Assembly (NCBI GenBank): GCA_045863395.1
Contig: BTVJ01000088.1
Location: forward strand, 1-31,723
Direction: 5' to 3'
DNA length: 31,723 bases
Source of the DNA: Myxococcales bacterium
GTDB taxonomy: Bacteria > Myxococcota_A > UBA9042 > JABWCM01 > BTVJ01
Of this stretch, positions 1 through 31,723 are shown in pieces (position 1 is the first letter of the stretch; every line of letters begins with the position of its first letter). Under the pieces are notes generated by a model. That model worked only from the letters and a program-made list of their open reading frames with translations, was not told where the DNA came from and did not search any database. The position numbers and the translations under genes are program-made.

Positions 1-2442
1 CACCTTCTTCGCCGCGGCGGCCTCCGCGGCCTTCGCGGCCGCGGCCTCCTCTGCCGCCTTCTTCGCCGCGGCGGCCTCCGCGGCCTTCGCGGCCGCGGCC
101 TCCTCCGCAGCACGCTTCGCGGCGGCAGCCTCCGCAGCGCCTGCGGACGCGGCCTCGTCTGCGGCGCGCCTCGCGGCGGCCTCGTCTGCGGCGCGCTTCG
201 CGGCAGCCTCCTCCGCGGCCGCGGCCGCGGCAGCCTCCGAAGCGGCCTTTGCAGCGGCAGCCTCCGCAGCGGCGGCCTCTGCGGCGGCAGCCTCCGCCCC
301 CGCGACCGCGCCGCCCTGGGAGCCACCGCCGGCGTCAGGCTCCGCAGCGGCGCCCGCGTCCGCAGCCGCCGCCTGCTGCGCCTCGAGCTCGGCGACCTTC
401 TCAAGTCCGGCCTTCGCGCCGTCGCTCGCGGGGTCCAACTTCAGTGCGTTCTCGTAGAGGACCCTGGCACCACCGAGTTCCTGACGCCCGAGGGCGTCGT
501 CGCCGAGCTTGACGAGCCCGCTCGCCTGGATCTGCTCGGGCGTCTGCGTCGGAGCGTCGGGAACCACCGCGCCGGCGCCGCTCGACGCGGCCTGGCCCTC
601 CTGCCCGATCTTGGCGGGCGGGGCTCCCGCGCCCTTGCGCGGCTTCGGATCATCCGAGCCGGTGTCCAGGAACATCGCCACGAGCACCACCAGGACGACG
701 GTCACGACGCCCATGACGACCATGAACTTGCGGGTGCTCTTCTTGCCCTCGGCGAGTGTGTACGGGTCCTCGGGCTCACCGGCGTCCGTCGAGGCATCGA
801 CGAACCACGCCTCCATCTCCTCGCTCTTCGCGCGCTGCCGCGGCGGCTGGTTGGCGGCCCAGGACACCATCTCGGCATGACGCACGTCGACCTGCGTGCG
901 GTCCGCGCCGACCTCGGGCGCGCCCGCGGTGGATGCGGGCTCCGCCTGGGGCGCCTCCCCCTTGACCGCCTCGAACAACATGGTCCGCTTGGGAGTGGCA
1001 GGCTCCTCCACGGGTGCGGCCGAGGCGAGAGCGTCCTCCGCCTCCTCCACCTCGTCGGCGAGGGGCAGTTGTGAGGCCGCCGCTGCCCGGACGTCCATGC
1101 CCACCCGGGGATCGAACATCATGGTCTGGCGCCGGACCCCTTCGGGTTCGGGGACCACCGCGGTGCGCTCCTCCTCGATCGGCGCTGCGTGGCCGACGAC
1201 CACGATGGAGGTGGGCTCGGTCTCCCCTGGCGGCTCGCCGGAGTCAGCGACCACGGCTGGCTTGGAGGCCACGGCGAAGGACTCGGGCTCGTCGGCTGCG
1301 ACCCCGCCGGCCAGCGCGGGGTGCGCCCGCGCATCGTCATCCTCGTCATCGTCCTCGTCGATCAGATCTCCAAGCCCAGAGAATATCTGGGTTCCTGGCT
1401 TGCCAGGGGCAGCCTGGGCGGCTACCGCGGGCGCGGCAGTCCTGTCCTCCTCCTCGTCCAGGTCGAAGGTCTGGCCGAGGCCGGAGAACACGAGCGTGCC
1501 GTGCTTGCGGGAGGTGATGTCTTCGGCCGCCGCAGGGATGAAGTCTCCAGGCCCCGCGTCAGGGGCCGCGGCCCGCTCCTCGGCCCGCGCCTGCACCTGC
1601 GCCGGATCACTGAAGACCAGCGTCGGGAACAGCTCGTCCCGGAGGCTCTCCAGCGCCGCCACCAGGTCCGCCGCGCTCTGGAAGCGCTTCTTCGGATCCT
1701 TCTCTACCGCCCGCAGCACGACCTTCTCGAAGTCGCTGATGTGCTCGACGCCAGGCTTCACGAGGTGGAGCGGGAGCGGCTTCTCGTAGATCTGGCGCTT
1801 GATGGTCGTGTTGATGTTGTTCGAGAGGAACGGCGGCTTCACCGTCACCATCTCATACATGATGATGCCGAGCGCGTAGATGTCGCTCCGATGGTCGGCC
1901 CCCTTGCCGCCGCACACCTCCGGCGCCATGTACTCGGGCGAGCCGTGGAAGGCATCGTTCTTCTTCGTCGTCGAGTAGAGCGGCAGCAGCTTGGCGGCGC
2001 CGAAGCCCGCCACTCTGACGAGCATGCCTGCGTCGCCGCCGTCCAGGACGCCGATGGCCCTCGGGTGCAGGTCATGGTGGGGTACGCCGACCGCCTCTGC
2101 CGCCGCCAGCGCCTGCGCGATCTGATGGGCGGCGTCGATGACGCGGTCCACGGTCAGGCCCCCACGCTGCTTGACCAGCTCGGAGAGGCGCTTCGGGCCG
2201 ACGGGGCCCCAGACGAGCGACGTGGAGGACGCCTCTGCAAGCTGGGCGACGAAGGGGCTGCCCTTGGACGCCACCGCGCGCGCCGCCTCGGCAGCCTCCG
2301 CCGCCTTGGGCGCGGTCTGCCCCGAGAGGGCAAGGCCGATGACGTGGGCGCCGTCGGCGGCCCGCGTGGCCTGCACCCAGGTCCCCTCCGCGGACTCCAC
2401 GATGATGGATTGTTCCAGGTAGCGCTCGCCCAGATTCGTCAT
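1..2442 (-). CDS. Membrane-anchored Ser/Thr protein kinase-like protein (probable pseudokinase) with acidic linker, TM helix, TPR-like helix pair and TolA-like Ala-rich tail; 3' end lies outside the window
   Basis: Translated by hand from ATG at 2442 (MTNLGERYLEQ...). The frame stays open to base 1, so it is missing from the ORF track. Kinase C-lobe motifs: GSPEYMAPE, DHRSDIYALGIIMYEM, KDPKKRFQSAADL. TM segment FMVVMGVVTVVLVVLVAMFL at about 670-730. TPR-like ARVLYENALKLDPASDGAKAGL. Confidence 0.9.
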   Translation of the reverse strand, partial: MTNLGERYLEQSIIVESAEGTWVQATRAADGAHVIGLALSGQTAPKAAEAAEAARAVASKGSPFVAQLAEASSTSLVWGPVGPKRLSELVKQRGGLTVDRVIDAAHQIAQALAAAEAVGVPHHDLHPRAIGVLDGGDAGMLVRVAGFGAAKLLPLYSTTKKNDAFHGSPEYMAPEVCGGKGADHRSDIYALGIIMYEMVTVKPPFLSNNINTTIKRQIYEKPLPLHLVKPGVEHISDFEKVVLRAVEKDPKKRFQSAADLVAALESLRDELFPTLVFSDPAQVQARAEERAAAPDAGPGDFIPAAAEDITSRKHGTLVFSGLGQTFDLDEEEDRTAAPAVAAQAAPGKPGTQIFSGLGDLIDEDDDEDDDARAHPALAGGVAADEPESFAVASKPAVVADSGEPPGETEPTSIVVVGHAAPIEEERTAVVPEPEGVRRQTMMFDPRVGMDVRAAAASQLPLADEVEEAEDALASAAPVEEPATPKRTMLFEAVKGEAPQAEPASTAGAPEVGADRTQVDVRHAEMVSWAANQPPRQRAKSEEMEAWFVDASTDAGEPEDPYTLAEGKKSTRKFMVVMGVVTVVLVVLVAMFLDTGSDDPKPRKGAGAPPAKIGQEGQAASSGAGAVVPDAPTQTPEQIQASGLVKLGDDALGRQELGGARVLYENALKLDPASDGAKAGLEKVAELEAQQAAAADAGAAAEPDAGGGSQGGAVAGAEAAAAEAAAAEAAAAKAASEAAAAAAAEEAAAKRAADEAAARRAADEAASAGAAEAAAAKRAAEEAAAAKAAEAAAAKKAAEEAAAAKAAEAAAAKKV
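4..300 (-). repeat. Ala/Glu/Lys low-complexity coding repeat including a near-perfect 54-bp tandem duplication (4-57, 58-111; KKAAEEAAAAKAAEAAAA)
   Basis: cttcttcgccgcggcggcctccgcggccttcgcggccgcggcctcctc begins at both 4 and 58. Confidence 0.85.
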
Positions 2443-2880
2443 TGGAACCACCCGATTCGACCCAGAGCGGGCCGGTCGTCCTCTCGTTGGAAACCCGCAA
2501 CCCCGCAGCCGGACTGCCCGGCGTGGGACGCTCACGTTCCGGGATGAACGCTCTTGGGGCGCGTTCGATCCGTCCGGCGCCGCCCATCCCTTCGCTCTCA
2601 ACGTCTCGCGGCCGCACCCGGCGCACTCATGGCGCCCTTCCAGGGCATCGGATGGTAGCCGAAACCCCCGCGGGTCTGCAACCCTGCGGTTCCAGTCAGG
2701 ACGTGGGCCCAGGTGACGCCTCACGGCACAGGTGACGTTCTACGTCCAACCCATGATCTCGGCGTCATGTTTTTGGGCGCGGTGCCGATGAGGGTGGAAA
2801 ATGTGGCGCGCAGCCAGGTTCGGTGCTAAGTGGCGATTTCGTGGGAGCATTTGCCCGGGAGCGGGCGGGCCCGGCGACGC

Positions 2881-2896
2881 TGGCGCGAACGTTGCA
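2881..2896 (+). promoter_or_regulatory. Sigma54 (-24/-12) promoter
   Basis: TGGCGC-GAACG-TTGCA matches TGGCAC-N5-TTGCW with exact GG-N10-GC spacing. It is intergenic and ends about 75 nt upstream of the ATG at 2973. Confidence 0.7.
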
Positions 2897-2972
2897 GAAG
2901 CGCGGAGGATAGCCAAGCACGCCGCTGCAGCCCTGGCGGCTCGCGGCAGATTCGAAGCTGAGGCAGCGACTG

Positions 2973-3146
2973 ATGGACAAGAACAACCAGAGCTGGATCA
3001 AGATAGGCGAGAGCACGAACCCACGTGAGCTGCGCACCGAGGTCAAGAAGCTCAAGCTGGCCTGGCCCGACCGCTGGGAGTTCACGGTGCGCCCCGCCAG
3101 CGACGAGCGGGATCGAAGCTACGGCCTGTACCTCCGCCACCGCTGA
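2973..3146 (+). CDS. Small hypothetical protein, 57 aa (MDKNNQSWIKIGESTNPRELRTEVKKLKLAWPDRWEFTVRPASDERDRSYGLYLRHR)
   Basis: ATG 2973 to TGA 3144-3146. GAGG lies about 10 nt upstream, third codon positions are mostly G/C, the composition is protein-like, and it follows the sigma54 motif. It is shorter than any ORF in the supplied track. Confidence 0.7.
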   Translation: MDKNNQSWIKIGESTNPRELRTEVKKLKLAWPDRWEFTVRPASDERDRSYGLYLRHR

Positions 3147-3189
3147 GCGACCACCGAGCCCTCGACAGACCGATTTGCCAGCCGGTACC

Positions 3190-6100
3190 ATGACGGGCCA
3201 CATGAGCCCGCACCCTCCCCGCACTCCACCTCACCCACGCCGGGCGACCCGCCTCGCGGTGCTCCTGGTCGCGAGCCTCTGCGCGAAGGTGTCCGTAGCC
3301 TCCCTTCCCGAGGAGGGGGGGGACGTCGCCGCCGTGCTCGCGGAGCTGGAGGCATCCCGGCGCACCCTCGACGCCCTGCCGGCCCTGGCGGCCCTGGCGG
3401 CGGAGCTCCCCTGGGCGCCGGGTGCCGCCGTCCGCGGGGCGCTCTCCCGCGTGGCCGACGCGCGGGACACGCACCCTCTCGTGGCCGCGCGGGTCGAGGA
3501 GCTGCTGCTCCGCCTGGGCGTCGCCACGGGCGAGGCTGCCTCGGCGCGGGCAAGAGCGGCCGAGCGGCTTCGCTTGGTGACGTCTTGGAGCGTCGCGGCG
3601 CACTCGGACCGCTCCGCCGCCTGCGATGAGGCAGCACCACCTCGCAGCGGGTGGATCGGCGCCGATGAGCTCTTCCCCGACGGGGTCGCTCGCCTCGACT
3701 CGCTCCTCGAGGCGGGAGAGGACGCAGAGAGCTTTGCGGCGACGGTCCTCGTGGCTGCATCGCCAGTGCAGGCAGTGCTCCGCGTCGGCGCCAGCGGCCC
3801 CGTGGCGGTCTGGGTGGACGGCGTGCTCATCGCGCAGGAGCCCGACCTGCGGGTGCTCGCCCTCGACCAGCTCGCCGTGCCCCTGCACCTGCCCGCCGGA
3901 GAGCACACGGTGGTCATTCGGGTCTGCGGAGACGGCGCCCAGGGTCCCGCAGTCGTGGCCCGAGTCACCGACGCTCGCGGCGCGCCCGAGACCCGGGTCG
4001 GCTGGCTTGCCGCAGCATCCGGCGGTGGCACCTCGGGCGCCGGGCTCGGGAAGCTGACCCCCGAAGACGTGTGGACCCACTGGGCCGCTCGTGCGGCTCG
4101 TGGCCGGTCCGAGGCCGAGCTCCGGCGCGCGGTGCGGGTGCTGGCGACCAGCGGCCGTGAGCTCCCACCGGAGCTGACACCCGAGGCGCTGCTCGGGGAC
4201 GACGCCGACTCGCTGCTGCTGCGCGCCCTGCTGGAGCCCGAGGTCAACCGGCGCGTGGAGCTGCTCCGCGCCGTGCTCGACCAGGACGGCGAGCGGGTCC
4301 GGGCGCTGCTCGACCTGGCGGAGTCCAACCTTGCGCGACAGCGCTACCTGGCGGGGCGGACCCAGCTCGACGAGGTGGAGGCACGCGCGCCGGGCCTGCC
4401 TCGCACGCGCGTGCTCCGCGCGCGGCTGCTCGCCGAGAACCAGGTCCCGGGCGAGGCGCTGCGCCTGCTGCGGGAGGCCGCCGCGGCGGCGCCCGAGGTG
4501 CCGGCGGTGCTGTCTGCCCTCGGGTCGCTGTCCTATCAGCAGGGGGCCATGGAGGCCGCACGCGCGGCCTTCGACGCCCTGGCGGCGGTGGCGACGGACC
4601 CCACGGAGACCGGCTTCTGGGTGTTCGAGGTGGCGCGCCTCCAGGGTCGGGTGGACGACGCCCTGCGAGCCGCTGACCGGCTGATCGCAGCACGCCCCGA
4701 CGTGGGAGGACACCGCCTGATGAAGGCGCGGACCTTGGCCGACATCGGGCGAGCAGACGACGCCCGGGCCGAGCTGCGAGCGATTCCAAGGGGGCTGCGG
4801 AGCTCGTCGGACCTGCTGGAGGGCATCGGCCGGCTCCTGCACCGCCTCGGCGACGAGGAGGAGGCCCTCGCGGCCATGCGTGAGAGCCTCCTCTTGCGCC
4901 CGCAGAACCCCGACCTGCGGGCCGCCATCGCCCGACTGCAGCCGGACCTGGAGCGGCCCGAGGACGCCTGGCTGGAGGATCCCGTCGCCCTCATGAGCGC
5001 GCCCGTCGAGGAGGGTGCGGCAGCGACGGAGGTGCTCCTCGATCAGATCGTCATGCGCGTGTTCCCGAACGGCATGTCGGCGTCCACGTGGCAGCGGGTG
5101 GTGCGGGTGAACCGGGTCGCGAACGGCGACCGCTCGCGCGACGTCCACATCCCCTACGATCCCTTCAAGCACACGGTCGACGTGGTGCGATCCGAGATCC
5201 TGCGCGCGGACGGGACCGTGCAGCCGGTGACGGAGCGCGAGGAGCGGTCGCTGTCCGAGGCGTGGTACGGGCTCTACTACGACCTGCGCCACATCATCGT
5301 CCCCTTCCGTGACCTGAGGGACGGAGACGTGCTCGTGCTCCACTACCGGGTGAGCGGCGTGGGCAAGAACCTCATCGGGGAGTCGTTCAGCCACCTGGCG
5401 CTGCTGGCGGACGTGGCGCCGAAGAGGCGGGTGCGCTATGTGCTGCTCTCCCCCCCAGGGCGGACGCTCCACGCGGCGCTCGTCGACCCGTCGGGGGATG
5501 CCCGCTGGACCGAGGACCAGGGAGTCCAGGGCGAGCTGCTCTACCGGGCGTGGGAGGTCGAGGACCTGCAAGCGCTGGTCGTGGAGGACCAGATGCCCGG
5601 TTTTGCGGAGGTGAGCCCCTGGATCCACGTGTCGTCCTTCGCCGACTTCGAGGAGGTCGGCCGCACCTGGCGCGCGTTGGTCGCGCCGCAGGAGCAGGTC
5701 ACGCCCGCCATGCGAGCCCACGTGAGGTCCCTCGTGGACGGCGTGGCGGACCCGCTGGAGCGGGTACGGGTCCTCCACAACGATCTGGTGCGCTCGAACC
5801 GGTACGTGGGCCTCGAGTTCGGCATCCACGGCTACAAGCCCTACCCTGCGCCTCAGGTCTTCGAGCGGCGCTTCGGGGACTGCAAGGACCAGTCGACGCT
5901 GCTCAAGGTCATGCTGGCGGAGGCCGGCATCGAGGCGCAGCTCGTCCTGGTGCGCACCCGGTCGCTGGGCCACGTGCCGGAGCAGCCCGCCTCCCTGGAC
6001 GTATTCGACCACGCAATCTGCCACGTGCCGGGCCTCGGGCTGTGGCTCGACCCCACCGCGGACAACAACGGGCTGTACGAGCTGCCTGCCGAGGACCAGG

Positions 6101-6813
6101 GCGCGACGGCGCTGGTCGTGGACGGCGCCGGGACGCGGCTCGTCGTGCTCCCGGAGTCGGAGGCGGTCGACAACGTGCGGAGCCGCGAGCTCTCCTTCGA
6201 GCCTGGCCAGACCGGCGACGCCGTGCGCGGCAGCCTGACCACCGCGGGCCTGTTCTCGCCGGAGCTGCGCAAGGCGTACAAGACGCGGGCGACCCGGGAC
6301 GCGCTGCTGTCGGAGCAGCTCGGCGCGCTGATCCCCGGCTTCCGGCTCCAGAGGGCCACCTTCGAGGGGGTCGACGACCTGCAGGCGGCGGTGACGGTGG
6401 CGTTCGAGGGCTCCGCCCCCGACGTCACGGAGGCCAGCGGGGGCGTCATCACGCTGCCCTCGCCGGACCCGCCAGAGGACTGGGTGCGCCGCTTCGCGCA
6501 GAGCCCCTCCCGAAGCCAGGACCTGCTGATCGACCACCCCTTCGTGGAGCGGCGCGTGGAGCGGTTGATCGCACCTCCCGGCTTCGAGCCCGCCGTGGCG
6601 GCACAGGAGGAGGTCGTCGAGAGCCCGTGGGGGACCTTCACCATCCGCCTGGGGGCCGTCGAGGGCGCCGCCGTCCGGGAGCGCATCATGGAGCTTCGGG
6701 TGAGGCGGGTAGGTCACGTGGACTGGGACGCCTTCCGCGACTTCCTGCGCCGCGCGGATGCCCTCGGGCGGCTGCCGCTGTCGGTGCGGCCCAGCGCTGG
6801 TGGCCAATCGTGA
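3190..6813 (+). CDS. Secreted TPR + DUF3857 + transglutaminase-like domain protein
   Basis: ORF 3025..6813 with the start moved to ATG 3190 (3202 is an alternative), ahead of a signal-like RRATRLAVLLVASLCA. It has TPR-like helices, a DUF3857-like region (VLLDQIVMRVFPNG...DLRDGDVL) and transglutaminase motifs RYVGLEFGIHGYKPY, FGDCKD, FDHAI, WLDPT. Confidence 0.85.
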   Translation: MTGHMSPHPPRTPPHPRRATRLAVLLVASLCAKVSVASLPEEGGDVAAVLAELEASRRTLDALPALAALAAELPWAPGAAVRGALSRVADARDTHPLVAARVEELLLRLGVATGEAASARARAAERLRLVTSWSVAAHSDRSAACDEAAPPRSGWIGADELFPDGVARLDSLLEAGEDAESFAATVLVAASPVQAVLRVGASGPVAVWVDGVLIAQEPDLRVLALDQLAVPLHLPAGEHTVVIRVCGDGAQGPAVVARVTDARGAPETRVGWLAAASGGGTSGAGLGKLTPEDVWTHWAARAARGRSEAELRRAVRVLATSGRELPPELTPEALLGDDADSLLLRALLEPEVNRRVELLRAVLDQDGERVRALLDLAESNLARQRYLAGRTQLDEVEARAPGLPRTRVLRARLLAENQVPGEALRLLREAAAAAPEVPAVLSALGSLSYQQGAMEAARAAFDALAAVATDPTETGFWVFEVARLQGRVDDALRAADRLIAARPDVGGHRLMKARTLADIGRADDARAELRAIPRGLRSSSDLLEGIGRLLHRLGDEEEALAAMRESLLLRPQNPDLRAAIARLQPDLERPEDAWLEDPVALMSAPVEEGAAATEVLLDQIVMRVFPNGMSASTWQRVVRVNRVANGDRSRDVHIPYDPFKHTVDVVRSEILRADGTVQPVTEREERSLSEAWYGLYYDLRHIIVPFRDLRDGDVLVLHYRVSGVGKNLIGESFSHLALLADVAPKRRVRYVLLSPPGRTLHAALVDPSGDARWTEDQGVQGELLYRAWEVEDLQALVVEDQMPGFAEVSPWIHVSSFADFEEVGRTWRALVAPQEQVTPAMRAHVRSLVDGVADPLERVRVLHNDLVRSNRYVGLEFGIHGYKPYPAPQVFERRFGDCKDQSTLLKVMLAEAGIEAQLVLVRTRSLGHVPEQPASLDVFDHAICHVPGLGLWLDPTADNNGLYELPAEDQGATALVVDGAGTRLVVLPESEAVDNVRSRELSFEPGQTGDAVRGSLTTAGLFSPELRKAYKTRATRDALLSEQLGALIPGFRLQRATFEGVDDLQAAVTVAFEGSAPDVTEASGGVITLPSPDPPEDWVRRFAQSPSRSQDLLIDHPFVERRVERLIAPPGFEPAVAAQEEVVESPWGTFTIRLGAVEGAAVRERIMELRVRRVGHVDWDAFRDFLRRADALGRLPLSVRPSAGGQS

Positions 6814-9800
6814 TGGATCGCGTCGGGTGGCTCTGCGTTGCGCTCGTGGTGGCGGGGTGCGCGCCCGCCGCGAGCCCGTGGACCCTACGTGCAGACCAGG
6901 TGGACGACGCCCTGGCGCTCCGGGAGGCACGCATCGCGGAGGATGGGCTCGCAGCCCTCGAGGCGGGCTGGCTGCGGCTGCTCTGGCGCAACGACCTGGC
7001 CGGCGCGCGGGATCTGCTCGCAAGCCACGGGTCGGCCCTCGCAACCCTGGGCGCCGCCATCGCGGCCCAGGGGAGCGGGGACGCCACGGCCGCGGTCGAT
7101 GGGTGGCTCGAGCTCCTGCGCGCCGGCCACCCTGCGCTGCGGCGCCTCGCGGTGGCGCAGCTCGCGGACCTGCCCGAGCAGGCGCCAGTCGCCGAGCGGA
7201 TCCTCGCCGCCCTCGCGGGGGTCGGGCCAACGCGCGGCGCCCTGGCGTTGGATCTCGACCAGCTCCGAAGGTCCCTGGAGCGCCGGATCCACGGGGAGGA
7301 GCCGGAGGCGAGCACGGCCGCCGTGACCATCACCGGGCCTGTCGCAGGCGCATCGTTTCATGGAGGTGTTCGCGCCATCCAAGCCGCGGGAGGCCGTGCC
7401 CGCGAGACAGTTGCCAGGAACGGCCAGCTCCTGCTTCACCCGACCCGGACCGGCGTCTTTCTGGTTCATGTGCCGGCCCCGATGCCGGGGTCACAGGTGC
7501 TGCGCATCGACACGCGAGCGAGCGTGCGCGCCGTCGCCGTGTGGGCGGGAGGCGAGCAGGAGCTGCTGATGCGCGACGCCACCGCCCGAACCGAGCCGCG
7601 GGTGAAGGACACCGTCGTCGAGCTGCCGGAGGGCGCATCGCTCGCGCTGGTCGTGCTCGCCGATCGCCCCGGCCAGACGGTGACGGTCCAGTCGGCGCCC
7701 GCGGAGCGGGAGGAGGCGCTGGAGGCCCCTGCGGTGGTCACCGCCCTGGTGGAGGGGTGGCTCGCCGAGCGCGCGGGGGACGCTGACGGGGCGCGGGCGG
7801 CCGCAGACGTCGTTGCCTCAGCGGCCCCAGAGCTGGCGCTGGCCGACGTGATGCGCGGGCGTGCGGCGCAGATGGACGGCTCCCTCCCTCGGGACATCGC
7901 CACCGCGGAGGCGCGGGCCGCCTTCGAGCGAGCGCTGGCCCGCTGCCCTGGGCTCATCCCGGCGCGGGCGGGGCTGGTCCGGGCACTGCGAGACGCCGGC
8001 GCCGTCATGGAGGCGCGCGCGCTGCTGGAGGCCGGGCGCCGGCTGCAACCCGATGTCCTTCGGTGGGCGGTCACGCTGGCGGAGCTCGACGCCGAGGCCG
8101 GGTGGGACGCGGACGCGGAGGGTGCGTTGCGAGCCGCGCTGGCGCGCCATCCGGGGAGCTGCCAGGCGCGAGGGGCGCTGGCGGAGCTGCTCTGGGAGAG
8201 GCCGCAGGCGGTCGACGCGCTGCTCGCCGAGCCGCCGGGGGCAGGGGCCTGCGAGCGGACGCGGGACTTGCCCCTGCGCGCCGCCCTGCGGCGGGGTGAG
8301 GCACGGGCCGTGCCCCTGGCGCAGCAGGCGCACCGCTCGGAGCCCGAGGACGAGGCGCCGTTCCAATCCGTGGTGAAGGCGCTCCTGATCGCAGAGCGCC
8401 CCGCCGAGGCACGGCGGGCGCTGGCGGAGCGAGCGGCGCGCTTCGGCCCGGAGGCGGGGTGGAGCTTCCAGGAGGCAGAGGCCGCGGCGCTGGCCGGTGA
8501 CGCTGGCGCCGCGAGGGACGCATGGCGGGCGCTGGTCGGCGCCCCGGGGGCGGACGCCGAGCTCCGGCACCGCCTCGCGCTGCTCGGCTTCGGGGAGCTG
8601 TGGTCGCGGCTCGCCGTGGACGGCCGCGGCGTGGCAGCGGACTTCCGCACCCTTCCAGGCGAGGCGGACGCGGCGGCGGTGTGGCTCCTCGACGACACGA
8701 TCTCCATCTGGTGGCCGGACGGGGGCGCCGCGCACCGGACGCACGTGGTCGTGCGGCTGCTCACCGAGGGCGCCGTGGCGGAGTTCGGCGAGGTGTCCGT
8801 GCCGACGGGCGCGGAGATCCTGGAGGTGCGCACCCTCAAGGCGGACGGCACGGTCCTCGAGCCCGAGGACATCATGGAGAAGGACACCGTGTCCATGCCC
8901 AACCTGGAGGTCGGCGACTTCATCGAGGTGGCGCTGGTGCGGTACGAGGACCCCGACGAGCGCTTCGCTCCCGGGCGCCCGAGCGAGGCCTTCCTGTTTC
9001 GCAGCTTCGACGGGCCCGTGCGCCGGGCACGCTACCTCATCGCGGTCCCGGACGGCATGGAGCTGGTGTCGAGCGCGCAGGGAGAGGGGATCCGGGCGCT
9101 GACCCCCGTCCAGTGGCCCGGGTGGAGGGTGGTGGGCTGGGAGGCGCTCCATCAGCCGCAGGTGCAGCGGGAGCCGCTGGCCCTGGAGCCGGCAGCGCGG
9201 CTCCCGCAGGTGCGGGCTGCCTTGAGCGTGACGTGGGACGACGTGCGGCGCGCCTGGAGGGGCCAGATCGGGGCGCGCCTCGTGCGGAGCCGTGCCCTCG
9301 AGGAGTTTGCGCGGGGCGCGCGGGGGGCCCAGCGTGCCGGGACGCTGGAGGGGACCGCGCGGCAGCGAGCGCTGGCCCTCTTCCGGGCGGTCCATGGCAC
9401 CGTGCGCACCGAGGGCGGCGCCGGCTTCCTGCTGGACCAGGCGACCCACGTGCTCGCGCGGCGGCGCGGCGAGCGGGTCATGCTGCTGCGTGCCGCGCTG
9501 GAGGCCGCCGGCATTCCGAGCCGGATCCTGCTGGTCCATCCGTTGGATCGGGAGGGCGCCGACCCCCTGGACGTGCCGGGGCTGCTCCGCTACTCCTGGC
9601 CCGTAATCGCTGCGGAGGTCGAGGGGGGCACCGCGTGGCTCGACCCGACGCTGGAGAACGCGCCCTTCGACTACCTGGCGCCCACGCTGCAGGGGCGGCC
9701 GGCCATGGATGTGGAGCGGGACGGAGATCTGGAGGTCACGACGCCGCGGTGGCCCCTCGACGCCGAGCGCCGCGTCATCCGCCAGTCCCTCGATCTGCAC

Positions 9801-10394
9801 TCGGACGGGACGGCGACCGGCGAGGGTGACGAGACCCTGTCGGGGATCGCGGCGATCTCCTACCGCACCTACCTGGCCCCTGCCGAGCCGGAGCGGCGCC
9901 GGGAGGTCCTTCAGGTGCTCCTGGGGGCCGCCTTCCCCGGCGCCACCATGCGCGAGCTGCACATCGAGGGCCTCGACGACCCGGAGGTCCCGCTTCGCCT
10001 GCGCTATGGATTCGATGCACGGCTGATGGGCGACGAGCGGAGCGTCACCTTCGCCGTGGCGCCCGAGGGGCTGTCCCGCGCCTACCTGGCGCTGGGGGAG
10101 CGGACGACCCCCATGCTCTTCGACGGCCACTACGACGTGGACGCCACGGTGCGGGTCACGCTGCCCCGCGGGCTTCGGGCCGCCTCACTGCCGGCCCCAG
10201 CGACCTTCGAGGATGACTTCGGGTCCTACGACGTCCGGGCGGACGAGACCCCCGAGGGGTTCCTGGTGCGAAAGCGCTGGCGCATGCCGACGCGCATCGT
10301 GTCACCCGAGGACTACCGGGCGTTCACCATCGCGGCGGGCCGCATCGACCGGGCGGACCGCGTCAGGGTTCCGGTGACGGCGCTCAAGGAGTGA
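6813..10394 (+). CDS. Lipoprotein with TPR + DUF3857 + degenerate transglutaminase-like domain
   Basis: ATG 6813 overlaps the upstream TGA (TGATG). Lipobox in MDRVGWLCVALVVAG-C. DUF3857-like EVRTLKADG...MPNLEVGDFIE. WLDPT is retained but the Cys and His motifs are absent. The track start at 5550 is an upstream extension overlapping the previous gene. Confidence 0.85.
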   Translation: MDRVGWLCVALVVAGCAPAASPWTLRADQVDDALALREARIAEDGLAALEAGWLRLLWRNDLAGARDLLASHGSALATLGAAIAAQGSGDATAAVDGWLELLRAGHPALRRLAVAQLADLPEQAPVAERILAALAGVGPTRGALALDLDQLRRSLERRIHGEEPEASTAAVTITGPVAGASFHGGVRAIQAAGGRARETVARNGQLLLHPTRTGVFLVHVPAPMPGSQVLRIDTRASVRAVAVWAGGEQELLMRDATARTEPRVKDTVVELPEGASLALVVLADRPGQTVTVQSAPAEREEALEAPAVVTALVEGWLAERAGDADGARAAADVVASAAPELALADVMRGRAAQMDGSLPRDIATAEARAAFERALARCPGLIPARAGLVRALRDAGAVMEARALLEAGRRLQPDVLRWAVTLAELDAEAGWDADAEGALRAALARHPGSCQARGALAELLWERPQAVDALLAEPPGAGACERTRDLPLRAALRRGEARAVPLAQQAHRSEPEDEAPFQSVVKALLIAERPAEARRALAERAARFGPEAGWSFQEAEAAALAGDAGAARDAWRALVGAPGADAELRHRLALLGFGELWSRLAVDGRGVAADFRTLPGEADAAAVWLLDDTISIWWPDGGAAHRTHVVVRLLTEGAVAEFGEVSVPTGAEILEVRTLKADGTVLEPEDIMEKDTVSMPNLEVGDFIEVALVRYEDPDERFAPGRPSEAFLFRSFDGPVRRARYLIAVPDGMELVSSAQGEGIRALTPVQWPGWRVVGWEALHQPQVQREPLALEPAARLPQVRAALSVTWDDVRRAWRGQIGARLVRSRALEEFARGARGAQRAGTLEGTARQRALALFRAVHGTVRTEGGAGFLLDQATHVLARRRGERVMLLRAALEAAGIPSRILLVHPLDREGADPLDVPGLLRYSWPVIAAEVEGGTAWLDPTLENAPFDYLAPTLQGRPAMDVERDGDLEVTTPRWPLDAERRVIRQSLDLHSDGTATGEGDETLSGIAAISYRTYLAPAEPERRREVLQVLLGAAFPGATMRELHIEGLDDPEVPLRLRYGFDARLMGDERSVTFAVAPEGLSRAYLALGERTTPMLFDGHYDVDATVRVTLPRGLRAASLPAPATFEDDFGSYDVRADETPEGFLVRKRWRMPTRIVSPEDYRAFTIAAGRIDRADRVRVPVTALKE

Positions 10395-11184
10395 GCGCGC
10401 GGGAGACGCCCACCATGACGGGGACCTCGGCCGGGGCGGTGATGCCCCGCGGGGCCGAGGGACCTTGCACATGGAGCTGGGTCGACGAGCCCCCATCGAG
10501 GTTGATGGCGTCGGGGCACCCGAGGCCCCCCTCCGAGGGGGAGCGCCGGAGGATCTCGGCGAACTCGGACAGGACGACCGCGCTCTCGGTGGCGACCAGC
10601 GAGACGCGCCCGTCCGCGTGGAGGCACACGGCCGAGCGGCGGGCGAAGTTGGGCTTGAGGCTCGTCACCTTGCCTCCGACGACGAGGCGCGGGCCGGTCT
10701 GGATGGCGAAGGTGGTGCCGGCCGGTGTCTTCTTGAAGTCGCGGGAGTGCACGATACGCGCCTTGCCTCCAGCCACGTACAGCACGCCCCAGTCGGCCTT
10801 CCGCAGAGGGTAGAGCTGCCTGCCGTCGTCGATGAGCAGGCCCATGGGCTTGCCAGCCTCGTCGAAGAAGCTGCCGTTGACGGCGACGAGCACGTCGTCC
10901 GCCCGCGCCGCCTCCTTGGCGCTCCAGACGTTGCGATCATGCGCGCGGGCGTCGAGGGCCCTGAGTCGAAAGCGGGCGAGATCGACGCGGACGGCGAGGA
11001 TGCGGACGGTCCGCTCCGTCTCGGGGGTCTCCACCTCCAGCCGGGTCCAGTCGAGGCCCGGAGACAGGCTCGCCCAGCCGTCGGAGGGGGCCGCGACAGA
11101 CCACGCCAAGGGGGCGAGGAGCGCGACGCCCATACCCGCGATGAAGATCGCGCAGGTGGAGATGAAGCGGGAGACTGGGGTCAT
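10384..11184 (-). CDS. Phosphodiester glycosidase (NAGPA-like) family secreted protein
   Basis: C-terminal 266 aa of ORF 10384..12963, starting at MTPVSRF with a signal-like hydrophobic stretch. Motifs AVNGSFF, PMGLLIDDG, QTGPRLV, ARRSAV, AINLDGGSST. Confidence 0.85.
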   Translation of the reverse strand: MTPVSRFISTCAIFIAGMGVALLAPLAWSVAAPSDGWASLSPGLDWTRLEVETPETERTVRILAVRVDLARFRLRALDARAHDRNVWSAKEAARADDVLVAVNGSFFDEAGKPMGLLIDDGRQLYPLRKADWGVLYVAGGKARIVHSRDFKKTPAGTTFAIQTGPRLVVGGKVTSLKPNFARRSAVCLHADGRVSLVATESAVVLSEFAEILRRSPSEGGLGCPDAINLDGGSSTQLHVQGPSAPRGITAPAEVPVMVGVSRALTP

Positions 11185-11297
11185 GAGGCTCAACAGACCA
11201 CAAACGGGCGGGCTCGCGCAAGCAGGTGCGCGAGCGGACGTGCACCACCAGGGGCGGGGCCGTGCCCTGCGGGGCGACACGAGGATCGTCACTCCGG

Positions 11298-11326
11298 TTG
11301 CGCCCTCGGGCGACCTGAAGTATCCT
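11298..11326 (+). promoter_or_regulatory. Putative sigma70-type promoter for the Cys-rich lipoprotein gene
   Basis: TTGCGC-N17-TATCCT in the divergent intergenic region. Confidence 0.4.
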
Positions 11327-11532
11327 CGGACCGTCATGACTGAAGCCGTCCTTGCCGGGGCGCCCGGCGCGAGGCAAGGAGACCTGAATCGGGCGCGGCT
11401 CGGGCGCGCCAGACGGCGACCCGGCATGGGACCACGCAGGCAGACGGCCGCGGGGTCGCCGAGTCGTCGGGCGGAATCCGCAGCGCCGGCGGCCGGCGCC
11501 ACACCCCTGAGGATCAGCGAAGGTACAGCGCC

Positions 11533-12684
11533 ATGAGACACCCCCTGCGTCGTAGCCTCCCCTCTCTCGTCGTCCTGACCACCCTGCTCGCGGTGGGCGC
11601 GTGCGCCGACGATGCGACCATCGCCCCCATCGGGTCGGACGCCGACGCCAGCGGCGACGCGCTCGTCGAGGACACCGCGGTGGACGACGCCGCGGACACG
11701 AAGGTCACCGACACGGCGACGGACACGGGTGGCACGGTCCCCGACGCGTCTACGCCAGACGTGCCCGTCACCCCCGACGTCCCCATCATCCCCCCCGACA
11801 TCAACACCGGGGACTGTGACGAGGGCGACCAGTGCTTCGACGGCAACTTCTGCAACGTCGGGGTCTGTGTGGTGGGGACCTGCGAGTTCGCCCCCCGCAC
11901 GTGCAAAGACGACAACGAGTTCACGACGGACTCCTGCAACCCTGCCAAGGGCTGCGAGTTCAAGCTGGTCGGGGACTGCGAGTGCTCGCTGAACAACCAA
12001 TGCGACGACGGCAAGGGCTGCACCCTCGACACGTGCGTCGCGTGCAAGTGCGACCACCAGATCGTCGAGGACTGCGACTGCGTGGACGACGAGGACTGCG
12101 ACGACGACAGCCTGTGCACCACCGAGGCATGCGACTTCGGCAAGTGCGTGTTCTCGGAGGTCGTGTGTCGGGACGCCGACCCGTGCAGCGAGGACTCCTG
12201 CGATCCGAAGACGGGCGCCTGCTCCTTCCCGGGCAAGAAGTGCGACGACAAGGACCCGTGCACCGTGGACTCCTGCGACGCGGGCAGCGGCATGTGCAAG
12301 AACGCGCCGCTGGTGTGCGAGGCGAACGAGCCGTGCATGGACAGCTTCTGCAGCGCAGAGACCGGCAAGTGTGAGACGGAGGAGACGGTGTGTCCGGCGC
12401 AGCCGTGCAAGATCGGCGTGTGCGATCCATCCATGGACCTGTGCTTCTACGACGAGGACACCTGCGACGACGGCTCCGAGTGCACCTCGGACACCTGTGA
12501 CAAGGCCACGGGCTGCGCCAACGAGCCCATCCCCTGTGACGACGGCAACCTGTGCACCATCGACGCCTGCGACGACGTGTTCGGGTGCGTGTCCCAGGAC
12601 CTCGACTGCAACGACGGCGATCCCTCCACGACCGACTCGTGCGACCCCACCAACGGCACCTGCCTCAACGTCAAGATCCCGTGA
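11533..12684 (+). CDS. Cys/Asp-rich repeat lipoprotein (CDDGxxCTxDxC, Dictyostelium-type repeats)
   Basis: Signal peptide with lipobox LAVGA-C, an Asp/Thr/Pro linker, then tandem CDDxxxCTxDxC units. Confidence 0.85.
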   Translation: MRHPLRRSLPSLVVLTTLLAVGACADDATIAPIGSDADASGDALVEDTAVDDAADTKVTDTATDTGGTVPDASTPDVPVTPDVPIIPPDINTGDCDEGDQCFDGNFCNVGVCVVGTCEFAPRTCKDDNEFTTDSCNPAKGCEFKLVGDCECSLNNQCDDGKGCTLDTCVACKCDHQIVEDCDCVDDEDCDDDSLCTTEACDFGKCVFSEVVCRDADPCSEDSCDPKTGACSFPGKKCDDKDPCTVDSCDAGSGMCKNAPLVCEANEPCMDSFCSAETGKCETEETVCPAQPCKIGVCDPSMDLCFYDEDTCDDGSECTSDTCDKATGCANEPIPCDDGNLCTIDACDDVFGCVSQDLDCNDGDPSTTDSCDPTNGTCLNVKIP

Positions 12685-13313
12685 ACCGCGCCTGGCTGGT
12701 CCTCGGGCCGGCTCTCGCCCTCCTGAGCTCCATGCCTGAGGGTCTGGCGCAGCCAGCGCCGTCTGCCGCGCCCGCACTGCGTGCGTGGCTCGACGCGCTG
12801 GAGCGCGGCGACGCGGACGCGGCGTGGGAGCTGCTGGCGCCCGAGGCGCGCCTGGCGCACACGCTGCCGTCCTTTCGCGAGGCCGTGCAGGCGGGACGGG
12901 GAGACTTGATTCGCAAGGCGCGGGCGTGGGTAGACGCCGCGGAGGGCGCCTCGGTTCGCGCAACCGTGACCGTCGGGCGGCTCGAGGTCGAGCTGGAGCC
13001 TTCGGCCGAGGGCTGGCGGCTCACGCGATGGCCGGAGGGGGCAGGCGCCGGTGGGGCGGAGGCCGCCCGCTCCGCGGCTCGGCTGGCGCGCGCCCGGCTC
13101 CTCGACGGGCTCGGCCTCACGCTCGCGCCGGATGCCCGCGCGGCCCTGGCGCGGCGCCTGGAGGAGGCCGCCGGTGCGCTGGACGCGCTGGCTGCTGGAG
13201 GAGAGCCCACGGGCGACGTCATGGAGGCGACCCTGCGGGACGGGGCGGTGGTGCGGCTCGTGCGCCGGGACGACGGGTGGTGGCTCGCGGACCTGCGGTG
13301 GCTGGCGCCCTGA
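12681..13313 (+). CDS. Secreted hypothetical protein (possibly two NTF2-like halves)
   Basis: GTG 12681 overlaps the upstream TGA (GTGA). Signal-like NRAWLVLGPALALL, then AWLDALERGDADAAWELL, with EGWRL and DGWWL strand endings. Confidence 0.65.
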   Translation: MNRAWLVLGPALALLSSMPEGLAQPAPSAAPALRAWLDALERGDADAAWELLAPEARLAHTLPSFREAVQAGRGDLIRKARAWVDAAEGASVRATVTVGRLEVELEPSAEGWRLTRWPEGAGAGGAEAARSAARLARARLLDGLGLTLAPDARAALARRLEEAAGALDALAAGGEPTGDVMEATLRDGAVVRLVRRDDGWWLADLRWLAP

Positions 13314-13352
13314 GCCGCTCACCGGGGGGCTCACTTCGGGCGCGAGCGCAGC

Positions 13353-13382
13353 TTGTCACGCTCGCGGAGCGTGTGCTACGAT
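13353..13382 (+). promoter_or_regulatory. Putative sigma70 promoter of the BMC operon (extended -10)
   Basis: TTGTCA (13353-13358), 18 nt, then TACGAT (13377-13382) preceded by TGn; about 70 nt upstream of ATG 13455. Confidence 0.55.
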
Positions 13383-13454
13383 GCGCCGTCCTGTCACTCG
13401 GGATGAAGAGAACGCAGTGAAATCGCGGCCATCAGGGCCAGTGGACGGCGAAAC

Positions 13455-14072
13455 ATGGTCACGCTCCGCACCTACACCTTCCTCGACAGCCTGCAGCCGC
13501 AGCTCGCCTCGTTCATCGGAAAGACGGCGCGCGGCTTCCTCCCCATCCCCGGCATGGCGTCCCTGTTCGTGGAGATCGCCCCGGGCATCGCCATCAACCG
13601 CGTGCTGGACGTGGCGCTGAAGGCGAACCACGTGGCGCCGGCCATCCTGGTGGTGGAGCGGGCCTTCGGGGTGCTCGAGGTACACGACACGGACAAGGGC
13701 CAGGTGATGGGCGCCGGGCGGGCCATCCTTGACATGCTGGAGATCACGGAGGACCGGCGCGTCAAGCCGAAGGTCGTGTCCAACCAGATCATCCGCGCCA
13801 TCGAGCCCTACCAGGCCCAGATCATCAACCGGGACAGCCAGGGCATGATGATCCTCCCCGGCCAGAGCCTGTTCATCCTGGAGACGGAGCCCGCCGGCTA
13901 CGTGACCTTCGCCGCGAACGAGGCGGAGAAGGCGGCCAACGTGTTCCTGGTGAACATGCGGCCCTTCGGCGCCTTCGGCCGCCTGTGGATGAGCGGCACG
14001 GAGAGCGAGATCGACTCGGCGGCGGAGGCGGCGCTCAACGCGCTGACCCGGCTGGACGGCATCGAGGGGTAA
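13455..14072 (+). CDS. Bacterial microcompartment tandem-domain shell protein BMC-T, double-stacking CcmP/CsoS1D type (like Haliangium BMC-T2)
   Basis: [63 protein letters not shown]. Confidence 0.95.
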
Positions 14073-14157
14073 TCCACTTGCGAGAAGCTGACCCGGCCAG
14101 GCCGGGCGCACATTGACCACACGCGGGGCGTGAGAGCCCCGCTCCGGAGGAGCGAAG

Positions 14158-14448
14158 ATGGCAGACGCACTGGGCATGATCGAGACGCGCGGCTTCGTGG
14201 GCATGGTGGAGGCCGCCGACGCCATGGTGAAGGCCGCCAAGGTGGAGCTGGTGGGCTTCGAGAAGATCGGCGGCGGCTACGTCACCGCCATCGTGCGCGG
14301 CGACGTGGCGGCCGTGAAGGCGGCGACGGAGGCCGGCGCGCGGCAGGCCGAGCGCGTAGGCGAGCTGGTCAGCGTGCACGTGATCCCGCGGCCGCACGCC
14401 AACATCGACGAGGTCCTCCCCCTCGGCCGGGGTCCGGCCCAGAAGTAG
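14158..14448 (+). CDS. BMC hexameric shell protein BMC-H (EutM/PduA/CcmK family)
   Basis: [26 protein letters not shown]...[21 protein letters not shown]...HVIPRPH; RBS GGAGGAG. Confidence 0.98.
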
Positions 14449-14460
14449 AGCGAGGGCGCC

Positions 14461-14757
14461 ATGCAGCTCGGAAGGGTCGTCGGGACCGTGGTCTCGACCC
14501 GCAAGGACGAGGAGCTGGTAGGGCTCCGCTTCCTGGTCGTGCGCGAGCTCGACTCGCAGATGGCCGAGACCGGCAAGATGGTGGTCGCGGCCGACGCGGT
14601 CGGGGCCGGGGTCGACGAGGTGGTCCTGTACGCCTCGGGCTCCAGCGCGCGGCAGACGACCGCCACCAACAACCGCCCGGTGGACGCCACCATCATGGCC
14701 ATCGTGGACACGGTGGAGTATGGCGGCACGGTCCGTTACTCCAAAGCTGACGAGTAG
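14461..14757 (+). CDS. BMC pentameric vertex protein BMC-P (EutN/CcmL family)
   Basis: [15 protein letters not shown]...[31 protein letters not shown]. Confidence 0.97.
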
Positions 14758-16196
14758 TGGCCATGGACGACCGGAAGATCCAGGAGATCGTCGCCCGGGT
14801 GGTCGCGAAGCTCGCGTCGGATCCGTCCGTGGCGGGGCTCGTCGGTGGGGGCCCGACCATCCATACGCCGCGAGCGAGCGCCGAGGGGAAGAACGGCATC
14901 TTCGGAGACATCGACTCCGCGGTGGCCGCCGCGCGGGTCGCCCACGAGCGGCTCATCGACACGTCGCTTGACGTCCGCCAGAAGGCCATCGCCGCGTGCC
15001 GGGACGTCACGGTGAGGAACGCGGAGGATCTGGCTCGGAGGGCGGTGTCCGAGACCGGCCTTGGCCGCGTGGCGGACAAGATCGAGAAGAACAAGCTCGC
15101 AGCGCTCAAGACCCCGGGCATGGAGGCGCTGGTCCCCGTCGGGTGGACGGGCGACCGCGGCCTCGCCCTGGACGAGCGGGCCCCCTACGGGGTCATCGCC
15201 TGCATTACCCCCTGCACCAACGCCACAGAGACGATCATCAACAACGCCATCGGGATGCTGGCCGGCGGCAACTCCGTGGTGTTCAACGTCCACCCGACGG
15301 CCAAGGAGACGAGCGTCCACTTCATCAGGATGCTCAACCAGGCCATGGTGGCGGTGGGCGCGCCGGACAACCTGTTCTGCTGCATCACGGAGCCGACCAT
15401 CGAGAGCGCCGGGCAGGTGATGAAGCACCCGCTGACGCGCATCGTGGTCGTCACCGGTGGGCCGGCCGTGGTCAAGGCGGCCATGTCGACGGGCAAGAAG
15501 ACCATCGGCGCAGGGCCGGGGAACCCCCCCGTGCTGGTGGACGAGACGGCCAACATCGAGAAGGCGGCGCGGGACATCATCGCGGGCGCCAGCCTCGACA
15601 ACAACATCGTCTGCATCGTCGAGAAGGAGATCTTCGCCGTCGCCTCCATCGCCGACCGGCTGAAGGACGCCATGGTGAAGACCGGCGCCGCGTACCTGCT
15701 CAACGACCGGCAGATCCAGCAGCTCGAGGGCGTGCTCTTCGAAGACGGGCACGTGCGCAAGCACGTGGTCGGGCGCAACGCCGGGGTCATCCTGCGGGAG
15801 ATCGGCGTCAACGTGGGCGACGAGGTGCGCATCGCGTTCGGCGAGGTCCCCGAGAGCCACCCCTTCGTGCAGGTGGAGATGCTGCTCCCCGTGATCCCCC
15901 TCGTGCGGGTGAAGGACGTGGACGCGGGCATCGAGGCCGCCGTTCGCGCCGAGCACGGGTGCTTCCACACGGCGGTCATGCACTCCATGAACATCGACAG
16001 CCTGCACCGCATGGCGCGCGCCGTGAACACGAGCCTGTTCATCAAGAACGGCCCGAGCTTCAGCGGCCTCGGCATGGGCGGAGAGGGGTTCACGAGCTGG
16101 ACCATCGCCGGGCCCACCGGGGAGGGCCTGACCACGGCCTGGCACTTCACGCGCTTCCGGCGCTGCACCCTGGTCGACCACTTCCGCATCGTCTAG
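14757..16196 (+). CDS. CoA-acylating aldehyde dehydrogenase (EutE/PduP family) with N-terminal encapsulation peptide
   Basis: ETGLGRVADKIEKN, PCTNATET, VVTGGPAVV, GAGPGNPP, catalytic NNIVCIVEKE, GGEGFTSWTIAGPTGEG. Amphipathic MDDRKIQEIVARVVAKLA at the N-terminus. Start is GTG 14757 or ATG 14763. Confidence 0.95.
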   Translation: MAMDDRKIQEIVARVVAKLASDPSVAGLVGGGPTIHTPRASAEGKNGIFGDIDSAVAAARVAHERLIDTSLDVRQKAIAACRDVTVRNAEDLARRAVSETGLGRVADKIEKNKLAALKTPGMEALVPVGWTGDRGLALDERAPYGVIACITPCTNATETIINNAIGMLAGGNSVVFNVHPTAKETSVHFIRMLNQAMVAVGAPDNLFCCITEPTIESAGQVMKHPLTRIVVVTGGPAVVKAAMSTGKKTIGAGPGNPPVLVDETANIEKAARDIIAGASLDNNIVCIVEKEIFAVASIADRLKDAMVKTGAAYLLNDRQIQQLEGVLFEDGHVRKHVVGRNAGVILREIGVNVGDEVRIAFGEVPESHPFVQVEMLLPVIPLVRVKDVDAGIEAAVRAEHGCFHTAVMHSMNIDSLHRMARAVNTSLFIKNGPSFSGLGMGGEGFTSWTIAGPTGEGLTTAWHFTRFRRCTLVDHFRIV

Positions 16197-16199
16197 GGG

Positions 16200-16766
16200 G
16201 TGCGAGTGGACCCCGCCCTGGGCCTCATCGAGGTAGGCAGCATCGCCCGCGGCATGATCGTGGTGGACGCCATGGTCAAGAAGGCGCCGGTGCGCGTGGT
16301 GGAGGCGCACCCCACCAGCCCCGGCAAGTGGGTGGTGGTCGTCTCCGGTGGGGTCGCCGAGGTGGAGGAGGCCATGGCGGAGGGCTTGGCCGTGGCCGGG
16401 GACGCCCGCATCGACCACCTGTTCCTGCCACAGGTGCATGACCAGGTGCCCACGGCCATGGCGGGTGGGCGGCTCGTCGGGACGCCAGACCAGGGCGCCA
16501 TCGGCATCGTGGAGACCCACACGGTCGCCAGCGCGGTCCTCGGGGCGGACGCCGCATGCAAGGCGGCGCTGGTGCACATCGTCCAGATGCGGCTCGGGCA
16601 GGGGCTCGGCGGCAAGGCCTTCTTCGTGCTCACCGGCGAGCTGTACGACGTGGAGGCGGCGGCGGAGGCGGCCGAGGGGGTCATCGGGCGCATGCTCCTG
16701 GCGCGGGAGATCGTCCCCCGCCCCCACCCCGACTTCCTGGCCATCTACGGCCTGCACGGCGCGTGA
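16200..16766 (+). CDS. BMC-T single-layer trimer shell protein (PduT-like, like Haliangium BMC-T1)
   Basis: Two BMC domains: ALGLIEVGSIARG..DAMVKKA..SPGKW and IGIVETHT..ADAACKAA..RLGQGLGGKAF..GELYDVEAA..PRPHPD. Confidence 0.93.
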   Translation: MRVDPALGLIEVGSIARGMIVVDAMVKKAPVRVVEAHPTSPGKWVVVVSGGVAEVEEAMAEGLAVAGDARIDHLFLPQVHDQVPTAMAGGRLVGTPDQGAIGIVETHTVASAVLGADAACKAALVHIVQMRLGQGLGGKAFFVLTGELYDVEAAAEAAEGVIGRMLLAREIVPRPHPDFLAIYGLHGA

Positions 16767-18253
16767 CCCGCGCGCCCTGGGCCTTCCCCCTCATCGTCTT
16801 CCTGGCCACGCTCGCCTGGGCGCTGCGACCCATCTGGGACATCGACGTCTGGTGGCACATGGCGCTCGGGAGGCACATCCTGGCGCACGGCCTGCCGGAG
16901 ACCGACGTGCTCGGCGTCGTGCCGATGCCCTGGCGGACCTTCCAGGGCGGCTACGAGGTGTTTGTCGCGTGGCTCGACGGGGTGGGTGGCCTGGGGCTGG
17001 TGCGGCTCGTCCATGCGCTTGCCGTTGCGGGGGGCATGACGCTGCTCGGCGTGACCGCGCGCAAGGTGAGCGGCAGTACGGTCGTCGCGGTCGCTTTTCT
17101 CTGCATTGCGGTGGTGCTCTACGAGGACCGCGTGCGGGTCAGGCCCCACGTGTTCAACCTCCTGTTCATCGCGGCGCTGCTGCCCGTGGTGGTGGAGCAG
17201 CGCCGGCGGCTGTGGGAGCTCTGCTGGATCGGGCCGCTGATGGCGCTCTGGGGGGCGTTTCACGGCCCCGCGTCCCTGTGGGGCCTCGCGCTGCTCGGCA
17301 CGGTCGCTGTGGTGAAGCCCCTGGATTGGCGCGGGTGGGTGCAGGTCGCGGCGCCGGCGGGGGCCATGGCGCTGGTCCCGGGGGTGGTGGCGGGGATGCG
17401 CGGGGCGGCCCAGGTCCACACAACCGGGAGGATGCAGGAGCTGTTCGTGCCGGAGCACTGGCCGCTCCGTGCCTACCTGGACGCCGGCCTCGGCGCGCAC
17501 GGGGTGGTCGTGCCTGCGCTGGTGGTGGGGATCCTGCTCGCCGCAGCGGTGGTCTCGGGTCGGGCGCTGAGGGGGCTCGACGGGGAGCATCGTCACGATG
17601 GCGCGCTCGCGCCTCGGGGGACCTCCGCGCCCGAGAGCTTGACCCTGGCAGCGGCCGGTATGGGCCTGTTCTCCATCCTCATGGCGCGCTTCGCCTGGTT
17701 CTCGCTGATTCCGCTGTTGAAGACGCTGCGTGGAGCGCGGTTTGGTGGCCGCACAGCCTGGACCGCGCTGGTGCTCTGCGCGACGCTGGCCACCTGGGAC
17801 CTCTCCACCTACGTGCTGCCGCGGTGGCGCGATGTGGACCCGTGGACGACGGACGTCCAGCCCGGGGCGTTCCCCGAGGCCGCCGCCGAGGTGCTCGCGC
17901 GCGCCGGCATCGAGGGGCGGGTGTTCCCGGACAGCCAGTGGGGGGGGTATCTGCTGTGGAGGCTCCACCCAGGGGTGCGGGTCCTCACGGACGGGCGCAT
18001 CGCCTTCCCGGAGCGCGCCGGGGAGATGCTGCTCGACTTCCGCAGGAGCCACCGGGAGGCGCACCTGGACGAGGCCCACGCGCTGTGGGGCATCGACCTG
18101 GCCGTGATGCGGACCCCCGCGTTTGCGCCGGGGCGCCCACCCGCGCGGTGGGCGCTGCTGTGGGCCGACCCCGTCGCCGAGGTGTGGGCGCGCAAGGACG
18201 CCGCTCTCGCCGGGCGACGCCAGGCCGTGGCCGCGGCGTTCGACGACAGGTAG
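16763..18253 (+). CDS. Polytopic membrane protein, probable GT-C-fold glycosyltransferase-like
   Basis: GTG 16763 overlaps the BMC-T stop (GTGA). Many hydrophobic helices, with motifs DIDVWWHMALGRHIL, RVRPHVF, LWGAFHG, EHWP, QWGGYLLW, LTDGR. Confidence 0.75.
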   Translation: MTRAPWAFPLIVFLATLAWALRPIWDIDVWWHMALGRHILAHGLPETDVLGVVPMPWRTFQGGYEVFVAWLDGVGGLGLVRLVHALAVAGGMTLLGVTARKVSGSTVVAVAFLCIAVVLYEDRVRVRPHVFNLLFIAALLPVVVEQRRRLWELCWIGPLMALWGAFHGPASLWGLALLGTVAVVKPLDWRGWVQVAAPAGAMALVPGVVAGMRGAAQVHTTGRMQELFVPEHWPLRAYLDAGLGAHGVVVPALVVGILLAAAVVSGRALRGLDGEHRHDGALAPRGTSAPESLTLAAAGMGLFSILMARFAWFSLIPLLKTLRGARFGGRTAWTALVLCATLATWDLSTYVLPRWRDVDPWTTDVQPGAFPEAAAEVLARAGIEGRVFPDSQWGGYLLWRLHPGVRVLTDGRIAFPERAGEMLLDFRRSHREAHLDEAHALWGIDLAVMRTPAFAPGRPPARWALLWADPVAEVWARKDAALAGRRQAVAAAFDDR

Positions 18254-18355
18254 CCAGGTCCCCCATCATTTGCTTGCCCTCGCCGCGTTGTGGCACCCTT
18301 GCGCAGTTCCCCACCACCGCAAGGTCCCGCGCTCACGCGCAAGGAGGAGTCCCCC

Positions 18356-20212
18356 GTGAAGCTGCTCACATCGTTCGCCGTCGCCGCCGCCGTCGCGGCG
18401 GCAGCGCCCAACCCCGCCGCCGCCTGCGGGGGGTTCTTCTGCTCCAACCAGCCCATCGATCAAGCTGGCGAGAAGATCGTCTTCTCCGTCAACGGGAAGG
18501 CGGTGACCGCCGCCATCCAGATCCAGTTCGCCGGGAGCTCGGAGGAGTTCTCGTGGGTCCTGCCGCTGCCCTCTGCGCCCGAGCAGGAGGGCGGCATGGA
18601 GATCGGGACCGAGGAGCTGTTCACGCGGCTCCTCCAGACCACGAGCCCACAGTTCCAGGTCAATTGGGACCCGACGAGCGCATGCACGCCCTACTGGGGC
18701 AATGACTTCGCCGCGGGCGGGGGCGGAGGTGGCGTAGACGAAGACGGGGGGGTGCAGGTGCTCCAGACGAAGGAGGTCGGCCCCTACGACGCCTCCGTGG
18801 TCAAGTCGGACGACCCCGAGGCGCTCACCAAGTGGCTGTCGGCCAACGGCTACGACCAGCCGGACATCGCCAAGCCGCTCATCGCCCACTACGTGGCGCA
18901 GGGCAACGTGTTCCTGGCGCTCAAGCTCCAGCAGGACAAGGGCGCGGGCGACATCGCCCCCATCGTCGTGAAGTTCCAGTCCGACGACGGCGCCTGCGTC
19001 CCGCTGATCCTCACGCAGATCGCGGCGCAGGCGGACATGCCTGTCTACGCGTGGATCCTGGATGCCGGGCGCACCGTGCCGAAGAACTTCTTCCACGTCG
19101 TGCTGAACCTGGCACACATCGACTGGCTGGGCGTCGGCTGGCAGGGCGCCGCGTCGAACTACACCGACGTCGTGACCAAGGCGGTCAACGAGGCGGAGGG
19201 GCACGGCTTCGTCACGGACTTCGCGGGGCCGAGCGACCTGATGAAGGAGCAGCTCTGGTGGCCGGGGCGCTTCGACCAGATCGACACGCTGCTCACCAAG
19301 ACCGAGCCGGCGGAGTTCTACAACGCCATGCTCATGGTGGGGATCCCGGTCAATGCGCAGACGCAGGCGCTGATCCGCAAGCACATCCCCACGCCCCCCG
19401 GCTGGGACAAGTCGGACCAGGAGTTCTACTGCTGCCTCGACCAGTACAAGAGCTACCTCGACACCCTGCCCTTCGACGCCGCGGCCTTCGTGCACGACCT
19501 GAAGAAGGTGGTGGTGGAGCCGGCCAAGGCGGCGCAGGAGCTGCTCGACAGCCGGCCGTACCTCACGCGGCTGTTCACGACGGTGTCGCCCGACGAGATG
19601 GACCGGGACCCCATCTTCCTCGTGGACACGGAGCTGCCCGACGTGCCCGTGCTGCGGACCGCCCTCGGCGTGGCCCAGTGCAGCGAGGGCGGCAAGATCG
19701 AGTCCGTGGTGCTCACGCTGCCGGACGGTCAGATCGTGGAGTATGCGGGCCCCTTCGATCCGTGGGGCCCGACCCCCGGGGCGGCCGATGGGCAGAGCGG
19801 GGGTGGCAGCGTCGGTGAGCAGCCCTACGCGGCGGAGATCCAGGCCTATGACTCTGAGGCGAAGGCGCTCCTGAACATCCCGTTCGACGAGGTCCCCCTG
19901 CGTGACCAGGAGCTCGGCATCCTCGGCGGCATCGCCGGCGGCATGGGAGGCTCCGGTGGAGGCGGTGCGGACGCTGGCGGTGCGGGCGGTGCGGGCGGCT
20001 CAGGAGACGCAGCCGGCGGTGCGGGTGGAGCCGGTGGGGGCGCCGGGGGCGGCGGCACGGGCTCCGGCGACGCCGGCTCATCGAGCGGTAGCGGCTGCCA
20101 GACGCAGAGCTCCGGGTCCGCCGCGGGTGCTGCGGGGATGCTCCTGCTCCTCGGGCTCGCCGCCCGGCGCAGGCGCGTCAGCGTACAGGCGCGCTCCGAG
20201 GACCGCGGCTGA
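18356..20212 (+). CDS. DUF2330 domain protein with Gly-rich linker and MYXO-CTERM sorting signal
   Basis: Strong RBS AAGGAGGAG (18341-18349) before GTG 18356. Signal peptide followed by ACGGFFC, FSWVLPLPS, WLSANGY, YLTRLFT. C-terminal SSSGSGC...MLLLLGLAARRRR. Confidence 0.9.
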   Translation: MKLLTSFAVAAAVAAAAPNPAAACGGFFCSNQPIDQAGEKIVFSVNGKAVTAAIQIQFAGSSEEFSWVLPLPSAPEQEGGMEIGTEELFTRLLQTTSPQFQVNWDPTSACTPYWGNDFAAGGGGGGVDEDGGVQVLQTKEVGPYDASVVKSDDPEALTKWLSANGYDQPDIAKPLIAHYVAQGNVFLALKLQQDKGAGDIAPIVVKFQSDDGACVPLILTQIAAQADMPVYAWILDAGRTVPKNFFHVVLNLAHIDWLGVGWQGAASNYTDVVTKAVNEAEGHGFVTDFAGPSDLMKEQLWWPGRFDQIDTLLTKTEPAEFYNAMLMVGIPVNAQTQALIRKHIPTPPGWDKSDQEFYCCLDQYKSYLDTLPFDAAAFVHDLKKVVVEPAKAAQELLDSRPYLTRLFTTVSPDEMDRDPIFLVDTELPDVPVLRTALGVAQCSEGGKIESVVLTLPDGQIVEYAGPFDPWGPTPGAADGQSGGGSVGEQPYAAEIQAYDSEAKALLNIPFDEVPLRDQELGILGGIAGGMGGSGGGGADAGGAGGAGGSGDAAGGAGGAGGGAGGGGTGSGDAGSSSGSGCQTQSSGSAAGAAGMLLLLGLAARRRRVSVQARSEDRG

Positions 20213-20230
20213 CCAACCATCCGGGGGCGA

Positions 20231-23200
20231 TCACAGGGGGACGTGCTCGCAGTCACCGGTGCTCGGGTTGCACAGGTCGAGGGTGAGCGGGTTCGCGTCA
20301 TCGCAGTTGATCGGGTCCGCCTCGCAGCCCTGCCCCTCCACATTGCAGAAGTCGACCGTGCACGGGTCGCCGTCGTCGCACACGACGGGCTCGAAGAAGC
20401 ACTCCTCCTCCTGGGCATCGCACGAGTCCAAGGTGCAAGGGTTCCCGTCGTCGCAGAAGGGGATGCCCGTACACAGGCCTGCGCTGCAGAAGTCCTGATA
20501 GGTACAGTCGTCCCCGTCGTCGCAGGAGATGGAGACGAAGGCCGGGCAGGACGCACAGGACCCGGCACAGGTCGTCTGGGCGCTCCCGGCGCAGAGATCG
20601 TCCCACAGGACGTCGCAGCAGAAGGAGTCGAGGGCGCAGACGCAGGCCTCGCAGCCCGGGTCTCCGCACCCCTGGCCGCCCGGGCCCTCACCAAAGCGCC
20701 CCGTGCAACAGTCGAGGCCTGCGCAGACGGAGCACTCGGACGGACAGTCGGCGTAGACCTCGTCCACACAGATCTCGTCCCACATGATCTGGCAGCAGAA
20801 CGAGTCCAGACCGCAGATGCAGGCCTCACAGGCGGGCTCTTCACAGCCCGTGCTGAAGTGGACCGAACAGCAGGAGCTGGCGGGGTTGTCGGGGATGGGG
20901 ACCCCGACGCAGCCGACGAACGCGATGCACTCATCGGTGGTGCAGGGGCTCCCGTCATCGCACACCGCCGGCTCCGTGTCACAGCCGTCGCCCTGCTCGG
21001 TGCAGAAGTCGTCGGTGCAGGGGTCGCCGTCGTCACACTCGAAGGTCGGGTTGAAGCAGTCTCCCGTCTGGGAGTCGCAGAGATCGTGCGTGCAGGGGTC
21101 CTCGTCGAAGCACGACTCCTGGTGGCCCGCACAGACTCCGTCCACACAGCGGTCGTCGAAGGTGCATGGGTTGCCGTCGTCGCACGGGATCACCTCGAAG
21201 GCCGGGCAGCCTGGGCAGGCGGCGCCGCAGGTCGTCTGCGCCGTCACCGCGCAGGCGTCCGACCAGTCGAAGGCGCAGTCCGGGAGCACTGCGGTGACGC
21301 AGGATGCGCAAGTCGGATTCCCGCACAGCGGCACCTGTGAGAAGTTGCCCGTGCCGACGCAGCAGTCGAGGCCCGCGCACTCGGAGCAGGATGACGCGCA
21401 CTCGGTGTAGACCTCCACATGGCAGATCTCGTCCCAATAGACATCGCAGCAGAACGGGTCGAGGGCGCAGATGCAGCCCTCGCAGGCGGCACCCTCACAC
21501 CCTGCGGATTCGTGCACCATGCAGCAGTCGCTGGCGGGGTTCGCGCCCAAGGGGGATGAGGAGCACCCGGTCTGCGGATCGCAGGAGTCCGCGGAGCAGG
21601 AGTTGCCGTCGTCACAGTCGAGCGGCAGGTTCACGCAGCCCTCACCAGGGGCGCAGGAGTCCGTCGTACAGGCATCGCCGTCATCGCAGGACGAAGGCGT
21701 GTTCGCACAACCGCTGCCGGGGAGACAGGCGTCGTCCGTGCAGGGGTTGTCGTCGTCGCAGTCCACAGGCGCGGTCGAGCAGCCAATGTCGTCCCCAGAG
21801 ATGCAGGAGTCTGTCGTGCAGGCGTCACCGTCGTTGCACACGACGGACGGGTTGTCGCAGTCCGCGATCAGCGGGTCGCAGAGGTCGTCCGTGCAGACGT
21901 CGCCGTCGTCACAGTCGAGCGGCTCGCTGAGGCAGCCGACTCCGTCGCCACTGATGCACGAGTCCACGGTGCAGGGGTCACCGTCGTCGCACTGCACTGG
22001 GGTCCCGATGCACTGGCCCGTCCCTGGGTCGCACGCGTCGTCGGTGCACACATCGCCGTCGTCGCACTCCAGCGGAGCGCTCAGGCAGGCTCCCGTCTGG
22101 GTATCGCACGAGTCGATGGTGCAGGGGTCACCGTCGTCGCAGGGGGCCGGCGTGTTGACGCATGCGCCCGTCTGCGGGTCGCAGAGATCCGTCGTGCACG
22201 CGTTGCCGTCGTCGCAACTGAAGGACTCGTTGGTGCAACCGCCCCCCTCCAGGCAGAGGTCGTCGGTGCAGGGGTCGCCGTCGTCGCAGTCGAAGGGCAC
22301 GCTCTCACACTCGCCGGTCTGTGGGCTGCACACGTCTGCGGTGCACGGGTCCTCGTCGAAACAGGTGACGGGAGTGCCGACGCAGGACCCATTGACACAC
22401 GCGTCGTCCAGCGTGCAGGGGTTGCCGTCGTCACAGAGGGTCTGGATGAAGCCCGGACAGGCCGGACACGCAGACGCACAGGTCGTCTGCGCCAGGGACG
22501 CACACTCGTCCGACCAGAAGAGCGAGCACTCCGGGAGCTCGGCGGCGACGCACGTCGCGCACACCTGGTCTCCGCAGGTACCTTGCCCCTCGAAGCCGCC
22601 GATGCCGACACAGCAGTCGAGACCAGCGCACTGAGCGCAGGCCTGCGGACAGTCTGAGTAGACCTCGGCGAGACAGAGCGAGTCCCAGGAGACGTCGCAG
22701 CAGAACGGGTCGAGGCCGCAGATGCAGTCCTCGCAGGGGCTGTCGTCGCACCCGGGCGCGCCATGCACGGAGCAGCAGTCGCTCGTCGGGTTCACTCCCA
22801 GCGGTGCGGACTCGCAGCCGGTCTGCGGATCGCAGGAGTCCGCAGTACAGGCGACGCCGTCGTCGCAGTCGAGGGGCGTCGCGGAGCACCCGACACCGTC
22901 GCCCGAGATGCAGGTGTCGGTCGTACAGGCGTCACCGTCGTCGCAGCCCGTCGGCACATTGGCGCAGGCGCCGGCCTGCGGGTCGCACGAGTCATCGGTG
23001 CAGACGTCTCCGTCGTCGCAGTCGAGGGGCTCGGCCGTGCAGCCGACGCCGGAGACGCAGGCGTCCGTGGTGCAGGGATCGCCGTCATCGCAGGTGACCG
23101 GTGGGTTGTCGCAGTCCTCGATCTGCGGGTCGCACACGTCGTCGGTGCACACGTCGCCGTCTTCACAGTTCAGCGGGCTGCTCACACATCCCACGCCATC

Positions 23201-25396
23201 GTCAGAGCTGCACGTGTCGATGGTGCAGGGGTCTCCATCATCGCACGACACTGGCTGGTTGAGACAGAGTCCCGTCTGCGGGTCGCAGAGATCGTTGGTG
23301 CACACGTCGTCGTCGTCGCAGTCCGCGGCGACGTTCTGGCAGGCGCCGGACTGCGGGTCGCAGGAGTCTGCCGTGCACGGATCCTGGTCGTCGCAGTCCG
23401 TCGGTGCGCTGGAGCACTCTCCCGTCTGGGGGTCGCAGGTGTCCGCCGTGCAGGCATCCCCGTCGTCGCAGTCCGCGGCGACGCTCTGGCAGGCGCCGGA
23501 CTGCGGGTCGCAGGAGTCTGCCGTGCACGCGTCCTGGTCGTCGCAGTCGATGGGCACGTTCGAGCAATCTCCCGTTTGCGGGCTGCACGCGTCGGTCGTG
23601 CACGCGACTCCGTCGTCGCAGGTCACGGCCACTGTGGTGCACTCTCCCGTCTGGGGATCGCAGGAGTCCGTCGTGCACGGGTCGCCGTCGTCACACACCA
23701 CGGGCACGTTGACGCACTGGCCGGACTGCTGATTGCATGTGTCCGTCGTACACGGGTCACCGTCATCGCAGCTCAGCGGGACGTTCCCGCACGTGCCCGT
23801 CTGCGGGTCGCAGGCGTCCGTCGTGCACAGCACCTCGTCGTCACAGTCCACCGGCGCGTTGGCGCACAGGCCGGTCTGCGGGTCGCAGGTGTCCGTCGTG
23901 CACGCGTCGCCGTCATCGCAGCTCACTGGAGCCGCGCCGCAGTCTCCTGTCTGCGAGTCACAGGCATCCGTCGTGCAGGCGTCGCCATCGTCGCACAGGA
24001 CTGCGACGCTGGTACATTGGCCGGTCTGCGGGTCGCACGCGTCCGTCGTGCAGGCGTCCCCGTCGTCGCAGGTCTCCGGGGCGCTCGTGCACACGCCGGT
24101 CTGTGGGTCGCAGGTGTCCTTCGTGCACGCGTCTCCGTCGTTGCAGGGCGCAGCAACGTTCGTGCACTGACCCGACTGCGGATCACAGGCGTCCGTGGTG
24201 CAGGCGTCGCCGTCATCGCAGCTCAGCGCGAGGCTTGTGCACTGACCCGTCGCGGGATCACAGGCGTCCGTCGTGCACGGGTCGCCGTCGTCACAGACCA
24301 CGGCGACATTCCCGCACTCCCCGGTCTGGGGGTCGCAGGAGTCCGTCGTGCAGGCGTCGCCGTCGTCGCACGACTTCGCGACGGCGGCACACCCCGCGGC
24401 CGGGTCGCAGGAGTCGTCCGTGCAGGGATTGGCGTCGTCACATGCGACGGCGTCGTGGGTGCAGCCCGTGGCGGGGACGCAGCCGTCATTGGTACAGGCG
24501 TCGCCGTCGTCGCAGCTCGTCTGCGTCGAGGCGCAGCCGGTCGCCGGGTCACAGGCGTCGTCGGTGCACGCGTTGGAGTCGTCGCACGAGACGGGTGCGT
24601 GGGCGCAGCCCGTCGCAGCCTCGCAGGTGTCGGCGGTGCAGGCGTCGGCGTCGTCGCAGTCTGCAGCCGCGCCGCTCTGGCACTGGCCGCTCTGGCAGGC
24701 GTCACCGGCGGTGCAGGCGTCGCCGTCGTCGCAGGGGTCGCCGTCCTTCGGCGCGTCGGACGGAAGCACGCACTCGCCCGCAGCGGGTCCCGTGCCACAC
24801 GTCCCCGCGGCGGAGCAGGGCCCGTCGGCACCACAGGTCGCGTCCGCCCCCAGGAACCCCGTCACACAGCCCAGGTCGGGGCCGCCTGACCCGGGACACT
24901 GCGCCGCGGAGTCCGGGCACACCGCGAAGTCGTGGAAGGCCGGGTCGAAGGGCTGACCGGGCTCTGGCGCACGGCACGGGCGGCAGGCCGCCGTGTTGGA
25001 GATGCAGTCCGCGCTCCAGGTGGGGTGCTCCGAGATGGACGACTGCTGCCGGCAGACGACCGCTCCCCCGTCCTCGACACACACGCCGCAGGGCACGCCC
25101 CCGTCCTCGTCGATGCAGAAGTGCCCGATGCGGTCCGTGGGCGAGCCCTCCTTGCACTCCTGGGAGTGCTCGGTGCAGATGGCCACACGGCACGAGAAGG
25201 GGTTGATCCCGAGCACCTTCGCGCACTCGGCGGACGGGGCCCCGCCCGAGGGGCGGCAGACGCCGACGTCGAAGCCCGACTCTACGCAACTGGCGAGCAG
25301 AAGCATGGCGCCCGAGACCCAAAGTGCAGCATCGCGGGGCCCGCACCCGCTTCGCGCACGGCCTGACTGGCGCGTGGAGACAATCCCGCTCATCAC
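20231..25396 (-). CDS. Giant (1721 aa) Cys/Asp-rich repeat surface lipoprotein
   Basis: RBS AGGAGAG upstream and lipobox MLLLAS-C. A unique Cys-rich N-terminal region is followed by dozens of 24-25 aa CDDGDxCTxDxCDPQTGxC repeats and three copies of a CC..H..GC....CE.CIC.LDxFCC..WD..C module. Confidence 0.9.
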   Translation of the reverse strand: MMSGIVSTRQSGRARSGCGPRDAALWVSGAMLLLASCVESGFDVGVCRPSGGAPSAECAKVLGINPFSCRVAICTEHSQECKEGSPTDRIGHFCIDEDGGVPCGVCVEDGGAVVCRQQSSISEHPTWSADCISNTAACRPCRAPEPGQPFDPAFHDFAVCPDSAAQCPGSGGPDLGCVTGFLGADATCGADGPCSAAGTCGTGPAAGECVLPSDAPKDGDPCDDGDACTAGDACQSGQCQSGAAADCDDADACTADTCEAATGCAHAPVSCDDSNACTDDACDPATGCASTQTSCDDGDACTNDGCVPATGCTHDAVACDDANPCTDDSCDPAAGCAAVAKSCDDGDACTTDSCDPQTGECGNVAVVCDDGDPCTTDACDPATGQCTSLALSCDDGDACTTDACDPQSGQCTNVAAPCNDGDACTKDTCDPQTGVCTSAPETCDDGDACTTDACDPQTGQCTSVAVLCDDGDACTTDACDSQTGDCGAAPVSCDDGDACTTDTCDPQTGLCANAPVDCDDEVLCTTDACDPQTGTCGNVPLSCDDGDPCTTDTCNQQSGQCVNVPVVCDDGDPCTTDSCDPQTGECTTVAVTCDDGVACTTDACSPQTGDCSNVPIDCDDQDACTADSCDPQSGACQSVAADCDDGDACTADTCDPQTGECSSAPTDCDDQDPCTADSCDPQSGACQNVAADCDDDDVCTNDLCDPQTGLCLNQPVSCDDGDPCTIDTCSSDDGVGCVSSPLNCEDGDVCTDDVCDPQIEDCDNPPVTCDDGDPCTTDACVSGVGCTAEPLDCDDGDVCTDDSCDPQAGACANVPTGCDDGDACTTDTCISGDGVGCSATPLDCDDGVACTADSCDPQTGCESAPLGVNPTSDCCSVHGAPGCDDSPCEDCICGLDPFCCDVSWDSLCLAEVYSDCPQACAQCAGLDCCVGIGGFEGQGTCGDQVCATCVAAELPECSLFWSDECASLAQTTCASACPACPGFIQTLCDDGNPCTLDDACVNGSCVGTPVTCFDEDPCTADVCSPQTGECESVPFDCDDGDPCTDDLCLEGGGCTNESFSCDDGNACTTDLCDPQTGACVNTPAPCDDGDPCTIDSCDTQTGACLSAPLECDDGDVCTDDACDPGTGQCIGTPVQCDDGDPCTVDSCISGDGVGCLSEPLDCDDGDVCTDDLCDPLIADCDNPSVVCNDGDACTTDSCISGDDIGCSTAPVDCDDDNPCTDDACLPGSGCANTPSSCDDGDACTTDSCAPGEGCVNLPLDCDDGNSCSADSCDPQTGCSSSPLGANPASDCCMVHESAGCEGAACEGCICALDPFCCDVYWDEICHVEVYTECASSCSECAGLDCCVGTGNFSQVPLCGNPTCASCVTAVLPDCAFDWSDACAVTAQTTCGAACPGCPAFEVIPCDDGNPCTFDDRCVDGVCAGHQESCFDEDPCTHDLCDSQTGDCFNPTFECDDGDPCTDDFCTEQGDGCDTEPAVCDDGSPCTTDECIAFVGCVGVPIPDNPASSCCSVHFSTGCEEPACEACICGLDSFCCQIMWDEICVDEVYADCPSECSVCAGLDCCTGRFGEGPGGQGCGDPGCEACVCALDSFCCDVLWDDLCAGSAQTTCAGSCASCPAFVSISCDDGDDCTYQDFCSAGLCTGIPFCDDGNPCTLDSCDAQEEECFFEPVVCDDGDPCTVDFCNVEGQGCEADPINCDDANPLTLDLCNPSTGDCEHVPL
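20240..24740 (-). repeat. Coding tandem repeat array (72-75 bp period) with higher-order modules
   Basis: Recurring plus-strand core gtgca(g/c)g..gtcgccgtcgtcgca. An 88-bp near-identical pair lies at 23311-23398 and 23461-23548. Confidence 0.9.
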
Positions 25397-25405
25397 ACTC
25401 TCCTG

Positions 25406-27886
25406 CTATCGGTGAGGCAGCTCGATCACGAGCCGCGCCGTCGCCTTCTGATTCTCCACGTAGGTGCGGAGCTTGGACCAGTCGACACCCATCGGCTCCC
25501 CGGGAACGTGCTCGACAGAGCAACCCGAGCAGGGTGGCACCGGCTCCCAGGTCGGCTGCATGAGCGGGACGCCCCCGCACAGCCCGACCTGCGCCCCGGC
25601 GTCCGACGAGCGTGAGCCCGGCGAGACGCCCGGCAGCGCCCTCGTCAGCGCCTTCTCGAGTGCGGATGCATCCAGCGCACCAGGTGCACAGAGGACACTC
25701 TCGAGCCGCCGCGCGCGGCGCTCGGCCAGGCGGTTGGTCGCCGCGGCGCTGAGGTCGCCGAGCTTCCCTGTCCAGCCGTCCGGAGAGACCGCGGCGCCGG
25801 ACTCCGTGACCACCTCACTTGCGAATCCCTTGACGTCGAGCCGCATGGCCAGAGGCTTGACCTGCATCTGGAGCGTGTCGCCCGTGAGCTGCGCCCCCAG
25901 AGTCGACGCCCAGCCGAGCAGAGTTCGCATGTCCGCGAGGGTCCGCGCATCGTCTCCGCACTGGGTGCAGCCGCTGCGCGTCATCGCCTCGCACACCCGG
26001 GCCGGGAGCTGAGCCTTCTTGACGGTGCAGGCCTGCGCCGGGCTCCCCTCCTGGGTGGGGTCCGAGATAGGCATGTCGTCCTGGCCCACCGCGAAGTGGA
26101 TCCGCGTCTCGAAGGTGCAGGCGCCCACCCGCCGGATGAGGGCGTGGGGAGCCTCGGCGCCCTGCTCCTTGACGAGGGCGCCCACACCGCCCGCTGTGAG
26201 CAGCTCGTCGCAGCACTTGCGCTCGTCCACCACCAGGTCGACCCGCACGCCCGGGCAGTGGGCGAGCCAATCTGCCCCCGAGGCCCGCACCGTCAGGTCG
26301 TACTGGCCCACGGGCAGCAGGAGGTCGCGACCGAGCGTGAAGCCACCGGGCTCGGCAGACACGTCGAACGTGTAGCCGAGGGCCTCGCTGGACACCGCGA
26401 GCCGCATCCCCGGCTCCAGCGCGAAGGTGCCCTCGAAGCGCTCGTCGGCGCGGACGACCATGCCCGCCGGGACCTTCGTCACCGCGATGCGCGGGCAGAA
26501 CAGGAGCGCCTGCTGCGCCGGTGTCTCGCAGGCGGTGTCCGCGACGACCGTGTGGCGCCCCGCGCGGACGCTCGCCAGCGCCGCCGCCCCGATGGTGACC
26601 CTCCTCCGCTCGCCGTCGGTCTCCACCTTCGCCACGCTCCGCAGGTCCAGCGCGTCCGGGTCGGAGACGGTGCGCCCCTCTGGAACCAGAACGAGAGTCC
26701 CGGCGCCGCCATCGTCGAGAGCTTCGAGGTTGCGCCCGCTGAGCACCAGGTTCGTGTCCTTGGTGACGATGGTCCAGTCGCGGTCGCTGCCCGGGGTCGC
26801 CCGCGCCTCGAAGGAGACGCAGCCGTCGCCCTCCTGCTCGGCCCCTGGCGCCTGTCTCGCCACCTCCAGCGAGGGCGCCTCGCACCGGTCGCGGGGCACG
26901 TAGTCCATGCGAAGCAAAGCCCCGCCATGTGTCGCGCCGACCTCCCGGCGGGCCGGCAGCGGGTTGTAGCGCCCACCCAGGTGAAACTGGAGGTCCCCCG
27001 GGCCCACGTCGAAGGTGGACCCGAAGCTCAACAGGAGCTGGAGCTGGCGGTCGTAGTCTTGCTGTGCCGACGCGATCTTCTCTGTGTTGAACGAGTAGCT
27101 CGTCTCGAAGGAGATGAACCACCGCTTCGGGAGCAGGAACGAGATGGCGAGGTTGCCGACCGTCTCGGACAGGAGCTTCTGCCCCTCCGTGGTCAGGGGC
27201 CCGGTCAGGGGACCCTCCTCGTAGCCCGGGAGCGTGATCTGATCGCCGGCCTCGAGGACGAGCTGGAGCCACTCCACGGGCGTCCAGCCGAGCTGGATGC
27301 GGGGGAAGATGCGCACCAGGTTGTCGGTGGCGAGAGACGCGGGGCGGAACACACCCGTAGGCAGCCGCAGATCGAGGCCGATGCCTCCAACCAGGGTGTC
27401 GACGGGGCTGTAGCTGTAGAACAAGGAGAGCTGGAGGTCGCCGAGCGTGAAGCCCTCGTCGGCGTCGAGCTCCACCAGGTCGCCGGCGGCGAAGCTCCCG
27501 CTCTGGGCGCCCGAGTTGATCACGATGGGCAGCATCACCGAGAACACGAGGGACTGGTCGGCGTCCCGCACCGGGTACCAGAAGAAGTAGGGGTCGACCT
27601 CGACGCGGTGCTCGACGAGGGCCTGCTCCCGGTCGCCGATCTGCGGGTACTGGCGGTAGCGCAGCAGGCTTGGCGTGTAGAGGAGCGCGCCACCGATGCC
27701 CCAGACCGGCAGGTCGGCGCCCACCGTGGGGACGCGCACGAAGAAGGTGGTGCGCGAATCGGGCACGACGCCGAAGCGGTCGATGTCCAGGTGCGCGTCG
27801 AACGCCAGTGCGCGGTCGCTCAGGCCCAGGATCGTCGCGGCGACGCTGAGCACGAGGAGACGCGTTCGCTTGCGGGCTGTTCCCAT
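25406..27886 (-). CDS. Outer-membrane beta-barrel protein with Ig-like middle region and degenerate OmpA C-terminal domain (TraB-like architecture)
   Basis: RBS AAAGGA before ATG 27886 and a signal peptide ending RALA-F. Barrel-type motifs LDIDRF, LVEHRVEVD, MLPIV, LGDLQL, LRLPTG. OmpA-like IHFAVGQ, VKGFAS, NRLAERRA. Confidence 0.8.
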   Translation of the reverse strand: MGTARKRTRLLVLSVAATILGLSDRALAFDAHLDIDRFGVVPDSRTTFFVRVPTVGADLPVWGIGGALLYTPSLLRYRQYPQIGDREQALVEHRVEVDPYFFWYPVRDADQSLVFSVMLPIVINSGAQSGSFAAGDLVELDADEGFTLGDLQLSLFYSYSPVDTLVGGIGLDLRLPTGVFRPASLATDNLVRIFPRIQLGWTPVEWLQLVLEAGDQITLPGYEEGPLTGPLTTEGQKLLSETVGNLAISFLLPKRWFISFETSYSFNTEKIASAQQDYDRQLQLLLSFGSTFDVGPGDLQFHLGGRYNPLPARREVGATHGGALLRMDYVPRDRCEAPSLEVARQAPGAEQEGDGCVSFEARATPGSDRDWTIVTKDTNLVLSGRNLEALDDGGAGTLVLVPEGRTVSDPDALDLRSVAKVETDGERRRVTIGAAALASVRAGRHTVVADTACETPAQQALLFCPRIAVTKVPAGMVVRADERFEGTFALEPGMRLAVSSEALGYTFDVSAEPGGFTLGRDLLLPVGQYDLTVRASGADWLAHCPGVRVDLVVDERKCCDELLTAGGVGALVKEQGAEAPHALIRRVGACTFETRIHFAVGQDDMPISDPTQEGSPAQACTVKKAQLPARVCEAMTRSGCTQCGDDARTLADMRTLLGWASTLGAQLTGDTLQMQVKPLAMRLDVKGFASEVVTESGAAVSPDGWTGKLGDLSAAATNRLAERRARRLESVLCAPGALDASALEKALTRALPGVSPGSRSSDAGAQVGLCGGVPLMQPTWEPVPPCSGCSVEHVPGEPMGVDWSKLRTYVENQKATARLVIELPHR

Positions 27887-28022
27887 GCCGGTCCTTTCGA
27901 GTTCGTGCCTCGGGCGCTGCGGCCACGGCGGCATCGAGTCAGAGTGTGACGAGATGGACGCAGCCTAGACGACATCGAGAGGATCTGCAATCAAATCCAT
28001 GGGATCTGCGAATTTTGCAGGC

Positions 28023-28051
28023 TTGACACGCCGACGCCGTGGTGGGAAGGT
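28023..28051 (+). promoter_or_regulatory. Putative sigma70 promoter, possibly giving a leaderless mRNA
   Basis: Perfect TTGACA (28023-28028), 17 nt, then GAAGGT (weak -10, preceded by TGn). ATG 28058 starts 7 nt after the last base of the -10. Confidence 0.4.
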
Positions 28052-28057
28052 CCGCGC

Positions 28058-28969
28058 ATGACCCGCGTCGCGCCTGCCCTGATGCTCGTGCTCCTGACGG
28101 CCTGCCGCCAGGAGCCGCCAGCAGGTTCCCCACAGCCCGTGGCGGTCGCGGCACCGGGGCACATCCACATCACATTGAGGGCGACCGGGCGCGTCGGCGA
28201 CGCGCTGGCCGTCGTCCATCGGCGCCTGGACGCGCTGCGCGACAACGAGCTGGCGCCCCTGGCGGCCCGGGCGCACGTGATCATCAGGGAGGATCGGATC
28301 GTCATCGAGGCGCCCCTGCTCCCGGGGGCCTCCTGCGAGTCGGCGACGGCGGCCGGGTGGGTGGACGCGGTGGCGAGGACGGTGAGCCGCAGGGGGACCC
28401 TGGGCTTCCACCGGGTCCCCGAGTCCGGCCCCTCCCTGCGGGAGCTGCTCGTGCAGTCCGGCTCCGGCGCGACGGTGAAAGAGACGGGCCGGGGGCAGGT
28501 CACAGTCGACGTGCCGCCGGCGGACATCGCGCCGGTCGTGGCTCGCCTCGCAGTGCCGCCCGGCGCGATCATCGTGACGCAGGGCGCACGAGAGGGCGGC
28601 ACGGAGCTCCTGCTGGTGGCGCGGGAGCCCTCTCTGACGGGCGCGGCGCTGCGCTCCGCGGAGGTCACGATGGACGAGTACCGGCAGCTCCCCCAGGTCG
28701 CGGTGGACTTCACGGAGGAGGGGAGCGCGGCGTTCTCCGCGCTGAGTGGAGATGTGGTCGGACAGCCGCTGGCCATCCTCTTCGAGGGGGCGCTGGTGTC
28801 CGCGCCCCGGGTGCAGCAGCGCATCGAGGGCGGGCGGGCCGTGATCACGCTGGGGGCGGGCCCCACGCAGGAGGTCCACCGCGAGGCCCGTGAGCTTGCG
28901 ACGATCCTGACGGCGGGAGCGTTCGTGGCGCCCGTCGAGGTGCTGGAGCAGCGCCTGAGCTGCGAGTAG
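28058..28969 (+). CDS. Lipoprotein with stand-alone SecD/SecDF periplasmic P1 (head) domain
   Basis: Lipobox LLTA-C. SecD-like VHRRLDAL, DRIVIEAP, GTLGFH, LTGAALRSA, PQVAVDFTEEGSAAF, LAILFEG.LVSAPRVQQRIEGG, EARELATIL.AGA. No TM helices. Confidence 0.8.
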   Translation: MTRVAPALMLVLLTACRQEPPAGSPQPVAVAAPGHIHITLRATGRVGDALAVVHRRLDALRDNELAPLAARAHVIIREDRIVIEAPLLPGASCESATAAGWVDAVARTVSRRGTLGFHRVPESGPSLRELLVQSGSGATVKETGRGQVTVDVPPADIAPVVARLAVPPGAIIVTQGAREGGTELLLVAREPSLTGAALRSAEVTMDEYRQLPQVAVDFTEEGSAAFSALSGDVVGQPLAILFEGALVSAPRVQQRIEGGRAVITLGAGPTQEVHREARELATILTAGAFVAPVEVLEQRLSCE

Positions 28970-29014
28970 CCTCCAGAGGGATGAGTGGGGGCAGCGGGGG
29001 ACTCCTCGCCCTCC

Positions 29015-29764
29015 TCAGGTGCCCTGCCGGGGCGCACCGCCAATATCGCCGGACAGGTGGCGGGCCCGCGCCCAGACGTCCGACGAGTAGTCCTTGCCCG
29101 TGCTGAGCTGGTCGAGGGTCTCCAGGCTCTTCACGCGAGACGGTCCCGCGTTGTAGGCATAGACTGCGGCCTGAAGGACCTGGTCGGGCTTCCAGGTGGG
29201 GAACTTCTTGGCGATCTGATCCCGGTAGCCCGCCAGGATGCTCGCCGCGTGGTTGATGTGATCGAAGCTGCGCGCGCCCCCGACCGGGGTGTGGCTGTTC
29301 TTGTCCACCTGCATGACGCCAAAGCCGTTGCCATCCCAGATGGAGTAGCCGTTCCGGTCGAGCTGGTTCCCTCCGCGGGTCTCGCGGCTGGCGATGGCGG
29401 CGAGCAGCGCCGGAGGCAGGTTGTGCGCCGCGGCCACCTTCACGAAGGTCTCCTGCATGGCGAGGAGGCGCTCCCGGTCCTGGTCGGCCATGGTCTCCGA
29501 CGCCGTAACGCCCGAGCCCGCCACGCCGTTGCCCTTGGCGGTGGAGCGGCTGGCGCCCGTGGTCGCGTGCTGGAACAGGAGCGCGTTCGGCCCCGTGACG
29601 TCGTCGCCGGTGGTGGCCGTGGGCGCCACCGTGCGAGCGCCTGTCCCGTAGTCCATCGCTCGCAGCCCGTCGCGCACCGGGGACCGGGTGGCCGGCCCGG
29701 CGGTTGACGGGCTCAGGGTGCGGGGCGGCAGTCGTGTGGTGGGGCGGGGGCGCTGCTCGGGCAT
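29015..29764 (-). CDS. Goose-type (lysozyme g, GH23) muramidase with Pro/Thr/Arg-rich N-terminal extension
   Basis: RBS GGAGG before ATG 29764 (MPEQRPRP...). Motifs TTGAS..TAK, GV.AS, AAIASRET, DGNGFGVMQVDKNSH, KKFPTW, AYNAG, DYSSDVWARA. Confidence 0.9.
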   Translation of the reverse strand: MPEQRPRPTTRLPPRTLSPSTAGPATRSPVRDGLRAMDYGTGARTVAPTATTGDDVTGPNALLFQHATTGASRSTAKGNGVAGSGVTASETMADQDRERLLAMQETFVKVAAAHNLPPALLAAIASRETRGGNQLDRNGYSIWDGNGFGVMQVDKNSHTPVGGARSFDHINHAASILAGYRDQIAKKFPTWKPDQVLQAAVYAYNAGPSRVKSLETLDQLSTGKDYSSDVWARARHLSGDIGGAPRQGT

Positions 29765-29908
29765 CGGGTCCTCCGGGGCGGTGGTGGTGCGGCCATGGTA
29801 ACCCACACCGGGCGGGGAGGCCAACACCGTTCTGATCGACGTGGTCGCTCGTGAGAGGCTGCGCATGGTAGAACGCTCTGCACGTGGCACGCACGTTGGA
29901 GAGAACCG

Positions 29909-31465
29909 ATGAGACAGCGAAGCCACTGGGGTTGGGGGTGGGAGGACCGCTTCCCTGACGCAGCGACGCGGGAAGCACTGGGTAAAGTGGTGGCGGCGCT
30001 GCTGGGGATCCCTGCGCCCACGCCGGAGGAGCCGGTGCCGCTCGGGGAGGCGGACGTGCGGGCCCCGACGCTGACGACCCCCGCCGATCTCGCCGCCTTC
30101 TGCACCGATGACCGGGCGGTTCGGGCTCGGCACACCTATGGGCGCGCGTACCGCGATCTCGTCCGCGGCTTCCGCGGGGACTTCCGGGGTGCCCCGGACC
30201 TGGTCGCGCTGCCTCGCACCGAGGACGACGTCGCCGCGGTGCTCGGGTGGGCGTCGGCAGCCGGGGTGGCGGTGGTGCCTTGGGGTGGAGGTACGAGCGT
30301 GGTCGGTGGGGTGGAGTGCATGTCGGCGGACCACGCGGGGGTCATTACCCTCGATCTCACGCGCCTCGACCGGGTCATGGAGGTGGACGAGGTGTCCCTC
30401 GCCGCGCGCATCCAGGCGGGCGCCACGGGGCCCGTCATCGAGGAGCAGCTCGGCGCCCGCGGCCTGACCCTGCGGCACTTCCCCCAGAGCTTCGAGTTCT
30501 CCACCCTGGGCGGGTGGATCGCCACCCGCGCGGGGGGCCACTTCGCCACGGTCTACACCCACGTCGACGACCTGGTGGAGTCGGTCCGCATGGTGACGCC
30601 GCGGGGGCCGTGGGAGTCGCGCCGGCTCCCCGGCTCAGGGGCCGGGCCGAGCCCCGACCGCCTGGTGCTGGGCTCCGAGGGGACCCTCGGCGTGATCACC
30701 GAGGCGTGGATGCGCGTGCGCCCCCGCCCCACCCACAAGCTGAGCGCCAGCGTGCGGTTCCGGGACTTCGCCGCCGCGGTGGACGCCACGCGGGTGATCG
30801 CTCAAGCCGGCCTCTACCCCACCAACTGTCGGCTGCTCGACGCGCGGGAGGCCATGCTCCACCAGGTGGGCACCACCAACGTGCTGCTCCTGGGCTTCGA
30901 GTCCACCGGCGCCACCCGGGAGCCCTGGATGGCGGAGGCCCTCGCCCTGTGCGCGGCGCGGGGTGGCTCGTCGTCGGAGGTCCGGCGCGACGACGAGACG
31001 GCGACCTGGCGCGCGGCGTTCCTGGACGCTCCGTACCGCCAGAGCGTGCTCGTCTCCCTCGGCATCGTCGCCGACACCTTCGAGACCGCGTGCCCCTGGG
31101 ACCGCTTCGAGGCGCTCCACGCGCGTGTAATCGGGGCCACCAGAGAGGCCATGCGCTCCGTGGCCGGCGGGGGGCTCGTCTCGTGCCGCTTCACGCACGT
31201 CTACCCCGACGGACCGGCCCCGTACTACACGTTTCTCTTCGCGGGCCGCCGCGGCGACGAGCTCGCCCAGTGGCAGGCCGTGAAGACCGCGGCGTCGGAC
31301 GCCCTGCTCGCGGCCGGCGGCACCATCACCCACCACCACGCGGTGGGGCGCACCCACCTGCCGTGGGCTCAGGCGCAGCGCCCGGCCCTGTTCGGCGAGG
31401 CCCTGGCGGCGGCGAAGGCGATCCTGGACCCGGCGGGAGTCCTGAACCCGGGGGCGCTGATCTGA
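29909..31465 (+). CDS. FAD-binding oxidoreductase, alkyl-dihydroxyacetonephosphate synthase-like (VAO/PCMH family)
   Basis: WGWG, PWGGGTSVVGG, RHFPQSFEFSTLGGWIATR, GSEGTLGVITE, THVYPDG, TITHHHAVG, LDPAGVLNPG. Confidence 0.92.
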   Translation: MRQRSHWGWGWEDRFPDAATREALGKVVAALLGIPAPTPEEPVPLGEADVRAPTLTTPADLAAFCTDDRAVRARHTYGRAYRDLVRGFRGDFRGAPDLVALPRTEDDVAAVLGWASAAGVAVVPWGGGTSVVGGVECMSADHAGVITLDLTRLDRVMEVDEVSLAARIQAGATGPVIEEQLGARGLTLRHFPQSFEFSTLGGWIATRAGGHFATVYTHVDDLVESVRMVTPRGPWESRRLPGSGAGPSPDRLVLGSEGTLGVITEAWMRVRPRPTHKLSASVRFRDFAAAVDATRVIAQAGLYPTNCRLLDAREAMLHQVGTTNVLLLGFESTGATREPWMAEALALCAARGGSSSEVRRDDETATWRAAFLDAPYRQSVLVSLGIVADTFETACPWDRFEALHARVIGATREAMRSVAGGGLVSCRFTHVYPDGPAPYYTFLFAGRRGDELAQWQAVKTAASDALLAAGGTITHHHAVGRTHLPWAQAQRPALFGEALAAAKAILDPAGVLNPGALI

Positions 31466-31469
31466 CCCC

Positions 31470-31723
31470 GTAACGGCGGCGAGCCCCCGTTGCTCACGCG
31501 GTCGGCGACTCACTTGAGTGCAGGTCTCGGAGGGACGCGTGCCGTTACTGCGGCGTACGAGGGGTGCGGGGAGCCCGGTTGAGACGTCGTGGGCCAGGGC
31601 AATGACCCACGTAACCGGTAAGCAACTCTTGATAGCCTCAATCCTTGCTCGGGATGTAGGCTCAGGAGGTCGGTCGCGTCCGGTCCCACGGGGGGACCGC
31701 CGGGCGACCGGAGAGCACTCTGA
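31470..31723. ncRNA. Candidate structured non-coding RNA, probably cut by the window edge
   Basis: Consecutive long stems and no ORF in the track; see findings. Confidence 0.4.

Follow-up and report, generated by a model that had tools for sequence, protein, structure and literature searches.

A non-coding segment at the end of the contig

The window, meaning the whole 31,723-nucleotide stretch of DNA that was analysed, is the entire contig C88 of genome G000 (8.8 Mb in 186 contigs), and ends at position 31723, beyond a gene for an FAD-linked oxidase. The segment of interest lies at its end, between 31561 and 31723, in the following setting:

29909..31465, plus strand: FAD-linked oxidase gene, 518 aa, an open reading frame with PF01565 and PF02913; context only, outside the element
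31466..31723, no strand assigned: non-coding stretch to the contig end, GC 0.67, six frames without codon bias
31710..31717, plus strand: GGAG, seen directly and overlapping GAGCA; could serve as a ribosome-binding site, provided that a start codon begins at 31723

The 258 bases 3' of the oxidase gene lack a coding signal in any of the six frames, with coding scores over 31466-31723 of -0.27 to -0.76, against +0.52 for the adjoining real gene. The last 160 bases of the contig are non-coding, and the frame scores speak against a refuting condition named in an earlier note on this DNA, that the region is the end of a coding sequence entering from outside. Neither a sigma-70 promoter nor a terminator consensus was found near the segment, a search by eye for a sigma-54 consensus gave nothing convincing, and there was no terminal inverted repeat or target duplication at the segment, nor any motif in common with the region upstream of dprA. 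Elsewhere, the window carries a small gene with a weak SLT-like lysozyme domain (29015-29707, minus strand; E 9e-4), a stand-alone protein with a SecDF P1-head domain (28058-28969, plus strand), and a 1721-aa repeat protein, rich in cysteine and with DDGD-x-CT-x-D units in large number (20231-25396, minus strand).

Predicted secondary structure

The earlier note had described three back-to-back stems in the segment, and folding recovered every arm where that note had placed it. The predicted helices are:

31575..31618, plus strand: stem 1, 6 bp + 6 bp with a 12-nt loop (31575-31580/31613-31618 enclosing 31588-31593/31606-31611), pair probability 0.85-0.96
31626..31668, plus strand: stem 2, 6+5+4 bp (31626-31631/31663-31668, 31634-31638/31658-31662, 31641-31644/31652-31655), folding prediction
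31671..31710, plus strand: stem 3, 7+7 bp (31671-31677/31704-31710 and 31681-31687/31693-31699), folding prediction
31561-31567/31715-31721, plus strand: predicted closing helix, 7 bp including G-U, making a four-way junction; depends on the transcript start

The prediction is of three stable hairpins, with stem pair probabilities of 0.82-1.0, mostly above 0.9, and a single terminal pair at 0.36. The energy of 31575-31710 was -66.8 kcal/mol, compared with -54.3 +/- 4.0 kcal/mol for dinucleotide shuffles (z -3.2); only one of 300 shuffles folded as low, and one of 60 random genome windows had a lower z. Wider spans give weaker values, with z at -1.96 for 31540-31723 and at -0.46 for the full gap, 31466-31723. 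The reverse strand of 31575-31710 gave a z of -3.7, and as both strands have similar values, z alone cannot assign the strand. The plus strand is approximately 10 kcal/mol more stable, with seven G-U pairs against one, although this is a weak point, being expected of any G-rich strand. The closing helix has a pair probability of 0.78-1.0 if the RNA starts at or after 31540, but of 0.09-0.14 if it starts at or before 31500, and it can join all three stems only with a start at around 31520 or later. By inspection, the stem 2 loop (31645-31651) offers candidate pseudoknots of 5 bp each with 31713-31717 or with 31621-31625.

Contig break, repeat junction and second copy

The end of the contig coincides with a repeat:

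31669..31723, plus strand: 55-nt repeat entry where the contig breaks; 54 of its 55 bases are common to a diverged copy elsewhere (run contigs)

Exactly 55 bases of overlap with another contig were found at 62 of the 372 contig ends, and more at none, hence the assembly word was 55. Many contig ends in this genome occur repeatedly in almost the same sequence, as the ends of insertion sequences typically do. Two others, the left end of C134 and the right end of C174, share what we take to be a common boxA-like leader; as neither tRNA-Ile(GAT) nor tRNA-Ala(TGC) was called in G000, the rRNA operons are probably unassembled.

Assembled contigs from four of 23 sequencing runs were compared with the window. 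In the sludge run X13, record 14 (1336 nt) matches 31669-31723 at 54 of 55 positions and continues for 13 nt past the contig end. By eye, the 30 letters upstream of this block match 31639-31668, the 3' part of stem 2, at 22 of 30 positions, with no compensatory change and with the inner helix of stem 2 weakened, while the remaining sequence of the record has no match to the window. The depth of this record, 9.96, is about twice the 3.2-6.1 of this organism's contigs. In run X1, which may be the source sample, the contig of this organism (record 1) ends at 31698, the point at which a graph of 31-mers would meet the same node. Arithmetic on binned depths gives an excess in its last two bins that implies further records of about 20x there, which would put the copy at about twice this organism's depth in X1 as well. 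Taken together, the X13 match from 31669 and the X1 stop at 31698 imply a related, diverged copy; judged from these run contigs, it exists in another context, with a near-identical block that starts at stem 3. This copy could come from a co-occurring relative, or be a mobile element, a paralogue left out of the bins or a duplicated attachment site. The other contigs of G000 carry no second copy of the segment or of the 55-mer, and none of them continues the sequence past 31723, for which the run contigs compared supplied no letters either.

Searches for homologues, transcripts and known families

A covariance model of the segment (R2), which is insensitive to remote homologues as it was built from a single sequence, gave chance-level matches only in 106 genomes of the class and 150 of the phylum, and none in five unrelated genomes. 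BLAST against 60 relatives returned five short matches of 20-32 nt, judged from the table, and against 380 phylum genomes, with two candidates scored per genome, four matches that included no homologue. A fixed pattern with three mismatches was absent from all 300 genomes searched, and a loose pattern matched five times in 400 genomes, against eight control matches. Larger collections gave similar results: a short-loop pattern found seven matches in the 185,579 genomes of a GTDB scan, all chance-like; a JGI metagenome scan found six, with no homologue; viral collections yielded one true raiA motif RNA and three raiA 3' fragments, with no homologue of the segment; and plasmid and phage collections yielded no homologue. 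The matches that were inspected were chance-like or inside coding DNA, and none had the flanking words or stems. These collection scans need exact patterns, and G000 has no relative at the genus or family level, so their sensitivity is limited; hence a vertically inherited RNA could be beyond the reach of such searches.

None of the ten closest orthologues of the oxidase gene (58-65% identity) has the element downstream, where other neighbours are found, although synteny is lost among these orthologues anyway, and the absence therefore says little. Assembled contigs of the RNA runs X18 and X20 include none over 31468-31723, X18 covering the oxidase gene, a gap that proves nothing.

The Rfam covariance search that the earlier note had suggested, naming raiA, HEARO, group II intron and retron models, returned no match for the segment, and neither did Rfam families overall, including riboswitches and leaders. 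This applies to RF02033 (HEARO / omega-RNA) and to group II intron and retron RNAs, the intron domains V-VI of which would fall past the contig edge. A likeness to cobalamin, NiCo, SAM-I, T-box and group II intron domain I RNAs was considered and dropped, there being no Rfam match. Housekeeping RNAs were rejected as candidates, with tmRNA lying on C44, 6S RNA on C14 and RNase P RNA on C58, and no tRNA was called in 31561-31723 even at a relaxed threshold. The RRXRR domain of IscB was found neither in G000 nor in any of 201 genomes, in a search whose control was silent, and the IS110 transposase domain PF02371 was absent from G000 in a search whose control worked, in an assembly type in which repeats often remain unassembled. 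There were four reverse-transcriptase matches in G000, all on other contigs. No description of such an RNA was found in the literature, where a text search cannot match sequence, and a check of a 2026 preprint on non-coding families (10.64898/2026.10.21.760802) for three words found none of them.

The reverse-transcriptase genes have features of their own. Those at approximately 15,000-21,300 of C78 and 31,300-35,000 of C64 (frames of 1179 and 842 aa) have long C-terminal extensions and adjoin cas1-like genes, the cas1 and the extension being identified by eye; a neighbouring stand-alone ORF on C78 appears to have a similar extension. Those at approximately 49,500-51,000 of C33 and at 63-935 of C68 resemble, by eye, the reverse transcriptases of diversity-generating retroelements, one having an Avd-like stretch upstream and the other being truncated and fused to such a stretch.

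Comparison with the raiA motif RNA

The earlier note had also recognised conserved words of the raiA motif RNA (RF03072). These are present in the order it gave, and the raiA words as given there agree with true raiA loci and with the published alignment. The comparison used three true loci, L045 (on a viral contig), L055 and L056 (both filed as plasmids), and two features:

31577..31614, plus strand: raiA-like words GGTTGA, GTCG, GCCAG, GGCAA and GACCCACGTAA, seen directly and compared with L045, L055 and L056
31615-31619/31707-31711, plus strand: alternative 5-bp helix in the register of raiA P5, in competition with the outermost base pairs of stem 1 and stem 3

Membership of RF03072 is set at a covariance-model score of at least 101.3 bits. 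The segment, a query cut by the contig end, had no match at the gathering threshold or at E <= 10, whereas the positive control, L045, scored 188 bits. None of 151 phylum genomes had a match above the cut-off, nor did any of 121 Chloroflexota-group genomes, in which the control was also silent; none of six phylum-name terms occurs in the raiA supplements, which is uninformative. Conversely, R2 detected nothing above noise in L045, L055 or L056. In plain alignment to one raiA query, 64, 131 and 4633 of 87,802 genome windows scored as well under three schemes, 64 being the most favourable. A three-sequence raiA HMM ranked the site best in the window and sixth in the genome, but with an E of 370, and a gapped raiA profile ranked it 59-65 in the genome, with the reversed profile reaching similar top scores. 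Approximately 60 sites in the genome thus score as well as the segment for raiA-like words. The words do exist, yet they carry little weight, and profile tests find the resemblance not significant.

The individual features divide. The segment resembles the raiA motif RNA / ModT (RF03072; PMC10861870, PMC12968392, PMC11751092) in its 5' word order, in a possible P3a, in its intergenic place, and in the P4 5' strand CCACGUAA, present at 31607-31614; in the published alignment of approximately 2377 sequences (PMC10861870), 2008 rows have it with G or C next. It also has a helix in the P5 register, with five Watson-Crick pairs that begin right after CCACGTAA and end two bases before GAGCA. At least five Watson-Crick pairs plus the word occur at 0.2% of 200,000 random positions, in a post hoc test that was designed after seeing the sequence, within a scan that spans very many genomes. 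By chance, 59 sites x 0.002-0.007 would leave 0.1-0.4 sites of this kind in a genome, or about ten times fewer if non-coding DNA alone is counted, assuming that this makes up about 10% of the genome.

By contrast, the PK1 loop expected between GCCAG and GGCA is absent. PK1 of raiA is a 6-7 bp pairing of the P3b loop with the linker after GAGCAYGG (PMC12968392), whereas inspection of the segment finds only a 5-bp pairing, 31595-31599/31718-31722, in another register. The P1b/P1c 5' strand before UUG is likewise missing, GGUUG alone being kept, with GAGCCC as the preceding bases. In place of the PK2 triplet A-(U/C)-G followed by G, that is AUG or ACG in raiA, the segment reads A-C-U-C at 31717-31720, and GAGCACU stands at this place in none of the rows of the published alignment (PMC10861870). 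P3a-P3b with an A-rich internal loop could form with 4 bp + 2 bp, but at a pair probability of 0.0 and an energy of -3.1 kcal/mol, against -18.9 kcal/mol for stem 1, a local hairpin within which the raiA-like words are predicted to be locked. A raiA-like fold is approximately 15 kcal/mol worse than the predicted one, although cut-off fragments of true raiA also misfold (two of three, by eye), and this deficit is therefore not decisive. The usual place of the raiA RNA is after comFC (74%) and before raiA/hpf (66%; PMC10861870), whereas here the upstream neighbour is the FAD oxidase gene, and the contig ends before any downstream gene. Finally, there is evidence of more than one copy of the segment, unlike the single-locus raiA. 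With no RF03072 match, and the PK1 loop, P1b strand and PK2 triplet missing, raiA membership was rejected: the segment is not a raiA member.

The comparison loci were themselves informative about raiA. Viral contig L045 begins with a whole raiA RNA (12-217), while L051, L053 (minus strand) and L052 (590-640) carry only a raiA 3' end, behind unrelated AT-rich DNA; L045 and L052 are identical in the bases after the RNA. From the sequences, this looks like prophage integration at the 3' end of raiA, for which no report was found in the literature. L055 and L056, at 2.6 and 11.9 Mb, carry raiA-like RNA and are probably chromosomes.

Discussion

The segment is likely an uncatalogued structured element, truncated by assembly. 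Hence the earlier note's proposal of a raiA-related or new non-coding RNA stands for the structured non-coding element, and falls for raiA membership. That note had offered an element-associated RNA with its gene past the edge as an alternative; the repeat junction at 31669 agrees with this, and the absence of any visible partner gene does not. It is nevertheless the reading we favour, tentatively and with a probability of roughly 0.35: the segment would be the 5' portion, on the plus strand, of a structured RNA not yet catalogued, the remainder of which was lost at the contig break, and which would belong to a repeated, probably mobile element. Such an RNA would probably serve a protein as its scaffold or guide, the gene for this protein lying past the contig end. 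Transcription, strand, mobility and the partner protein are all things we infer. Element-borne scaffold or guide RNAs include the omega-RNA of IscB, the bridge RNA of IS110, and the ncRNAs of reverse transcriptases, and it is by analogy with these that a scaffold or guide role may be suggested. Like HEARO/omega-RNA (RF02033), IS110 bridge RNA and retron ncRNAs, the segment is structured, non-coding, within a 150-300 nt size range, patchily distributed, and located where a repeat begins; unlike them, it has no Rfam match, no partner gene in view, and a terminal helix of only 7 bp. IS110 bridge RNA accompanies an IS110 recombinase gene and has two large guide loops, whereas inspection of the segment finds no large two-sided guide loops. 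In favour of the element RNA are a fold that beats shuffles, the lack of a coding frame, the repeat junction, and the second, diverged copy. Against it, no partner gene (IscB, IS110 transposase or an adjacent reverse transcriptase) was seen in the window or in G000, the segment has neither a terminal inverted repeat nor a target duplication, and the second copy could instead be a duplicated attachment site or the orthologous sequence of a co-occurring relative.

Much of the same evidence bears on other explanations. It is improbable that the segment is a remote relative of raiA that has retained P1c, P3a, P5 and the 5' strand of P4, with its 3' strands past the contig end, P5 expanded into a two-hairpin domain and PK1 lost, and that acts in trans like raiA. 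The order of the words, the base after CCACGUAA, the exact placing of the P5-register helix between CCACGTAA and GAGCA, and the HMM ranking all speak for such a cousin, and its fold deficit is not decisive; yet the covariance models fail in both directions, many other genome sites do as well in the alignment and profile tests, the PK1 loop, P1b strand and PK2 triplet are missing, P3a/P3b has a pair probability of zero, the GTDB matches look like chance, and none of the 151 phylum genomes exceeds the raiA cut-off. The broader claim of a multi-copy, remodelled raiA branch outside Bacillota and Actinomycetota, with the P4/P5 core words kept, PK1 replaced and P5 grown into a branched domain, is unlikely to the same degree. 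Less probable than these is a cluster of hairpins acting at the DNA level, such as a MITE, a REP-like remnant or an element end, and not a functional transcript. The similar z-scores of the two strands, the repetition of the sequence, the absence of promoter and terminator consensus, and the recurrence of insertion-sequence-like contig ends in this genome speak for it, whereas the lack of a second copy in G000 and of a terminal inverted repeat, and a closing helix that needs G-U pairs, speak against it.

Two further explanations are both distinctly unlikely. In one, the segment is a cis-acting leader of the next gene, in which the closing helix or the stem 2 loop masks the ribosome-binding site at 31710-31717; the contig ends in an A with a GGAG 9 nt ahead of it, the stem 2 loop has two alternative 5-bp partners, and the closing helix depends on its 5' context, but no start codon is seen, no riboswitch or leader family of Rfam matches, and GGAG is common by chance. 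In the other, to which we give the least credence, 31561-31721 is a complete stand-alone RNA of approximately 161 nt, the 3' third of which has a duplicate that serves an integrative element as its attachment site. The self-contained four-way junction would fit this, as would the sharp start of the shared block at 31669, the stop of the X13 record 13 nt past the end, and the similar manner in which viral contigs carry raiA 3' ends; however, no integrase was seen, and the second copy, being similar upstream of the block too, looks more like a homologue than like foreign DNA.

What is new here, on the evidence of the run contigs, is that the last 55 bases are a repeat entry: a second, diverged copy meets the segment at 31669 but has other surroundings. 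The current state is that of a lead, consisting of one truncated copy and 85 letters of a second. PMC12968392 describes the triangular PK1/PK2 core of raiA, an RNA whose biochemical job is unknown, as conserved throughout the solved subtypes. Were the segment a remodelled branch of raiA, it would be a natural deletion variant of this supposedly essential core, and such a relative, lacking PK1 and found in a distant phylum, would reveal the parts on which the function depends. If instead it is the RNA of a repeated element, the gene lost with the break could establish a new pair of RNA and protein.
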